A stretch of DNA of 64,000 nucleotides, from the NCBI GenBank assembly GCA_016176335.1, contig JACOXI010000003.1:113104-177103 (forward strand), written 5' to 3'. The position numbers and the translations under genes are program-made. How positions within the stretch are numbered: position 1 is the first letter of the stretch; each line of letters begins with the position of its first letter. Below, one piece after another: positions 1-64,000 of this stretch. The notes under the pieces are model-generated. The model was not told the origin of the DNA, did no database searches, and was given only the letters and a program-made list of their open reading frames with translations. Origin of the DNA: Candidatus Daviesbacteria bacterium. Its GTDB lineage: Bacteria > Patescibacteriota > Microgenomatia > Daviesbacterales > UBA10151.

Positions 1-14
1 TACTATGCGCATAA

Positions 15-118
15 CTTAATAATATCTCAAAACTCAAATGTCAAAACTATAACTTTTAACTGCCTTCGGCAGAACAAATCTTAAAACATTTGAGATTATT
101 TTAGATCTACAGAATAAA
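15..118 (+). repeat. Dispersed ~100-bp repeat R1, copy a (ATCTCAAAACTCAAATGTCAAAACTATAACT ... AAACATTTGAGATT ... TTAGATCTAC)
   Basis: Near-identical stretches recur at 18164-18262 (same orientation) and 45630-45735 (reverse complement). Seen directly in sequence. Confidence 0.55.
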
Positions 119-1937
119 TTTTACTCCCATCAAGCAAATATACTTTCTTCCCTACTTCATCCACCACCAAATCCGTTGATGTTGCGAATTTTTCTCCCTC
201 AATTTGTCCTTTATAACTGCCGGTCTTTGTTAAGATCAAGAGTCTGGAATTGCCGGAGTCCAGAAGATACAGATTCTCTGTATCGGATGAGACAAAAAAG
301 CTCTTAGGACCCAAAACTCCTCTATCCAAACCCTCATACCCAAAATGGTCTTTTTCTCCTCTCGTGAACCTTAACATCTCCCCACCGGATTTTAATACAT
401 AGACAGAAGACTCAATCTGCATCCTTAAGCTGCCGGCAAAATCCGGCTTTGTACCGGCAGTTAAATATTCTCTTTTGCCGGAATATCCTTCAGCAATCGG
501 CAGATATTTCCAAATCTGTCCATTATTTGGCGTATCTTTGCCGATAGTATCCAGCAAATAAACATTGCCGGCAAAACCATACAAATCTGCAATTTGTCCC
601 AAATCTTGATCTGTTTTGGCAACTTCGGTGATTTTTTGACTCCCTGTATCCACCCTTAATATCCCTTTATCTTTTGAGAAAACAAAAGCTAGCGCTCCGT
701 TTAGGGAAACAAAAGTGGCTTCACCCAATGTTTGGGATCCTGCTAAAATTTGATTTGTCTTCTTTCCGATATCAACCAACACCAGTGTTTTAACAGTCGG
801 ATCCAACAGCAAAATCTTGCCTGACGATAAACTCATCCTGGTGGCATTGAAGTTTTCTTTAACCAAGTTTAAATCCAAAAATATCGGGAATTCGGAAACT
901 TTAGATTGTTGCAAAATTGAGGCCGATTCCTGACTAATCTGCGCTTTCAAATTTTTGCCCTCCTCATCTTTAGGCTTTAAAGATAAGGCTTTATCAATCT
1001 CATCCTTGGCAGAGTCCAATCTGGCTTTTGCCTCAACCCGGTTTAGGGTGGACAGACCTTTGGCCGCATTAAAATCATCCCGGGCCTGCTTTAAAGTCTG
1101 GTTGAAAAGAGTCTGTTTTTGCTCATCTTTTGCGGATTTAAATCTTAAAGCCAATCCTCCTGCCAAAAAAATTAGCAAAATTGCCGCCAAAATAAGTTTT
1201 CCTCTGCCGCTTTTGGGGATAAAAGAATTGAGCTTGATTAAAAGAAAAAAAGTCTTTTCCGGTATTTTTGTCAGGAGAAATCTGGAAAATGTGATGCTTT
1301 CTCCCCTCATTACCGGCTGTTGCTCAACTTTCTGATCTAAACTTTCAATTGCCACACTCTCTACTTCCTTTTCCACCTCAACCAAAAGTCCTGCCAAACC
1401 ATTGCCTTCCGAATTCAGCGCACCAATTCTATCTGTTAAATCCCCCTCAAAAGCATCCATCGGCAAATTTAAGGACTGATGAATATCGTCTGATAAAACA
1501 TCAGTCAAATTTTTTGTGGCAAAAAATATCCTGTCTCCCTCTTGCAAGAATCCCGAGACAAGTTGGGCAGGAGCGCCGATTGAAAAAAGCGAAGAAATTT
1601 TTTCTGCTCTTTTGAGAAAAACTTCAACATTTCCCAACCCGATAAAATACAATACTTTTCCGAGAATGGATGCCACCAGAATATCAAATTCCGCTCCTTC
1701 AAACTTTTTCTTGGCTTCCTCGTAAGTAACATTAAGTTTTTCCGAAGGAGTACCTTCCGCCTCAAAATAAAAATCGGAAAGCTCGGATAAGGCCAATCTG
1801 CCTTTGGTAAAAGCGTCATCGGACACAAGCTCCAAAACTGCAAAAAAAGCATCATCCCCGTCCCTGATCAAGGAAGTTACTTGGGCAGCTTTTTGGTCGG
1901 TGTTCAGCCCGAGAACTTGAGCAACATTTAGTTTCAC
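96..1937 (-). CDS. Membrane protein: N-terminal cytoplasmic domain, one central TM helix (ILAAILLIFLAGGLAL), C-terminal repeat region with recurring YLLD motifs (beta-propeller-like)
   Basis: 613-aa uninterrupted ORF with a coherent domain layout. Repeats: NVYLLDTIG, NLYLLDSGN, KVYLLDGSK. Function not recognised. Confidence 0.7.
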   Translation of the reverse strand: MKLNVAQVLGLNTDQKAAQVTSLIRDGDDAFFAVLELVSDDAFTKGRLALSELSDFYFEAEGTPSEKLNVTYEEAKKKFEGAEFDILVASILGKVLYFIGLGNVEVFLKRAEKISSLFSIGAPAQLVSGFLQEGDRIFFATKNLTDVLSDDIHQSLNLPMDAFEGDLTDRIGALNSEGNGLAGLLVEVEKEVESVAIESLDQKVEQQPVMRGESITFSRFLLTKIPEKTFFLLIKLNSFIPKSGRGKLILAAILLIFLAGGLALRFKSAKDEQKQTLFNQTLKQARDDFNAAKGLSTLNRVEAKARLDSAKDEIDKALSLKPKDEEGKNLKAQISQESASILQQSKVSEFPIFLDLNLVKENFNATRMSLSSGKILLLDPTVKTLVLVDIGKKTNQILAGSQTLGEATFVSLNGALAFVFSKDKGILRVDTGSQKITEVAKTDQDLGQIADLYGFAGNVYLLDTIGKDTPNNGQIWKYLPIAEGYSGKREYLTAGTKPDFAGSLRMQIESSVYVLKSGGEMLRFTRGEKDHFGYEGLDRGVLGPKSFFVSSDTENLYLLDSGNSRLLILTKTGSYKGQIEGEKFATSTDLVVDEVGKKVYLLDGSKIYSVDLK

Positions 1938-1952
1938 GTTTTTTGAATCCTT

Positions 1953-2243
1953 TCAAAGAATTCCCCAAATCAAAATGATTAATCCTATGGCCAAGCCTGC
2001 GTGTACAATTGACACTGCCGAAACAATGGGGGAAACCTTGGTAATTAAAGTTTTGGACATAAGAGTTACTTGTCTGACAATCATTATGGCAAATATAGCG
2101 TAAAATAGTAAAATTATCAAAATTGCAGTCTTCAAAAAGACCAGTACTGCATCAGAATCAAAAAGATTAGTCGGGGTGGTGGTAGGCATCTCTCCCCCTT
2201 CCGTAAATTTTGTGCGCTTCATCCAAAACAAAATCCGCCACAT
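1953..2243 (-). CDS. Small hydrophobic membrane protein (two predicted TM helices)
   Basis: 96-aa ORF, strongly hydrophobic. Overlaps the 5' end of the next gene, so its true start is uncertain. Confidence 0.3.
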   Translation of the reverse strand: MWRILFWMKRTKFTEGGEMPTTTPTNLFDSDAVLVFLKTAILIILLFYAIFAIMIVRQVTLMSKTLITKVSPIVSAVSIVHAGLAIGLIILIWGIL

Positions 2244-2739
2244 GATGCGGCCTTGGTATAGAGTGCAAATCTATATTTTTTGTGGCACCTGCTGTCTGAA
2301 TAAAAACATCACCGTAATTAAAAACGGAATTTAGTATTCCGCCCATAGAAGATGAGGTATCTTCAATGTTTCTTAAGGGGGCTACATCAATATTTTTAAA
2401 AAGGATGGAATGAAAATCAACATCAACTATGTTTTTATCGGTCACTATATACACATTAAAATACCAATATAAGAAACCCTCAAAAGCAATAATTAGAATC
2501 AGCAGATAGTTAATAATTAAAAAAACTATTCCGTATGCGGGAGGAAGAAAGGATAAATCAATCCCTGCGGATGAAAATAATCCCGGCAGCAAAATTGGGA
2601 GAAAAAACAGCAGAACAGATGGTGCTATCCAAGACAAATTTGTAATGGGGTGCGCTCTTAAAAGTAAAAGGATCTTTTCGTCCGTGTCTTGACCTTCAAA
2701 GCGGCAATTGACAGGTCTTTCTATATAAGCAGAAAACAT
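2167..2739 (-). CDS. Membrane protein with bacterial PH-like (YdbS/DUF304-type) domain
   Basis: Two TM helices followed by a soluble domain, typical of bPH_2 proteins. A second member of the family is at 55307-55900. Confidence 0.5.
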   Translation of the reverse strand: MFSAYIERPVNCRFEGQDTDEKILLLLRAHPITNLSWIAPSVLLFFLPILLPGLFSSAGIDLSFLPPAYGIVFLIINYLLILIIAFEGFLYWYFNVYIVTDKNIVDVDFHSILFKNIDVAPLRNIEDTSSSMGGILNSVFNYGDVFIQTAGATKNIDLHSIPRPHHVADFVLDEAHKIYGRGRDAYHHPD

Positions 2740-2770
2740 GACAGTTGGAGTATATCACAAGTAGCTTAAG

Positions 2771-4507
2771 TTACTTGGTTTCCACATTAAACAATGGTCC
2801 CACTATTTGAATATTGGCAGGCGCTCTTTGGTTAAAGTAATTTTTAAAATCCGAACCTGAAAAAGTTATCCCGTTAATAGTAACTGAGGTCGTTCGTCCA
2901 CTTCCAAAATCAGCACTAACAGAAACTGAGGAAGCATTATCAATAGGAGTCCCTCCTCTTGATCTAAGTTCTTGTTTTACCCTATCAGAACTCCAGTTAT
3001 CCGTTAGGGGACAACCTTGTTTAGGATCAGGTGGAGGAGCTGGTTTATCAGGTTGGAAGACAAAACATCCTAAAGAGGAATCTTTTTGCATAAGCATGAT
3101 TACATTGGCAATATCTGCAACTTCATCTAACTTAAGCCAGGCAGATTTGGCATATTCATTTCTATACCCTTGTGCCGCATAAAAACAGGGAGAATCTTTA
3201 TCATAAGCTTTGGAAAACAGATCCCCAAAGTTGCCTACATCCCCACCTATATCCCTAATTCTTTTGGTGAAAGAAGTGCCGGATCCCCAAACATCAGCGG
3301 ATGAAAAAGTATACCCTCCGTCTGTGGAAGAATACCAGGCTTTAACCGCCGACCCACCCGATACCATGACTTTTCCGTTAGTTTCGTTGACAGCCCGCTC
3401 CCAGTTTCCTCCTTTGTTGCCGCCTTTGTAAACCTGACACTGTTGGGTGGTGCAAATCTCTCCTGACCCATTGTTGGTGTAAGCCAGGGCATAAGAGCGG
3501 GCAGCAGCGGCTTGAGCTTTTAAAGCCTCAATCGGCCAGGAATCAGGCATCTCGTAAATGCCCAAAAGATAGGTTTCTAAAGGTATAGAGCCGTATCCTT
3601 GGACAGAAATATTAATGTTTGGTCTTTGTTCAAAACTAAAATCTTGGAAATAAGCTCTTAAGATATCTTCATGGCTTTGTCCAGCTTGGGCTCTACCTAA
3701 AGCCCCATACTGGTTCATACCAACTCTGTGCGGGATACCGAAAGTAAAGAAGGCAAATGCCGGTCTAAAACCCGGGTCCAAATTCCGGTCATCAGTACAA
3801 AACAGGGGGCCTGCACCCAAAGAAGTAGGCAGATTTAAGGATGCCTGTCTTTGAGCAATGATGGCTTGTTGACGAGCAGTCAGTTGAGCAATTTTTGAGG
3901 ATAGCTCGGACTGGAAGGCTTTGGCTTTGCTTATCTCCCCTCCTAAAAATTTGGCATTTTTATCTACTTCTGCTTGCAGGATGGCCAACCTGGCTTTATC
4001 TTTTTCCAGTTTATCTTTTTGGGTCAACAGATCAATCACTTCTTGAGTTATTGAGGAAATAATTTGCCTGTCTTCTTTGGCAACTGTTTGGCGGTAGGAT
4101 AATTCTCTGAATAAATCACCGGCTTGAAAGGAAGAAAGAATGACAATTAAAGGGTCTGAAAGAAATGACCTGATGTAATAGGCCCTGACCCTCTCTTCCA
4201 AAAGAGCTTGCTGAAGAGCAATTTTATCTTCTCTGACATCTAACTCTTTTTGTTTAGTCTGAATATTGGCGGATAAAGTGTTTAAGCTTGCCTGGATTTG
4301 GGCCAGTTGTCTTTGTAAAGAAGAAAACTGTCCTTCCAAAGGCTTGGTGGCGGAAACAGACAGCTCTCTTTGCTTGTTTAAATCATTAATTTGTCTTTGT
4401 AAATCCTCTATCTCATCAGCATGGACAGTTGGTAGTAAGTAGTTAGTAGTAAGTAGTAAGGAAAAAAAGGTGAAGATAGCTATCAAAAACTTTTTGCCAG
4501 AAGACAT
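2771..4507 (-). CDS. SpoIID/LytB-domain protein with N-terminal signal/TM and long coiled-coil
   Basis: Matches the SpoIID/LytB amidase-enhancer family (VGMNQYGALGRA, AAAARSYALAYT, YSSTDGGYT). ATG at 4507; an alternative TTG start lies at 4537. Confidence 0.75.
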   Translation of the reverse strand: MSSGKKFLIAIFTFFSLLLTTNYLLPTVHADEIEDLQRQINDLNKQRELSVSATKPLEGQFSSLQRQLAQIQASLNTLSANIQTKQKELDVREDKIALQQALLEERVRAYYIRSFLSDPLIVILSSFQAGDLFRELSYRQTVAKEDRQIISSITQEVIDLLTQKDKLEKDKARLAILQAEVDKNAKFLGGEISKAKAFQSELSSKIAQLTARQQAIIAQRQASLNLPTSLGAGPLFCTDDRNLDPGFRPAFAFFTFGIPHRVGMNQYGALGRAQAGQSHEDILRAYFQDFSFEQRPNINISVQGYGSIPLETYLLGIYEMPDSWPIEALKAQAAAARSYALAYTNNGSGEICTTQQCQVYKGGNKGGNWERAVNETNGKVMVSGGSAVKAWYSSTDGGYTFSSADVWGSGTSFTKRIRDIGGDVGNFGDLFSKAYDKDSPCFYAAQGYRNEYAKSAWLKLDEVADIANVIMLMQKDSSLGCFVFQPDKPAPPPDPKQGCPLTDNWSSDRVKQELRSRGGTPIDNASSVSVSADFGSGRTTSVTINGITFSGSDFKNYFNQRAPANIQIVGPLFNVETK

Positions 4508-4594
4508 GTTTTTAATTTTACCATCACGAGCTACCAACTACCATCTACTGGCTACTGATTTTAACTTGTGGTAAGCTGAAACTAATGTCCAAAG

Positions 4595-4825
4595 TTACTT
4601 AAGAAGTTTGATAAATTTATCTTTTGTAATTTCTAAATCTCTTTTGATGATTTTTGTTAACAGCCCAATACCGATGGTATCCGATGGATGAATAGGTATG
4701 GTAGTTCTCCTTCCATCAGAATGTATATAAACTGCATGGCTGCCGCTCTGATCACGGAATTGAAAACCCAATTTTAAAGTCACTTTTACTAAGTCCCGTG
4801 CTTTAATTTGGGGTAATTTTGACAT
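4595..4825 (-). CDS. hicA: HicA-family type II toxin (mRNA interferase)
   Basis: 76 aa. GSHAVYIHSDGRRTTIPIHPSDTIGIGLLTKIIKRD matches the HicA consensus (GSHxxxxhpdgrrxtvPxH). Lies immediately downstream of hicB. Confidence 0.8.
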   Translation of the reverse strand: MSKLPQIKARDLVKVTLKLGFQFRDQSGSHAVYIHSDGRRTTIPIHPSDTIGIGLLTKIIKRDLEITKDKFIKLLK

Positions 4826-5068
4826 TTAGACGGTAACTTCAAGTGAAGTTAAACTGACAGGCTGGACTTTAGGAATTTCTTGTCTGTCTTCTTTAGAAAT
4901 CTTTAAATTAAGTTTGATAGCATCACGGATGTTGGTAATTGCTTCCTCCAGTGTCTTACCTTGAGTATGACAACCCTGTATTTCAGGACAATCGGCTACA
5001 AAAAAACCGTCTTCATCTTTCTCGATAATTACAGGAAAATTGTAGGTGGTAGTTTTAATCTTTTTCAT
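4826..5068 (-). CDS. hicB: HicB-family antitoxin (UPF0150 fold)
   Basis: MKKIKTTTYNFPVIIEKDEDGFFVADCPEIQGCHTQGKTLEEAITNIRDAI is the HicB N-terminal domain. ATG at 5068; adjacent to hicA with no gap. Confidence 0.75.
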   Translation of the reverse strand: MKKIKTTTYNFPVIIEKDEDGFFVADCPEIQGCHTQGKTLEEAITNIRDAIKLNLKISKEDRQEIPKVQPVSLTSLEVTV

Positions 5069-5138
5069 AGCCAAATTGTACCATAAAATATTTTCAATCA
5101 CTAGTCCCAAAACCCTAAAATATGCTAAGCTGAAAATA

Positions 5139-6290
5139 ATGTCCAAGGTTAATAAAATTCTCGCAATAATATTTTTATTTAGTTTTGGCCTACTGGTTTA
5201 TTTCCCTCAGACAGTAGCGGCAGCCAATTGTCCCTTTACTTTTGATCCTCCTGTACCTTACCAAAATATGGGTGATTTATCGGTAACTATTACACCTCGT
5301 GATATAAAAAGTGGAACTTACCAACTTGTGACTTACAAAGGAAATATCTCCAAACCTGAAATAAATACACGTGGTGATATTCAATTAATTACAGGAAAGG
5401 CTGTTACCACTCAGCTCAAAAAACCACTCTCTGGATGGGAAGCAGGCACTTACACACTCTACCTGAGAGACCGAGATGTTGAGGGTAGTGTTCAAGATGT
5501 GGCTGCTTGTAAAACAAGCTTTTCCTTATCAGATATCCCAGCCCAACCTACATGTACGGCTAGTATAGAAACAAAACCAATTGATCCTGATACTAAAGTC
5601 GTATTAAAAATCTCCGATATTGCATCAGGTAATTACGATATATTAATAAATAATGAGTTTGCCGAGACATATAACACAAGTACCGGTGAAACAGTGTTTT
5701 TATGTAAGGGTGGAACTGAAGATAAGAATTGCAAATTTAATGTTGGTACCTATACAGTCACTATTAAAAACCAATGCGGATTCGGCGATTTCACTTGCAA
5801 AAGCCGGCTGCAGTGCAAGCCAGTAGCTTTCCAGGTTGCTCCTTTAGGAAGTGCTGGAGGTGGGCAGGTAGATACAACTCAAGTAGGGACTGCGACTACA
5901 AAGCAATGTAAAAGTAAGGATGATCCAACTTTCAATAAGAACACCGATATGGTTTGTGCTCTAGCTGGAGGGATTCCATGCGAGAATAAAAACGATGGCA
6001 GAGGACCAGCTTTTGCTACTGCCATTGGCTGTATTCATACCTCTCCTGTTGAATTTATCAAGGACTTTTTAAAGTTTATCTTGGGGATTTCCGGAGGATT
6101 GGCATTTTTGATGATGCTTTTGGGAATATTTCAGATGCTGACTTCTGCCGGTAATCCGGAGACTTTATCAGCCGGCAGGGACAGGTTGCAATCTGCCGTC
6201 ATAGGACTTTTGTTTGTAATTTTTGCTGTTCTTCTGCTTCGAATTATTGGAGTTGATATACTGGGACTGGGAGGACAGTTTGGTTTATAA
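5139..6290 (+). CDS. Secreted Cys/Thr-rich protein with C-terminal VirB2/TrbC-like pilin domain (candidate pilus-tip adhesin or major pilin precursor)
   Basis: Signal peptide (MSKVNKILAIIFLFSFGLLVYFPQTVAAA) and many Cys. The C-terminus (GIFQMLTSAGNPETLSAGRDRLQSAVIGLLFVIFAVLLL) carries the same motif as the five small pilin-like proteins downstream. Confidence 0.65.
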   Translation: MSKVNKILAIIFLFSFGLLVYFPQTVAAANCPFTFDPPVPYQNMGDLSVTITPRDIKSGTYQLVTYKGNISKPEINTRGDIQLITGKAVTTQLKKPLSGWEAGTYTLYLRDRDVEGSVQDVAACKTSFSLSDIPAQPTCTASIETKPIDPDTKVVLKISDIASGNYDILINNEFAETYNTSTGETVFLCKGGTEDKNCKFNVGTYTVTIKNQCGFGDFTCKSRLQCKPVAFQVAPLGSAGGGQVDTTQVGTATTKQCKSKDDPTFNKNTDMVCALAGGIPCENKNDGRGPAFATAIGCIHTSPVEFIKDFLKFILGISGGLAFLMMLLGIFQMLTSAGNPETLSAGRDRLQSAVIGLLFVIFAVLLLRIIGVDILGLGGQFGL

Positions 6291-6299
6291 TTTAAACCC

Positions 6300-6617
6300 A
6301 TGGAAAAGCTTGGTGATTTATTAAAAGATTCCGGTGTGCCAAACTTTAGCGGTCAAAATGCCAAACTTGGAGTACTTTTATCCGGCCTTTTAAACATAGC
6401 TTTTTATATTGCTGTTTTTTTGGCTTTTTATTGGCTGGTGTGGGGGGCTTGGGCTTATCTTTTTGCTTCAGGTAAAAAAGAAGACCTGGCCAAAGCACGG
6501 GCGCGAATCAGTTGGGCCTTAATAGGGTTAATTGTGATCTTTTTGGCTTACTTTATAGCCAAATATGCTTCGGAGTTTTTCCCAACACAATTTGGTAAAG
6601 GAGGAGGACCGTTTTGA
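6300..6617 (+). CDS. VirB2/TrbC-like pilin paralogue 1
   Basis: 105 aa, two TM helices. Family motif WGAWAYLFASGKKEDLAKARARISWALIGL (family consensus [WF]GAFxW[ML]TSGG(x)7AR(x)2I(x)2AxIG). Confidence 0.6.
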   Translation: MEKLGDLLKDSGVPNFSGQNAKLGVLLSGLLNIAFYIAVFLAFYWLVWGAWAYLFASGKKEDLAKARARISWALIGLIVIFLAYFIAKYASEFFPTQFGKGGGPF

Positions 6618-7018
6618 GAGAATTTAGAATTAAGCTTTTTTTGAATTATTTTTTTATAGCTTTATTCTTGATTCTTACAGCTTTATTCTTACCAATCCCT
6701 GCTTATGCTGCATCTCCTGCTCCCGGGGTAGATATTAAAGAGTATTTTGGTTTTGGAAATATTGGCTCTTTGGGGGAAGGGACTACCAGACTGGTGGAGC
6801 CGGCTTTTCAGTTAACAGCAGCAGTGGTGGTGATCTACTTTCTTTTGGGGGCATTTAAATACTTAAGGGCAGGTGGCAACAAAGAGGAACTGGAGGGTGC
6901 AAGGCAAATGATTATCCATGCCATTATTGGGTTTATAATACTCATGTTTGCTTTTTTGGTGTTACAGTTTATATTATCGAACTTGTTTAAAGTAACTGAT
7001 TTTCAGATAATAGGGTAA
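6614..7018 (+). CDS. VirB2/TrbC-like pilin paralogue 2
   Basis: 134 aa. Signal peptide, then GAFKYLRAGGNKEELEGARQMIIHAIIG. Overlaps the previous gene by 4 nt (operon). Confidence 0.6.
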   Translation: MREFRIKLFLNYFFIALFLILTALFLPIPAYAASPAPGVDIKEYFGFGNIGSLGEGTTRLVEPAFQLTAAVVVIYFLLGAFKYLRAGGNKEELEGARQMIIHAIIGFIILMFAFLVLQFILSNLFKVTDFQIIG

Positions 7019-7020
7019 TT

Positions 7021-7353
7021 ATGGATTTTTCAAAAAATTTCGGCTCTATTAGTCCCCCGCCTGCTATAAAAGATTTTATTGGCAGTGACCCAACAGGCGC
7101 AGGTGGAATTAGTCAGTTTTTAAGTAATCTTGTGACCCTGATTTATGGTTTAGCTGCCATAGTTTTGCTTTTTATGATCCTTTGGGGAGCTTTTGACTGG
7201 ATGACTTCCGGAGGGGAAAAAGAAAAGTTAGAATCTGCCAGAAATAAAATCATCAGTGCCATAATCGGCATCATGCTTTTTGCAGTGGCTTTTGCTATCA
7301 TCCAGGTTTTAGGCCAATTTACAGGATTTACATTTTTCGTCGGCCAAAAGTGA
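7021..7353 (+). CDS. VirB2/TrbC-like pilin paralogue 3
   Basis: 110 aa. WGAFDWMTSGGEKEKLESARNKIISAIIG. Confidence 0.6.
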   Translation: MDFSKNFGSISPPPAIKDFIGSDPTGAGGISQFLSNLVTLIYGLAAIVLLFMILWGAFDWMTSGGEKEKLESARNKIISAIIGIMLFAVAFAIIQVLGQFTGFTFFVGQK

Positions 7354-7410
7354 CCCTAATTCAACCAGCACTTGACAAGTAGTTTATACTTTGAATAAGA
7401 TTAAGACATT

Positions 7411-7785
7411 GTGAAAAAATTAGTTGTTTTATTATCAACCATTATTGCGCTTGTAGCCCCCAAGATAGCCTTTGCCGCTACTCCACCACCAGTTGTTGTT
7501 AGTCCTCCTCCTCAAGGATATCAGAATTTGGGAAATTTTATTACCCAAGCCATCACTTTGATTTTCGGGTTCGCCATTCTGGTAGTTTTGGTCATGCTGG
7601 TTTGGGGAGCATTTGAGTGGATTACCTCCGGAGGAGACAAGGAAGCTGTTGGCAAAGCCAGAAATAGAATTATTAATGCTTTGATAGGATTGGCTGTGTT
7701 GGCTGTGGCATATGCCCTGACAAAAGTGGCTGCAGATTTTGTAGGCATCAATCTTCTCAATATCACAATACCCGGACCGCCATAA
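7411..7785 (+). CDS. VirB2/TrbC-like pilin paralogue 4
   Basis: 124 aa, GTG start. Signal peptide AFAATPPP. WGAFEWITSGGDKEAVGKARNRIINALIG. Confidence 0.6.
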   Translation: MKKLVVLLSTIIALVAPKIAFAATPPPVVVSPPPQGYQNLGNFITQAITLIFGFAILVVLVMLVWGAFEWITSGGDKEAVGKARNRIINALIGLAVLAVAYALTKVAADFVGINLLNITIPGPP

Positions 7786-7830
7786 TTTTTCTATTTGATC
7801 TTTACAGCCTCTTAATGTTAACCTTAAAAT

Positions 7831-8145
7831 ATGGGTCCTGATGCAGCCGGATTAGATCAGATTGAGCAAGTTTTTACAAGTGTTATATCTGTGATGGTAG
7901 GTTTGGGGTTTGTGGCGCTTTTGGTACTTTTGGTTTTGGCCGGGTTCAAATACCTGACCTCCGGAGGAGAGCAAAAAGCTGTACAGCAGGCTCATCTAAC
8001 AGTTACCTGGGCGCTTTTGGGAATACTTTTTATGGCCATTGCCTGGCTGCTGCTGCAGCTTATTGAAAACTTTACCGGAATAAAAGTCACTACTTTTGAT
8101 ATTAAAAGTTTGTGTGAAGTTGGTGGCAAGCAATTTTGTAAGTGA
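7831..8145 (+). CDS. VirB2/TrbC-like pilin paralogue 5
   Basis: 104 aa. AGFKYLTSGGEQKAVQQAHLTVTWALLG. Confidence 0.55.
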   Translation: MGPDAAGLDQIEQVFTSVISVMVGLGFVALLVLLVLAGFKYLTSGGEQKAVQQAHLTVTWALLGILFMAIAWLLLQLIENFTGIKVTTFDIKSLCEVGGKQFCK

Positions 8146-8216
8146 ATTGTTCCAGCAAGAATTCACTTGACAGTTTAATTTAAAACAACTTAATCTTAAG
8201 TTAGGTAAAAAACCTC

Positions 8217-9529
8217 ATGAGGGAACACTGGCAACCAACCATAGAAGCTAATCGGCCACCAAACCAGCGTGATTTGCTCACACAACTACCCAGACCACTT
8301 CGAATAGTTTCTGCTGCTTTATCAGCAGCCATCAGTTTAGCACTGGCTGCCTGTGGGCCTACCCCTGCGCCTACCCCTAAACCTAGTCCTGAACAACCAG
8401 GATCATCGCCTGCTGTGGCAACTAAAGTTGAGACCCCCCCTCCGCAAGGATTCTGCCTTTGGATGGAGAGGTATATTTTACACAAGGAACTCATCCTTCA
8501 GACGGTTCTTCTACTGGTATCAAAAGTGGCATTGACTTGGCCCCCAAAAGAGTGGTCAATTGTGCCTTGGGAACTAAAGCTTTAGTAGAGGAGCAAGCCG
8601 CCCTCGCTACTGCCTCCGGCATACTCACAATTGTAGGAAACGAGAAAGATGCCAATGACCCAAATCACAGTATTGTGGAAATACAAGAGAGTGGCACTGG
8701 ATTACGGTTCGGGCTGATGCATTTGAGTCAATTACCCGACCATGTCCAAGTTGGCGGTAGGGTCTTAGCAGGAGCCCCTATTGGTAAATCTTCTTGTGAG
8801 GTCCCGAAAGGAGGCAAGACTACCGGAGTCCACCTACACCAGTATGTCAAAGATAAAACGGGTAAATATCTTCCTATTAATGGATTCACTTTTTCCGGGT
8901 GGAGAGTTGCGGGAGACACTATGACTAAGGGGAATGAAAAAAGAGTGGCAGATCAAAGACGCTGCGCCACTGATCAAGCCTGTGGCGGAATCAGGAATGA
9001 TTTAGGAACATTTTGGAGGAGTTCAAAGAGTGGTCTAGTAGACTCTGTGAAAGTCGATCCCCTACCCACAGTTACTCCTACAAGAATAGTCCCAAAATCG
9101 CCACCTCGGCAGGCAGAGTCTATCCCTACCACCCCATCCGCAGCAGCTAGGTTATTCATCCAAGCACTCGTTTCTGGGGACAGCAACAAAGCCCTGCAAT
9201 TGATGCCAGTTCCTGGTCAGGCTACATACAAAGCGGTTATGCTTGGCATTTCAGATGCACTTCGTGCATGTTCAGGGAGCGTCACTGAAGCGTCACACGG
9301 TCTTCGAAGTTACTATAATATTAGTTTTACTCCTTCATGTGGAACATTTGGCAGTTATTACGACGCGCTGCCGTCACATGATGTTGGTAATGTTAAGGCG
9401 GCATTCGCGTTGCTTGGACAAATCGACCCCTTGCGTAATCGACGTTTGGTTGGATGTACGGTAACAGTCATGTCAGTCAATGACCAATGGAGGATTATGT
9501 ACTTACCTACATGCCTACCGTCTCAATAA
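8217..9529 (+). pseudogene. Lipoprotein M23-family (LytM-like) peptidase, split by a +1/-1 frameshift at a C7 homopolymer (8434-8440)
   Basis: Frame 0 encodes a lipobox signal (ISLALAACG) and a Pro/Thr linker. Frame 2 opens at 8432 and encodes M23 motifs (GIDLA...GTKALV; GVHLHQY). The two frames meet exactly at a cccccccc tract. The segment looks GC-richer than its neighbours. Confidence 0.55.
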
Positions 9530-9601
9530 GAGTTAAAAGTCGTGTTACTTAAAGAACTTTAAAACTTGCAAAAATAGATCGGTTTGTTTTACTGTTAGAG
9601 T

Positions 9602-11395
9602 ATGATACTTAGAATCAAGCGATTAGAATTAAGCAAAGCTTTCCTTTCGCATTTGCAAAACGTAAGAATTAAGCTTTTTGTATTCTTTATGCTTACTGCT
9701 TTATTCTTTTTGCTTATTCCTACTGCTTTTGCCCAAACCTCTACCCCCAGTGCAGTGCAGTCTACTGTCTACAGTCTACCGTCTACTGTCCAGCCCACCT
9801 CCCCTCTTTATACCGACCTTTTGGTAAATAATATGTTTCATACTTTTTCCTGTCTGGCTGTGGGGTCTTCTGTCATTGGCCAGCCATGTTTAACTTACCA
9901 GATGACCCAAAATGCCCAGGGTATGCTGCAAGGAGTACCTGTTTTATCCCAAACTAACCTGTCAGGAGGGGCTTTGGGGGCCACCACCTCTTTAATTGGC
10001 ATGTTGTATCTTAATCCGCCGGTTCGAACAGCTGATTATCTGGCATCTTTGGGAGAGCAGTTTGGAGTGGTAAAAGAAGCCCGGGCACAAGTTGGGGGAT
10101 CAGGAGCCCAGGTTTTAAGTCCAATTTTAAACCTTTGGCAGGTATCAAGAAATATATCTTATGTGATTATGATCATTATTTTTGTGATTATTGGGCTGAT
10201 GGTGATGTTTAGACAAAGAATCAATCCCCAAACAGTCATTACTGCCCAGGCAGCCCTTCCTGGATTGGTAATCGGCTTAATCTTAATTACTTTTAGCTAT
10301 TTTTTGGCAGGACTGATATCAGATACGGCATTTGTGGGAACCAATGTTGTGGGATATTATTTCTCTGCAGCACAGGGTATCCCTCCACAAAATTTGGTTG
10401 AAAATATGAAAGATAAGAATGTTTTGAGTATTTTCAGCCCGCTGACGGGAATTATTGACAAAGATAATGCCGCTAGTGCGCTGAGTTCTATATGGAACGG
10501 CTTAAGCGACGGAGCACAGCGCTTATTAACACTGTTGGCTATGTTTGTAACCGCCCAAACAATTTTGCAAGGCACAGAGTTTCTAAAGCTGATCAAAACC
10601 TTCGGAGAGCCCATTCAAGCGGCACTTACCACTATAGCAGTAGGCGCTACTTTGGCTAATCCTACAGCTCTTATAGGGCTTGCCTTAGCCTTTATAGCAA
10701 CTGCTGTATTGCTTTATTCCATGTTCAAATTATTGTTACGCTTAATCAATAATTATATAACCATCATATTTTTGACAATTACTGCTCCTTTCCAATTCCT
10801 GGCTGCATCGTTGCCTGGAAGACAAAGCATAGCCACAGGTTGGATCTTAAATATGCTTTGCAATGTTTTGGCATTCCCGGCGGTTTTTGCCGCTCTTTAT
10901 TTCGTGGCTTTTATTTTGGGACCAAATGTTGATGCTGTGAAAAAGCTACCTTTTCAAACCACTACCACTTCAATAACCGGAACTTCCACATTTCCTCTTT
11001 TTGGAGGTTTGGATCTTAACTTTATTAATATTCTTCTGGCATTTGGAGTTTTAGTGGCACTACCCAGTATCCCGGATATAATTTGCCGGACAATCGGCAG
11101 GGTGGGGGTAGCAGGACAGCTGATTGGCCAGGAAATTGGGGGCGGCATTGGCCAAGGCAGACAATATGCCGGTCAATTCCAGCAGGGCGTAGGAGCTGCC
11201 AGCGGTCAATTAGCCAGAGCCAGAGGCTTGTTTAATACTCCTGGGTATAAAATGGAGTTGATTCCCGGCACTATTGATCAATATAGGATTGTAGAAACAT
11301 ACGAGGCGGGAAGGGGTGCTACTTTTGGAGCTTTGACTAGACAAGGAATTCGCAAACCACCAAAATTAGAACCAGGCGTCAGGTCGGGAATATAA
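9602..11395 (+). CDS. VirB6/TrbL-like polytopic membrane protein of the type IV secretion-like system
   Basis: 597 aa. Signal peptide, periplasmic segment, then 6 or more TM helices. Gly/Gln-rich C-terminal tail. Its position after the pilin genes is typical for VirB6/TrbL. A possible later start is M at 9689. Confidence 0.55.
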   Translation: MILRIKRLELSKAFLSHLQNVRIKLFVFFMLTALFFLLIPTAFAQTSTPSAVQSTVYSLPSTVQPTSPLYTDLLVNNMFHTFSCLAVGSSVIGQPCLTYQMTQNAQGMLQGVPVLSQTNLSGGALGATTSLIGMLYLNPPVRTADYLASLGEQFGVVKEARAQVGGSGAQVLSPILNLWQVSRNISYVIMIIIFVIIGLMVMFRQRINPQTVITAQAALPGLVIGLILITFSYFLAGLISDTAFVGTNVVGYYFSAAQGIPPQNLVENMKDKNVLSIFSPLTGIIDKDNAASALSSIWNGLSDGAQRLLTLLAMFVTAQTILQGTEFLKLIKTFGEPIQAALTTIAVGATLANPTALIGLALAFIATAVLLYSMFKLLLRLINNYITIIFLTITAPFQFLAASLPGRQSIATGWILNMLCNVLAFPAVFAALYFVAFILGPNVDAVKKLPFQTTTTSITGTSTFPLFGGLDLNFINILLAFGVLVALPSIPDIICRTIGRVGVAGQLIGQEIGGGIGQGRQYAGQFQQGVGAASGQLARARGLFNTPGYKMELIPGTIDQYRIVETYEAGRGATFGALTRQGIRKPPKLEPGVRSGI

Positions 11396-11420
11396 GGAGA
11401 TAATAATCAACTTCGGTTTA

Positions 11421-14400
11421 TTAAAGAGCCATCTTATCAAATAACCACCCAGCCCAATCTCGACCATCAAACTTTTTGACCCATTTACCATCTTCAGATA
11501 CAAAATAGTAATACGGCTGCCTAAGTAATTTGTAGATTTCTGCCTCACCTTTATATGCCTGCACTCCACCTCCGGGCCCTTTATCCAGCAGCCAGTCTAC
11601 ATAAGCATTCCAAAACATTCTGGCAATATGCCTGGAACTCCCGGTATTCCTCTCCTTTTCTAGGGCTATAGCCGGATTAAACCTGCCATCCGGTAAAAAG
11701 ACATCTGTTTTCCTCAAATCCAATGCTCCGCCGGCATTTCTACTATCCGAGTACATTGTTCTAATAGTTTTTAATGTGTCCCAAACTCTGCCAAAAGAGT
11801 CCAATAGTATATGAAACACTTCTGTTTCTCCTTCAGGCTTCTGCAAAGCATCAGTTAATTTCTGCCTTATCTCTAACACTTTTTCAGCATTATTGGTTGG
11901 TTTCATAAATAACCCTTCATGATGAAGCCCTGTTTTAGGATCAATCCCACCAATCAAAGCAAACCACAAGGAGGTACCGCTATCCATCAGGTTAATAAAT
12001 TTAGTAATAGCAAACTGGCTGGCTATTCTTTGGCCTGTTAGTTCGTGAATTTTATCATCCATCATTGAAACAGCTCCTATTACTCCTTTGCGTCCTAAAT
12101 TACCAGCCATGGTGTCTGCATGTATAGGAGCCGCAGAGAGTGCTGCGGTAAATCTTCTGGCCCATCTTTTAGGCATTTTGGCAACTAAGGCTTCGATTTG
12201 CAAAGCAAACCTGAACTCCCCTCCTTGATCCTCTGTATAGTACCCAGTACCCATATATTCCGCATTACCATCCTTAGGTAAAAATCGTTCCTTGAAAGCA
12301 TCTCTGACATTGACCCAACCCAAAAGTGACTCTTCAACTGCAGCATCAAAAACAATCCCCTCTAAAGTCATCTGTTCTCCGGGAAACGCTTTGACCCTGC
12401 ATAAAGTCGGGTCCAAAGTCAAAAGTAACCCTGCGAGAATATCTGCATCTTCTGGCCGTATTAGTCCATCCCTGATTTGCCTGGCCTGGTCAAACACATA
12501 ATCAGGCAAAAGGGTATGGGTATTGTTGCTTTGATAAGCAAAATAGGTGTGGGCAGTATGTAAGGCTAAATAACTGTCTGCTGCAGTTGGGAAATCCAAA
12601 TCAACTTCTTCAGTAAAAACACCGACAACAACACCTTCCCCGTCATTACGTTCTGTTAACACATATTCACCTTTATAAATTTGGCTGTCCAGATTGACGC
12701 GCTGACGTTCCTTTCCTCCTGGTTTATCATAGACAATAGCTTTACCCAACTCATCAAAATCGCTCTCGCCTAAACCCACAGGTCTGCCATCTTGGCCAAA
12801 AACAATAATAGGTTGACCGTTTCGGGTGTAACCGAAAACATGCGGTCTTTTTAATTTTATTTGGCTAAGAGTAAGCGGTTGAGGTTCAACCTTCTCGGGC
12901 TTTAAATTACCGTCCTTATCGAAATAATCTAAGTAATCAGCTGCATAATCAGCATCAGAAAATTTTGCCGCAAAGCCTTTTTCACTAACCGCATCTAGAG
13001 CCCTTTCAAGCGCCTTCTGCACCATAGCTGACCTATATCTGGCTCTAAAGTTACCGTGCTTACCTTCGTCGTCTTTTTCATCCAGTCTTTTTTTAAAGTC
13101 CGGTTCATCCCAGATAGGCGAGTCGTCTCTGTATTTCATCCTAGTCCAATTCACCACAGCCATAACAGTCTTTTGAGCTAAATGAGCGGGTATTTGATCA
13201 ACAATTCTTTCCCTATCTTCCGGACTTAATCCGTTATATAAAGCTTGTTCCTCTGGGGAGAAAGTATCTCGTCTTTTACCCTTTGATATTCCATCCAAAA
13301 TCCACCCGATATGTTGATCCCTCGTAAATGTTGTTTTTCTTTTTTCAAGCGACCATTCGCTAATATCAGGATCTTCAGCTTTTTGATCCTTATGATTCTT
13401 TTGCCGGAACTTTAGGTACTCCCGGACGTATTTATTTCTCTCAATAAAGTAAACTGCTCCGCCTCTGATAGTTGTTTCATGAGTTACACCTTGCATCTGC
13501 ATAGCAACTTCAAAGCTGGCTTCTGAGATGGCATAAGCTTTCTCATATCGTTTCTTCTCTTTTTTTGTAATTCGTTTTAGACTCACCAATTTATCAATTA
13601 ACGTTTCCTTTCTTCCTAGAATTATTGTCCCTGTTCTAACTTCCTGCCTCAACGTATCCATCAAGACTTGAATCTTCCCTAATTTCACAGAATCCCGTAA
13701 TCTCTTAGGAAGACGGTCCGGATCTATACGTCTTTTACCAACATATTCCTGATAGTTGTTTCTATGAACATCACCGTTATCAAAACCTTCATACAAAGCC
13801 TTAAACGCCTCAGCAGATTGATGAATACCTATCCGCTCCTGATTAGTCCTGGTATGTAATTTTGCTTGCAAATAATATTTCCGATCTTCTTCCGTTAAAC
13901 TTTCCAAGTCATCATCATTTCTTTTAAGATGCTCATCGAGCTGCTCCAGGAATGTTGCTCTGTCTAAGCGTAATTTAGGATCAGAGTCAATCTCTGCATC
14001 ACGCCAGTCATAGTCTTTTAAGACAATACCTATTCCTCTTTCTTTCAATCTTTCATAAGTGATTCTTCTAATATACTCATGTACTTGAGTACTGTCTCCA
14101 AATTGTCCTCTTGAACCTTGGGCATTAAGAGCAAATTCTACCATTGCCAAATTATCCAGATTCCACGTATGAAATCCTACCCCTCCCTCTTCCCCTGAAC
14201 GGAGAGCTCTGGTCCATCTTTCCGGTCCTTCATGCATGGCCATGGCCATCGCACCCTGTTTAGCGCCTTCCTTGTTGTAATGCTCACTGTTATAAAAAGT
14301 GTGCCACAGGAAAGCCCTTCCTTCAAATTCCTGCCTCAACTCTTTCATAAAGCCAGCTGTCATCTTATCCGGCACATCATCCATACCTTCTTGCTCTAAT

Positions 14401-15671
14401 ACCAACTCATTTCCTCTTGCGCTCAACACTTTCTTGAAATTCAGCAAATTTTGCATTAACTCATTAGGATCATATCCCAGGGCACGATTTTTAAGCATTT
14501 GCAGAAAAGTTTCTTTTGCGATACGGAATTGGGCAGGAGTTTTAGCACTGATCGTGTAATAATCCGGATAACCGCCGTATGGTTCCCAATAAGTTTCTGT
14601 TCTCTCACCTTCCTCTTCTTCGCCCGGGATACGCCATTCGCCTTCCTTGTAAGGACCAGGGTTTTCACCATTAATTATTTTCCTAAGTTTTCCGCGCGTC
14701 CATACAATATATGCAGTTTCAATATCCAATAACCTGGGGTTAACCTGAGGATCTTTTGCTTTACCGAGCAGAGCATCCTCAAGGGCCTGTCGGGCTTCCG
14801 GCTCCCTTTGTGCCAATAAAGCCAAGGCCTGTTTTTTTGAATAGGTTTTATTCTTAAAACCCAAAAATATAGCGTTATAAACTTCATCAACTTCCTTGAA
14901 TAATCCTTTTCTATGAGCTTCCTTAAAATATATAAGTAAATCTTTTTCTACTTGTTCTCTTTCGGTAATTGGAAGACGCAGATTCAGATATTTGGCGGTT
15001 AAGGTTTCTAAATTCTCACCTCTTGTTTCAATCTCGGTGAAATCTTCAGGCCCGGGCCCGTCTGTCTTTTTTGCCAGTTCAACACCTCTAGCAATTCTCT
15101 CTGCATATGCCTCTTTTATTGCCTCAATGAGCGGCTTGTCAGGCTGCTTTGTGACTTGGTGCTCTTTCTCAAGATTTAAAGGATCTTGCAGGTATCTGTC
15201 TTTTTGCTCTCTCTCTACAAAAGCTTTTAACCCTCTAGACAATTCGTACAGCCTTGGACCATTTTCGGCATTCCATCTAACCTCATAAGACAGCTCCGTC
15301 TCCATATAGGTAATCTCCTCCACCAGCCATCTCCCTCTTTCCGGACTGACTTTCCATTCCGGTCCACTGGTTGGCTCTGGTAATACTGCAGTTTCAGCTC
15401 CTGCTATTTGTCTTATCCTGGCAACTTCTTTGCCTGTTGTTGGATCGGTAAAGACAGTAAAGCCGTCTCTTTCGCTCTTTAGATATTCTCCTGCTCTTTT
15501 AGGATCATAGTCCCTTGAAATATGCCAAGGTTTTTGAGGATTTTGCTCGCCGGAAGGTTGAACCGGAGGCTGGCTTTCAACGATTGCAAAACCTGTTTGA
15601 CCCTCGCCCCCCGGGGTTGCGCCTTCTGGTCCTAGTGTTCCTTCTGCCATATTTCTTTCTGGTTGTGCCAT
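11421..15671 (-). CDS. Very large (1416 aa) soluble protein of unknown function with acidic Pro/Glu-rich N-terminus; no recognisable catalytic motif
   Basis: Uninterrupted 4.25 kb ORF on the opposite strand to the flanking T4SS-like genes. No TM helices, P-loop, HExxH or methyltransferase motifs found by eye. Confidence 0.85.
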   Translation of the reverse strand: MAQPERNMAEGTLGPEGATPGGEGQTGFAIVESQPPVQPSGEQNPQKPWHISRDYDPKRAGEYLKSERDGFTVFTDPTTGKEVARIRQIAGAETAVLPEPTSGPEWKVSPERGRWLVEEITYMETELSYEVRWNAENGPRLYELSRGLKAFVEREQKDRYLQDPLNLEKEHQVTKQPDKPLIEAIKEAYAERIARGVELAKKTDGPGPEDFTEIETRGENLETLTAKYLNLRLPITEREQVEKDLLIYFKEAHRKGLFKEVDEVYNAIFLGFKNKTYSKKQALALLAQREPEARQALEDALLGKAKDPQVNPRLLDIETAYIVWTRGKLRKIINGENPGPYKEGEWRIPGEEEEGERTETYWEPYGGYPDYYTISAKTPAQFRIAKETFLQMLKNRALGYDPNELMQNLLNFKKVLSARGNELVLEQEGMDDVPDKMTAGFMKELRQEFEGRAFLWHTFYNSEHYNKEGAKQGAMAMAMHEGPERWTRALRSGEEGGVGFHTWNLDNLAMVEFALNAQGSRGQFGDSTQVHEYIRRITYERLKERGIGIVLKDYDWRDAEIDSDPKLRLDRATFLEQLDEHLKRNDDDLESLTEEDRKYYLQAKLHTRTNQERIGIHQSAEAFKALYEGFDNGDVHRNNYQEYVGKRRIDPDRLPKRLRDSVKLGKIQVLMDTLRQEVRTGTIILGRKETLIDKLVSLKRITKKEKKRYEKAYAISEASFEVAMQMQGVTHETTIRGGAVYFIERNKYVREYLKFRQKNHKDQKAEDPDISEWSLEKRKTTFTRDQHIGWILDGISKGKRRDTFSPEEQALYNGLSPEDRERIVDQIPAHLAQKTVMAVVNWTRMKYRDDSPIWDEPDFKKRLDEKDDEGKHGNFRARYRSAMVQKALERALDAVSEKGFAAKFSDADYAADYLDYFDKDGNLKPEKVEPQPLTLSQIKLKRPHVFGYTRNGQPIIVFGQDGRPVGLGESDFDELGKAIVYDKPGGKERQRVNLDSQIYKGEYVLTERNDGEGVVVGVFTEEVDLDFPTAADSYLALHTAHTYFAYQSNNTHTLLPDYVFDQARQIRDGLIRPEDADILAGLLLTLDPTLCRVKAFPGEQMTLEGIVFDAAVEESLLGWVNVRDAFKERFLPKDGNAEYMGTGYYTEDQGGEFRFALQIEALVAKMPKRWARRFTAALSAAPIHADTMAGNLGRKGVIGAVSMMDDKIHELTGQRIASQFAITKFINLMDSGTSLWFALIGGIDPKTGLHHEGLFMKPTNNAEKVLEIRQKLTDALQKPEGETEVFHILLDSFGRVWDTLKTIRTMYSDSRNAGGALDLRKTDVFLPDGRFNPAIALEKERNTGSSRHIARMFWNAYVDWLLDKGPGGGVQAYKGEAEIYKLLRQPYYYFVSEDGKWVKKFDGRDWAGWLFDKMAL

Positions 15672-15699
15672 GGTTTTGTATAGAAAAGTTTTCCAAAAC

Positions 15700-15790
15700 C
15701 TATGGACTGATTCCCTTCGACTTCGTCCTTCGATTTCACTCAGGACTTCGCTCAGGGTTATAATCAGTGTAGAGCTTCGGTCAACTAACT
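15700..15790. repeat. R2 GC-rich motif cluster (AGTCGAAGG / CCTGAGCG direct repeats) in the 5' leader of the 1416-aa gene
   Basis: Minus-sense reads CCCTGAGCGAAGTCCTGAGTGAAATCGAAGGACGAAGTCGAAGGG. The same motifs are found at 17975-18060 and 43600-43712, always just upstream of a gene and in the same relative orientation. Confidence 0.55.
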
Positions 15791-15884
15791 GTCAATCCTT
15801 CGACACTATGCTTCGGACTGATCTCCTTTCTAGATTGTTTATCGTAACGCCTTGCGGCTCTTCGTATATCGAATATCGCGGATT

Positions 15885-15930
15885 GCCGATAAACGATAAC
15901 CGATTAACGATAAACCATTAACCAATTACC
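15885..15930. repeat. R3 module CGATAAACGATAACCGATTAACGATAAACC (degenerate tandem 8-9-bp units) in upstream region of 1416-aa gene
   Basis: 29 of 31 nt identical to a segment inside tsaD (40402-40432). Related CGTATATCG / GTTTATCGT motifs flank the gene at 46768-47130. Confidence 0.55.
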
Positions 15931-16004
15931 TGCTTGATTTAATTCTGATTAAATCCTGATGATTTTGAGGCTAAATAATAGGCCTTCTACCTGCATATAT
16001 CTAT

Positions 16005-16283
16005 CTACTTTTCTTCTTGGTATAACTGGTCGTGAGTTCCCAATAAGACAAAGTAAACAACAACAACTTCTCCTTCACTCTTCTCTGCATAAATTGCCCG
16101 CCAATTTGCAGTTATATCAATGCTTCGCAGTCCTTGGTATGGTTCTTTTAACAGGTGGTTATCTAATTCAAAGTCATTAGGGTTTCTGGAGAAAATCAAA
16201 ACTTTTTCCTTGAAGCTCTTGCGAACTCTCACATCTGCTTTTTTCAGAGTGCGTAAAAAGATAGGGGAATATCTGATGATCAT
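16005..16283 (-). CDS. yafQ: YafQ/RelE-family type II toxin (ribosome-dependent mRNA interferase)
   Basis: 92 aa. HLLKEPYQGLRSIDITANWRAIY...LLGTHDQLY parallels E. coli YafQ (HPLQGSWKGYRDAHVEPDWILIY...RTGTHAALF). Overlaps the upstream dinJ by 4 nt. Confidence 0.75.
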   Translation of the reverse strand: MIIRYSPIFLRTLKKADVRVRKSFKEKVLIFSRNPNDFELDNHLLKEPYQGLRSIDITANWRAIYAEKSEGEVVVVYFVLLGTHDQLYQEEK

Positions 16284-16564
16284 ATTCCCTGTTTTTCAAG
16301 CCAAGCAACCGCTTCCTCTCCGGTTTTAAATGCCGGGGATGTTCTGCCTGCCTTCCAATCTTTCTCTGCTTGGCGGATAGCGTTTTTTAAGTACTCGCTC
16401 GGTTCTTCATCTCTGGCGCTAAACTCCACAGACTTTGTCCTAATAAACTGTTTTAAGAATGCCTTAATGACAACAGATAAAGGCATGCCAAGCGCTTCAG
16501 CTGTGGCTTGGGCTTCTTTTTTAGTTTTGGGGTCAACTTTGGCAACAACTACTGCATAACTCAT
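16280..16564 (-). CDS. dinJ: DinJ/RelB-family antitoxin
   Basis: 94 aa. N-terminal ribbon-helix-helix region (MSYAVVVAKVDPKTKKEAQATAEALGMPLSVVIKAFLKQF) typical of DinJ. Forms an operon with the toxin. Confidence 0.75.
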   Translation of the reverse strand: MSYAVVVAKVDPKTKKEAQATAEALGMPLSVVIKAFLKQFIRTKSVEFSARDEEPSEYLKNAIRQAEKDWKAGRTSPAFKTGEEAVAWLEKQGI

Positions 16565-16607
16565 GGTATACTAAAGTATATACATTGGTACACCCATTTG
16601 TCAACAG

Positions 16608-17963
16608 CTAAATTAACGTCCCATTGCATACATAACACTTTTCAGTGCAGTAATTTACCTCTCCACAACTGATACAGCTTTTACCTTTCTTGCCTGCTTC
16701 TCCTCCAAAAACACTGCTTATGCTTCTAACTATTCCTGAAATCAAATTGCCGATCTTACTGGCAATACCTCCAACTGAAAATCCTGCTGATAATCCGCAT
16801 CCTCCTGCAACTACCCTGACTGCCTGATAACCCAGCCAGTTAACCTTCTCTTCCAAAGTCTTAAAAATAGGCATGATTTTATTTACAATTTTAGATGTCA
16901 TGCTTACCACTTTATCTTTTATACCAACTAAACCCTCCCAAATATAATCTGCTCCATTCAAAACAGCATTTAGGGCAACTTTTACCTGCTCGGGTGCAAA
17001 AACTGATCCACATATTCTATCTACCAAACAATGTATAAGGTCTGAACTCCCCTGGGCAATTTTTTGAAAACCCTCTTCTTTTAAAGCATTTTTCCTTTGT
17101 ATTAAGATCTCACCGCTACTTTCAAAAATAGGATTAGCCAGCAACCACTGATCTTTTGACCCTACCCTTCCATTAAAATAATCCGGTCTTGAAGCGGTTA
17201 TCATCTCTTCTGCCTGCTCATAACTTAAGTCTGAGGCAAAACGAGTCATTTGAACTATTCTTCTTCGAGTAAATGGGTCTTCTAAAAGCTCGTAACGATC
17301 CAAGAAATTATCAGTGAATATAGTACCTTCTACTAAACCAGGCCCTGAGATAACTTCAACTTTTAAATCTACTGGGGCGTTTGGATCTGCAAAAGCTTTC
17401 TGTATTTTTACAATACCAACCTTCTCTTGTTCTATTCTTGGAACATCATGTGATCCCATTTGCCTGTAATATTCAATGCCAACTGTTAAAACGTCTTCAA
17501 AAGCTTGATTGGGTAAATCCCTACTTCTTAACTTGCCATCATCATCAATATCATAAATAACAATACTGGTGGCTACATGGTAGCGTTCTCTTAGAGCAGT
17601 TTCTATCTGCTTTATTTCATGAAGTTTAAACTGTTTTCTTTCTTCTTCGGTTTGCAGAGTCTCAAACATTGCTCTTTCTAAAACAGGATTATAATTTCTA
17701 ACAGGCCCTCTTGCTTTTGTTTCTAAACTTCCATCAAATTGATTTTGTAATCTTGCTACTCTTGCTAAATATTCTTCAGTATCGAGTTTTTGTGTGTTAG
17801 AAACCCCTGTAGGGGGTAAGATTCGCTCGATTGGTCGCGCAATAACTATTGTATTATTAAAAGGGGAAACCTGTTCTCGTCTACCTCCTACATCCGGTTG
17901 AATTAAAATATCTAACTGCTTAAGATTTGGGGGTGTTAAATGTTGAAGTGTCTCTACTGACAT
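16608..17963 (-). CDS. Hypothetical 451-aa protein with Gly-rich segment and C-terminal Cys4 zinc-ribbon-like tail (CISCGEVNYCTEKCYVCNG)
   Basis: Long ORF. SD-like AGGAG lies 4 nt upstream of the ATG. No recognisable enzymatic motif. Confidence 0.7.
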   Translation of the reverse strand: MSVETLQHLTPPNLKQLDILIQPDVGGRREQVSPFNNTIVIARPIERILPPTGVSNTQKLDTEEYLARVARLQNQFDGSLETKARGPVRNYNPVLERAMFETLQTEEERKQFKLHEIKQIETALRERYHVATSIVIYDIDDDGKLRSRDLPNQAFEDVLTVGIEYYRQMGSHDVPRIEQEKVGIVKIQKAFADPNAPVDLKVEVISGPGLVEGTIFTDNFLDRYELLEDPFTRRRIVQMTRFASDLSYEQAEEMITASRPDYFNGRVGSKDQWLLANPIFESSGEILIQRKNALKEEGFQKIAQGSSDLIHCLVDRICGSVFAPEQVKVALNAVLNGADYIWEGLVGIKDKVVSMTSKIVNKIMPIFKTLEEKVNWLGYQAVRVVAGGCGLSAGFSVGGIASKIGNLISGIVRSISSVFGGEAGKKGKSCISCGEVNYCTEKCYVCNGTLI

Positions 17964-17974
17964 ATTGCTCCTGC

Positions 17975-18060
17975 AACGGGACCCTTCGACTACGCTCAGG
18001 GTAAATTGTGGTCGGTCTCCTGGCTCTTCGACTCGCTTCGCTCGCTCAGAGCTATAGCTT
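17975..18060. repeat. R2 GC-rich motif cluster upstream of the 451-aa gene
   Basis: Minus-sense reads TCTGAGCGAGCGAAGCGAGTCGAAGAG ... CCCTGAGCGTAGTCGAAGGG, directly before the RBS and ATG. Confidence 0.55.
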
Positions 18061-18163
18061 ACCGAATCACAGTTGCGGCACAGCCCCGGACTTACACCGG
18101 GTTCCCTTTTTGTATCTTCTCCCGCTTAAAGGCGGCATGATACACCACGTTTTAAGAATAACA

Positions 18164-18262
18164 ACTCAAAACTCAAATGTCAAAACTCAAAATTACAAAT
18201 CAAATCTCAAAACTTTTTAGATTTAAGATGTAGATTTGCGATTTGAGATCTAAGATTGAGAT
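18164..18262 (+). repeat. Dispersed ~100-bp repeat R1, copy b
   Basis: CTCAAAACTCAAATGTCAAAACT ... GATGTAGATTTGCGATTTGAGATCTAA. Matches 15-118 and the reverse complement of 45630-45735. Lies about 80 nt upstream of the gene at 18341. Confidence 0.55.
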
Positions 18263-18340
18263 TAGTAGAGATTGTCCCATAATGATCCCTTTTGTGCTGC
18301 TTGCCATCATTTTTTTCACATTGTATACATTTAAGTAATT

Positions 18341-19384
18341 ATGGAATCGCACCCAATCCCACAAAATGTCACCACTTTCCAGTTCCACCTGGTTGGGGAT
18401 ATGACCTTAAAGCAATTTATATACCTTGCCACAGGCTCCGGATTAGCCTATTTTGTGTTTATTTTTTTTGTGGCGGATTATCCATATTTTGCTTGGCCGC
18501 TGATCTTGACTGCTGCCGGGTTGGGAACAGCTTTTGCCTTCTTGCCTATAAATTCCAGACCATTGGATTATTGGACTGCAGCTTTTTTAAAAGCAATTTA
18601 TTCACCCACCAAAAGAGTCTGGAAGAAAAATAATAAATCTTACCAGGAAGATCCTACCTTTAACAGCAGGCTTTTCACATATTTAGCAGGTCTTCAGCCT
18701 ATTCAACAGCAACCTGTACCTCCCGTCTATAATCCACCGCATGTTGCAAAGTCTGTCACCGCAGAAGCTCCACCCCTGCCCACCCCCGAACAGTTGGGAA
18801 AAACAGTTGATCTGGCAAGACAGGCACAAAACCTGCAAATGAAAATAATCCAAACCGAGCGAACCCTAAATCAGATTAAGACAGCCGCACAAAGTCCAAC
18901 CCAAATACCTGTTGATTACACGCAACAAGTTAATACCGTGCTGTCAGATTTGCAAAATCTGGTCACCCAAGCATCTCAAATCAAACAACAGATTGAGTTT
19001 GTTCATCAGCCTGAACCTACAAACACCCTTCCTTTGCCAATTGCCCCAAGGCCGAAGGTGACAGTAATTGTTCCTACCAAAGCAAAAGTGACCCAAGTGG
19101 CCCTGACCACATTCCCCAATGTCATAAACGGCATAGTTAAAGATGCCAATGCCAATTACCTGGAAGGAGTGGTGGTGGTAATTTATGATAAGGAAGGATT
19201 GCCTGTCAGAGCGCTGAAAACAAACAAATTAGGTCAGTTTACAGGTTCTACCCCCTTGCCAAACAGTATTTACACTGTTGAGCTGGAGAAAGATGGATTT
19301 GCTTTTGATGTTTTGCAGGTTGAATTAACAGGCACAACTTTACCGCCTTTAACAATTACGGCAAAGGGGCCGGGAGTTTCCTGA
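18341..19384 (+). CDS. VirB3/PrgI-like membrane protein with extended Gln/Pro-rich C-terminal region
   Basis: N-terminal pair of TM helices (LAYFVFIFFVADYPYFAWPLILTAAGLGTAFAFL) resembles the VirB3/PrgI family. Lies immediately upstream of the VirB4 genes. Function is inferred from position and topology. Confidence 0.4.
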   Translation: MESHPIPQNVTTFQFHLVGDMTLKQFIYLATGSGLAYFVFIFFVADYPYFAWPLILTAAGLGTAFAFLPINSRPLDYWTAAFLKAIYSPTKRVWKKNNKSYQEDPTFNSRLFTYLAGLQPIQQQPVPPVYNPPHVAKSVTAEAPPLPTPEQLGKTVDLARQAQNLQMKIIQTERTLNQIKTAAQSPTQIPVDYTQQVNTVLSDLQNLVTQASQIKQQIEFVHQPEPTNTLPLPIAPRPKVTVIVPTKAKVTQVALTTFPNVINGIVKDANANYLEGVVVVIYDKEGLPVRALKTNKLGQFTGSTPLPNSIYTVELEKDGFAFDVLQVELTGTTLPPLTITAKGPGVS

Positions 19385-19385
19385 A

Positions 19386-20135
19386 ATGAGTACAACGCAA
19401 CAACATCTGTCCATATCTGACATCAAAGACAATATAATTTTGCTAAAAGACGGCGGCGGGGCCTTGGTTTTGCAAATTTCCGCCGTAAACTTCAGGCTTC
19501 TATCTGAACGTGAGCAAATTGCCATCATCAGTAGCTTTGCCCAAATGTTAAACTCGCTTTCTTTTTCTATCCAAATCCTAATTTTTTCAGAAAGATTAAA
19601 TATCAACTCTTATCTTGTGCTTTTGGATAAAGCCCAAAAATTACAGTCTAATCCGATGCTTTCCAATATGATCATAAATTACCGCCAGTTTATCCAAAAT
19701 ACCATCAAGGAAAACGAGGTCCTGGATAAAAAATTCTATCTAGTGATCCCGCTTTTTAATCTGGAGCTGGGGCTTGCACCCACCAGAGTTATTTTGCAAC
19801 AAAAAATCAAAACCATACTGCTTCCCAGAAGAGATCAAATAATAAGACAGCTTTCAAGAGTGGGGCTGGCAGCAATCCAACTGAACACAAATGAGCTGAT
19901 TGAACTATTTTATGATATTTACAATGGCCAGTTTGTGGAAAGTATGGCCTCAAAGCCAATTAGCGCCGATACAATGCAGGTCCAATTAAACCAACCTCAA
20001 GAGGCTGTTAAAACTTCAACATACAAATCTCAAGTTGTTGATCAACCCCAAGCTCCGCTACAACCAAGCCCTGCTACTACCCAGTCATCAAGAACACACC
20101 CGTTTGTGGTGGAGGAGTTAGATGAAAATACCTAA
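19386..20135 (+). CDS. VirB4 N-terminal-domain-like protein (no ATPase motifs)
   Basis: SISDIKDNIILLKDGGGALVLQISAVNFRLLSEREQ resembles the N-terminus of Gram-positive VirB4/TraE/PrgJ homologues. Overlaps the next ORF by 14 nt in a different frame. Confidence 0.45.
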   Translation: MSTTQQHLSISDIKDNIILLKDGGGALVLQISAVNFRLLSEREQIAIISSFAQMLNSLSFSIQILIFSERLNINSYLVLLDKAQKLQSNPMLSNMIINYRQFIQNTIKENEVLDKKFYLVIPLFNLELGLAPTRVILQQKIKTILLPRRDQIIRQLSRVGLAAIQLNTNELIELFYDIYNGQFVESMASKPISADTMQVQLNQPQEAVKTSTYKSQVVDQPQAPLQPSPATTQSSRTHPFVVEELDENT

Positions 20136-21879
20136 TCCTTTTAAAAAACAACCTGACGAGCAATCCACTCCTACCCAACTAACTATTGAGGATGTGCTTG
20201 CTCCGCAGGAGATTGAGGTTGATTTCCATAACTTAAGGATCAATGACCGTTTTTTTAGGACTTACTTTATCTCCAATTACCCGCGGTTTGTGGAACCGAA
20301 CTGGCTGGAGCCAATAATATCTTTTGATCACTCGCTTTTGATATCGATGTTTATATACCCTTCCCAATCTGCCGGTGTATTGGATGATTTAAAAAGAAAG
20401 ATTGCCGAGATGGAAGCAACAATACAAACGGATTTTGAGCGGGGAAGAGCCATAGACCCGTCTGTTGAGGTGGCTTTGGAAGACGCCAGGGGTTTACAGG
20501 AACAGTTGGTCAAAGGGGTTGAGAGATTTTTCCAGTTTGCCCTTTATGTGACCATTCCCTCCGCAAGCTTAGAAGAATTACACAATACCTCAAAACTGGT
20601 TGAATCAACGCTTGCATCTTTATCTATGAGCGCAAAAGTGACATCTTTGCAGATGGAAGACGGGTTCAAATCAACTCTCCCGCAAGGAACGGATTTGTTA
20701 AATCTAACCTATAATATGGACACTACCTCCTTGGCAACAACCTTTCCTTTTGCCTCATCGGAGCTGACAGCTAATGAAGGTATTATGTATGGAATCAACG
20801 AACATAATGATTCGCTCATACTTTTTGACAGGTTTAGCTTGGAGAACGCCAATTCTGTGATTTTTGCCAAAGCCGGAGCCGGGAAATCATATCTGGTTAA
20901 ACTTGAAGCCTTACGTTCTTTGATGTTTGGGACGGAGATTATTATCATCGATCCTGAACAGGAATACTTACCTTTATCGCAAGCTGTGGGAGGAGAATTT
21001 ATTAACTTTTCCGCCTCATCTCCTATTAAAATAAACCCGTTCGACTTAAATCCGCAACTGGCATCCGGTGAAAATGAGTTGGGGAGGAAAATTCTATCTT
21101 TGACCGCATTCTTAAAACTGGTTTTGGGTAATTTAAGCGCAACAGAGGCGGCAATACTGGACAGATCCTTAAAACAAACATACCAGCAAAAGGGAATTAC
21201 GGATGATCCTAAAACGCAAGATCGACAACCACCTTTAATGGAGGATTTGTACAAAGTTTTAATGGGCATGGAAGAACCATCTGCCCTGGAACTTGCGGCA
21301 AGATTGGAAAGATTTATTAAAGGCTCTTTGACCGGAATATTTTCTGCCCAATCAAATGTGGCAATTGCCAATGCCTTTACGGTTTTTTCGGTCAGAGACT
21401 TGCCGGACCAACTACGACCTTTGGCAATACACATGATTTTGGAGTATGTTTGGACCAAAATAAGAAGCAGGCTTAAAAAAAGAATCCTGATTGTTGATGA
21501 AGCCTGGTATCTGATGAGAAATGCTGACAGCGCAGATTTTTTGGTGGATATGGCCAAAAGGTCAAGAAAATACTATTTGGGTTTAACCACTATAACGCAG
21601 GATGTTGAGGATTTTTTGACAACGGAGAGAGGAAAAGAAATCATCTCAAATTCCTCAATTCAAGTTCTTTTAAAACAAGCGCCTGTTTCAATTGACCTTT
21701 TGGCCAAGGTGTTTAATCTGTCCGAGGGCGAACAAAGACTGCTGCTGTCAGAGGGAATAGGACAAGGATTGTTTTTTGCAGGCAATACTCATGTTGCCAT
21801 GAGAGTGGTTGCCTCACCGAAGGAACACCAACTCATCACCTCAAACCCGCAAGAGATTTTGGCAAGACAAAGTGTTTAA
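20122..21879 (+). CDS. VirB4/TraE-like conjugal-transfer-type ATPase
   Basis: Walker A FAKAGAGKSY and Walker B ILIVDEAWYLM. The N-terminal YFISNYPRFVEPNWLEPI motif is typical of VirB4. Confidence 0.75.
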   Translation: MKIPNPFKKQPDEQSTPTQLTIEDVLAPQEIEVDFHNLRINDRFFRTYFISNYPRFVEPNWLEPIISFDHSLLISMFIYPSQSAGVLDDLKRKIAEMEATIQTDFERGRAIDPSVEVALEDARGLQEQLVKGVERFFQFALYVTIPSASLEELHNTSKLVESTLASLSMSAKVTSLQMEDGFKSTLPQGTDLLNLTYNMDTTSLATTFPFASSELTANEGIMYGINEHNDSLILFDRFSLENANSVIFAKAGAGKSYLVKLEALRSLMFGTEIIIIDPEQEYLPLSQAVGGEFINFSASSPIKINPFDLNPQLASGENELGRKILSLTAFLKLVLGNLSATEAAILDRSLKQTYQQKGITDDPKTQDRQPPLMEDLYKVLMGMEEPSALELAARLERFIKGSLTGIFSAQSNVAIANAFTVFSVRDLPDQLRPLAIHMILEYVWTKIRSRLKKRILIVDEAWYLMRNADSADFLVDMAKRSRKYYLGLTTITQDVEDFLTTERGKEIISNSSIQVLLKQAPVSIDLLAKVFNLSEGEQRLLLSEGIGQGLFFAGNTHVAMRVVASPKEHQLITSNPQEILARQSV

Positions 21880-21894
21880 TGATACTCTACTAAT

Positions 21895-24135
21895 ATGGCT
21901 GGTCAAGATGTTAATTTTTATAAATATCTAGAAGCTGCTTTTAGGTTTAAATTATTTAATCCCGAAGGTCAAAGAGCCGGTTTTGATACTCATTTTAATC
22001 ACTTAAATTATAACCTGACTTACAAGCAGATTTTCTTTTATGCCAGAAAAATTCTGCCCAAATTTTATACCAGTGAATTCCCCGATACTGAAGAAGGTAA
22101 TCTGCAAATGGCCAAAAAGGTTTTGGAACAGCTGGACAAACATCAAGATACCCAGCTTGAGAATCAATTTAAATCAGTTACTGTTTCAGAGGAAAATACT
22201 CAAATCATAACTGAAGCGCAAGCACAGTCACAACAAACTGAAGCGATATCCACACAAACACCAGTTGGTACATCCGAAGGTATGATGAGTGGGCCAGGTT
22301 TACCTTCTGCTCCATCTAAATCTTTCGGGCCGCGGCGTGTTTTTATTGCCAACCAGACCCCTCCACCTGCAGGAGGCATGGAGGGAGGAATAGGCCAAGG
22401 CACGGCTGCTACTAATAAAGCAAATGCCAAAGCAAGCAGGCTGGAAGCTGAAACAAACCGGCTAAATGTGCAAACTGCTGCTCCCCGAAGATTTAACTGG
22501 GGTGGCTTTAAAATACCTGCCTCATTTACAAATGCAGCCAAAAATTTTGGTTCTGAGTCCCAAAGATTTATCGGTACAAATTTAGGGAGAATTGGCAAGG
22601 GTCTTGGAGAAATAGCCGGAGGATTAGGCAGAGGGATTGCCGGCCCTGCTCTTACCGGTACATACAATCTCCTGGGAAAAGCAGGCAGTGGCAGCCTTAA
22701 TGCTTTTGAAAGAATAACCAGACCAGGAGGCACAGGAGGAGGCGGAATAGGCAGAGGATTATCCAAATCCTCAAACAAATTAGCCTGGGGTTTGATCGGG
22801 ATAATGTTGTTTTTTGTCTTATTCGGCAGTATGTTAGGCGGCCTGGCAGGAACTACACCCACCGGTCAAGCCAGCCCAATTGGATCCATTGGATCTTTTG
22901 ATATTAGTAGTTGTAAATTTACAAGAGGCCAAGAAAATCCCAAAGAAGCCACTTTTAAAAGCAATAAACTTCTTTCGTATATTCAAGAGGCATCCCAAAA
23001 ATCAAACATCCCTCCTGCAGTACTTGCAGCCTTTATCAGGGTAGAGTCCCCCTCTTCATCCAATATGTCAGACGATCAGATTTCCAATTATTCTGCAAAT
23101 TGTGTACAAAGCTCTACAGGAGCACTGGGAATTATGCAGATCCAACCTTCTGGTACAACTTCTGCTAGAGGAGACCCGGCAAGTTGCGATGACTGCATTG
23201 ATGCGGGAGCCAAACTGATGGGTAAAACTGTTTCCACTATGACTAGGCAGGATTATTGTGATCCAAGAACAAATATCATTGTAGGAGCTGGTTGGATTTT
23301 AAAAAAAATGAGCAAATTAGGTTATGGCGATAGCACAAAATGGGATACTGCATGGACTAATGACAGAAAAGCAATTGAAGCCTTGGTCAATACTTACTAT
23401 GGATGCTTGCAATATGGAGACGCAACAAAAGACTGCGCCGGCCCCTATAACTATGCCGATGATGTTTCCACTAGTATCCAAAACTGCCAAGCGCAATCCC
23501 AAACAGTTCCGCCCCCACTAGCAGATGGAAATTATAAAAAATGGGTTCAGGATTTTGGAATCAATATTAATGACGGCTTTGTGCCGGATGTTTATAAATG
23601 GGCTTATGAAGTTTTAGCTTCTACATCTAGTATAGCGCCCAAATTTAAAGACCGCCTGGGTAGTACTCTCATTGAGATCAAACCAACCTGCGATATTTCC
23701 AAAACTAGCGGACGGATAATCTTTCTAAGAAATAAAATTCAATTCTGTCCCGGAGCAACTAAAGATGGGCCAACCGCTGATGAAAAACTGTTTAAACAAG
23801 TCTTTATTCACGAACTGGGACATATTATTAATGGATCATCCAGACCAGGCAAATATGGAGATCAAATCAAACAAGCTATTGCTGCTGAGGGATATCTCAC
23901 TGCTTATTCTCAAAAAGCAGCTACTGCAGATGATGAAATCTGCGGAGCCGCCGACTTAAATACCAGAGCTGATGAAGACTTTGCAGAAAGTATCTCTTAC
24001 TTTGTTAACCAAGGAATCAAAGAACAAGATTATGGGTGTGGTACAAACCTTAATCAAAACCCCATCTATGCTCAAGATAACAATCATCCTTTATACCTTA
24101 AGCATATTCAACTAATGATTGATTTGTTAAGATAA
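21895..24135 (+). CDS. Bifunctional cell-wall hydrolase: Gly-rich region + TM + lytic transglycosylase (SLT) domain + C-terminal HExxH metallopeptidase-like domain (VirB1/PrgK-type role)
   Basis: SLT signature ES...GALGIMQIQP, and FIHELGHIING. Position directly after virB4 matches T4SS-associated muramidases. Confidence 0.65.
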   Translation: MAGQDVNFYKYLEAAFRFKLFNPEGQRAGFDTHFNHLNYNLTYKQIFFYARKILPKFYTSEFPDTEEGNLQMAKKVLEQLDKHQDTQLENQFKSVTVSEENTQIITEAQAQSQQTEAISTQTPVGTSEGMMSGPGLPSAPSKSFGPRRVFIANQTPPPAGGMEGGIGQGTAATNKANAKASRLEAETNRLNVQTAAPRRFNWGGFKIPASFTNAAKNFGSESQRFIGTNLGRIGKGLGEIAGGLGRGIAGPALTGTYNLLGKAGSGSLNAFERITRPGGTGGGGIGRGLSKSSNKLAWGLIGIMLFFVLFGSMLGGLAGTTPTGQASPIGSIGSFDISSCKFTRGQENPKEATFKSNKLLSYIQEASQKSNIPPAVLAAFIRVESPSSSNMSDDQISNYSANCVQSSTGALGIMQIQPSGTTSARGDPASCDDCIDAGAKLMGKTVSTMTRQDYCDPRTNIIVGAGWILKKMSKLGYGDSTKWDTAWTNDRKAIEALVNTYYGCLQYGDATKDCAGPYNYADDVSTSIQNCQAQSQTVPPPLADGNYKKWVQDFGININDGFVPDVYKWAYEVLASTSSIAPKFKDRLGSTLIEIKPTCDISKTSGRIIFLRNKIQFCPGATKDGPTADEKLFKQVFIHELGHIINGSSRPGKYGDQIKQAIAAEGYLTAYSQKAATADDEICGAADLNTRADEDFAESISYFVNQGIKEQDYGCGTNLNQNPIYAQDNNHPLYLKHIQLMIDLLR

Positions 24136-24143
24136 AACTTACA

Positions 24144-24611
24144 ATGAGGCAAAAAACAATAGTTATATTGGGGATTTTGGGAGCGATAATTTTACTGTTA
24201 ATCTCTCAAAAAGTTTTGCTTGTCAGACCGATTTCTCTTCCATCCGGCACCCAGCCATCATCAACGCCTTCCCAGAACTCAACTCAACCAAATGAATCCC
24301 CCAAAATTTTATCCACCAAACCAGATCCTTTGGATCAGGCTGTTATATCATCGGATCAGCAGATTGAAATTGTATTTAACAGAGGCTTGGAAAACGAGGG
24401 CGAGTTTAAGATCAGAATAGAACCAAAAGTAAAGTATAAAATAACTCTTTCCGGGGATCATAAAACCGCCAAAATTACCCCAGAGGAATCATATGAGCTG
24501 GGAGTTGGCTACACCATGTTTATCACAGGAGATACCAAATTCGAAGGTGTGGGGCCTTGGGGGGAGGAAAAAACCTTCCATTTCCAAACCATAAAATACA
24601 GAGGTATCTAA
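24144..24611 (+). CDS. Small membrane-anchored protein with Ig-like beta-rich ectodomain
   Basis: 155 aa. N-terminal TM anchor and a Ser/Thr/Pro linker. Last gene of the + strand T4SS-like block. Confidence 0.5.
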   Translation: MRQKTIVILGILGAIILLLISQKVLLVRPISLPSGTQPSSTPSQNSTQPNESPKILSTKPDPLDQAVISSDQQIEIVFNRGLENEGEFKIRIEPKVKYKITLSGDHKTAKITPEESYELGVGYTMFITGDTKFEGVGPWGEEKTFHFQTIKYRGI

Positions 24612-25708
24612 TTGGTCCTGACCGGCATTACAATATATTCCAACCCCTCAACTCCGACAGGTTTTACTCGCGCAGCAGAAAGAGATCCTGAAAATTCAAT
24701 CATAATTTGTAAAGACGGAGAATTTGTCACTGCATCCAGCAAAAACTTTGAATTAAAAGCAATCTGAAGGTTGTCACCCTCAACATTTGCCTCAATCTCG
24801 TTTTGTTGGCTGCCCAATTCTTTGGCAGAGGATTCGATTTTCATTCTGCTTTTTTCCAGGGTCAAAATAACAATATTGGTTTCGTTTTTGGCAAAAACAG
24901 CTGCCAATTTTACGGCCTTTAAAAGCTCTTCTTTATCCACCATCACTCTTGTGACTATTTCTGTCGGGATGATTTTTTCCCAAGAGGGGAATTGACCTTC
25001 AATCAGCCTGGAGGAAAGTAATGTTTTCCCTAAATTAAAAACCACCTGGTTTTGATCACTAGAGGCTGCAAGCTCAATCTTATCCACCTCTGTTTCCGAA
25101 ATAATCCGCAATACTTCCTCAAATGTTCTTCTTGGGATCAAGCTTTTAAACTGAATCTCTTTACCTTGAAGTTTAACTCTCCTGTGAGCCAGCCTAAAGC
25201 CGTCTGTTGCCACAAAATCAACCTTTCCCCCTGAAACATCAGTCAAAACTCCTGTTAAAACAGGACGCCCTTCGTCAACAGCCGCTGCAAAAAGGATTTG
25301 GGAAGAAGACAAAACTATTTCTTTTGACAGCTCTACCCCGTCTTTGGCAGATAAAGGAATAGCAGGGAATTCTGTTGCCGGAATACAGTTTATACTAGCC
25401 TTAAACTTGTTGCTTTCAACCACCAGACCCTCTCCTTCTGTTGTAACAGTCACTTTGGATTGACCCAAGCCGGAGACCAGTTCAATCAGGGTTTTTGCGG
25501 GAACCGTGATACTGCCTTCCTCAAAAACCTCCACATTAATAGACCGTATAACCCCAATCTCCAAATTGGTGGCAGCAACTTTCAGCTTTTTACCTTCTGT
25601 CGAAAGCAGAATATTATCCAAAACAGGCAGGGTGGATCTTATTCCTACAGACCTCCCGACAGCTTGCAAGTGCGGCAATAAATCCTGTTGTAAAGTGGAA
25701 AATTTCAT
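24608..25708 (-). CDS. dnaN: DNA polymerase III beta sliding clamp
   Basis: 366 aa. Typical DnaN start (MKFSTLQQDLL..LQAV) and three-domain length. Follows dnaA with one gene in between. Confidence 0.9.
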   Translation of the reverse strand: MKFSTLQQDLLPHLQAVGRSVGIRSTLPVLDNILLSTEGKKLKVAATNLEIGVIRSINVEVFEEGSITVPAKTLIELVSGLGQSKVTVTTEGEGLVVESNKFKASINCIPATEFPAIPLSAKDGVELSKEIVLSSSQILFAAAVDEGRPVLTGVLTDVSGGKVDFVATDGFRLAHRRVKLQGKEIQFKSLIPRRTFEEVLRIISETEVDKIELAASSDQNQVVFNLGKTLLSSRLIEGQFPSWEKIIPTEIVTRVMVDKEELLKAVKLAAVFAKNETNIVILTLEKSRMKIESSAKELGSQQNEIEANVEGDNLQIAFNSKFLLDAVTNSPSLQIMIEFSGSLSAARVKPVGVEGLEYIVMPVRTN

Positions 25709-26166
25709 TCCCGACCTTCTTTCTTGGCAGTAACAAATTTTTGTATCTCTTCTTCGGTAACCTTTATTAATCTGAAGTTAACACGACCGGCAGCAATTAG
25801 GTTTTTAATGTGTTTTTCCTCGTCTGTCAAGAGGAAACTTTGTCCACTCTTTACTTCGATAAAATCAATTTTGTCCCCGTTTTTTATACCGATAAAATCA
25901 ATAGGCCAGCCAAGCGGGATGATTCTGTCGTAATCATAGCGTAGTTCGGCGTAGGTCAAAAGTTCTGCCATTCTTCCTTTTTGAGGGTTGATAGAACCCT
26001 GAATTGTTTGTAAAATCCTCAAAGGTAAATCCTGCACTCCTTTGTACAAATCTATTAAATCTTGTGGTATATCGGTTTTCCCTCTTCCGTGTAGTCTTCC
26101 AAAAAGATAAGTAATGATAAGTGCTGAGACAATTAAGATGATAACAACCCAGTTAAAATTATCCAC
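25705..26166 (-). CDS. Membrane-anchored NERD/Hjc-like PD-(D/E)xK nuclease-fold protein
   Basis: N-terminal TM (VVIILIVSALIITYLF). Catalytic-core-like AELLTYAELRY...PIDFIGIKNGDKIDFIEVKSG (E...D...EVK). Sits between dnaA and dnaN. Confidence 0.55.
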   Translation of the reverse strand: MDNFNWVVIILIVSALIITYLFGRLHGRGKTDIPQDLIDLYKGVQDLPLRILQTIQGSINPQKGRMAELLTYAELRYDYDRIIPLGWPIDFIGIKNGDKIDFIEVKSGQSFLLTDEEKHIKNLIAAGRVNFRLIKVTEEEIQKFVTAKKEGRE

Positions 26167-26298
26167 CGCGTCTTCCGATTATACTACAGCTTATTAATAT
26201 TAATAGTAGTAAATAATATGTTCGGTGGATATGTTGAGAACTTAAAACTTTGTGTTTGGGATTCGCCAAAAATTCGTGTTGATGCTCGGTTTATTTTT

Positions 26299-26338
26299 AG
26301 TGGATAACTTGTGGACAAACTAATTTGTATGTGGATAA
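26299..26338. promoter_or_regulatory. Cluster of three DnaA boxes (aGTGGATAA, TGTGGACAA, TGTGGATAA) with adjacent AT-rich tract (26195-26220); candidate oriC / DnaA-regulated region
   Basis: Matches the 9-mer consensus TTATCCACA / TGTGGATAA at 26299-26307, 26310-26318 and 26330-26338. A further 8/9 box lies at 26159-26167. Confidence 0.6.
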
Positions 26339-26343
26339 ATCAG

Positions 26344-27660
26344 TTAATTTGTAATTCTGTTTTTTATCTCAATAAGCATCCGCTGTACTTCTCTGTCTGT
26401 GGCGACAAGTTTTTTTATCTTGTCCCTGCCGTGCATGACAGTGGTATGGTCCCTGCCGCCTAAAATTTGTCCGATTCTTTCAACAGTCATTTTAAGATGT
26501 TCGCTTAAGATAAACATGGTGATGTGTCTTGGTAAGACCAACTCTTTTTGTCTTTTGGAGCCGGCCAGTTCTTTTTGAGTCAGGTTGAAGTAACCGCATA
26601 CTGTTGCCAAGACCTGTTTAGAGTCAACCTTGGGGTTGTTTTTGGGGGGGCTTTGTAAATACCTGCCTATATTTTCTGTTGTAGGAGGTAAATTTTGAGT
26701 TTTTAACATCTGTAAAATCCCAACAAGTTTCCCCTCAAGCTCTCTGATATTGGTATCAAAAGATGAGGCTAAAAGCTGCAGGGCTTCTTCTTCCAAAATT
26801 ACTCCTTGTTCCAAGCATTTTGCCCGGAGAATTGCCACCCGGGTGTCAAAATCAGGTTGTTGTATATCAATCATTAAGCCTCCGGCAAAGCGTGATTTTA
26901 ATCTGTCTTCGATTTTTGCTATTTCGTTGGGAGATCTGTCAGATGTTAAAACTATCTGGGAGTTTTTGCCGATTAGTTCGTTAAATGTATGAAAAAACTC
27001 CTCCTGTGTTCCTTCTCTGCCTGAAAAGAATTGGATGTCATCTACCAACAGAACATCCGAAGAACGGTATTTTTTTCTTAAATCCCCCATTTTATGAGTT
27101 TGTATGGCCTCAACATAATCGTTCATAAATTTTTCAGAAGAGCAGTAAATAATTTTGCCATGAGGTTTCTTAGATAAAATTGCATTGCCGATACCAAGCA
27201 TAAGATGCGTTTTGCCAACACCGGTTCCGCCATAAATAAACAAAGGATTGTATGATGCTCCGGGGCTTGTGACAACTGCCAAAGCTGCGGCATATGCAAC
27301 ATTGTTGGAAGGCCCCACCACAAAATTTTCCAAGCTATATTTGGGGTTTAGGTAAGAAGTTTGCCTTTGTGCCGGCTGGAAAAAATCTTCATCGTTCGTT
27401 TCTGGTTGTTTATCAACCTCTTTTACAATAAACTCAACATTTATTTTTTTATCTAAAAGTTTTTCAAAAGTATCCGCAATAATTTCTTTATATTTTTGCT
27501 GCAGAGTTTCTTTTATAAAAGCTGAAGGCGTGCTTAAAATAATTTTGTCCCCCACATAACTTTTTACAGTGGTTTTTATAAAATAGGCCTTAAAATTATC
27601 AGCTCCTGCCAAGGGTTTGATAAGTTGTAAAAATTTATGCCAGAGCCTTAAATTATCCAT
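26344..27660 (-). CDS. dnaA: Chromosomal replication initiator DnaA
   Basis: 438 aa. AAA+ Walker A GGTGVGKTHLMLGIGNAI and Walker B LLVDDIQFFSG. C-terminal DNA-binding helix-turn-helix. Confidence 0.95.
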   Translation of the reverse strand: MDNLRLWHKFLQLIKPLAGADNFKAYFIKTTVKSYVGDKIILSTPSAFIKETLQQKYKEIIADTFEKLLDKKINVEFIVKEVDKQPETNDEDFFQPAQRQTSYLNPKYSLENFVVGPSNNVAYAAALAVVTSPGASYNPLFIYGGTGVGKTHLMLGIGNAILSKKPHGKIIYCSSEKFMNDYVEAIQTHKMGDLRKKYRSSDVLLVDDIQFFSGREGTQEEFFHTFNELIGKNSQIVLTSDRSPNEIAKIEDRLKSRFAGGLMIDIQQPDFDTRVAILRAKCLEQGVILEEEALQLLASSFDTNIRELEGKLVGILQMLKTQNLPPTTENIGRYLQSPPKNNPKVDSKQVLATVCGYFNLTQKELAGSKRQKELVLPRHITMFILSEHLKMTVERIGQILGGRDHTTVMHGRDKIKKLVATDREVQRMLIEIKNRITN

Positions 27661-27680
27661 GGTTCGGTAAACTCTTCACA

Positions 27681-27713
27681 TGTGTGGAAAACTTATCCAC
27701 AATTTAATCCACA
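27681..27713. promoter_or_regulatory. DnaA-box cluster upstream of dnaA (TTTTCCACA on minus strand, TTATCCACA, TAATCCACA)
   Basis: Consensus 9-mers at 27682-27690 (reverse complement), 27693-27701 and 27705-27713. Likely a dnaA autoregulation site or an alternative oriC half. Confidence 0.55.
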
Positions 27714-27815
27714 AAATAAAAAGAGGCAATATGCAGAAACTATTAAAAAGTAGATCAAAAATTTTTATTAGGAAAATATTGGATAAACCACTAAAGTCTG
27801 TTATAATTTTTCTTG

Positions 27816-28085
27816 ATGGACGAATCGAAGCCTGTTGGAAGCCAACAAATAACGGTAAGAGTTCCGGATAGTGTTGGGGGTGGAGTTTACGCAACCGTGG
27901 TTAAAGTGAACATAACGGATAATGAGGTTGTATTAGATTTTATCTTCAATACAAATAATCCAGGGGAACAAGCAATGCTGGTTAGTAGGACTGTAGTTTC
28001 TATCAAGACGGCGCAGCAATTATCTGATATACTAGAAGCCCTTCTTAGGAAACGAGAGCATGCATTGAAAGGAGATGAAAAATGA
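27816..28085 (+). CDS. DUF3467-like small protein
   Basis: ITVRVPDSVGGGVYATVVKVNITDNEVVLDFIFNT...AMLVSRTVVSIKTAQQL fits the DUF3467 pattern (GVYaN...EFVlDF...vvSRi.mSp.hAk.L). ATG at 27816. An extended -10 TGTTATAAT lies at 27799-27807. Confidence 0.5.
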   Translation: MDESKPVGSQQITVRVPDSVGGGVYATVVKVNITDNEVVLDFIFNTNNPGEQAMLVSRTVVSIKTAQQLSDILEALLRKREHALKGDEK

Positions 28086-28300
28086 CACAAGTAATGATTG
28101 TACCTACGAATATCGGGAAAATAAACTATAAACCCTCTTTAAATCAATACACCCTTACATACCCAGCAGCAGTCGATCCTGAAACCCGCAAAGATTTAAG
28201 CGACAAAAAACACCTGTCTGCTGTTAAAAGCGCGAGAAAGGATTACGGAAAAGGATTATTAGTAGAAGAGGATAAGATTATTAAAAAGCTAAAGGGTTAA
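28082..28300 (+). CDS. Putative antitoxin partner of the downstream RelE/ParE-like toxin
   Basis: 72-aa ORF ending 10 nt upstream of the toxin gene. Assigned by operon context only. Confidence 0.4.
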   Translation: MTQVMIVPTNIGKINYKPSLNQYTLTYPAAVDPETRKDLSDKKHLSAVKSARKDYGKGLLVEEDKIIKKLKG

Positions 28301-28309
28301 CGGTTAAAA

Positions 28310-28582
28310 GTGACTGCTAATGATTTTCGAATCAATTATACAAAATCCTTTACTAAAAATTTATTCAAATTAGTTAAAGGTGATCCCCCGCTAAATAAAA
28401 AATTTTTAAAAGCAATTGGTAAGCTAAAAAGAGATCCTTACCAAGGACAAAGACTTGAGGATGTAAGCTTAGGCGAGAGACGTATTTGGGTAGGAGATAA
28501 TTATAGACTCTTTTATGATATTGAGGGAGGAGATATCGTTTTACTTTATCTAAAGAAGAAAGATAAAAAGACTTACAGGTGA
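28310..28582 (+). CDS. RelE/ParE-family type II toxin
   Basis: 90 aa. C-terminal RIWVGDNYRLFYDIEGGDIVLLYLKKKDKKTY matches the RelE/ParE core (RIxxGDYRhhYxI.....I.hL.h.hRKD.Y). Confidence 0.7.
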   Translation: MTANDFRINYTKSFTKNLFKLVKGDPPLNKKFLKAIGKLKRDPYQGQRLEDVSLGERRIWVGDNYRLFYDIEGGDIVLLYLKKKDKKTYR

Positions 28583-28618
28583 TTGATTTTTTTCAAGTAA
28601 GTTTGTAAACTTACGCAT

Positions 28619-28756
28619 ATGCCAAAGAGAACGTATCAGCCTAAAAAATTAAAAAGAAAAAGAAAACACGGTTTCCGCTCAAGGATGGCAACCCGGGACG
28701 GAGCTAAAGTTTTACAAAGAAGAAGAGCCCGCGGCAGGAGAAAGTTAACAGTCTGA
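28619..28756 (+). CDS. rpmH: 50S ribosomal protein L34
   Basis: Translation [45 protein letters not shown] (45 aa). It is below the ORF-track cutoff and was found by manual translation. Directly precedes rnpA. Confidence 0.85.
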
Positions 28757-29094
28757 TGCTTCCAAAATCCAAACGCCTTAACCTCAAAAAAGATTTTAAA
28801 TGGGTTGCATCTGGCAAAAAAATAGAAAGCAAGTACGCAAAACTTTTTATTAAGATCGGGGATAATACAAATCCTCGGGTTAGTATTGCTGTTTCATCCA
28901 GTCTTTTTAAAAAAGCGACTGAACGAAACAGAGCTAGACGACTTGTTGCCGAAGCTTTCCATAATACATACTACTTACTACCTAATACTATTAATATAGT
29001 GGCTCTTCCCAAACATAAGGTACTTGAGGTAAAATCATCTGACGTGTTTTTGGATTTGCAGAAACTATTAAAGGATGAAAAGATTATTGGGTAG
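28756..29094 (+). CDS. rnpA: RNase P protein component
   Basis: 112 aa, basic. Start overlaps the rpmH stop (TGATG). Canonical rpmH-rnpA-yidD-yidC order. Confidence 0.85.
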   Translation: MLPKSKRLNLKKDFKWVASGKKIESKYAKLFIKIGDNTNPRVSIAVSSSLFKKATERNRARRLVAEAFHNTYYLLPNTINIVALPKHKVLEVKSSDVFLDLQKLLKDEKIIG

Positions 29095-29275
29095 TTTAAT
29101 TTCGGTTTATCAAACTTATCTTTCTTTTGACAGAGGGCTGCTGTCTGTATTTGCTCCGGGAGGTGCTTGTAGATTTTCTCCAACTTGTTCGGAGTACACA
29201 AAACTGATGATCGGGGAATTCGGGGCATTCAGAGGAAGTTGGATGGGGTTAAAAAGACTGTGGAGGTGTCGTTAA
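29075..29275 (+). CDS. yidD: Membrane protein insertion efficiency factor YidD
   Basis: 66 aa. FAPGGACRFSPTCSEYTKLMIGEFGAFRGSWMGLKRLWRC is the conserved YidD core. Confidence 0.85.
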   Translation: MKRLLGSLISVYQTYLSFDRGLLSVFAPGGACRFSPTCSEYTKLMIGEFGAFRGSWMGLKRLWRCR

Positions 29276-29280
29276 TAAAA

Positions 29281-30126
29281 ATGGGCGGGATTGTTGATCT
29301 TTTTAATTTAGTTTTCATGGGGCCTGTAATCAATCTCTTGGTACTTATATTCCAGGGATTGCAAGCTGTGCATATTCCCGGAGCCCTGGGCTTTGCGATA
29401 GTAATTTTAACTGTTGCTATAAGGATTTTGGTGTGGCCTTTTATGTCAAGTCAGATCAAAGCTACAAAAAAAATGAGTGATTTAAAGCCTCACTTGGATG
29501 AGTTAAAGAAGCAACACAAAGACGACAAAAAAGCCTTAGCTTCTGCACAAATGGCTTTATATAAAGAGCACGGAGTCAATCCTGCCGGCGGTTGTTTGCC
29601 GGCTCTGATCCAAATTCCGGTATTCATTGCACTATATCAATCAATAATCAATATCTTGCCGGGGGCAGGTGGACATATTGATCGGATTAACTCGCTGTTG
29701 TATTTTCCGCAGTTGAAGCTTCCTGCAACTTTAGATCCTAATTTTTTAGGACTTAATTTAGGATTTAAGCCGTCTGAATTTGGGAACCATGGGGCGTATC
29801 TTCTTTTAGTCCCCCTTATTACAGCCCTTTTAACATTTGTTCAATCTAAAATGGCTTTGCCTGTACCGATCAAGCATCATGTGGGTGAACCGGCTAAGGA
29901 GACCAAAGAAAAAGAAGGACTGGAGGAGAGTATGGGTCAGGTGCAGTCGCAAATGGTTTATATGATGCCTTTGATGATTGGGTATTTTGCTTTCTCATTT
30001 CCAATAGGGCTTGCAATTTATTGGAATACATATACAATACTGGGAATTATCCAGCAGCATAGAATATCAGGCTGGGGAGGGATATCCGGCTTCGCTGGAA
30101 AGTTCAAAATTTTAAGCATAAAGTGA
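29281..30126 (+). CDS. yidC: Membrane protein insertase YidC (short Gram-positive-type form)
   Basis: ATG at 29281, after the yidD stop. Five TM helices and the conserved C-terminal region. In the rnpA-yidD-yidC operon. Confidence 0.85.
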   Translation: MGGIVDLFNLVFMGPVINLLVLIFQGLQAVHIPGALGFAIVILTVAIRILVWPFMSSQIKATKKMSDLKPHLDELKKQHKDDKKALASAQMALYKEHGVNPAGGCLPALIQIPVFIALYQSIINILPGAGGHIDRINSLLYFPQLKLPATLDPNFLGLNLGFKPSEFGNHGAYLLLVPLITALLTFVQSKMALPVPIKHHVGEPAKETKEKEGLEESMGQVQSQMVYMMPLMIGYFAFSFPIGLAIYWNTYTILGIIQQHRISGWGGISGFAGKFKILSIK

Positions 30127-30133
30127 AAAGTTT

Positions 30134-30646
30134 ATGGAACAGCAACTATCTGAAGTTTTAGATAATATATTGGGGTTGTTACTTCTTGAGGGAAGTTATG
30201 AAATAGAGGAGACCGAAGACGGATTTATTGTTTCCATAGAAACACAAGATGCAGGGAGGCTGATTGGGGTCAGGGGGGAATCTTTAGATGCTCTCCAGTT
30301 AATTATTAACCAAATTATGTCCCGTGGTCAAAAGATCGGTGAGTTTAAAAGGATGATTTTGGATGTTTCCGGTTGGAGAAAGCAGAGGGAAGAAGATTTA
30401 AAAAGGAGTGCAGAGGATTGGGGTAAACAAGTTCTGGATTCAGGTAAGGAAATGGAGCTTGAGCCAATGAGTTCTTGGCAAAGAAGAGTTGTGCATATGG
30501 TGGTGGGTGAGATGAAAGGATTGGAGACTGAAAGTTTGGGAGAGGGTAGAGACAGACATGTGGTGATAAAACTCAAATCTCAAAATTCAAAACTCAAAAC
30601 TAAAAAAGAAGAGCCAAATACAGATGCTGAAACTAAAGAAGATTGA
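30134..30646 (+). CDS. jag: Jag/KhpB-like RNA-binding protein (KH + R3H domains)
   Basis: RLIGVRGESLDALQLII (KH motif) and a C-terminal R3H-like region (WQRRVVHMVVGEM). Conserved partner immediately downstream of yidC. Confidence 0.8.
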   Translation: MEQQLSEVLDNILGLLLLEGSYEIEETEDGFIVSIETQDAGRLIGVRGESLDALQLIINQIMSRGQKIGEFKRMILDVSGWRKQREEDLKRSAEDWGKQVLDSGKEMELEPMSSWQRRVVHMVVGEMKGLETESLGEGRDRHVVIKLKSQNSKLKTKKEEPNTDAETKED

Positions 30647-31817
30647 AGGTTTTCTTCTCTTCCTAACAATCCTTTTTCTGCCAACACAACTGGGACGACA
30701 TTTTTGGCCGGAGTTTGCTTTCGTATATTCCCTGCCAATAGATTACCTATCTCCTACAATTTATTTTTGGGATGTGTTAGCTATTACGCTTTGTATTTTT
30801 TTCATCCTACAAAAAAAACATATTAATAGACTGGCTTTGAACTTGTTCTATTTTTTTATTTTGACTCAAACCTTATCCCTGTTGCAAAACTTCACCAACA
30901 CAGGTTCGGGGCTGGTCAGATTAGAACAATACCTGATAGCTGGTTTGTTTGGAGTTTATCTTGCTTCTTCAAAGTTGTCCGAAATAAGATCAGTAATTTT
31001 TTGGGCGTTGGCATTGTCCATATTAGGTGAAAGTATTTTGGCAATTGCACAATTTATAAAGGCGGGAACTTTAGGCCTTTGGATTTTGGGCGAAAGAACA
31101 TTTAGCATCTCAACTCCGGCGATTGCCAAGTTTGATTTTCATGGAAGCGAATTTTTAAGACCGTATGCCACTTTCCCCCACCCAAATGTGTTGGCTGCTT
31201 TTATGATAATCGGTATTTTGCTGATTGACCAATTGTCCCGAAAGGGTAGCTTAACAAAAACAGGTATTTTTATTGCAGCTTCCGCCACGACCATTTTGAG
31301 TTTTTCCAGAGTTTCAATAATGACACTTGTAGTTGTACTTGTTTCAGCTGGGAAAAGGTGGATCATTTTTGCGGCCCTCATATTTTTACTGGCCTCCCCC
31401 TTTTTGTATACTCGTTACTACTCCTTGCTTAATTTTGATAACTTGGCTTATTTTAGAAGAGAGGAGCTTTTAGAGATAAGTTTGAATCTTTTCAAACACT
31501 ATCCATTTTTTGGGGTGGGCTTGAATCAATTTATCATCGAGGCTTCGGATCAGATATTGGTAGGTCCGAACCGTTTTTTGCAACCGGTGCATAATATATT
31601 TCTTTTAACGCTCGCTGAAACAGGTGTAGTAGGGTTGGTAGGTCTTTTGGGCTTAATAGGTTATCCGGTCTTAAGACTTTTTAAACATAGGACTACAGTT
31701 TTGCTTTGGGGGACTGTTTTATTTCTAGGGTTGTTTGATCATTATTTTTTAACCTTACCCCAAGGTCAAAGAATGCTGTTTTTGGTATGGGGTTTAACTC
31801 TATCCGTGTTAAAATAA
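30624..31817 (+). CDS. O-antigen ligase/polymerase-like polytopic membrane protein
   Basis: 397 aa with about 10 TM helices and a periplasmic loop, matching the Wzy_C/O-antigen ligase family layout. Confidence 0.55.
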   Translation: MLKLKKIEGFLLFLTILFLPTQLGRHFWPEFAFVYSLPIDYLSPTIYFWDVLAITLCIFFILQKKHINRLALNLFYFFILTQTLSLLQNFTNTGSGLVRLEQYLIAGLFGVYLASSKLSEIRSVIFWALALSILGESILAIAQFIKAGTLGLWILGERTFSISTPAIAKFDFHGSEFLRPYATFPHPNVLAAFMIIGILLIDQLSRKGSLTKTGIFIAASATTILSFSRVSIMTLVVVLVSAGKRWIIFAALIFLLASPFLYTRYYSLLNFDNLAYFRREELLEISLNLFKHYPFFGVGLNQFIIEASDQILVGPNRFLQPVHNIFLLTLAETGVVGLVGLLGLIGYPVLRLFKHRTTVLLWGTVLFLGLFDHYFLTLPQGQRMLFLVWGLTLSVLK

Positions 31818-31831
31818 TTTTTAAGGCGCCA

Positions 31832-33028
31832 ATGTTTTTAAAAATCTTTCAGCAAACTTCTTGGCAAATTTTCGGTAAGGCAGTAACCGTTATCTCAACT
31901 TTTATTATTTTGGGAACAATCACCAGAAATTATGGTGAGGTGGGAACAGGGGTTATAACTTTGGCCTTAACCTACATAAATATGTTTTTTCTTCTGGCGG
32001 ATTTTGGATTAAATGCTCATATCCAAAGAACCATGGAGCATTTGGATAAGGATCAACAAGAGCAAATTTTTAGAAAGCTCTTAGGCACCAGATTACTGTG
32101 GGCTTGTGCTTTGGTTGTGTTATCAATGATTTTATTACCTTTTTTCAAATTCGCATCAGGACAATTTAGCGTCCTGGTAATTTTTGGCAGTCTGGCAATT
32201 GTCGGATCCGCTGTTTTTTTGACAGCAAATTTAATCTTCCAAAGAAAATTCAGATATGATCTGTCCATTTTGGCCTCAATTGCCGGAACCTTTATATATC
32301 TTGGGCTTGTGCTTTGGTTTGCACGATTCAGATTACCGCTGTATTTTTTAATACTCGCACAAACCATCAACTGGATTTTGACGGCTGTCATAGCTCTGAT
32401 TTTTATCAGAAAATTTTTTCGTACAATCACGCCTTGTTTTGACGGCAGTTTTATTTTGAAGGAAGTTAAAAGTGCTTGGCCAATAGGCATAACTTTAATT
32501 TTGAATGTTATATATTTTAGGGCTGATTCATTTATAATTGCCTACTTCCGTTCCGTTTCCGAATCGGGAATTTACAATGTGGCTTTTCAGTTTTTTCAAT
32601 CTGTTCTGGTTTTACCGGCATTTATTATGAATGCTTATTACCCAATGATGCTTAAATCTTTTAAAGACATAAAAATTGTAGGTCTGGGGCTTTTTGGTGC
32701 AGCATTTTTAGGTACACTCATAACTTTTATGTTCTCACCTGTGATTTTATCTGTTTTAACCGGAGGAGGTTTCGCTGGGTCTTCTCAAAGCTTACAAATT
32801 TTATCACTGGGATTTCCTGCATTTTTTTTATCAGCACTTTTTATGTGGATTTATGTAACTCGCGGGATGTATAAAAAATTATTTATAATTTATGCGTTCG
32901 GGCTTTTAGTAAACTTGGTTCTGAACTTTATATTTATTCCGCAGTATTCTTTTTATGCAGCTGCAACAACAACGGTTATTTCCGAGTACTTGATTTTGCT
33001 TTTGTTGGTTGTTAGTCTTTTTCTATGA
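31832..33028 (+). CDS. Polysaccharide biosynthesis/flippase-type transporter (MOP/Wzx-like)
   Basis: About 12 TM helices with the length and topology of the polysaccharide-biosynthesis protein family. ATG at 31832, preceded by AAGG. Confidence 0.6.
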   Translation: MFLKIFQQTSWQIFGKAVTVISTFIILGTITRNYGEVGTGVITLALTYINMFFLLADFGLNAHIQRTMEHLDKDQQEQIFRKLLGTRLLWACALVVLSMILLPFFKFASGQFSVLVIFGSLAIVGSAVFLTANLIFQRKFRYDLSILASIAGTFIYLGLVLWFARFRLPLYFLILAQTINWILTAVIALIFIRKFFRTITPCFDGSFILKEVKSAWPIGITLILNVIYFRADSFIIAYFRSVSESGIYNVAFQFFQSVLVLPAFIMNAYYPMMLKSFKDIKIVGLGLFGAAFLGTLITFMFSPVILSVLTGGGFAGSSQSLQILSLGFPAFFLSALFMWIYVTRGMYKKLFIIYAFGLLVNLVLNFIFIPQYSFYAAATTTVISEYLILLLLVVSLFL

Positions 33029-33438
33029 ATTTACATATATACACAGACGGTGCATCTCGGGGAAATCCCGGCCCTGCATCCTACGGATTTGTGGTTTTGG
33101 ACGGGATGGGAAATATATTACACAAAGAGGGTAGGGCAATTGGAATTACCACCAACAATGTGGCGGAATACACAGCAGTTTATGAAGCTTTAAAATTTGT
33201 CAAAAACAGCCTGCCTTCTAAATACTCCTCAATAATTTTAAAGGCAGACTCCAAATTAGTGGCCGAACAACTGTCAGGTAATTTTAAAGTTAAAAGCAAA
33301 CATTTAAAGCCGATCATTGAGCAGATTAAGATTTTAGCACTGGAGCTTGGCGGAATAACTTTTAGTCATATTCCTCGCCAGAAAAATGCTCTGGCAGATT
33401 CAATGGCGAATCGAGCTTTAGACTCCCCCACACTTTAG
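33025..33438 (+). CDS. rnhA: Ribonuclease HI
   Basis: IYTDGASRGNPGPASYGFVV, followed by conserved acidic catalytic residues. 137 aa. Confidence 0.85.
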   Translation: MNLHIYTDGASRGNPGPASYGFVVLDGMGNILHKEGRAIGITTNNVAEYTAVYEALKFVKNSLPSKYSSIILKADSKLVAEQLSGNFKVKSKHLKPIIEQIKILALELGGITFSHIPRQKNALADSMANRALDSPTL

Positions 33439-33484
33439 TTACTTATACCACTTTGTTATCTTTTAGCTATCTTGCAAATCTTAC

Positions 33485-36358
33485 TTGCGGTGCTACGATT
33501 TACTCGTGGGCGATTATATTGAATCTATCAATAAAAAAACTATTATTTCTCTTGCACGAAACGTGCCTTCGGCTTTAGTCGTGGGGGCGGCAGGTTTTTT
33601 GGGATCGCATTTGGTTGACAGACTGTTGGGCCTTGGTATTCAGGTCATTGGTGTTGATAATCTTTCAAGCGGGGATAAGAAGAATTTGTCAGGAGCGGTA
33701 AAAAATAGGAACTTCCATTTGTTGATTGAAGATGCAAAGGATTTGAGTATTGAGGTTGTAAGGCTGGACTATGTTTTTATTACAGCAGGTCAGGGCTGGG
33801 ATTTGGATAATCTTTTAAAAATAATTAGGGACAAGGACACGAAATGTTTATTTGTATCAAAAGTAGAATTATATGATGAAGAGAGGGCCAAAGATTTTGA
33901 GTGGTTCAAAAAATCAGAGGTAAAGATTGCCAGATATGCTTCCGAAAAAGGACTTAATGTTAGAGTTTTAAGATTAGGTACTGTTTTCGGCCCCAGAATG
34001 AACTTTCACACCAAGGATCCGATTGTCAAGCTAATTCAGGCTGCGCTCAACAATCAACTACAAAAAGACGTTTCTTTGGAATTTTCCACCAGGGCCCTAT
34101 ACATTATGGATGCCTGTGATTTGTTAATCAAAGCTGTGCTTTCCGGCGCAACTGCTCTTAAAATCTTTGACGGAGTGCTGCCCACTCCGATCAAAGTAGC
34201 GGAGATCAAGCAGGTGCTTTTGGATCCTGTTTGGTATGAAACAAAAAATTTCGCGCCCTCGGAACTTCCTCCTTGGCCAACACCCAATTTAGTAAGGACC
34301 ATGAAATTTTTAAGCTGGCATCCGAGGGCCAATATAGTTGAGCAGCTTAAGAAAACTCTGACTTTTTTCAAGGATAACGAAATCACAGTTCCCAAAATTG
34401 ATCGGGAAGAAAAGGAGATGGTTGGGGCACAGACTTGGAAAGAAGAAAAAAGCAAGGAGATAAGGGGTTTTAAAAAAGAGGTTTTAGAAACAAAACAGAC
34501 CATAAAAAAAATTAGATTTAGCTGGGGCAGAATTGTTGCGGCAGGGGTAATTCTGTTGGTTTTTTTCGCTTTGGTGTTTCCGGTTATTGAGATTGGATTT
34601 GGGATTGCCACATTTAGGTTCCAACTGGCCGATGCTTTGAATAATTTGGGGAAGGGGGAGTTTGAAAAAAGCAAATCCAGCCTGGAGGCTGCGCAAAAGG
34701 GGGTTTTGGGGGCAAAATCCGTTTTTGATTCATTTGAACCAATCAGAAGGACAGGACAATTTAAAAAAGTCTTTGAGCTTGGTGACAATCTTTACAATTT
34801 AGCCTCACTTTCCTTGTCTTCATCTAAATCAACTGTGGCGGGGATTCAGGCTTTGTATGGCGGTGTTTTGGCAGTCACGGGGGAAAGCAACGAGGCGCCG
34901 AATGATTATTTTTTACTGGCCCAATCTCAACTGACGAGCGCTTTTGAGGACCTGTCGAAGGTGGAACTGCTTTTGTCGAATCCGGATTTTGGCCGATCAA
35001 TTCCGCAAATCTTACAGGGGAGGTTGAACAGTCTGAAGATGAGGCTGGCCTTATATTCAAAGTTGGTGGAGAAAGGCAGGGCTGCCAGTGTACTTTTGCC
35101 TGAAATAGTTGCCTTAGACGGAAGTAAAAACTATCTGGTGCTTTTGCAAAATAATAATGAGCTTCGGCCGACAGGAGGTTTTATAGGATCATTTGCCAAA
35201 ATTTCCTTTGCCGGCGGAAAGCTCAAGAATATTGATGTCAACGATATCTATGCAATTGACGGGCAACTTAATATTCATGTTGAGCCGCCGCAGGATATAA
35301 AAAACGATTTAGGTCAAAAGGATTGGTATCTTAGGGATTCAAATTGGGAGAGTGATTTTCCGTCTTCTGCCAAACAGGCAGAGTGGTTTTTCACCAAAGA
35401 AACAGGGGAAAAAGTATTGGGTGTGGTTGCCGTAGATGTTTCGGCAATAGAAAAACTGCTGCAGGCCACAGGGCCTTTGGACATTGCTGATTATGATGAA
35501 AAAATTACTGCTGATAATTTGTTTGAGCGGGCAATAACGCATGCAGAAACTTCGTTCTTTGCCGGATCACAGGCGAAGAAAAACTTTTTAACTGCGCTGA
35601 CTAATACTTTGTTTAACAAAATCTTTTTTTCCAAAAATCCCAACTGGCCGGGGATTGTCAAAGCTTTAGGAGATTCTTTGGAAACAAAGCACATGAGTAT
35701 ATTTTTGGATGATCCAAAACTGTTCTCTTACCTTGTTGCCCAAAATTGGGCAGGGGTGCTACCTCGGGAAATTCAACAGGATGGGGTATTTGATGATTTT
35801 ATAGCCCCTGTTGAGGCAAATCTGGGAGCCAATAAAGCCAACTATTACCTGGACAGAAGCTATAATCTGGAAACTGTGATAGGCAAAGAAGGAGAAATTA
35901 AGCATAGGTTGAGGATTACTTATATAAATAACAGCCCGTCCGATACTTGGCCTGCCGGAAAGTATAAGAACAGGTTAAGAATATATCTTCCTTTTGGGTC
36001 AAAGTTGACCAGGGTTTTGTGGGGGGAAACAAATATCACCAAGGAGACGAGCGCATTTGTGGATTACGGCAGATCAGCCTTCTCAATGTTATTGGAAGTG
36101 TTGCCTAAACAGCAGAGGATTTTAGTTTTTGATTATGAGGCGCCGAGAAAATTACAATTTAAACAAAATGCGGCAACCTATAAGCTGAATGTGGTTAAAC
36201 AAGCAGGAACACTTAAGGATCCTTTTATCTGGAGAGTGTCTTTCCCAATAAATTATAGTCTGGCTTCAGAACAAACTAAAAAATTAGGCCCGCAGGAGCA
36301 GACAATTCAAACTGATTTATCCACTGATCGGAGTTTTGAGGTAGAATTTAAAAAATAA
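33485..36358 (+). CDS. Fusion protein: N-terminal NAD-dependent epimerase/dehydratase (Rossmann GAAGFLGSHL) + TM + large DUF4012-like extracytoplasmic domain
   Basis: 957 aa. VVGAAGFLGSHLVDRLL is the SDR/epimerase glycine motif. A TM helix is at about aa 350. The C-terminal 600 aa resemble DUF4012 proteins from cell-envelope polysaccharide loci. Confidence 0.65.
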   Translation: MRCYDLLVGDYIESINKKTIISLARNVPSALVVGAAGFLGSHLVDRLLGLGIQVIGVDNLSSGDKKNLSGAVKNRNFHLLIEDAKDLSIEVVRLDYVFITAGQGWDLDNLLKIIRDKDTKCLFVSKVELYDEERAKDFEWFKKSEVKIARYASEKGLNVRVLRLGTVFGPRMNFHTKDPIVKLIQAALNNQLQKDVSLEFSTRALYIMDACDLLIKAVLSGATALKIFDGVLPTPIKVAEIKQVLLDPVWYETKNFAPSELPPWPTPNLVRTMKFLSWHPRANIVEQLKKTLTFFKDNEITVPKIDREEKEMVGAQTWKEEKSKEIRGFKKEVLETKQTIKKIRFSWGRIVAAGVILLVFFALVFPVIEIGFGIATFRFQLADALNNLGKGEFEKSKSSLEAAQKGVLGAKSVFDSFEPIRRTGQFKKVFELGDNLYNLASLSLSSSKSTVAGIQALYGGVLAVTGESNEAPNDYFLLAQSQLTSAFEDLSKVELLLSNPDFGRSIPQILQGRLNSLKMRLALYSKLVEKGRAASVLLPEIVALDGSKNYLVLLQNNNELRPTGGFIGSFAKISFAGGKLKNIDVNDIYAIDGQLNIHVEPPQDIKNDLGQKDWYLRDSNWESDFPSSAKQAEWFFTKETGEKVLGVVAVDVSAIEKLLQATGPLDIADYDEKITADNLFERAITHAETSFFAGSQAKKNFLTALTNTLFNKIFFSKNPNWPGIVKALGDSLETKHMSIFLDDPKLFSYLVAQNWAGVLPREIQQDGVFDDFIAPVEANLGANKANYYLDRSYNLETVIGKEGEIKHRLRITYINNSPSDTWPAGKYKNRLRIYLPFGSKLTRVLWGETNITKETSAFVDYGRSAFSMLLEVLPKQQRILVFDYEAPRKLQFKQNAATYKLNVVKQAGTLKDPFIWRVSFPINYSLASEQTKKLGPQEQTIQTDLSTDRSFEVEFKK

Positions 36359-36429
36359 TTCCTGCACGTGAGAAAACTATGGGTTTTATTTGGATTGCCT
36401 CTTTCCTCTGAAAAACCAACAAGGGTTAA

Positions 36430-36437
36430 TGTATAAT
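36430..36437 (+). promoter_or_regulatory. Extended -10 promoter element TGTATAAT upstream of SemiSWEET gene
   Basis: TGnTATAAT lies 8-14 nt upstream of the ATG at 36445/36451. No properly spaced -35 was found. Confidence 0.3.
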
Positions 36438-36444
36438 TTAAAGA

Positions 36445-36705
36445 ATGAATATGTTTTTTATTCAAACTTTGGGGTTAATTGCAGGGGGCTTTGTAGTGTT
36501 TGCCTCATTACCACAGATTGTTAAAATTATTAAAACCAAAAGAACAAGCGATATTTCCCTGCCCATGTATATTATCTTAAATATCGGCATTTTTCTGTGG
36601 GTAGTATATGGTTTTCTGACTCAACAGGTGGCAATAATTATTACTAATGTTATTTTCCAACTGGTTAATCTGATAATACTTTTCCTCAAGATTAAACACG
36701 GATAA
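36445..36705 (+). CDS. SemiSWEET / PQ-loop sugar transporter (3-TM unit)
   Basis: 86 aa with three TM helices. The PQ motif (ASLPQIVKIIKTKRTSDIS) is characteristic of bacterial SemiSWEETs. Confidence 0.7.
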   Translation: MNMFFIQTLGLIAGGFVVFASLPQIVKIIKTKRTSDISLPMYIILNIGIFLWVVYGFLTQQVAIIITNVIFQLVNLIILFLKIKHG

Positions 36706-36756
36706 TTAGGCCTTGCCGAGTGAGCTTGAATATGATAAATTACCCTAGTCAAAAAC

Positions 36757-37575
36757 ATGGATAGATTAAGTTTGCATGCTGACGAGAGGGAAATTTTAGG
36801 CAAAAAGGTCAAACAGCTTCGTCGTAAGGGCAGCTTGCCAGCTCACGTTTTTGGTAAAGGTCTTGATACCGAGCCTGTTACTGTTTCAACCCATGACTTC
36901 TTGGAAACTTTTCAGCTGGCAGGGGAGACTGGCTTAATTGATCTTAAGATTGGCTCTGAAAAAGTCCGACCGGTTTTGGTGCGTGATGTCCAATATGACC
37001 CGATTACAGGTGAGCCTATTCATATTGATTTTTATCAGGTGAACCTGACTGAAAAAGTTAAGGTGCCTGTGCCTTTGGTATTGGTGGGGGAACAGCCGGA
37101 GTCTGTTCATTTGGGTGAAACCATAGTGTTACAGACTTTGAATGAAGTTGAGGTAGAAGCACTGCCTATGGATTTGGTAGAAAAAATTGAAGTTGATATA
37201 ACTTCGCTGAAAAACATTGATGATCAGATAAACATTGGGCAATTGGATTACAACAGAAGTAAATTAACTATTAACGCGGATGCGGAAGAAATTGTGGTGA
37301 AACTGGCTCCGGCTGTGTCTAAAGAAACGGAGAAGCTGCTGGAGGAGGAAGCTGCGGAGCAAGCTGCCGCCGCTCAAGAAGCTGTGACAGAGGAGGGTGT
37401 TACTGAAGGTGAACCAGCCTCCGCTGAAGCTGCGGCGGGCAAGGAAGGTGAACAAGCTCCAACTGAAGGAGCAGCCGGTGCCGAAGGCTCCGGCCCGCTT
37501 CGCCAAAGCTCCAGCGAGGCGAGCGAGCCAAAGGCAGGTGGAAAGAAGCCAGCAGAAGATGTACAGGAGAAGTAG
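36757..37575 (+). CDS. rplY: 50S ribosomal protein L25/general stress protein Ctc, with acidic Ala/Glu-rich C-terminal extension
   Basis: N-terminal L25 beta-barrel (LHADEREILGKKVKQLRRKGSLPAHVFGKG) and the Ctc-type second domain. Confidence 0.85.
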   Translation: MDRLSLHADEREILGKKVKQLRRKGSLPAHVFGKGLDTEPVTVSTHDFLETFQLAGETGLIDLKIGSEKVRPVLVRDVQYDPITGEPIHIDFYQVNLTEKVKVPVPLVLVGEQPESVHLGETIVLQTLNEVEVEALPMDLVEKIEVDITSLKNIDDQINIGQLDYNRSKLTINADAEEIVVKLAPAVSKETEKLLEEEAAEQAAAAQEAVTEEGVTEGEPASAEAAAGKEGEQAPTEGAAGAEGSGPLRQSSSEASEPKAGGKKPAEDVQEK

Positions 37576-37622
37576 TTTAAATTTTATGCGGCTAATTTGC
37601 GGTAATTCTGCGGGAAACTAGC

Positions 37623-38063
37623 TTAAACCTTAGGAAATTCAAAAGTTTTTGTGTTTTGTGGGTTGGTGAGCGCGACCGAGCGCCAATGTGGTAAATCCGG
37701 ATGGCCATTTATAGCGATTTGCAAGAAGGGTAAACCCAAAGTCGAATCTGGATTGCGGTGAGAAAACGTTACCGAGCTGATAAACTTTTCAGTCAGTTCG
37801 TGTGTTGGTAAACCTTGTTCATCAATGGCCTGGCGTTGCAGCAACAATTCAGTGGATCCTATTGTTAGATGCCAATAGCCTGACCTGGGAGTTGCTCTGA
37901 GTCGATAAGGCGCTCCAACATCTTCTACTAGCTGTGTTGCAAATTGCCCAAAAACCTCAAGATCTGGCTTTGGGGATGGATCCCCGGGTGTAGTTGCTGG
38001 TGCCTGATGCAAGAGTGATTCGGCATTGGCTATTACCCTATCAACCTGTTCTGGGGTTACCAT
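37623..38063 (-). CDS. Hypothetical protein (GC-rich ORF downstream of valS)
   Basis: The ORF runs to 38150 and overlaps the valS 3' end. An internal ATG at 38063 would avoid the overlap. Composition is coding-like, but there is no homology cue. Confidence 0.3.
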   Translation of the reverse strand: MVTPEQVDRVIANAESLLHQAPATTPGDPSPKPDLEVFGQFATQLVEDVGAPYRLRATPRSGYWHLTIGSTELLLQRQAIDEQGLPTHELTEKFISSVTFSHRNPDSTLGLPFLQIAINGHPDLPHWRSVALTNPQNTKTFEFPKV

Positions 38064-38086
38064 AAATAATATCTTATCATGTCCGG

Positions 38087-40237
38087 TCAAGTGGCAGATG
38101 GCCAATTGGCCAGCATGATACTTTTTCCTGTATGTGGAAGACGCTGCCATAATTCCTCGGTTATAAAAGGCATGAATGGATGGAGAAGCTCCAGGCTGGT
38201 CTTAAAAACATATTCCAAAACAGGTTGAGCTTCGGCCCGGCGGTTTTTGGTGGATTCAATATACTTATCTGCAAACTGGTGCCAGATAAACTCATATAAA
38301 GAATCAGTAGCAAGATGAAGCTGGAATGAGTCAAGATTACTGGTGACTTGTTTGATGGTTTTTTTAAGTTTTCCTAAAATTGCCTGGTCATCTGGATGAT
38401 TCATTTTGTTTTCGATTGAAGAGTTGTTGTCGAGGTGGCGAGCATCTTGGGGAGCCAGATCGACAATAAAACGGGCAATATTTATCAGTTTGGTTCCAAA
38501 GTTCCTAAAGTTTTTAGCCCTCTCATCCATAGTTTGCTTGGAGGCTCTGCCGTCTCTTCCAGGAATGGAATATGTGTAAAGTGCCATTCTGGTTGCGTCT
38601 GTGCCCCACTGATTGCGCAGTTCATTGGGATCAATGCCATTACCTAAAGATTTGGAAAACTTCCTGCCTTGCAAATCTCTTAACATGCCATGGAAAAACA
38701 TATTTTTAAAAGGAATATCATCAGCAAACCAAAGTCCCAACATAATCATTCTGGCAATCCATAAAAACTTTATTTCAGGAGCAGAGATTTCAAAGCTCCA
38801 GGGATAGTATTTTTTAACTTCTTTGGTGTCGGAGGGCCAGCCTAAAGTAGACAGCGGCCATAACCCCGAAGAAAACCAGGTATCCAAAACTTGTTCGTCT
38901 TGTATCCAATGTTTTTGACTACAACTCTGGCAGGTTTTACCGGGTTCATCCATTGAGACCATCATATCTTTATCCTTACCAACTAGATGGTTAGGATTGC
39001 ACTTTTGGCAATACCAAACAGGAATGCGATGGCCCCACCAAAGCGAGCGCGAAATGGACCAGTCGTGAATCTCTTTAATCCACAAGGAGATGATTTTTAA
39101 GAAAGTTTTGGGCACAAAATTGACCTTTTTTATTTTTTTTAAGCCCCTTTGGGCCAAGGGTTTCATTTTAATAAACCACTCCTCGGAAATAAGCGGCTCA
39201 ACTGTAGTTTTGCATCTTTCACAAACAGGCACAGAATGAATGTAATCTTTTGTTTCTTCAACCAGGATATGACCTTTTTCGGCTAAGTATGTGACTATTT
39301 TAGCGCGAGCTTCATCAACTTTTAGACCACCTATAATTTGAGTATCCTCTACAATTCTCCCATCTTTACCTATGACTTGAAGTATACGAAGATTATTTTC
39401 TTTTCCTATCGCATAATCTAATAGATCATGGCCTGGCGTAATTTTTAATGCACCAGTGCCAAAATTTTTATCTACTCGCTCATCTTGGATAATGGGGATT
39501 TCATTGTGTGTTATTGGATTTTCGGCCTGTTTACCATAGAATTTACTAAATTCTGGGTGATTAGGATAAATAGCTATGGCCACATCAGCTGGAATTGTTT
39601 CTGGTCGAGCAGTAGCAACAGTTATATAACCACCCACACCCGAAACTTTATATCTTACAAAGTAAAGCTTTTCCTTTCTTTCTTCATACTCCATTTCAAT
39701 GTCTTCAATGGCACTGCCGCATTTGGGGCACCACTGGACAATGTAGGCTCCTTTATAAAGTAAATCCTGTTCCCAAAAGGTTTTAAATTCTTCAAAGGTG
39801 GCTTTTTGTACTTTTTCCTCCAAAGTAAAAACTTCCCGCTCCCAGTCGGCAGACAGCCCCATAAATCTCCAGGTAGAGGAAACAGAATTATAAACTTCTT
39901 CCTTAAACTGCCAGGCTTTTTTAAGCCACTCATCCCTGCCTAGTTTTTGTTTGGATAAACCCTCTTTGGCCAAGCATTTATCAAAAGTGCCTTCAAATTG
40001 TATTCCGGCATGGTCAACTCCGGGAAGAAGGAGTACATCAAAACCCTGCATTCTCTTGAAACGAGCTATGGCATCCAAAATTGAATGTTGCATGGCATGG
40101 CCTAAATGCAGATCTCCTGTTAAATTGGGAGGGGGAACCAATAATCCATAAGGGGGACTGGGAGATTTCGGATTTGCTCTAAAAAAGCCATTCTCTTCCC
40201 AGAATTTGTACCATTTTTCTTCCTTATTACTATCCAT
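38087..40237 (-). CDS. valS: Valyl-tRNA synthetase (short form lacking C-terminal coiled-coil)
   Basis: Class I HIGH (PPPNLTGDLHLGHA) and KMSKS (KFSKSLGN) motifs. CP1 editing-domain region present. 716 aa. Confidence 0.9.
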   Translation of the reverse strand: MDSNKEEKWYKFWEENGFFRANPKSPSPPYGLLVPPPNLTGDLHLGHAMQHSILDAIARFKRMQGFDVLLLPGVDHAGIQFEGTFDKCLAKEGLSKQKLGRDEWLKKAWQFKEEVYNSVSSTWRFMGLSADWEREVFTLEEKVQKATFEEFKTFWEQDLLYKGAYIVQWCPKCGSAIEDIEMEYEERKEKLYFVRYKVSGVGGYITVATARPETIPADVAIAIYPNHPEFSKFYGKQAENPITHNEIPIIQDERVDKNFGTGALKITPGHDLLDYAIGKENNLRILQVIGKDGRIVEDTQIIGGLKVDEARAKIVTYLAEKGHILVEETKDYIHSVPVCERCKTTVEPLISEEWFIKMKPLAQRGLKKIKKVNFVPKTFLKIISLWIKEIHDWSISRSLWWGHRIPVWYCQKCNPNHLVGKDKDMMVSMDEPGKTCQSCSQKHWIQDEQVLDTWFSSGLWPLSTLGWPSDTKEVKKYYPWSFEISAPEIKFLWIARMIMLGLWFADDIPFKNMFFHGMLRDLQGRKFSKSLGNGIDPNELRNQWGTDATRMALYTYSIPGRDGRASKQTMDERAKNFRNFGTKLINIARFIVDLAPQDARHLDNNSSIENKMNHPDDQAILGKLKKTIKQVTSNLDSFQLHLATDSLYEFIWHQFADKYIESTKNRRAEAQPVLEYVFKTSLELLHPFMPFITEELWQRLPHTGKSIMLANWPSAT

Positions 40238-40258
40238 GGGCTAAGTATATTGGCTTTA

Positions 40259-41500
40259 TCAGGCGAGCGCAAGACTGGGGTCTGCTTGTAATTTTAAGGG
40301 AGTAGCAATAGGTTTTTGACCCGCCTTGCCGCGAGGCAGGAAAAAAGCAGCTGCTGCTATCATGGCAGCGTTATCAGTGCAAAGATGTGGTGGAGGAACC
40401 GCCAGGTTTATCGTTAATCGTGAATCGTTTATCGTTTTTAGAAATTGTTCACGAAGCTTTTTATTAGAGGCAACGCCGCCGGCAATCATAATATTTTTTA
40501 CCTTATAAATTTTGGCAGCCTTTATGGTTTTGGCAACTAAAACATCAACAATGGCAGATTCAATGGAAGCGGCCAAGTTAGCCAGCTCGTCACGGCTGAA
40601 AAAACCGCTCGCGCGACCAGATCGCTCGCTTGGAGTTTGTTTCGTGCCAAGCTCTGGATTCGTGGTTTCGATAGTTTGTGGTGCGCTCAACTGCACTACA
40701 TTTTTTCTAGCTCGCGACTTCGCTGTCTTTTCGTGTTCGCTTAAAAAATTTGCTACGGATGTTTTGAGCCCGGAAAAGGAGAAGTCAAAGTCTTTAGAAT
40801 CTATCATGGGTCTAGGTAGATCAAAAGCTTTGGGATTTCCTTTTTGGGCAAGTTTGGAAATTTGGGGTCCGCCCGGATAAGACAGTCCCAGCAGGCGGGC
40901 GCATTTGTCAAAACACTCGCCAGCAGCATCATCTCTGGTGCCACCCAGGTATTTATATTTACCATGATCTGTGAAGAGTACCAAATCTGTATGCCCGCCG
41001 GAAACTAGTAAGCCTATGCAGGGAAAGGATGGTTTATCGGTTATCGTTAATCGTGAATCGTTTTTTTCTTCCGATATACGATATTCGATATCCGATTGAC
41101 TAATTTCGACCCAGTTTGCATAAAAGTGTCCAATAAGATGATTTACAGGAATTAGGGGTCTATTCCAAACAAGAGCCAGTGTTTTGGCTGTTTCCACTCC
41201 CACTAGAAGGGAGCCGATCAGCCCTGGACCATAGGTAACAGCTATAGCATCAATTGGCGGGTAGTTGGTAGTTGGTAGTTGGTAGTTGGGAAAGGCTTGA
41301 GTTAATGCCTCTTGTATCACTGGTATTATCGACCGCAACTGTTCTCTGGCTGCCTGTTCCGGAATGATCCCACCATATTTAGCTTGTAAGGAGGCCGAGG
41401 ATGCCACCACATTGGATAAAATTGTTATTCGATTATCGTTATTCGTCAACACAGCTGCTGCTGTTTCATCACAAGAAGTCTCAATACCCAAAATAATCAT
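40259..41500 (-). CDS. tsaD: tRNA N6-adenosine threonylcarbamoyltransferase TsaD (Kae1/Gcp family) with three short in-frame insertions
   Basis: MIILGIETSCDETAAAV start (ATG at 41500; the ORF extends to 41539) and conserved His/Asp metal ligands. Inserts NDSRLTI (x2) and NDNRITI are encoded by CGATAAACG-type repeat DNA. Confidence 0.85.
   Translation of the reverse strand: MIILGIETSCDETAAAVLTNNDNRITILSNVVASSASLQAKYGGIIPEQAAREQLRSIIPVIQEALTQAFPNYQLPTTNYPPIDAIAVTYGPGLIGSLLVGVETAKTLALVWNRPLIPVNHLIGHFYANWVEISQSDIEYRISEEKNDSRLTITDKPSFPCIGLLVSGGHTDLVLFTDHGKYKYLGGTRDDAAGECFDKCARLLGLSYPGGPQISKLAQKGNPKAFDLPRPMIDSKDFDFSFSGLKTSVANFLSEHEKTAKSRARKNVVQLSAPQTIETTNPELGTKQTPSERSGRASGFFSRDELANLAASIESAIVDVLVAKTIKAAKIYKVKNIMIAGGVASNKKLREQFLKTINDSRLTINLAVPPPHLCTDNAAMIAAAAFFLPRGKAGQKPIATPLKLQADPSLALA
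40400..40437. repeat. R3 module copy inside tsaD coding sequence (rc: CGATAAACGATTCACGATTAACGATAAACC)
   Basis: 29 of 31 nt identical to 15889-15919. Encodes TINDSRLTIN in the tsaD frame. Confidence 0.6.
41036..41072. repeat. R3 module copy (permuted) inside tsaD coding sequence (rc: AACGATTCACGATTAACGATAACCGATAAACC)
   Basis: Encodes KNDSRLTITDKP. A weaker third copy lies at 41428-41450 (NNDNRITI). Confidence 0.55.
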
Positions 41501-41539
41501 TTGTGGTATTGTAGCAAATTTGGGTGTAGAATTTGACAA

Positions 41540-42385
41540 ATGATTGCAAAACAGGAAGATAAGTTTATAAAAGGGGCTTTATTTCTCTCGTATACTTCAT
41601 TAAAAGATTTTGAAAAATGTCCGCGTTCTTTTTATTTGAAAGATATCTATCGCGACCCAAAAACAGGTTTTAGGATGCAAATACCTGCTTCTTATATGAC
41701 CTTGGGGGCTTTGGTTCACGATGCTATAAAGTGGTTTTTGCAAAAAGACAGACTTCCCGGTAAAGATGAGATGATAGATCAGTATAGAAATCATTGGCGC
41801 AAGTATAGAGGCAAAAGAGGCGGCTTTACATCTTTAGAGGATGAGGCCGCTTTAGGTAAAAGGGGTTTGGAAATGCTGGATAATTTTTACCGGAATTTTA
41901 CACAGCTGGAACCTAATATGCCTGCGTATGGTTTTCTTAGATATATACTTGATGAAAAAATAATACTGAACGGAAAGGTTGATTTTCTTGGTTTGTTGCC
42001 AGATGACAGCTTGCGTGTTGTGGATTTCAAAACTGGAAAAAATGACGAGAAGGATCCGATACAGCTTCATATTTATGCGATATTGGCAGAATCGAATTTC
42101 CAAAAATCAGTATCGAAGATAGGTTATTGGTATTTAGATAGAGAGGACTCACCTAAAAATGCAGTTTTAGATCCTTTAGAGGGTGAGTTGGCACAACTGG
42201 AAAAGAAAGCCCGAGAAATAGAACAAGCTGTTGGAGAGGGTAATTGGGTATGCGTAAAAGGAGACACATTATGTGATGATTGTAGAAACTATCAGGCGAT
42301 AATTGATGGTAAGGGAGAATATTTATTTTCAGATGAAGAGTTCCGTAAGGATATATTCTATTTAGACAAATCTAAGATAACTTAA
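41540..42385 (+). CDS. PD-(D/E)xK nuclease, Cas4/RecB-like with four-Cys cluster
   Basis: VVDFKTGK (D..K) and QLHIYA (QxxxY). One N-terminal Cys (FEKCPRSF) plus CVKGDTLCDDC at the C-terminus, the Fe-S arrangement seen in Cas4/AddB nucleases. No CRISPR array nearby. Confidence 0.55.
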   Translation: MIAKQEDKFIKGALFLSYTSLKDFEKCPRSFYLKDIYRDPKTGFRMQIPASYMTLGALVHDAIKWFLQKDRLPGKDEMIDQYRNHWRKYRGKRGGFTSLEDEAALGKRGLEMLDNFYRNFTQLEPNMPAYGFLRYILDEKIILNGKVDFLGLLPDDSLRVVDFKTGKNDEKDPIQLHIYAILAESNFQKSVSKIGYWYLDREDSPKNAVLDPLEGELAQLEKKAREIEQAVGEGNWVCVKGDTLCDDCRNYQAIIDGKGEYLFSDEEFRKDIFYLDKSKIT

Positions 42386-42932
42386 CTTCTGCCAAGGTGT
42401 TGTGTTTGTGGAGGCCGTTTTGGGGTTCAGATTCAAAAAGTTTTATGGAGGTTATTTTGATAGGGTCAAATGAGGCAGCCATCATTTTTTCTAAGCTCAC
42501 TTCCAGATTTCTGTCAATTCGGAAATGATTATTAAATTTGGCTATGGTAATATGTGGAATAAATCTACGTTCATCAGCTGGCAAGTGTAAACCTTCTAAT
42601 CCATCCTTGACTCTTTCTCTGATTAGTAAAATTTTATCAATGTCACCTTTGACTCCTACCCAAAGTACAAGGGGGTGATGAATATTAGGAAATCCATCAA
42701 GGTAGGCCGGAGTGACTTCAAAGGCGGGTACACCTTGAGCAGCTTGTTTGATGATGGCGATTAAGCGGTTTTTCACTACCTCAGGTTGTTCGCCAACAAA
42801 GGCTAAAGTGAGGTGAATTTTATCCAAATCAGTTAATCTGGCTTGAGGAATTAATGTATGCAAACTATCCTGAATAGTCTTAAACTGAAGCAAATTCTCA
42901 CTCGGAATTTCTAAAGCTACAAAGAATCTCAT
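42372..42932 (-). CDS. thpR: RNA 2',3'-cyclic phosphodiesterase / 2'-5' RNA ligase (2H family)
   Basis: Two H-x-T-x motifs (IHLTLAFVG; PHITIAKF) typical of LigT/ThpR. ATG at 42932. Its 3' end overlaps the convergent nuclease gene by 14 nt. Confidence 0.75.
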   Translation of the reverse strand: MRFFVALEIPSENLLQFKTIQDSLHTLIPQARLTDLDKIHLTLAFVGEQPEVVKNRLIAIIKQAAQGVPAFEVTPAYLDGFPNIHHPLVLWVGVKGDIDKILLIRERVKDGLEGLHLPADERRFIPHITIAKFNNHFRIDRNLEVSLEKMMAASFDPIKITSIKLFESEPQNGLHKHNTLAEVKLS

Positions 42933-42999
42933 ACCACCCAGTATTGTATCTGAAAGAACATCATTTGACAAAGATGTTAAATCTATTATATGACTAAAT

Positions 43000-43455
43000 A
43001 TGCCCTATAACTTTATGATAGAGATTGCTAGAAGGCTACAAGACGTAGCTGATATGCTTGCTAAGGTAGAACCGGGTGTAACTGTGGCTGGACCTGATTT
43101 GAATGGGGGCTTTGGTCTTACTACCCGACATAATAGATATATTGTCCATTTGGGAATTGAGCAGTTACGCCCGTGTCATGAAGGTGATAGTACAACATTT
43201 ATAGCTTTGGGGAAACTTTACTTAGATCCAAAGCCTCCAGATGACGGGCCTCCTTTCGTTGATCTTGTGAGAAAGGGATTGCCTGGTAATTGTGGTCTAT
43301 ATTCCCTACCTGATCATGTAATATCAACAGATCTTTTTGGAAGAGACCAAGTCGAATGGCCGGTGGGGATTATTGTCACAGGACCAGGGATGGCAGCATC
43401 AAACCCGGGACAAAATAGTTTCTTCATTACACCTCGACAATCTTGGATATACTAA
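43000..43455 (+). CDS. Hypothetical protein (GC-rich islet gene 1)
   Basis: 151-aa ORF with no TM helices. The segment is about 50% GC against about 40% for its surroundings. Confidence 0.5.
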   Translation: MPYNFMIEIARRLQDVADMLAKVEPGVTVAGPDLNGGFGLTTRHNRYIVHLGIEQLRPCHEGDSTTFIALGKLYLDPKPPDDGPPFVDLVRKGLPGNCGLYSLPDHVISTDLFGRDQVEWPVGIIVTGPGMAASNPGQNSFFITPRQSWIY

Positions 43456-43599
43456 GAAAATTATTCTTTTGCATTTGCATTGCTTACTTGACAGAGCGGA
43501 TAAATTCAGCTAATGTTTTATATACAATTGAATATTAATCAAGAGTGATGGGGAGAGATTTGGCTTGATGATCCATCCAGCAACTGATTCGAACGGAGT

Positions 43600-43712
43600 G
43601 AGAATCATCCTGAGTACTGAGCGTAGTCGAAGTATCGAAGGACCTCTATTTGACCGCGGTGCTAAACCCAAACCCTGTAAAGGGAAGGATTAGTCCTGAG
43701 CGTAGTCGAAGG
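43600..43712 (+). repeat. R2 GC-rich motif cluster (CCTGAGTACTGAGCGTAGTCGAAGTATCGAAGGACC ... CCTGAGCGTAGTCGAAGG) in leader of gene at 43773
   Basis: Same motifs, in the same gene-relative orientation, as those upstream of the 1416-aa and 451-aa genes. Confidence 0.55.
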
Positions 43713-43721
43713 AAAAATTTT

Positions 43722-43750
43722 AACCTCTCTTTACAAGAGAGGTTTTTTAA
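43722..43750 (+). terminator. Rho-independent terminator-like hairpin (AACCTCTC-TTTACAA-GAGAGGTT + TTTTTT) placed 12 nt before the RBS of the next gene; possible attenuator or sRNA 3' end
   Basis: Perfect 8-bp stem, 7-nt loop and a T6 tract. RBS AAAGGAG at 43762-43768 and ATG at 43773. Confidence 0.6.
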
Positions 43751-43772
43751 TGGTTAAAAAGAAAGGAGATAA

Positions 43773-44015
43773 ATGTCTACGGAGATAAATGTAAGGGAGA
43801 TATCGGATCCTGCAGGTATAAGTAGGGTGGATGAAACTGTGGGTACAGCGTGTCCCATTCACAGGCAGGGACAGAGCTTAAATGTTGTTGGGGGTGTACT
43901 CGATCCAGATGCCTTGTGGTTTGACGGCCCAGATTTGGAACTTCGGCCTGGGATTGATGTTGACTGGTCGATTCCTCAAGTAGGTCGGGAGGAAAGTTGG
44001 GCAATAGAGGACTGA
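43773..44015 (+). CDS. Hypothetical 80-aa acidic protein (islet gene 2)
   Basis: Good RBS (AAAGGAG, 5-nt spacer). GC-rich coding composition. Confidence 0.5.
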   Translation: MSTEINVREISDPAGISRVDETVGTACPIHRQGQSLNVVGGVLDPDALWFDGPDLELRPGIDVDWSIPQVGREESWAIED

Positions 44016-44045
44016 GAATTATATGTTTGAAGGGAGGTGATTTTA

Positions 44046-44366
44046 ATGCCAATTTCAAAAGAAGTAATTGCAAGGATTATAGATTTTCATCCTGGGGAAG
44101 CGGCTAAAGGAGGAAGAGCAATAGACTTAGGAGAGATTGAGGAAGGTATAAAAGTAGTTTATGATTTATTCCCTTACCAGAGAAGAGCTGTAGCACTTCA
44201 AGGAGAACCATTAGTTTTAGCTTGGACTAGACAACCGGTTGTAGCTTTGATAACAAGAGCAGGTATTACCCCACTTCCTTATGCTGCAGACGTTAGAGCT
44301 ATAGGAGAGGAATTAGCTGTCAAAGTAGTCGATCGTTTAGATGCTGTAAGGGCAAGACAAATTTAA
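44046..44366 (+). CDS. Hypothetical 106-aa protein (islet gene 3)
   Basis: Strong SD GGGAGGTGA at 44025-44033, with the ATG at 44046. Confidence 0.55.
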   Translation: MPISKEVIARIIDFHPGEAAKGGRAIDLGEIEEGIKVVYDLFPYQRRAVALQGEPLVLAWTRQPVVALITRAGITPLPYAADVRAIGEELAVKVVDRLDAVRARQI

Positions 44367-45619
44367 GTGCCTTCGTTCCAGGAGGATAAATAACGTTTTT
44401 GCTCATCAGTCAACTGATCAATCTTAATCCCTAATGATTCCAATTTTAATTGAGCAATCATCTGATCCAATTCCTCTGGTACAGTGTGGACACCCTTTTT
44501 GAGCTTGCCGCGGTTTTGTACCAGATATTCTGCTGCCAAAGCCTGATTGGCAAAGGACATATCCATCACATCAGGCGGATGTCCTTCTGCCACCACCAGA
44601 TTAACCAGTCTTCCTTCTGCCAAAAGATAAATCTTTTTGTTATCTGGTAATAGATATTCCTCAACGCCGTCTCGCACAAATTTTTTTGATTTTTTGACTT
44701 TTTCCAGATACAAAACATCAATCTCCACATTAAAATGTCCGGTATTGGCCAAAATAACTCCGTCTTTTAAATTTTTAATGATACTCTCATCAACTATATG
44801 TTTATCTCCTGTGGCTGTGACAATGATCTCTGCCATCTTGGCTGCATCAGCAAGTGGCATGACTTGGTACCCGTCCATGATCGCCTCGAGGGCTCTGACA
44901 GGATTGACTTCCGTCACGATAACATGTGAGCCCATTCCTCTGGCCCGCATGGCCACTCCTCTGCCGCACCAGCCGTATCCTGCTACCACAAATACTTTTC
45001 CTGCCAAAAGAATGTTTGTGGCCCGTATGATTCCGTCAATTGTTGATTGGCCTGTGCCGTAGCGGTTATCAAAAAGATATTTGGTTTGGCTTTCATTAAC
45101 AGCCATAACAGGGATAGCCAGTGTTTTATCCTTTTCCATGGCTTTCAGGCGCAACACTCCTGTGGTTGTTTCCTCTGATGAGCCAATCACATCTTTAAGC
45201 TGGGATCTTCTCTCTGTATGCAAAAGTGTGACTAAATCCGCCCCGTCATCCATGGTAATGTGAGGATGGGTATCAAGGACCTGATTCAGATGCTGATAAT
45301 AAGTTTTCTTATCCTCTCCTGATATGGCAAAGGTGGGAATTGCAAAGTCTTCCACAAGGGACGCTGCAATATCATCTTTGGTTGATAGCGGATTACAAGC
45401 ACAAAGCGAAACTTGGGCACCCCCTGCCTTAAGAGTCAGCATCAGATTGGCAGTTTCCGAACTGACATGCAGACAGGCTGCTATGCGGATACCGTCAAAA
45501 GGTTTTTCTTTGGTAAAGCGTTCTTTTATCAGCTGGAGCACTTTCATTTGAGATCCGGCCCACTCAATTTTGAGTTTTCCCTTAGCAGCTAATTTTTTAT
45601 CCTTAATATCGTATTTCAT
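44363..45619 (-). CDS. ahcY: Adenosylhomocysteinase (S-adenosyl-L-homocysteine hydrolase)
   Basis: 418 aa. NAD-binding GYGWCGRG (Rossmann) and conserved substrate-domain motifs (HVSSETANL, CNPLSTKDD). Confidence 0.9.
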   Translation of the reverse strand: MKYDIKDKKLAAKGKLKIEWAGSQMKVLQLIKERFTKEKPFDGIRIAACLHVSSETANLMLTLKAGGAQVSLCACNPLSTKDDIAASLVEDFAIPTFAISGEDKKTYYQHLNQVLDTHPHITMDDGADLVTLLHTERRSQLKDVIGSSEETTTGVLRLKAMEKDKTLAIPVMAVNESQTKYLFDNRYGTGQSTIDGIIRATNILLAGKVFVVAGYGWCGRGVAMRARGMGSHVIVTEVNPVRALEAIMDGYQVMPLADAAKMAEIIVTATGDKHIVDESIIKNLKDGVILANTGHFNVEIDVLYLEKVKKSKKFVRDGVEEYLLPDNKKIYLLAEGRLVNLVVAEGHPPDVMDMSFANQALAAEYLVQNRGKLKKGVHTVPEELDQMIAQLKLESLGIKIDQLTDEQKRYLSSWNEGT

Positions 45620-45629
45620 ATCTTCAATC

Positions 45630-45735
45630 TTAAATGTTAGATCTCAAATCGCAAATCTACATCTAAAATCTCAAATGTTTTAAAAGTTTTAAGATTTGAG
45701 TTATAGTTTTGACATTTGACATTTGAGTTTTGAGA
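45630..45735 (-). repeat. Dispersed ~100-bp repeat R1, copy c (reverse orientation), immediately upstream of ahcY
   Basis: The reverse complement matches 18164-18262 over about 90 nt, including CTCAAAACTCAAATGTCAAA and GATGTAGATTTGCGATTTGAGATCTAA. Confidence 0.55.
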
Positions 45736-45738
45736 TAC

Positions 45739-46707
45739 CTATAGATTAAGTTCTCCTCCAAAATTCTCTTTGTATCTTTCACAGAACTCTTGGATTGTGA
45801 AGGTGTGATTACTTGTACCATATTTTTCTATAGCGTAACAAGCAGCAACTGATCCCATTTGTCCGCAAGTTTTTAAATTTAAACCCCTACTGTATCCTGC
45901 TAAAAATCCAGCCCGGTAAGCATCTCCTGCGCCTGTTGGGTCAACAACCCCCGTGTCATTGCGAGGAGCCGCAGGCGACGTGGCAATCTTTTCGTCTTTA
46001 GTTTCTATAACTGATCCTTTTTCTCCTAAGGTTGTAATTACAACTTGCGCATTTTCCAACAGATTTGACATCTGACATTTGCCGCCCCTGGCGAGCCTCG
46101 CCTCTGGCGGGAGTTTTGACATTAATAACTCTATTTCATAATCATTACCTATTAAAATAGTTGCTCCATTTATCATGCTTTTTAACTCTTCTGTATTTAG
46201 CGTAGGAAGTTGCATGCCCGGATCCAGCATGTAGGGGATTTTTGCATCTTGGCATTCTTTTGTGAACTTAACCATAGATTTTGGATCATTTGGAGAAATG
46301 ACTACTAAAGTGGGATTACCCTCTAAAGAAAGTTGGGAATTTTTAGTCATGGCCCCAGGATAAAAAGCTGAAATCTGGTTATCAGATGAATCAGTCATAA
46401 TATAGGCAGAAGAGGTGGTTTCACCCTCAAGAATTTTTATTTTAGAAATATCCACTCCAGCATTTTTCAAAAAATTACCATATTCTGCAAAATCAGATCC
46501 AGCTGCACCTAATATAGACACAGGAGACTGTAAAAGCGCTAGATTATAGGCAATATTGCCGGCTGTGCCACCTTTTTGTTTTTGTAAAGTGTTTACCAAA
46601 AAGGAGAGGTTAATTTGATGGATTTTATCAGGCATGATGTGATCTGAAAACTTGCCTGGAAAATCCATAATATGATCAAAAGCCAAAGAACCAGTTACAG
46701 TAATCAT
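45739..46707 (-). CDS. PfkB-family carbohydrate/nucleoside kinase (ribokinase-like)
   Basis: 322 aa. N-terminal GG motif region and C-terminal DPTGAGDAYRAGFLAG anion-hole motif, as in ribokinase/adenosine kinase. Confidence 0.8.
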   Translation of the reverse strand: MITVTGSLAFDHIMDFPGKFSDHIMPDKIHQINLSFLVNTLQKQKGGTAGNIAYNLALLQSPVSILGAAGSDFAEYGNFLKNAGVDISKIKILEGETTSSAYIMTDSSDNQISAFYPGAMTKNSQLSLEGNPTLVVISPNDPKSMVKFTKECQDAKIPYMLDPGMQLPTLNTEELKSMINGATILIGNDYEIELLMSKLPPEARLARGGKCQMSNLLENAQVVITTLGEKGSVIETKDEKIATSPAAPRNDTGVVDPTGAGDAYRAGFLAGYSRGLNLKTCGQMGSVAACYAIEKYGTSNHTFTIQEFCERYKENFGGELNL

Positions 46708-46716
46708 TTCAAATCT

Positions 46717-46765
46717 AGTATATCGTATATGGTTTATCGTATATCGTAAAGAGCAAATAAATTCT
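46717..46765. repeat. R3-type AT-rich motif block (TATCGTATATGGTTTATCGTATATCG ... TTATCGTTTATCGG) flanking four-helix-bundle gene (left)
   Basis: Shares the 13-mer GTTTATCGTATAT with the right flank (47136-47148). Confidence 0.5.
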
Positions 46766-46767
46766 AC

Positions 46768-47130
46768 TTATCGTTTATCGGATTTCAAGAATTTCTTGTA
46801 AGAACGTATTTTACGGATTATCTTTTCAGCCGCCTCATAGAGTTGATTCCTGACTGATTTATCTAAATAATTTAATTCAAGTGCTATCTGGATTTCAGAA
46901 GTAGTTTCCAGTGCAGACTTAACTGCAATATCCAAATAATGCATTTTATCAGTAACGCTGCTGGCTCCTGAGCCTTCGGCAATATTTGCTGAAATAGATA
47001 CAGCTGCACGTCTAAGTTGATTAGTCAGACCATAAATTTCAGATCTGGGGAATTTATCAGTTACTTTGTAGATGGTGCGAGCATACTCTATGGCAAGTTT
47101 CCAAATATCAAGCGATTCGTAGGTAAACAT
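46768..47130 (-). CDS. Four-helix-bundle protein (23S rRNA intervening-sequence protein family, TIGR02436-like)
   Basis: MFTYESLDIWKLAIEYARTIYKVTDKFPRSEIYGLTNQLRRAAVSISANIAEGSG matches the family core. ATG at 47130 (the ORF runs to 47325 and overlaps the vanW-like gene). Confidence 0.75.
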   Translation of the reverse strand: MFTYESLDIWKLAIEYARTIYKVTDKFPRSEIYGLTNQLRRAAVSISANIAEGSGASSVTDKMHYLDIAVKSALETTSEIQIALELNYLDKSVRNQLYEAAEKIIRKIRSYKKFLKSDKR

Positions 47131-47134
47131 ATTT

Positions 47135-47190
47135 AGTTTATCGTATATTGAATAAACGATATACGAAGAACGAAGTGTTACGATAAACGA
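47135..47190. repeat. R3-type motif block flanking four-helix-bundle gene (right): GTTTATCGTATAT + 8-bp inverted repeat TCGTATAT/ATATACGA + ACGATAAACGA
   Basis: Direct repeat of the left-flank 13-mer, plus an internal palindrome. Seen directly in sequence. Confidence 0.5.
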
Positions 47191-47192
47191 AT

Positions 47193-48995
47193 TTACTCCT
47201 TTGTCCCTACCAAGTATACAGCTTGCCAGGGTTTGTAGGAAGAGTTCCAAGTTTCTTTTATTAAAACTTGCCCATCTCTTGTGACAGTTCTTGTAAAAGA
47301 GACCTTTGCCCCCCAAGCTGCCCAATCTACTTGTTTTACAGTGCCTTTTGGCAAAGTGGGATCATCCTGCCTTAGTTCCGGAGGCGGAGGAGTTTGATCG
47401 GCAACCACAGATTTGGAGATGGCGGCGATTCTGCCGTCGGATGTACCATATAAATCAACATAAAGGGTAGCTCCTTCGGTGTATGCCTGGATTAAGATGT
47501 GAGCTGGGGTATCATTTTGGAACTGAAAATCAACTGATGGATAAAAAACAGTGGCATCCAAACCAGGGGGAAAACCCTGTTCATAATAGCCAACTCGGTA
47601 AGTATGGGCTGTTCTTTTTACAACAGGTAATCCGGCATTTAAAACTGCCCGGAAAAGAGTGGTGGAATCCTGACAAACCCCGCCCCCGTCATCCAAAACA
47701 GTTCTGCCTTCTTTGATGACATAGGCCTGTTTAAAGCCGGTGGCAGCTGTGATGTCACCCACTGTTTGATTAAAAGAAAAGATTTCACCCGGAGGAACTA
47801 AGACCCCGTTAATTTTTTGGGCAGTGAGGTTAATATTATAGATTCTGTTGGGAATTGATCCGGCAAAATTGGAGATACCCTGGCCGATCAATTCCTTGAT
47901 CCCCAAGGAATTGACATCTGAGGTTTGAATCTTGGGTTTGATAATTACAACAGGCAAAACAATTGTTTTTGAAGAAGGCGAGGTCAGTGCTTCTGTAATT
48001 AAGTTGTAAGTTTTTTCTATATCAAGCTTTTGCCCTTCTTGTGAGGGCCTGAAAGTAATGACTCTTTTGGTTTTGGGATTAAATTCGAATAAGCCTTCTT
48101 GAACTTCCTGGTCTATTTCTTTGGCAATCTTGCTTATATAAGTTTTGGTTTTCCCCTGGTCCAAAAGCAAGTCCCCGCCGCTTGTTAAATCCAAAAGAGC
48201 AAGCAGTTGTTTTGTATCTAAAAAATATGAAGTTTTTTCAAAAGTAAGTCTGATTGGTTGTTTTTGGGTTTGTTCAAGTGCCTGTTTTGCTCTTTTGACG
48301 TGTTCTGTGGTGATTTTTGGTGGGACAACTTTTGTGGGCAGCAAAGATTGGTATTTGCCAAAAAGCAGATAATCTGCAATGGCTTTTTCAACTGATAATC
48401 TATCTAAGCTTAGGCCATCTTTTCCTTCTTTGATTTGAATACGGGCTGAAGGACTGCCTTCTGTGTTGGGGCTTTCATCAAAAAGCAGTTGGGCATCAGT
48501 ATATGGTTTATCAACAATCTTGGCAATTTGCTCAAGTTGAGATTCCAAAGACATGTTAACTGTCAGTAAGATTTGTTGAGGGTAAAAAAGGGTAGAAAAT
48601 TGCCTTAAAATCTTATCCCAAACAAAACCTGCTTGCTGCTTTGCCAAACTTTGATCAAGTAAAGAGTAATCAATTCTGGCAGAAGAGGTGGCGAGGTCTA
48701 TGGTGAATGATTGGTTCTGGTAAACAAAAGCTAGTTTTTGGGCAGATCTTTGCTGGAGGCTGCTTTCCACCTGTCTTATGGCTTGACCTTGAGTGAGGAA
48801 TGAGATATTGGAAGAACCAATATATGTCAGAGGATAGAACTTATCTGTTATGAAGGCTGAATATAAAAAAATGAGTAAAAGTAACAAAATTATCGACAGA
48901 ACAGAAGGTAAACTGTTTTTTTTAAAAAAGACCACTGTTTTTTTAAAGGGATTGCTTTTAATTTTTTCCTTTTTCGAAGATTTTTCTTTGGCCAC
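47193..48995 (-). CDS. VanW-family protein with N-terminal TM anchor
   Basis: Signature GGGVCQDSTTLFRAV (VanW GGGVCQxSTTLY) and a preceding PG-binding-like region. 600 aa. Confidence 0.75.
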   Translation of the reverse strand: MAKEKSSKKEKIKSNPFKKTVVFFKKNSLPSVLSIILLLLLIFLYSAFITDKFYPLTYIGSSNISFLTQGQAIRQVESSLQQRSAQKLAFVYQNQSFTIDLATSSARIDYSLLDQSLAKQQAGFVWDKILRQFSTLFYPQQILLTVNMSLESQLEQIAKIVDKPYTDAQLLFDESPNTEGSPSARIQIKEGKDGLSLDRLSVEKAIADYLLFGKYQSLLPTKVVPPKITTEHVKRAKQALEQTQKQPIRLTFEKTSYFLDTKQLLALLDLTSGGDLLLDQGKTKTYISKIAKEIDQEVQEGLFEFNPKTKRVITFRPSQEGQKLDIEKTYNLITEALTSPSSKTIVLPVVIIKPKIQTSDVNSLGIKELIGQGISNFAGSIPNRIYNINLTAQKINGVLVPPGEIFSFNQTVGDITAATGFKQAYVIKEGRTVLDDGGGVCQDSTTLFRAVLNAGLPVVKRTAHTYRVGYYEQGFPPGLDATVFYPSVDFQFQNDTPAHILIQAYTEGATLYVDLYGTSDGRIAAISKSVVADQTPPPPELRQDDPTLPKGTVKQVDWAAWGAKVSFTRTVTRDGQVLIKETWNSSYKPWQAVYLVGTKE

Positions 48996-49036
48996 GGCGC
49001 TATTTTAGCGTTTTTGGGATATAATTGAAAGAAGAC

Positions 49037-49060
49037 TGGTGGTGAGCGGAGTCGAACCAT
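49037..49060. repeat. tRNA 3'-end-like 23-mer (rc CATGGTTCGACTCCGCTCACCAC: T-loop GGTTCGACTCC + acceptor-like) abutting the start codon; direct-repeat copy 1
   Basis: Repeated at 51743-51767 with 1 mismatch. No complete tRNA cloverleaf can be drawn. Confidence 0.5.
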
Positions 49061-50357
49061 GAAACGAATTATCATAATTGTTCTTTCTTTGGCAATTGTT
49101 GTCGGATTTTTGTTTTGGAAATTTGGTCCGAGCATTACTCTATTTAAGAAAGAGCCACAACAAGGCCCGATACGCTTGGTTTATTGGGGTCTTTGGGAAG
49201 AGGAAAGCTTGCTGCGGCCCCTGTTTGCAGAATACCAAAGACAAAATCCTAATGTGAGTATCACATACGAGAGAAAATCCTCAATAAATTACAGAACCAG
49301 GGTGCAAGCTCAAATACAGGAAGGGAGCGGTCCGGATGTTTTCCGCCTTCATAATTCCTGGTTGCCGATGTTTTTAAAAGATAATTTTTTATCTCCTGCT
49401 CCGGCAGATATATTTGGTTTACCTGAATATCAAGGTCTTTTTTACCCGGTGGCTTTAGAGAGTTTTGTCAAAAACAGTCAAATTTATGCAGCGCCTTTGG
49501 AGATTGACGGATTGGCGCTTTTTTATAATGAAGAACTTTTACATAATGTTGGAGGAAAGGTCCCCGGGAATTGGCAGGAATTTATAGACTCGGCAACCAA
49601 GATGACTGTGAGGAATGCCGATGGTATTCAAACAGCAGGGGCCTCAATGGGCACTGCTTCAAACGTAGATCATTGGTCGGATATTTTGGGTCTTCTGCTA
49701 CTGCAGCAACCGGGAGTGGATCTTTCCAATCTTGCATCGGAGTCTGTTTCGGAAATTTTCAGGTTTTATACCGAGTTTGTGACAGATCCGAGAAAAAAAA
49801 CCTGGGATGTTAATCTTCCCAACTCAACTTCCATGTTTGCCCAAGGAAGATTGGGATTTTATTTTGCTCCTTCTTGGAGAGCACATGAACTGCGGATTGC
49901 AAATCCCAATCTAAAGTTCAAAGTTGTAAGCGTGCCGCAACTTGCCGGAAAACAAGTTGGCTGGGCCAGCTTTTGGGGAGAGGCAGTATCTGCCAAAAGT
50001 AGAAATGCCAAGGAGGCCTGGAAGTTTGTCAAATATCTCACTTCCGCGCCATCTCAAAGATTGTTATATCAGGAAGCCTCCAAGGTGAGACTGTTTGGGG
50101 AGCCCTATTCTCAAACCTCTTTATCAGGAGAATTGATTTCTGATCCGATTGTGGGAGCATTTGTTGCCCAAGGGCCTGTATATAAAACCTGGTATCTTTC
50201 CTCCAACACTTTTGACAACGGCATAAATGATGAGATGATCAAATACTTCGGAGATGGCATCAATGCCACACTGGCCGGGACTGATCCGCAAGTGGCTTTA
50301 CAAACAGTGGATCGTGGAGTAAAACAAGTGTTGGATAAATATACTGGAAAACTATGA
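49059..50357 (+). CDS. ABC transporter extracellular solute-binding protein (family 1, sugar-type)
   Basis: 432 aa. N-terminal TM/signal anchor and the SBP_bac_1-like fold length. No permease or ATPase genes are adjacent. Confidence 0.7.
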   Translation: MKRIIIIVLSLAIVVGFLFWKFGPSITLFKKEPQQGPIRLVYWGLWEEESLLRPLFAEYQRQNPNVSITYERKSSINYRTRVQAQIQEGSGPDVFRLHNSWLPMFLKDNFLSPAPADIFGLPEYQGLFYPVALESFVKNSQIYAAPLEIDGLALFYNEELLHNVGGKVPGNWQEFIDSATKMTVRNADGIQTAGASMGTASNVDHWSDILGLLLLQQPGVDLSNLASESVSEIFRFYTEFVTDPRKKTWDVNLPNSTSMFAQGRLGFYFAPSWRAHELRIANPNLKFKVVSVPQLAGKQVGWASFWGEAVSAKSRNAKEAWKFVKYLTSAPSQRLLYQEASKVRLFGEPYSQTSLSGELISDPIVGAFVAQGPVYKTWYLSSNTFDNGINDEMIKYFGDGINATLAGTDPQVALQTVDRGVKQVLDKYTGKL

Positions 50358-50779
50358 AGATAGTGGTTGCCTCTGATGAAAGAAATAAAGTGACTGATGC
50401 GGTGGTGGATTACTTAACATCCAAAGAACACAAACTCATACTATTGGGAGCCTTGGGTGAGTCTGCCTCTGATAAATGGGTAGAGATTGGTAAAAGAGCA
50501 GCTTTAATGGTGGTAGAAGGTAGAGTAGAGAGGGGTATACTTTTTTGTTGGAGTGGGACTGGTATTTGTATGGCAGCCAATAGAGTGAAAGGGGCCAGAG
50601 CAGCTCTCTGTTGGAACAAAGACATTGCCAGACTATCAAGGAAATGGGATGATGCCAATATTTTGTGCATGGCCCTGGTCAATACCAAAGAGGAAGCAGC
50701 CAAAGAGATGGTAGATGTTTTCTTCTCCACTCAATTTAATGAAGAAGGCCTAAATGAAGCACATAAATTAGATGAATGA
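50354..50779 (+). CDS. rpiB: Ribose-5-phosphate isomerase B / sugar-phosphate isomerase RpiB-LacAB family
   Basis: 141 aa. CWSGTGICMAANRVKGARAA contains the catalytic Cys motif of the RpiB family. Confidence 0.8.
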   Translation: MKIVVASDERNKVTDAVVDYLTSKEHKLILLGALGESASDKWVEIGKRAALMVVEGRVERGILFCWSGTGICMAANRVKGARAALCWNKDIARLSRKWDDANILCMALVNTKEEAAKEMVDVFFSTQFNEEGLNEAHKLDE

Positions 50780-51721
50780 TTAAGTAAGAGGTGGTAAGTT
50801 GATTAACTGCACTTCTGGTTCCAAAGTAATGCCAAATTTTTGTTTGACTTTTTGGGCATAAGTTTTGGCCAGATCATAAAAAGCTTTGGCAGTGCCACTG
50901 CCCTGATTTACAAATAAATTAGCATGATAGTCTGCTATATAAATTCCATCCAAAGTCTGCCCTTTTGCACCAACACTTTCCAATAAAAATCCGGCAGATA
51001 ATTTTCCATAAACAATTGCTTCTTTGGGAATTTTATCTAAAATTTCTTTTGGTAAAGTTTCAGCAACTATATTTTTGAAAAAAGATCCAGGACATTTTAT
51101 GCCTTTGGGGTATTTAACCAAACGTTTTGACAACACATCATCTGCTTCTTGCTGCAGGGTTTTTGGATCTCCATTTTCCAGCTGAAAAGTTACTTCTAAA
51201 ATGTGGTCTTTAGTTTGTTTAAAAATGCTGTTTCTATAATTAAAACCGCATTGATCTTTTGATAAAGTCTTGAGATCTTTTGCGGAGTTTAAGATGACAA
51301 TGGAGGTGATATAATCAGAAATGGTTTGTCCGTATGCTCCGGCATTACCATAAACTGCCCCTCCAACTGTTCCCGGAATTCCTGTTAATTTCTGGAGACC
51401 GGATAGTCCGTGAGAAATGGAATAATCAACTATATTTTGTAAAAGGGTACCGCTTTTCACTATTAAAGTTCCGTTTCTTTCCTGGATTCCTGTTATTTCA
51501 TTTTTAATAACCAGGCAATCAATACCATGATCGTTTACCAATAAATTACTTCCTCCGCCAATCAAAAGATAATCCATTTTGTTTTGTTTGGCATAATCTA
51601 TGGCCTCTTGTAGTTCCTCTTCTGATTTAACAGCTACAAACTTTTCGGCAGACCCACCAATTTGCAGGGTGGTTACATTACTCATGGGATAGTTTTTCCT
51701 AAATTTGAGCATGTATTGCAT
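50780..51721 (-). CDS. murB: UDP-N-acetylenolpyruvoylglucosamine reductase
   Basis: FAD-binding LQIGGSAEKF...LLIGGGSNLL and the C-terminal MurB domain. An alternative ATG lies at 51685. Confidence 0.85.
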   Translation of the reverse strand: MQYMLKFRKNYPMSNVTTLQIGGSAEKFVAVKSEEELQEAIDYAKQNKMDYLLIGGGSNLLVNDHGIDCLVIKNEITGIQERNGTLIVKSGTLLQNIVDYSISHGLSGLQKLTGIPGTVGGAVYGNAGAYGQTISDYITSIVILNSAKDLKTLSKDQCGFNYRNSIFKQTKDHILEVTFQLENGDPKTLQQEADDVLSKRLVKYPKGIKCPGSFFKNIVAETLPKEILDKIPKEAIVYGKLSAGFLLESVGAKGQTLDGIYIADYHANLFVNQGSGTAKAFYDLAKTYAQKVKQKFGITLEPEVQLINLPPLT

Positions 51722-51742
51722 TTTAACAGATCACTGCTAAAC

Positions 51743-51767
51743 TTGTGGTGAGCGAAGTCGAACCATG
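51743..51767. repeat. tRNA 3'-end-like 23-mer direct-repeat copy 2 (GTGGTGAGCGAAGTCGAACCATG) abutting start codon of next gene
   Basis: See copy 1 at 49037-49060. Confidence 0.5.
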
Positions 51768-52652
51768 GAAAAAGCTATTTTAAAAACTTTAATTTATGCT
51801 GATATTTTTGATTATCCGCTAAATACTTACGAAATTCATAAATGGTTGATTGGTAAAAAGGCTCGACTTCGGCAGGTAGAATCCGCCTTAGGCGGATTAG
51901 TGCAAAGTGCAAAGCTCAAAGTACAAAGTGGATATTATTTTCTTCCCAGAAGAGATGGGTTGGTAGTAAAAAGGAAGCGTAGAGAAGAACAGTCAGAAAA
52001 GTATTTGCGAAAAGCACAGGTTTTAGCCTCACTTTTAAAGATCGTGCCCTGGATTAAACTGATAGGTGTTTCTGGTGGATTGGCGATGGGGAATGCCAGT
52101 AAGAGTGATGATATTGACCTTTTTATTATTACCAGTAAAAATCGCCTGTGGATTTCAAGGCTTTTGGCATTAGGATTGCTATCTTTAACAGGACAAAGGA
52201 GAAAAGTTGGGGATTTTGGCAGAAAAATTGCCGGAAAATTATGTTTAAATATCTTACTCGAAGAGGATAGATTAGAGCAAAACAATAAAGATATCTATCT
52301 TGCACATGAGGTTTTACAAATGAGGGTTTTATGGCAAAGGGATGGGATTTATTCAAAATATCTTTCCGATAATGAATGGGCTTTCAAGTTTTTACCGAAT
52401 TGGGTGGGAGAAAGAATCAAGAATAATGAATTAAGAATTAAGCATAAAAAGCATAATTCTTTATTCTTACCGCTTAATTCTACTTTGAACATTTTCGAGA
52501 GAATGGCACAAAAATTCCAACTTTGGTATATGCAAACTCCGCAAGGCATGGAGAGGATAGAAGATGGGGCGCTATATTTCCATCCGTTGGATTATAGGAG
52601 CAGAATACTTGATGCATACCAAAAGAAAGTAGTAAAACTTATCAGTCCTTGA
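51765..52652 (+). CDS. Nucleotidyltransferase-fold (Pol-beta superfamily) protein
   Basis: GVSGGLAMGNASKSDDIDLFIIT fits the GS...D.D nucleotidyltransferase motif. 295 aa. Confidence 0.5.
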   Translation: MEKAILKTLIYADIFDYPLNTYEIHKWLIGKKARLRQVESALGGLVQSAKLKVQSGYYFLPRRDGLVVKRKRREEQSEKYLRKAQVLASLLKIVPWIKLIGVSGGLAMGNASKSDDIDLFIITSKNRLWISRLLALGLLSLTGQRRKVGDFGRKIAGKLCLNILLEEDRLEQNNKDIYLAHEVLQMRVLWQRDGIYSKYLSDNEWAFKFLPNWVGERIKNNELRIKHKKHNSLFLPLNSTLNIFERMAQKFQLWYMQTPQGMERIEDGALYFHPLDYRSRILDAYQKKVVKLISP

Positions 52653-52712
52653 CAAGTAGTGCTAAGTTCTGGTATAAATCATACTCGATCCTGCTCCACT
52701 GTCGTCATTCAT

Positions 52713-53033
52713 ATGCCAAAAGTAAATAAAGGAAACAGTTCTAAAGTTTCGATCAAGCCCTTAATGGGTTATGTGTTAGTGCAACCTAGTGAGGCAGATA
52801 CCAAAACTGCATCAGGAATTATTTTGCCGGAATCTGCTCAAGAAAAACCAGCCCAAGGGAAAGTGTTGGCTTGTGGAGATGAGATGGTGATGGAAAATGG
52901 CAAAACAGTCAAATGCCCGGTTAAAGTTGGAGATAAAGTAGTTTATAAAAAATGGGGTGGAGATGAGATAAAAGTGGAAGGAAAAGAATTAAAGCTAGTT
53001 AAGTTTGATGACTTAATGGCAATTTTGGAGTAA
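52713..53033 (+). CDS. groS: Co-chaperonin GroES
   Basis: IKPLMGYVLVQPSEADTKTASGIILPESAQEKPAQGKVLACG is the canonical GroES mobile-loop region. ATG at 52713. Confidence 0.9.
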   Translation: MPKVNKGNSSKVSIKPLMGYVLVQPSEADTKTASGIILPESAQEKPAQGKVLACGDEMVMENGKTVKCPVKVGDKVVYKKWGGDEIKVEGKELKLVKFDDLMAILE

Positions 53034-53038
53034 AAAAT

Positions 53039-53326
53039 ATGGGAGAAAGTATTAACAGACAACTTATAACACGAGAACAACAGGAGCAAGTATTTAAGAG
53101 GGCGGATGAGTTAATTGAAGGTGTTAACCATCGGCAGAGACTTCTGGGGCCAGATGATCCAGCGGGGCATGCTTACCGTTCTATAGTAGCTACACTGGCT
53201 GGTTTCAAATTAGGAATATTGGCAGCTTCCGGAGCACTAGATCCTGAGGCTTTTCTTGGAATGAAAGCAAATGATGTAGAGATAGTCAGTTTAGTAGCTA
53301 AATATCCAGAGGTATTAAAAAGGTAA
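53039..53326 (+). CDS. Hypothetical 95-aa protein inserted between groES and groEL
   Basis: Clean ORF that fills the intergenic space exactly. GC-richer than the flanks. No homology cue. Confidence 0.45.
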   Translation: MGESINRQLITREQQEQVFKRADELIEGVNHRQRLLGPDDPAGHAYRSIVATLAGFKLGILAASGALDPEAFLGMKANDVEIVSLVAKYPEVLKR

Positions 53327-53330
53327 AAAT

Positions 53331-53660
53331 ATGGCAGAAAGAAGAGGAGCACAAATGAGATCAGGAGCAGAAATTGAAGAAGCATTGAAGGCCTTAAAAA
53401 TGGATTTGGGTCCTTTGGATCGCTTAGGTGATGTTGTATTGGGGGTTGTTCCAGGGATAGGTGACCCTGGTAGACAAAGAAGATTGGGGCGAATAGAAGC
53501 TTTAGAATGGGTTATGAAACAAAGAGGAAGCGGACCAACAGCTATAAATGATGTTATAAAGGGAGCAGGAAGAAGCGCTCTTTTAACAGGAAGTTTACCA
53601 AAGATAGCAGTTCTGGGTTCAGAAGCCCAACTTGAGATTATGGGAGGAGGCCACGCATAG
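53331..53660 (+). CDS. Hypothetical 109-aa Gly/Arg-rich protein inserted between groES and groEL
   Basis: Clean ORF ending 3 nt before the groEL start. No homology cue. Confidence 0.45.
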   Translation: MAERRGAQMRSGAEIEEALKALKMDLGPLDRLGDVVLGVVPGIGDPGRQRRLGRIEALEWVMKQRGSGPTAINDVIKGAGRSALLTGSLPKIAVLGSEAQLEIMGGGHA

Positions 53661-55286
<1,626 letters not shown>

Positions 55287-55306
55287 ATCTGCTACAATGT
55301 AGCTAA

Positions 55307-55900
55307 ATGGCCAAGTTTCATTATCGCGATTCTCCAATTCAGAAGCAAAAGGATGCTTTTAAAAAGTATCTGTCAGAGGATGAAGAGTTGGTTTTGGCAG
55401 CAGGTTTCTCCCAAGCTTACATCCGTTCAAAATTTATCATTTATCTTTTGTTTCCGGGTCTGCTTTTTGCAGGAATTGGTTTGGGATTAGGATGGCTTTT
55501 GGGTCTGGATAAAATTTGGGCTGCTATTTTGGCAGCAGGATTTTGGAGCGCAGCTGCCATCTTAAAAACAATGCATACATACCATTCAAACAGATATTTA
55601 TTAACAACAAGAAGGGTAATTATTAAAAAAGGAATTTTTGGGGTAAAACTTACCACAACATTATATGATAAAATTACCCACTTGGAGGTTGACCAAACCA
55701 TTATGGATCGTCTACTTTTGCACCACGGAAGTATTATTATCAATACAGCAGGAGTGACCAAAGGTGAAATTATTTTAAAATATGTGGATTACCCGCTAGA
55801 GCTTAAAAATCTTTTGGAAAGACTGATCAATCGCGAAAGGGAACAGTTTGGTTTGAGGAGTAGTCCTCTGCAAGCTGTTGAGGGAGAAATTATTTCGTAG
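55307..55900 (+). CDS. Membrane protein with bacterial PH-like (YdbS/DUF304) domain
   Basis: Two TM helices followed by LLTTRRVIIKKGIFGVKLTTTLYDKITHLEVDQTIMDRLL, typical of the bPH_2 family. Confidence 0.6.
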   Translation: MAKFHYRDSPIQKQKDAFKKYLSEDEELVLAAGFSQAYIRSKFIIYLLFPGLLFAGIGLGLGWLLGLDKIWAAILAAGFWSAAAILKTMHTYHSNRYLLTTRRVIIKKGIFGVKLTTTLYDKITHLEVDQTIMDRLLLHHGSIIINTAGVTKGEIILKYVDYPLELKNLLERLINREREQFGLRSSPLQAVEGEIIS

Positions 55901-56438
55901 AAGCGGGCATATTGGGAATATCAGGAAGGATAGTTTGCGGATCAATATAATCCCCATCTTTAGTAATCTCCAAATGAGTGTGGGGGCCAGAAGTGCGACC
56001 AGTTAAACCAACCTCACCAAGGGTATTCTGGGAGGTGATTTTATCTCCGACCTTAACATAAATCTTTCCCATATGGGCATATTTAGACTTAAAGCCGTTT
56101 TGGTGCACAACTTCCACAAAGTTGCCTAGACCAAAAAAGTCTCTGCCTACTTGAGAAACCTCGCCTGAAGTGACGGGATGAATCGGCATTCCCAAACCAG
56201 CGGCAATATCTATTCCAGGATGCCAGGTAGAAAATCTGGTTGATAGGTAACCAGGATGCGGTAAGACCAAAGGTTGGGAAAAGGAAGCGGCAATGATTTC
56301 TGCTTTTTGCTCTTGGTTTGAAGCTTGCACCAAAGATTGTTTAACAGGGGGTATCGCAAAAGTCGGATAATATCCTAATGATAAAATTCCAAAACAGATA
56401 ATTATTGACAGCCATCGAACTTTTTTTTGAGAAAACAT
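55890..56438 (-). CDS. M23-family (LytM-like) peptidase with N-terminal anchor
   Basis: HPGIDIAAGLGMPIHPVTSGEV and GRTSGPHTHLEI are the M23 HxxxD and HxH motifs. Confidence 0.8.
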   Translation of the reverse strand: MFSQKKVRWLSIIICFGILSLGYYPTFAIPPVKQSLVQASNQEQKAEIIAASFSQPLVLPHPGYLSTRFSTWHPGIDIAAGLGMPIHPVTSGEVSQVGRDFFGLGNFVEVVHQNGFKSKYAHMGKIYVKVGDKITSQNTLGEVGLTGRTSGPHTHLEITKDGDYIDPQTILPDIPNMPASTK

Positions 56439-56561
56439 TTTTCAAAACAAATCCCGTACCAGACGTGAGCTCATCGCCCAAAGACGGTACAGGACAGGTG
56501 CGTATAATAGCAAACTTGGGCTTAAAGGTCAAGTGTTTAGGGTATAATTAAAATACTTCAA

Positions 56562-57362
56562 ATGAAAAAAACTATAGTTTATATTCTAATTTTTATTAGT
56601 ATTTTAGCTTTGGTTTTAAGATTTAGCAGTGTGATAGTTGATATGTTGGGATTCAGGCAAAAAAGCGGTATTTCCGTTACTTCAACTCCAAAAGATGCAA
56701 CAGTCTTTCTAAATAAGCGGGAAGTTGGCAAAACTCCTTATGAGATAGGAGATTTGGAAGTTTCGGAATATATCGTTAGATTGGAAAAAGATCAGGCTGT
56801 TTGGCAGGGAAATGTGAAATTGCACGGAGGGACCATGACTATTATAAATAGGGATCTGGCAAAAGATCTCACCTCTTCTGCGGGAGAAGTATTAACTTTA
56901 ACTCGTGGTAAGGGGTTAACCATAATATCAAATCCAAATAATGCCAAAGTTTATATTGACAGTAAAGAGGAGGGGAATACTCCTTTGGATGTTGGTTCGG
57001 GAAATGGTGAACATACTATTTTAGTAGAGCACCCAAACTACGTCAAAAGAAGTATCAGAGCAACTTTGCCTGAAGGTTTTAACTTAACTATCTTTGTTGA
57101 TTTGGCACTTTCCGAGGCTGATTTAAGTACTATCTCAACACCGGTAGTAAGAACTACCCCGGAGGTAATTGTGAAAACTACCCCAACGGGATTTTTAAGG
57201 GTTAGAGAGAAACCCTCGCTTGCTGGCCAAGAAATAGCGCAGGTAAGCGCAGGCGACACCCTGATCCTTTTGGAGGAATTAAGCGGTTGGGATAGAGTAA
57301 GACTGTCCGGTGGATTGGAAGGGTATGTCGCCTCAACCTATGTGGAAAAGAAAAATCCCTAA
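56562..57362 (+). CDS. PEGA-domain / SH3b-domain envelope protein
   Basis: N-terminal TM. Two PEGA-like repeats (TSTPKDATVFLNKREVGKTPYEI; ISNPNNAKVYIDSKEEGNTPLDV). C-terminal SH3_3-like region (GFLRVREKPSLAGQEIAQVSAGDTLILLEELSGWDRV). Confidence 0.6.
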   Translation: MKKTIVYILIFISILALVLRFSSVIVDMLGFRQKSGISVTSTPKDATVFLNKREVGKTPYEIGDLEVSEYIVRLEKDQAVWQGNVKLHGGTMTIINRDLAKDLTSSAGEVLTLTRGKGLTIISNPNNAKVYIDSKEEGNTPLDVGSGNGEHTILVEHPNYVKRSIRATLPEGFNLTIFVDLALSEADLSTISTPVVRTTPEVIVKTTPTGFLRVREKPSLAGQEIAQVSAGDTLILLEELSGWDRVRLSGGLEGYVASTYVEKKNP

Positions 57363-58291
57363 GCACCCAAGTAATAGTTAATACCGATTACCAAAAAAAG
57401 CCACAAAACTACTGTTGTCAGTAGAGGTTTGTCAGAAAGCAAGACTCGTTCAGGCGATTCCCCTTCCTTTTTTTCATAAATAATATACAGATATCTCATG
57501 ACTGCATAAATTACAACCGGGATTGTGACCATCAAAAATTTCGCCTCGGTAAAAGGTAAAGCAAGACCTCCTAATAAATTTGACACTAATTTGGTTGTTT
57601 GGATGGGAGGTTGCAAAAAGGCGAAGAAAGCATAAGTTAGCCAGGCAGCTGTTGCAAACATTGAAGTTAATATATCCAATAAGTTTTCCGGATAATGCAG
57701 TAAAGTTTCCCTATGACTTGGGGCTTGGCCCTGCATTAAAGTAAGTTCTGAACGTCTTTTTCCAATTGCCAAAAATAAGGCAAAGGAAGTAACAGACAAA
57801 AGGAACCAGACATTCAAGTGTGCATCTATTGCCCAAACACCGCCGTACACTCGTAAAACAAATCCAGCGGCAATTACCAAAACATCTATTAAAATGATCT
57901 GTTTCAAGATTACGGAATAGAACAGTTGTAGGATCAGATACGCCAAAGATGCAAAGAAAAATGCGGGAGAGAGTTTATAGGAAAGAGGAAGGGCAACTAT
58001 AATTGTAAAAAGAGCTAAACTGGTGGCTAAGGGAACAGGTACCAATCCTGATGCAATCGGCCGCTTTCTTTTAAAAGGATGTAACTTATCTCTGTCTATG
58101 TCAAAAACGTCATTTAACAAATAGGTTGCGGAGGAGAAAGCGCAAAACAGGACAAAGGCAATGATACTGGTTGTTAGCGCATTTTGATCAAAAAGAGTAC
58201 CTGAAAAAATCACAGCCGCAAAAACCGCAAAGTTTTTTATCCATTGTCGGGGCCTTGTTGATTTGATAATCCCCCAAAGAAGTTTAACCAT
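57359..58291 (-). CDS. UbiA-family prenyltransferase (decaprenyl-phosphate phosphoribosyltransferase-like)
   Basis: NDVFDIDRDKLHPFKRKRPIASG is the UbiA Asp-rich motif. 8-9 TM helices. Confidence 0.8.
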   Translation of the reverse strand: MVKLLWGIIKSTRPRQWIKNFAVFAAVIFSGTLFDQNALTTSIIAFVLFCAFSSATYLLNDVFDIDRDKLHPFKRKRPIASGLVPVPLATSLALFTIIVALPLSYKLSPAFFFASLAYLILQLFYSVILKQIILIDVLVIAAGFVLRVYGGVWAIDAHLNVWFLLSVTSFALFLAIGKRRSELTLMQGQAPSHRETLLHYPENLLDILTSMFATAAWLTYAFFAFLQPPIQTTKLVSNLLGGLALPFTEAKFLMVTIPVVIYAVMRYLYIIYEKKEGESPERVLLSDKPLLTTVVLWLFLVIGINYYLGA

Positions 58292-59322
58292 AGTATTGCG
58301 CCCAAAGTTACTGTTGCAATGACAATGCCTGCAAAGAGTTTGCCGGAAGAGGACAAACTTAAGGCCGCTGCCCCTAAGATAGCAGATGCCAATATATAAA
58401 ACAAGGATATCATCTTGTGAGATAACCCCTGTTCTAAAAGTTTATGGTGTAGGTGTCCCCTGTCTCCCCAAACAGGTGATTTGCCCTGTAGAACTCTTCT
58501 TACAAAAGTGTAGGCAAAATCAGTTGCAGGGATTAAAAGTACCAGTCCTGCTGTTGCCAATTTTGCCCCCGAAAGAATTGCCAGCGTTGCTATCATAAAC
58601 CCTAAAATTGTTGAGCCTGAAAAACCGGGAAATATTTTTGCCGGATACCAATTAAACAACAGGAGGGAAAAGGAGACACCTGCCGTAATAAAAGAAAGTT
58701 TGGCAACGTTTGATTGAACAGGGTCCCCCAAAAGGTAGAGTTTTACAGATAAAAGACCCAAGATTAAACTGGCAATTGTTACAATTCCCGGCATCTGACC
58801 ATCCACACCTTTGGACCAGTTAATCATATTCATGACCCAAACGATCCAGATGATAGTTAACAAACTTGCCAAATTTATATCTATGGAGACCCCTAAAAAA
58901 TTTAGGGAAAATGTGATGGTATCAAGATAAAGAATTCCTCCTAAGGGGTTGGTGATAAATTTTATGCCCACACCGCTTATTACCATCATTAGGCTCGCTA
59001 TGAATTGAACAACTAATCTGATATAAGGGGAAAGATTTTGATACTTATCATCTAAAAGACCAATGATAAGTAAAATGATGAGGCCGGCAATTAAACCTGG
59101 CGTATAAGTTTGAAAAGGAATAAAAATTAAAATAGAAATCAAAAGACCAATGAAACAAGCTAAACCTCCTGCCCTGGGAACTATTCTTTTTTGCACATGA
59201 GCAGGGTGCAATCTGACCTTTGGGTTGTCCAAAAGATTAAACTTATTGGCAATTTTTATTGTTGGAAAAAACGATAAGGAAGTTATCAGGAATGAAAAAA
59301 TAGCTGGGATAAGAAATTCCAT
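58237..59322 (-). CDS. Glycosyltransferase family 4 polyprenyl-phosphate sugar-1-phosphate transferase (WecA/MraY-like)
   Basis: NMINWSKGVDGQ corresponds to the NxxNxxDGxDGL motif. About 10 TM helices. The likely ATG at 59322 avoids overlap with the upstream small ORF; the ORF extends to 59436. Confidence 0.8.
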   Translation of the reverse strand: MEFLIPAIFSFLITSLSFFPTIKIANKFNLLDNPKVRLHPAHVQKRIVPRAGGLACFIGLLISILIFIPFQTYTPGLIAGLIILLIIGLLDDKYQNLSPYIRLVVQFIASLMMVISGVGIKFITNPLGGILYLDTITFSLNFLGVSIDINLASLLTIIWIVWVMNMINWSKGVDGQMPGIVTIASLILGLLSVKLYLLGDPVQSNVAKLSFITAGVSFSLLLFNWYPAKIFPGFSGSTILGFMIATLAILSGAKLATAGLVLLIPATDFAYTFVRRVLQGKSPVWGDRGHLHHKLLEQGLSHKMISLFYILASAILGAAALSLSSSGKLFAGIVIATVTLGAILWLNFFGGLSNQQGPDNG

Positions 59323-59705
59323 TATGCAAAAATTAAAAATATTTTTATCACAGTTGTCAAAAAGATTAAAGTAATTATAAGTGATGCCAATATCAAGATA
59401 TTTTTGAAGAACCCTTGGGAAGGATGGAGATGCCAAATTAAAATTAAGTTTATCAGGTCAATTAAAGCAATAGTTGCAGGAATAATAAAAAATTGCTGGT
59501 GATAAACAAGCTGTGCATTACCCCAGGGAAGTGAGTAAAAGAGCGGAAGTTTGGGGGGTAAAAACTGAAAAAAGATTAAAATAAAAAAAGTAAGCAGTAA
59601 AGATAAACCTAAAGGTAAAGATGCAAGATAGAGGTATAAATTCTTATTTAAATTTTCAATGTAGAATTCGTTTTTAAACTGGGACATAACTTCAGGCTTT
59701 CTCAA
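59322..59705 (-). CDS. Small polytopic membrane protein
   Basis: 127 aa with 3-4 TM helices. Lies between the GT2 and GT4 genes on the same strand. Confidence 0.4.
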   Translation of the reverse strand: MRKPEVMSQFKNEFYIENLNKNLYLYLASLPLGLSLLLTFFILIFFQFLPPKLPLFYSLPWGNAQLVYHQQFFIIPATIALIDLINLILIWHLHPSQGFFKNILILASLIITLIFLTTVIKIFLIFA

Positions 59706-61470
59706 GTAAACGTGCCTTGTTGGTGACCCTAAATTCTAATTTTTTACCGAACATTAAAGAGGTTTGGGCATCTATTGCAGGAAGAGACGAAATGGTGATC
59801 AGTATGATTGGCACCAAAATCCATTGCAAAAAAGACCAAATTTTTCTAAAAATTGACCAATTTTTTGGCCTTTTTGGAACTAATTTTTCATGAATATAGA
59901 TGGTGGCAAAAAGCCCTAAAAAGGCGGCAGTCAAAATCCAGGAAGAAACAATAGGTAAGTTAACCGATAGAACTGATTCTTTAAAATTGGGGTTGACTAT
60001 CGGGATTAAAATACTGCCGAAAGTGACGAAAATTGCCAAAAACCCCCACTTTAAGTCACCCCAAATTTTAAACAATACCTTATCAGTTTTGTCCCAAAAA
60101 TCAATTTCTTTGGTAAAGTATTGCCTGATAATAAAGGGGATATGTTCAACCCCGTACGCCCATCTTCTAATTTGTAAATACTGATTTTGAAAGGTTTTAA
60201 GTAAGGTGGTGTCTTGTACAGCATCAGCTGAAATCGGCAAAAAATGTGGGATCACCTTGTAGTCTCCGTTGAAGTGAAAATAGGCTTTCCAATAGAAACC
60301 GTTATCATCATTTACTTTATCCGGTATCCAACCACCAATATCCAACAAAGCTTTTAAACTTATAGACATTGAGGAGTAGTTCATATATTTGTCAGATCCT
60401 ACCATTTCCGCAAGTTGCCAAAACGATGTCCCAACAGCCATCAGTCTCATAGGGGTGGGGGTTTGCCAATAGTTATTGTGATATAAAAATACTCCGGTGA
60501 AAGTCCGCTGATCTCTTTGGTTTTGTGGTAAAGACAAATACTTGTGTAGAGCCCCGGAAAGAAATTGGGGGTGCATAACAAAATCAGCATCCAATGTTGT
60601 GACAAAAACGTCTTCTATTTTTACATCCATTTTTTTGAGATCTTCTACTATATGTTTGATCATCCAGTTTTTATTTGATCCCTGACCCGGTACCTCACCT
60701 GCCAATCCAAAGGGGTGGATTGTGGTAAAAACCTTGGCAATTTTTCTCTCTATATTTTTTTTAAGGTATTCTTTAGTTTGTTCAATTTTTTCCGGATTAT
60801 CCCTTTCTTCAAATCCTACTGCTAAAAAAATTTTATCTTTCGGGTAATCGGATTTAGTAATTGCATCAAATGTTGGACCGAGAATATACGGAGCTTCCTT
60901 ATATGTTGGGACCAGTATCAGATGATAGTATTTATTCCAATCATTGGGAAAATCTTTTTGTAATCTTTTAAACCAATCTTGTTTTTTGGCCCATTCCATT
61001 TTTTTGTAACCTATCAAGATAAATCCCCCTATTCTCAAAGCAACCAACAGCCAGTAAACATCAGCTATAAGTATCAGATATGCCACAGCATAAGGTAACG
61101 TAAAAGATAGCCAGATAGGGGAGGTGAGGGCAAGCCAGGTGAGTGATCCCGGCAAAATTTCCAACAATCTTTCAAAAGCAGTTTCGTGTTTTAAAACAAA
61201 CTCCTTTTCAGGGCCCTCGAAGAAAACAAATTTTTGTGAAAGGAGGTGGTGGATTATCATCCCAAGACCTGACCCGATCAACAAAGAAGATAACAAAACA
61301 TTTAGTCCTCCCTCAAGGAGAGATCCGCCAAAAAGACCTACTACAAACCCTAAAATAACCAACATGAGTCCCAAAATGGAATATCTGATACCTGAAATCA
61401 GGCGGTGGATAATTTCTGAAATATAAAAAAAAGATAAAAACCCGAGAAAAAAGAATAATAAAAAGCGCAT
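59692..61470 (-). CDS. Membrane-embedded family 2 glycosyltransferase (processive synthase-like)
   Basis: FVTTLDADFVMHP (DxD) and QIRRWAYG (QxxRW-like, characteristic of processive GT2 synthases). Multiple N- and C-terminal TM helices. 592 aa. Confidence 0.75.
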   Translation of the reverse strand: MRFLLFFFLGFLSFFYISEIIHRLISGIRYSILGLMLVILGFVVGLFGGSLLEGGLNVLLSSLLIGSGLGMIIHHLLSQKFVFFEGPEKEFVLKHETAFERLLEILPGSLTWLALTSPIWLSFTLPYAVAYLILIADVYWLLVALRIGGFILIGYKKMEWAKKQDWFKRLQKDFPNDWNKYYHLILVPTYKEAPYILGPTFDAITKSDYPKDKIFLAVGFEERDNPEKIEQTKEYLKKNIERKIAKVFTTIHPFGLAGEVPGQGSNKNWMIKHIVEDLKKMDVKIEDVFVTTLDADFVMHPQFLSGALHKYLSLPQNQRDQRTFTGVFLYHNNYWQTPTPMRLMAVGTSFWQLAEMVGSDKYMNYSSMSISLKALLDIGGWIPDKVNDDNGFYWKAYFHFNGDYKVIPHFLPISADAVQDTTLLKTFQNQYLQIRRWAYGVEHIPFIIRQYFTKEIDFWDKTDKVLFKIWGDLKWGFLAIFVTFGSILIPIVNPNFKESVLSVNLPIVSSWILTAAFLGLFATIYIHEKLVPKRPKNWSIFRKIWSFLQWILVPIILITISSLPAIDAQTSLMFGKKLEFRVTNKARLLEKA

Positions 61471-61590
61471 AATTTTCTAAGAAAATTAACAGGTTCTGCG
61501 AGCACGAAGTATAATATTTCATACTGAAGTGCGAAGCAGGTCCTTATGATTTATTGTTAAGTTTAAGGTTTACTCTGGTAAAAAGCAAAT

Positions 61591-62427
61591 TTAGTTTAGC
61601 TTCAAAAGTTTCTTAACGTTTTCTGTTGTTTGAATTCCTATTTCCTTCAAAGATATTCCTTTTTCTTCTGCAATAAGTTGGGCAATTTCTAAAACATTTA
61701 CAGGTTCATTTCTTTGGCCCCGCTTGCTTTGAGGGGGTAAAAACGGGCAATCTGTTTCCAACACTATTCTACCCAATGGTAGTATCTTGACAGCTTCTCT
61801 TAAGTAATCATTTTTAGGATAAGTTAGAGTTCCTGCAAAAGAAACCAGAAACTTGGTGGTTTGTAGTATGTAGTCGGTAATTTGGGGTAAACCACTGTAG
61901 CAATGGAATATGCCAAAATGATCTTGGGTCATATTAATTATCTCTTCCCAAGCCTCTGAAGTTTGGGGGTTTTGAGATCGGTCATCACGACAGTGAACTA
62001 TTAAAGGTAAGTTTAATTTTTTAGCCAAGTCAATTTGGGCTTGAAAAAGCTTTCTTTGTGAATCTTTTTGTTGATCGATTGATAGGGAAGATGGCAGGTA
62101 ATCCAAACCGCATTCGCCAACAGCCACCACCTTGGATGTACTAGAAAGATATATTTGTTCTAACCTCTCCATGTCCTTATGTATGGATACAGCATTAGGA
62201 TATTTAATAGATTCATGTGGATGAATACCAATTGTGGAATAAGCAGAAAAACCTGGCATTGTTGCCAGTTTACCCTGAACCTGTTGCAGTGCTATCTGAC
62301 TTTTCTCAACATCAACACCGACATTTATTATAGTTGTTACGCCAGCATCCACAGAGCGCTTTATAACCTCATCTAGATCATCTTTATATGAATCCCAATA
62401 TAAATGAGCATGAGTATCAATTAACAT
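61591..62427 (-). CDS. tatD: TatD-family metal-dependent hydrolase/DNase
   Basis: MLIDTHAHL start and conserved His/Glu/Asp ligands (IGECGLD, HCRD). 278 aa. Confidence 0.85.
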   Translation of the reverse strand: MLIDTHAHLYWDSYKDDLDEVIKRSVDAGVTTIINVGVDVEKSQIALQQVQGKLATMPGFSAYSTIGIHPHESIKYPNAVSIHKDMERLEQIYLSSTSKVVAVGECGLDYLPSSLSIDQQKDSQRKLFQAQIDLAKKLNLPLIVHCRDDRSQNPQTSEAWEEIINMTQDHFGIFHCYSGLPQITDYILQTTKFLVSFAGTLTYPKNDYLREAVKILPLGRIVLETDCPFLPPQSKRGQRNEPVNVLEIAQLIAEEKGISLKEIGIQTTENVKKLLKLN

Positions 62428-62428
62428 T

Positions 62429-63841
62429 TTAGATTCTAGGAAAAAGTGGAGTACCTGATTTAATATGGCCTTTGAATTGTTCTAGGATTTTTTCTACAGT
62501 TTCCGGCAAAAATGGTTGGAGGTTAAAAGCTATATGTTGGATTCTTTTAACTAATTCCACTAAAACTTCTTCTAACTTTTCACCAGATAATTCCCAGGGT
62601 TTTTCTTCGTTAACCTGTTTATCTGCTTGGGTTATTTCTCCCCAAATATGGTTCAATGCCTCGTTAAACTTAAAAGATGCAAGATAAACTGTCATCTTTG
62701 GGTCAAACTCTGTTGGTAAATTGGGAGCATTTAAATTAACTTTCTCACAAAGCTTGGCAACTCTGGCCACCAAATTCCCCAAACCATTGGCCAAATCTGC
62801 ATTGTAAATTTCTCTGAATCTTTCTTCAGTAAAATCTCCATCAGCATCTATTGGAATTTGGGAGAGCATATAGTAGCGAAGAGGTTCCAGCCCATATTGT
62901 TTTACCACATCTTGCGGAGAAATAACATTCCCCACTGACTTACTAATCTTTTCTCCTTTTAAATTAACAAATCCATGAATTAAAATTTGTTTTGGCAAGG
63001 GAAGCCCTGCTGATAAAAGCATAGCCGGCCAATAAACTGTATGGAATCGATTGATATCTTTACCGATAATATGCAAATCCGCAGGCCACCATTTTTTCCA
63101 TTTTTCCTCATCCCAGCCAAACCCTATTCCTGTCATATAAATATTTAAAGCATCAAACCAGACATAAATTTTTTGAGTTGGATCTTCCGGGACTGGTACA
63201 CCGACGCCTCTGGCACGCTCATTTGATCTGGAAACACTGAAATCTTCTAGACCGGATTTAATAAAGGATAAGACTTCTCTCTTTTTGTTTTCTGGAATAA
63301 TTTTAAATTCATTTGTTTCAATTGCATGAATCAATTTATCCTGATATCTTGATAATCTGAAAAAATAATTTTCTTCTTTCACCGGTTCTGGTTTTTTCTG
63401 ATGGGTTGGACAAATTCCATCAACCAATTCTTCAGCGGTTTTAAAAGATTCACATCCAACACAATAAAGCCCCGCATATGCTTTTTTATAAATATCGCCA
63501 TTTTTTTCGCAAAGTTTCCACAGTTTTTGTACACCGGGCCAGTGTTTTTTTTGATCCGAACCTCTTTGAAAAACATCCAAATGCACTCCTAAAAATTCAT
63601 AAGTGTCATGCCAGATTTTGGAATTTCTATCTAAGAATTGCTGGACTGGTAAACCTTCTGTTTCTGCTGCCTGTACGTTTTTCAAAGCGTTTTCGTCAGC
63701 ACCAGAAAGCAGCAGTGTTTGGTAACCTTTTAATCGGTAATATCTTCGGACAGTATCTGCCTGAAAATATTCCAATGAATGACCGACATGGGGTAACCCG
63801 TTTACATACGGTATTGCTGTTGTTAAATAGAATTTTTTCAT
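62429..63841 (-). CDS. metG: Methionyl-tRNA synthetase (minimal form, no C-terminal tRNA-binding domain)
   Basis: HIGH-type motif PYVNGLPHVGHS and KMSKS-type motif GEKISKSVGN. Zn-knuckle CVGCESF. Confidence 0.9.
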   Translation of the reverse strand: MKKFYLTTAIPYVNGLPHVGHSLEYFQADTVRRYYRLKGYQTLLLSGADENALKNVQAAETEGLPVQQFLDRNSKIWHDTYEFLGVHLDVFQRGSDQKKHWPGVQKLWKLCEKNGDIYKKAYAGLYCVGCESFKTAEELVDGICPTHQKKPEPVKEENYFFRLSRYQDKLIHAIETNEFKIIPENKKREVLSFIKSGLEDFSVSRSNERARGVGVPVPEDPTQKIYVWFDALNIYMTGIGFGWDEEKWKKWWPADLHIIGKDINRFHTVYWPAMLLSAGLPLPKQILIHGFVNLKGEKISKSVGNVISPQDVVKQYGLEPLRYYMLSQIPIDADGDFTEERFREIYNADLANGLGNLVARVAKLCEKVNLNAPNLPTEFDPKMTVYLASFKFNEALNHIWGEITQADKQVNEEKPWELSGEKLEEVLVELVKRIQHIAFNLQPFLPETVEKILEQFKGHIKSGTPLFPRI

Positions 63842-64000
63842 GCTTTACTTTCGTACATGCGTCAGTTTAGGGATTTTTGGCAGTTTAGTCAAATTTTTAA
63901 ATCCTGAGTTTATCGAAGGACTTCTTTTTTTCATTTTCCTAAAATAGCTTATCGAAAGGATAATCATCACCGCGGCAATACCTCCGGTTACTAAATTTAG

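Follow-up and report, generated by a model that had tools for sequence, protein, structure and literature searches.

Chromosomal hotspots of gene turnover lying between conserved core genes, the so-called flexible islets, are a recognised category in comparative genomics. In the late operons of phages, extra genes known as morons stand between conserved genes, usually equipped with a promoter and a terminator of their own and with a distinct composition. Integrons carry arrays of cassettes, promoterless single-ORF modules set in series behind an upstream promoter and individually gained or lost at a repeated junction. Finally, orphan small genes, or proto-genes, are typically scattered in islands and intergenic regions. 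Few bacterial operons are as conserved or as tightly organised as groESL, and the bacteria of the Candidate Phyla Radiation (CPR) are ultra-small, with genomes under strong reduction. It is unexpected that a CPR clade with such reduced genomes should repeatedly place unrelated orphan genes at a point where they inherit the expression signals of an operon. A search of the full-text literature turned up no description of a gene lying between groES and groEL, nor any account of the chaperonins of the Daviesbacteria. Here, we describe a groESL locus in which the boundary between the two chaperonin genes is occupied by two small ORFs, and compare it with its counterparts within and beyond the clade.

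The locus lies in a window of 64 kb, by which we mean the whole stretch of DNA that was analysed, on a contig of 456,706 nt from Candidatus Daviesbacteria (CPR, Microgenomates). Four genes follow one another on the forward strand: groES (52713-53033; 106 aa; Pfam Cpn10, E=5.9e-30; NCBI MBI2018267.1), ORF1 (53039-53326; 95 aa; HYS96_01040 = MBI2018268.1), ORF2 (53331-53660; 109 aa; HYS96_01045 = MBI2018269.1) and groEL (53664-55286; 540 aa; Pfam Cpn60_TCP1, E=1.1e-73). Both ORFs are entered at NCBI as hypothetical proteins. The gap between groES and groEL measures 630 nt, and the successive intergenic spacers are 5, 4 and 3 nt long. A first-pass annotation, made from the letters of the window alone, had already described two same-strand ORFs filling the gap with spacers of 3-5 nt, and the coordinates and strand that it gave hold. 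The insert is not chimeric or otherwise artefactual, since the Logan assembly of SRR4343435, made independently, matches it at 100% identity across 1721 nt (window positions 52526-54246). For ORF2 there is a second possible start at 53355, 5 nt downstream of a GAGGAG (53344-53349), and one gene caller uses it to give a product of 101 aa. The same annotation had held the ORFs to be GC-richer than the chaperonin genes; with GC contents of 0.420 (ORF1) and 0.442 (ORF2) this is true of groES (0.380) but not of groEL (0.444). Its description of ORF2 as rich in Gly and Arg is roughly right (17% Gly; 10 Arg among 109 residues).

Loci carrying groESL were collected through GroEL from genome and metagenome collections, and then through close GroES proteins. 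The Daviesbacteria clade was delimited on the GroEL tree, which gave 22 distinct clade loci to be set against 139 others. The premise of the first-pass annotation, that groES and groEL are normally adjacent, is borne out by the latter: their median gap is 41 nt, the largest is 260 nt, and none of the 139 gaps contains a forward-strand ORF of 40 aa or more. Within the clade, gap ORFs, one or two to a locus and 62-146 aa long, were found at 14 of the 22 loci, as against 0 of 139 outside it (p=6e-15), and they take up the whole space between the stop codon of groES and the start codon of groEL; the other 8 of the 22 members have no gap ORF at all. In no relative was the spacer kept with its ORFs broken: the relatives either have no spacer or hold other, intact ORFs in it. 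The synteny of the slot is retained (murB, a gene for a 295-aa protein, groES, the gap, groEL, a bPH-domain gene and an M23-like gene), and the neighbouring proteins are 52-75% identical across five of the loci (L001-L005); the 295-aa neighbour gave sub-threshold nucleotidyltransferase matches only. The gap ORFs themselves are mutually unrelated. When the 136 pairs among 17 ORFs were scored by Smith-Waterman alignment against shuffles, the mean z was 0.15 (0.0-0.15 across the all-against-all comparisons made), and the sole significant pair was that of ORF2 with the gap ORF of its nearest relative, L165, through a common 16-residue C-terminus. A helix-Gly-helix motif seen by eye had suggested a single diverged family; this was rejected, no pair other than the ORF2/L165 tail having a z above 3. 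No Pfam family was found for the 15 gap ORFs of the other clade loci.

In its conserved flanks and synteny, its content, which varies between nearly all lineages, and the signs of recombination in its flanks, the slot resembles the gene-turnover hotspots described above. It differs from them in its position, within an operon and between two genes of one machine, and in its modest content of one or two orphan ORFs of 62-146 aa; no integrases, tRNAs or mobile-element genes were seen in it. With orphan small genes and proto-genes, the gap ORFs share their restriction to a lineage, short products predicted to be rich in helix, a coding signature without sequence conservation, and dispensability over evolutionary time. 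Unlike the scattered orphans of islands and intergenic regions, however, they recur within a clade at one fixed place in groESL, closely packed and ready for translation, and have a common start junction. We would class the slot among the gene-turnover hotspots, as one whose occupants are orphan genes and whose location within groESL is unusual. Of the origins suggested in the first-pass annotation, lineage-specific proteins fit well, the ORFs being orphans in the databases and the slot being limited to the Daviesbacteria clade; an inserted mini-cassette fits too, in the sense that the slot is modular, confined to the clade, and gains and loses entire ORFs at a junction that is repeated.

The junction in question is a direct repeat of 17 nt, AAAAATATGG[G/C]AGAAAG, whose two copies are identical at 16 of 17 positions. 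The first copy (53033-53049, AAAAATATGGGAGAAAG) joins the groES stop context to the ORF1 start, and the second (53325-53341, AAAAATATGGCAGAAAG) joins the ORF1 stop context to the ORF2 start; there is no other exact copy in the 64 kb. Its core motif, A[AT]ATG[GA][CG]AGAA, occurs nine times at the starts of gap ORFs and once elsewhere in 193 kb searched on both strands. Across the clade the first gap ORF is entered in the same manner, with the groES stop TAA followed by an A-rich run and then by ATG. The insert-free loci have that same TAA/A-rich/ATG junction in front of groEL itself, as at L002 (...TTGGAGTAAAATATGGCAAAA).

Evidence that this junction is a site of gain and loss comes from a sister lineage. 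Strains L171 and L006 share 98.7% identity through groES and the first gap ORF (ORFa), yet the second (ORFb) is absent from L171, and the 345-nt indel is bounded on both sides by ATATGGC. This comparison shows that strains which are nearly identical can differ by a whole module, gained or lost at the junction repeat, although the modules concerned are those of the sister lineage and not ORF1 or ORF2. The divergence between the two strains is also mosaic. The body of ORFa differs at 0 of 303 nt, whereas groEL has 8 synonymous differences in 78 codons; codons 3-14 of ORFa carry six substitutions. At another locus, L005, a relic groES 3' end of the L133 type (...MGVLE) lies downstream of the resident groES (...MAILE), beside a short repeat element, and is read as a scar of recombination.

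These features invite comparison with integron cassette arrays, which the slot resembles in its serial, promoterless single-ORF modules served by an upstream promoter and in their individual gain or loss at a repeated junction. The slot differs in having no attC-type inverted repeats, its repeat being a start-codon context of 7-17 nt like the groEL initiation region, and no integron-type integrase was found among the flanking genes examined (murB, the 295-aa gene, the bPH-domain gene and the M23-like gene). Neither terminal nor attC-type inverted repeats were found inside the insert or at its ends, where only weak long-range pairs could be formed. Nor did a search for a transposable element (IS or MITE) reveal terminal inverted repeats or a transposase-like product, and the direct repeat is the start-codon junction itself. 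Phage morons are similar in being small, unrelated extra genes at a gene boundary of a conserved operon that differ between close relatives; in contrast to these, the slot has no promoter and terminator of its own, is host-like in composition, lies in a bacterial chromosome and has no viral relatives that we could find.

The nearest relative of the window's locus (L165/L172) is 91% identical to it in DNA sequence within groES and 86% within groEL, and has a single gap ORF of 125 aa. The homology runs through groES to nucleotide 17 of ORF1 (53055) and returns at 53608, 56 nt before groEL; between these blastn and tblastx breakpoints lies the variable body of the insert, 552 nt in length (53056-53607). 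This body and the 309-nt body of L165 were unalignable in any frame, their scores being no better than those of shuffles. The conserved tail that follows (53608-53663) takes in the final 17 codons of ORF2 (VLGSEAQLEIMGGGHA together with the preceding codon) and GGAGGAGG at 53643-53650. It is 93% identical to L165, with a pS of 0.07, and the stretch common to the two loci encodes VLGSE[A/V]QLEIMGGG[H/N]A. Synonymous divergence between the two loci amounts to 0.51 for groES and to 1.04 for groEL, and synonymous saturation, at a dS of about 1 or more, extends to every lineage sampled. The ends of the insert are conserved at the nucleotide level, the tail by its low pS and the start motif by its conservation across saturated lineages.

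The bodies are more difficult to interpret. In simulation, homology between neutral sequences at K=1 was recovered in just 46% of cases, and this with indels left aside; given that rate and a dS of 0.5-1.0 to the nearest relative, body replacement does not stand as a firm claim. Replacement and in-place divergence of the bodies are indistinguishable because the lineages are at synonymous saturation, and the bodies either change at or near the neutral rate or are replaced. The frames nevertheless stay open despite this change. In two close strain pairs the gap ORFs have accumulated 6 nonsynonymous and 1 synonymous substitutions, compared with 2 and 9 in groES and groEL together (p=0.013). This would suggest a weak constraint on the peptide, the nonsynonymous excess being drawn from 7 substitutions, of which 5 are clustered in 12 codons and possibly represent a single conversion event.

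The coding status of the ORFs was assessed with a codon log-likelihood table trained on 34 long ORFs of the window. In frame, ORF1 scores 0.274 per codon and ORF2 0.384, the mean of real genes being 0.236 and the values of the chaperonin genes 0.362 (groES) and 0.452 (groEL); the other five frames of both ORFs each score at or below zero. Spurious ORFs nested within real genes have a mean of -0.035, and the highest reaches 0.224. ORF1 lies above the 99th percentile (0.24) of random sequence that is free of stops and matched in composition, and ORF2 surpasses all 2000 such controls. The 15 gap ORFs of other clade loci score 0.17-0.44 in frame, and their signal is frame-specific too. By these measures ORF1 and ORF2 look protein-coding and host-adapted, with translation predicted from the sequence. 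An argument from GC content to a foreign origin does not stand, the GC matching that of groEL and the codon usage being host-like, and we conclude that the ORFs are not a recent import from a compositionally different donor. So strong a codon score, with its protein-like codon periodicity, would not obviously be expected if the peptide drifts freely, and it may indicate a protein function that changes quickly.

Searches for homologues, families and folds gave a uniform picture. In a word-seeded search of 5.8 billion clustered proteins, ORF1 and ORF2 each matched only themselves, and a full HMMER scan of 1.84 billion representatives, run for ORF2, likewise returned ORF2 only. No family in Pfam, NCBIfam or PHROGs was matched by either at E values up to 1-10, in searches where groES and groEL matched strongly alongside, and the PADLOC defence models were also without a match; the first-pass description of the ORFs as free of recognisable motifs is confirmed. 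A single-sequence AlphaFold (AF2) prediction for ORF1 (pLDDT 70.7) has a helical hairpin and two short C-terminal helices, and its matches in the PDB are generic, all of them with E above 2; the model of ORF2 (pLDDT 42.8) is too poor for fold recognition. With homologues absent beyond the lineage and frames that look coding, ORF1 and ORF2 would be classed as orphan (taxonomically restricted) genes.

Several particular origins were considered and rejected in the course of these searches. Blastn and tblastx gave no sign in any frame that the ORFs derive from groEL, groES or other sequence of the window. ORF1 and ORF2 are not tandem paralogues: the short collinear DNA repeats that they have in common fall in different reading frames, and once the junction is removed their DNA alignment is no better than that of codon shuffles (p=0.38). 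A phage origin found no match in tblastn searches of INPHARED or in IMG/VR scans. A defence or toxin-antitoxin family was rejected for both ORFs, no match being found in Pfam, NCBIfam or PADLOC. The pair is admittedly similar in layout to a type II toxin-antitoxin module, with co-oriented products of 95 and 109 aa and a 4-nt spacer, but it differs in having no similarity to toxin or antitoxin families, and the ORF1-ORF2 pair occurs in no other genome, the other loci holding single ORFs or other pairs.

As regards expression, a promoter-like site lies upstream of groES on the forward strand (52649-52679), with TTGACA at 52649-52654, a spacer of 18 nt and TGgTATAAA(T) at 52670-52679. The spacer contains AGTAGTGCTAA, which resembles a CIRCE half-site, and 11 Daviesbacteria loci have the whole block almost unchanged ahead of groES. 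Our consensus scan passed over it on account of the A with which its second hexamer ends; in the gap the scan revealed no promoter-like site on the forward strand, and from groES to the end of groEL no terminator-like site. Each start in the series is preceded by a purine-rich run within the last codons of the upstream gene. The last codons of groES (TTG GAG TAA) supply a GGAG (53027-53030) 8 nt upstream of the ORF1 start. The first start of ORF2 is preceded by AAGG only, and the GAGGAG mentioned above stands 5 nt before the alternative start at 53355. For groEL, GGAGGAGG lies 13 nt upstream of the start, a distance that is long for a Shine-Dalgarno site. Two features by which operon coupling is recognised are both present in the sequence: stop and start codons lie only a few nucleotides apart, and the upstream ORF contains a ribosome-binding motif. 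We infer that groES, ORF1, ORF2 and groEL are co-transcribed and translated serially, with coupling probable.

Between 52300 and 54000 there was no Rfam match at E up to 1, and an RNA thermometer or other structured RNA in the conserved tail found no support, its folding being no stronger than that of shuffles and Rfam offering no match. Shuffled sequence folds more stably than the four junction regions do (z +0.6 to +1.8). In their stop-start distances of 3-5 nt, their embedded Shine-Dalgarno-like runs and their unstructured A-rich initiation regions, the gap ORFs resemble translationally coupled or leader ORFs; they are, however, much longer than leader-type small ORFs and have no attenuator or terminator structure, and their coupling is a prediction.

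We consider it probable, though far from assured, that ORF1 and ORF2 are real coding orphans in a hypervariable modular slot within groESL that is peculiar to the Daviesbacteria clade. A single transcript from the promoter-like block of groES would carry groES, ORF1, ORF2 and groEL, and serial, coupled translation would yield the ORF products in large amounts under the control of the operon. Modules would be stacked or deleted by recombination between reiterated copies of the junction, the initiation region of the first module having been borrowed from that of groEL. Selection would keep the frame open and both initiation regions intact, with the result that ribosome traffic reaches groEL. The specific peptide sequence would not be preserved, and the peptides would be free to change or to be swapped. 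The products may then be regarded as young or fast-evolving accessory proteins, because selection would preserve the frame and the initiation regions and not the peptide; they would be abundant, stress-linked, dispensable small proteins riding on the operon. We infer that the chaperonin machine does not count them among its conserved components.

A bolder reading of the same locus is possible, but to our minds doubtful. Here the groES-groEL boundary would be a dedicated, integrase-free cassette slot whose junction was copied from groEL, and in which modules are stacked, deleted and exchanged through recombination at that junction. Every newcomer would immediately be expressed at the level of the chaperonin and perhaps be folded with GroEL from the same transcript, and the slot would serve as a gene nursery or as the diversifying arms-race locus of an episymbiont. 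If the hypervariable slot works in the way proposed, it would offer many natural replicates of a new ORF entering a defined and highly expressed context with dated flanks, and these replicates would be material for studying the origin, persistence and loss of orphan genes in bacteria. There would also be a caution for annotation, in that hypothetical proteins within the core operons of CPR bacteria can be real and lineage-specific.

An unlikely alternative, though one with arguments in its favour, is that the ORFs are functional, fast-evolving accessories of the chaperonin or of the stress response (regulators, client-like adaptors or lid modulators), co-expressed with it and positively selected. 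The position inside groESL is retained over the whole clade, the coding signature is strong and like that of highly expressed genes, and ORF1 is predicted, at moderate confidence, to form a helical hairpin. The nonsynonymous excess in the close pairs would be compatible with positive selection. At locus L007, moreover, an 82-aa gap ORF is present almost unchanged on 26 contigs from several samples and is thus stable within the species; its cluster at 90% identity contains one further variant, which differs by one amino acid. A codon signal of this strength, together with stability within a species, suggests that the products are of some use. Against a chaperonin accessory, however, there is no peptide similarity between lineages save for one 16-residue tail; the number of ORFs (0, 1 or 2) and their length (62-146 aa) vary, with 8 of the 22 members having none, and one module is present in one and absent from the other of two strains that are 98.7% identical. 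No family or fold was matched.

A link to the co-chaperone, which the first-pass annotation had entertained, finds no support beyond position. There was no match to PF00166 or to any other chaperone or co-chaperone model, and identity with GroES/Cpn10 was rejected; such ORFs are missing from the 8 members just mentioned, and conservation of the peptide breaks down already at the nearest relative. Mimicry of the GroES mobile loop (Gly, a hydrophobic triplet, Pro/Thr) was also rejected, the counts of such motifs in the 17 gap ORFs being no higher than in shuffles; one post hoc variant of the motif reached p=0.009 before correction.

Quite unlikely, in our estimate, is a second alternative. Here the ORFs would be cassettes passed on horizontally; a large pool of genes, selfish or concerned with addiction, defence or anti-defence, would supply them, and they would enter by recombination within the conserved flanks of groES and groEL or at the junction repeat and exploit the expression of the operon. 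The homology breakpoints with the nearest relative are sharp, the relic groES 3' end of L005 is of another lineage's type, the divergence of L006 and L171 is mosaic, and whole modules are inserted or deleted; in addition, two genes of 95 and 109 aa have the size pattern of toxin-antitoxin pairs. With saturated synonymous sites, however, breakpoints need not imply replacement. No body was found twice across lineages among the 17 sampled, and the window's two ORFs were met in no other genomic context among the 5.8 billion proteins. The phage and viral collections and the defence and toxin-antitoxin models were without a match, in spite of the fact that a real RelB and YafQ/ParE-like pair elsewhere in the same window (16005-16564), which serves as a positive control, was recognised by the same Pfam library. 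Furthermore, codon usage and GC are host-like, and neither attC-like nor terminal inverted repeats are present.

That the gap is instead a non-coding spacer or a regulatory RNA, its ORFs being chance or shadow frames, or that the insert is an assembly chimera, might be argued from the missing homologues, from the lack of a confident fold for ORF2 and from the presence of a long antisense ORF, but is effectively excluded: 204 open codons would arise by chance at the insert's base composition with P=2e-7, 0 of 20,000 shuffles yielded two ORFs with equal coverage of the gap, the codon signal is frame-specific and well above that of spurious ORFs, Rfam and folding are as negative as described above, intact ORFs occupy the gap in 14 independent lineages, and the independent assembly is identical. 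The antisense ORF itself (53315-53833, 172 aa) overlaps the start of groEL; the best frames on that strand score no higher than about zero, and the ORF is most readily taken for a shadow frame.

A short repeat element, GTCATCCTGAG...GAAGGATC, is found within the groES–groEL gap of two relatives (L005:3473-3568 and L001:3878-4000, each in its own coordinates). L001 has no ORF in this gap, which contains two inverted copies of the element. In L005 a copy is situated between the intact groES and the relic of a groES 3' end, which is of the type belonging to another lineage (MGVLE, as opposed to the MAILE of the resident gene). In two further fetched loci, a frame with the beginning of groEL is located downstream of a 70-aa gap ORF (L162:3040-3228, and the same in L163). 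Its first seven codons are those of groEL (MAKILKF); the sequence that follows is unrelated and Cys-rich (CRVCNKTF...CSRSCY), runs to the end of the contig and had weak zinc-finger matches in Pfam and nothing else. Such a frame may have arisen by a rearrangement or an insertion within the 5' end of groEL, or it may be a different kind of module.

The flanks of the operon, too, differ among close relatives. An extra DUF3800 gene lies between groES and the 295-aa gene in one locus (L172:1683-2336), and downstream of groEL there are YjbQ, DUF433/DUF5615 and PIN genes (L164:4469-5321; L168:4761-5372) in the place occupied by a bPH-domain gene in the window. The conserved 295-aa gene itself lies immediately 5' of groES (window 51765-52652, + strand) and has nucleotidyltransferase-domain matches, all of them sub-threshold. 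Its synteny is maintained in L002-L005 and L084; a search for it in L001, L006 and L007 gave no match. Also 5' of groES, the block CAGTCCTTGACAAGTAGTGCTAA...TGGTATAAA (window 52640-52680) hardly varies among 11 Daviesbacteria loci. It includes TAGTGCTAA, a sequence similar to a half-site of CIRCE, the heat-shock operator; a complete inverted repeat is not evident.

On the opposite strand, a 172-aa antisense ORF (window 53315-53833, - strand) spans the whole of ORF2, the second of the gap ORFs, together with the start of groEL. Because the best codon scores on this strand are approximately zero, we interpret this ORF as a shadow frame of the genes on the + strand.

Elsewhere in the window, the motif at the starts of the gap ORFs (the junction repeat of ORF1 and ORF2, core A[AT]ATG[GA][CG]AGAA) has a single further near-copy, AGAAATATGGCAGAAGG (15640-15656). 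It falls at the eighth codon of a 1416-aa ORF (11421-15671, - strand) for which Pfam gave no match at E up to 0.01, and this site may be the ORF's true start. Two small genes that overlap each other (94 aa and 92 aa; together 16005-16564, - strand) have matches to the RelB antitoxin and, below the Pfam cut-offs, to the toxins YafQ and ParE. They probably form a type II toxin-antitoxin module, and the pair served as a positive control for the family searches.
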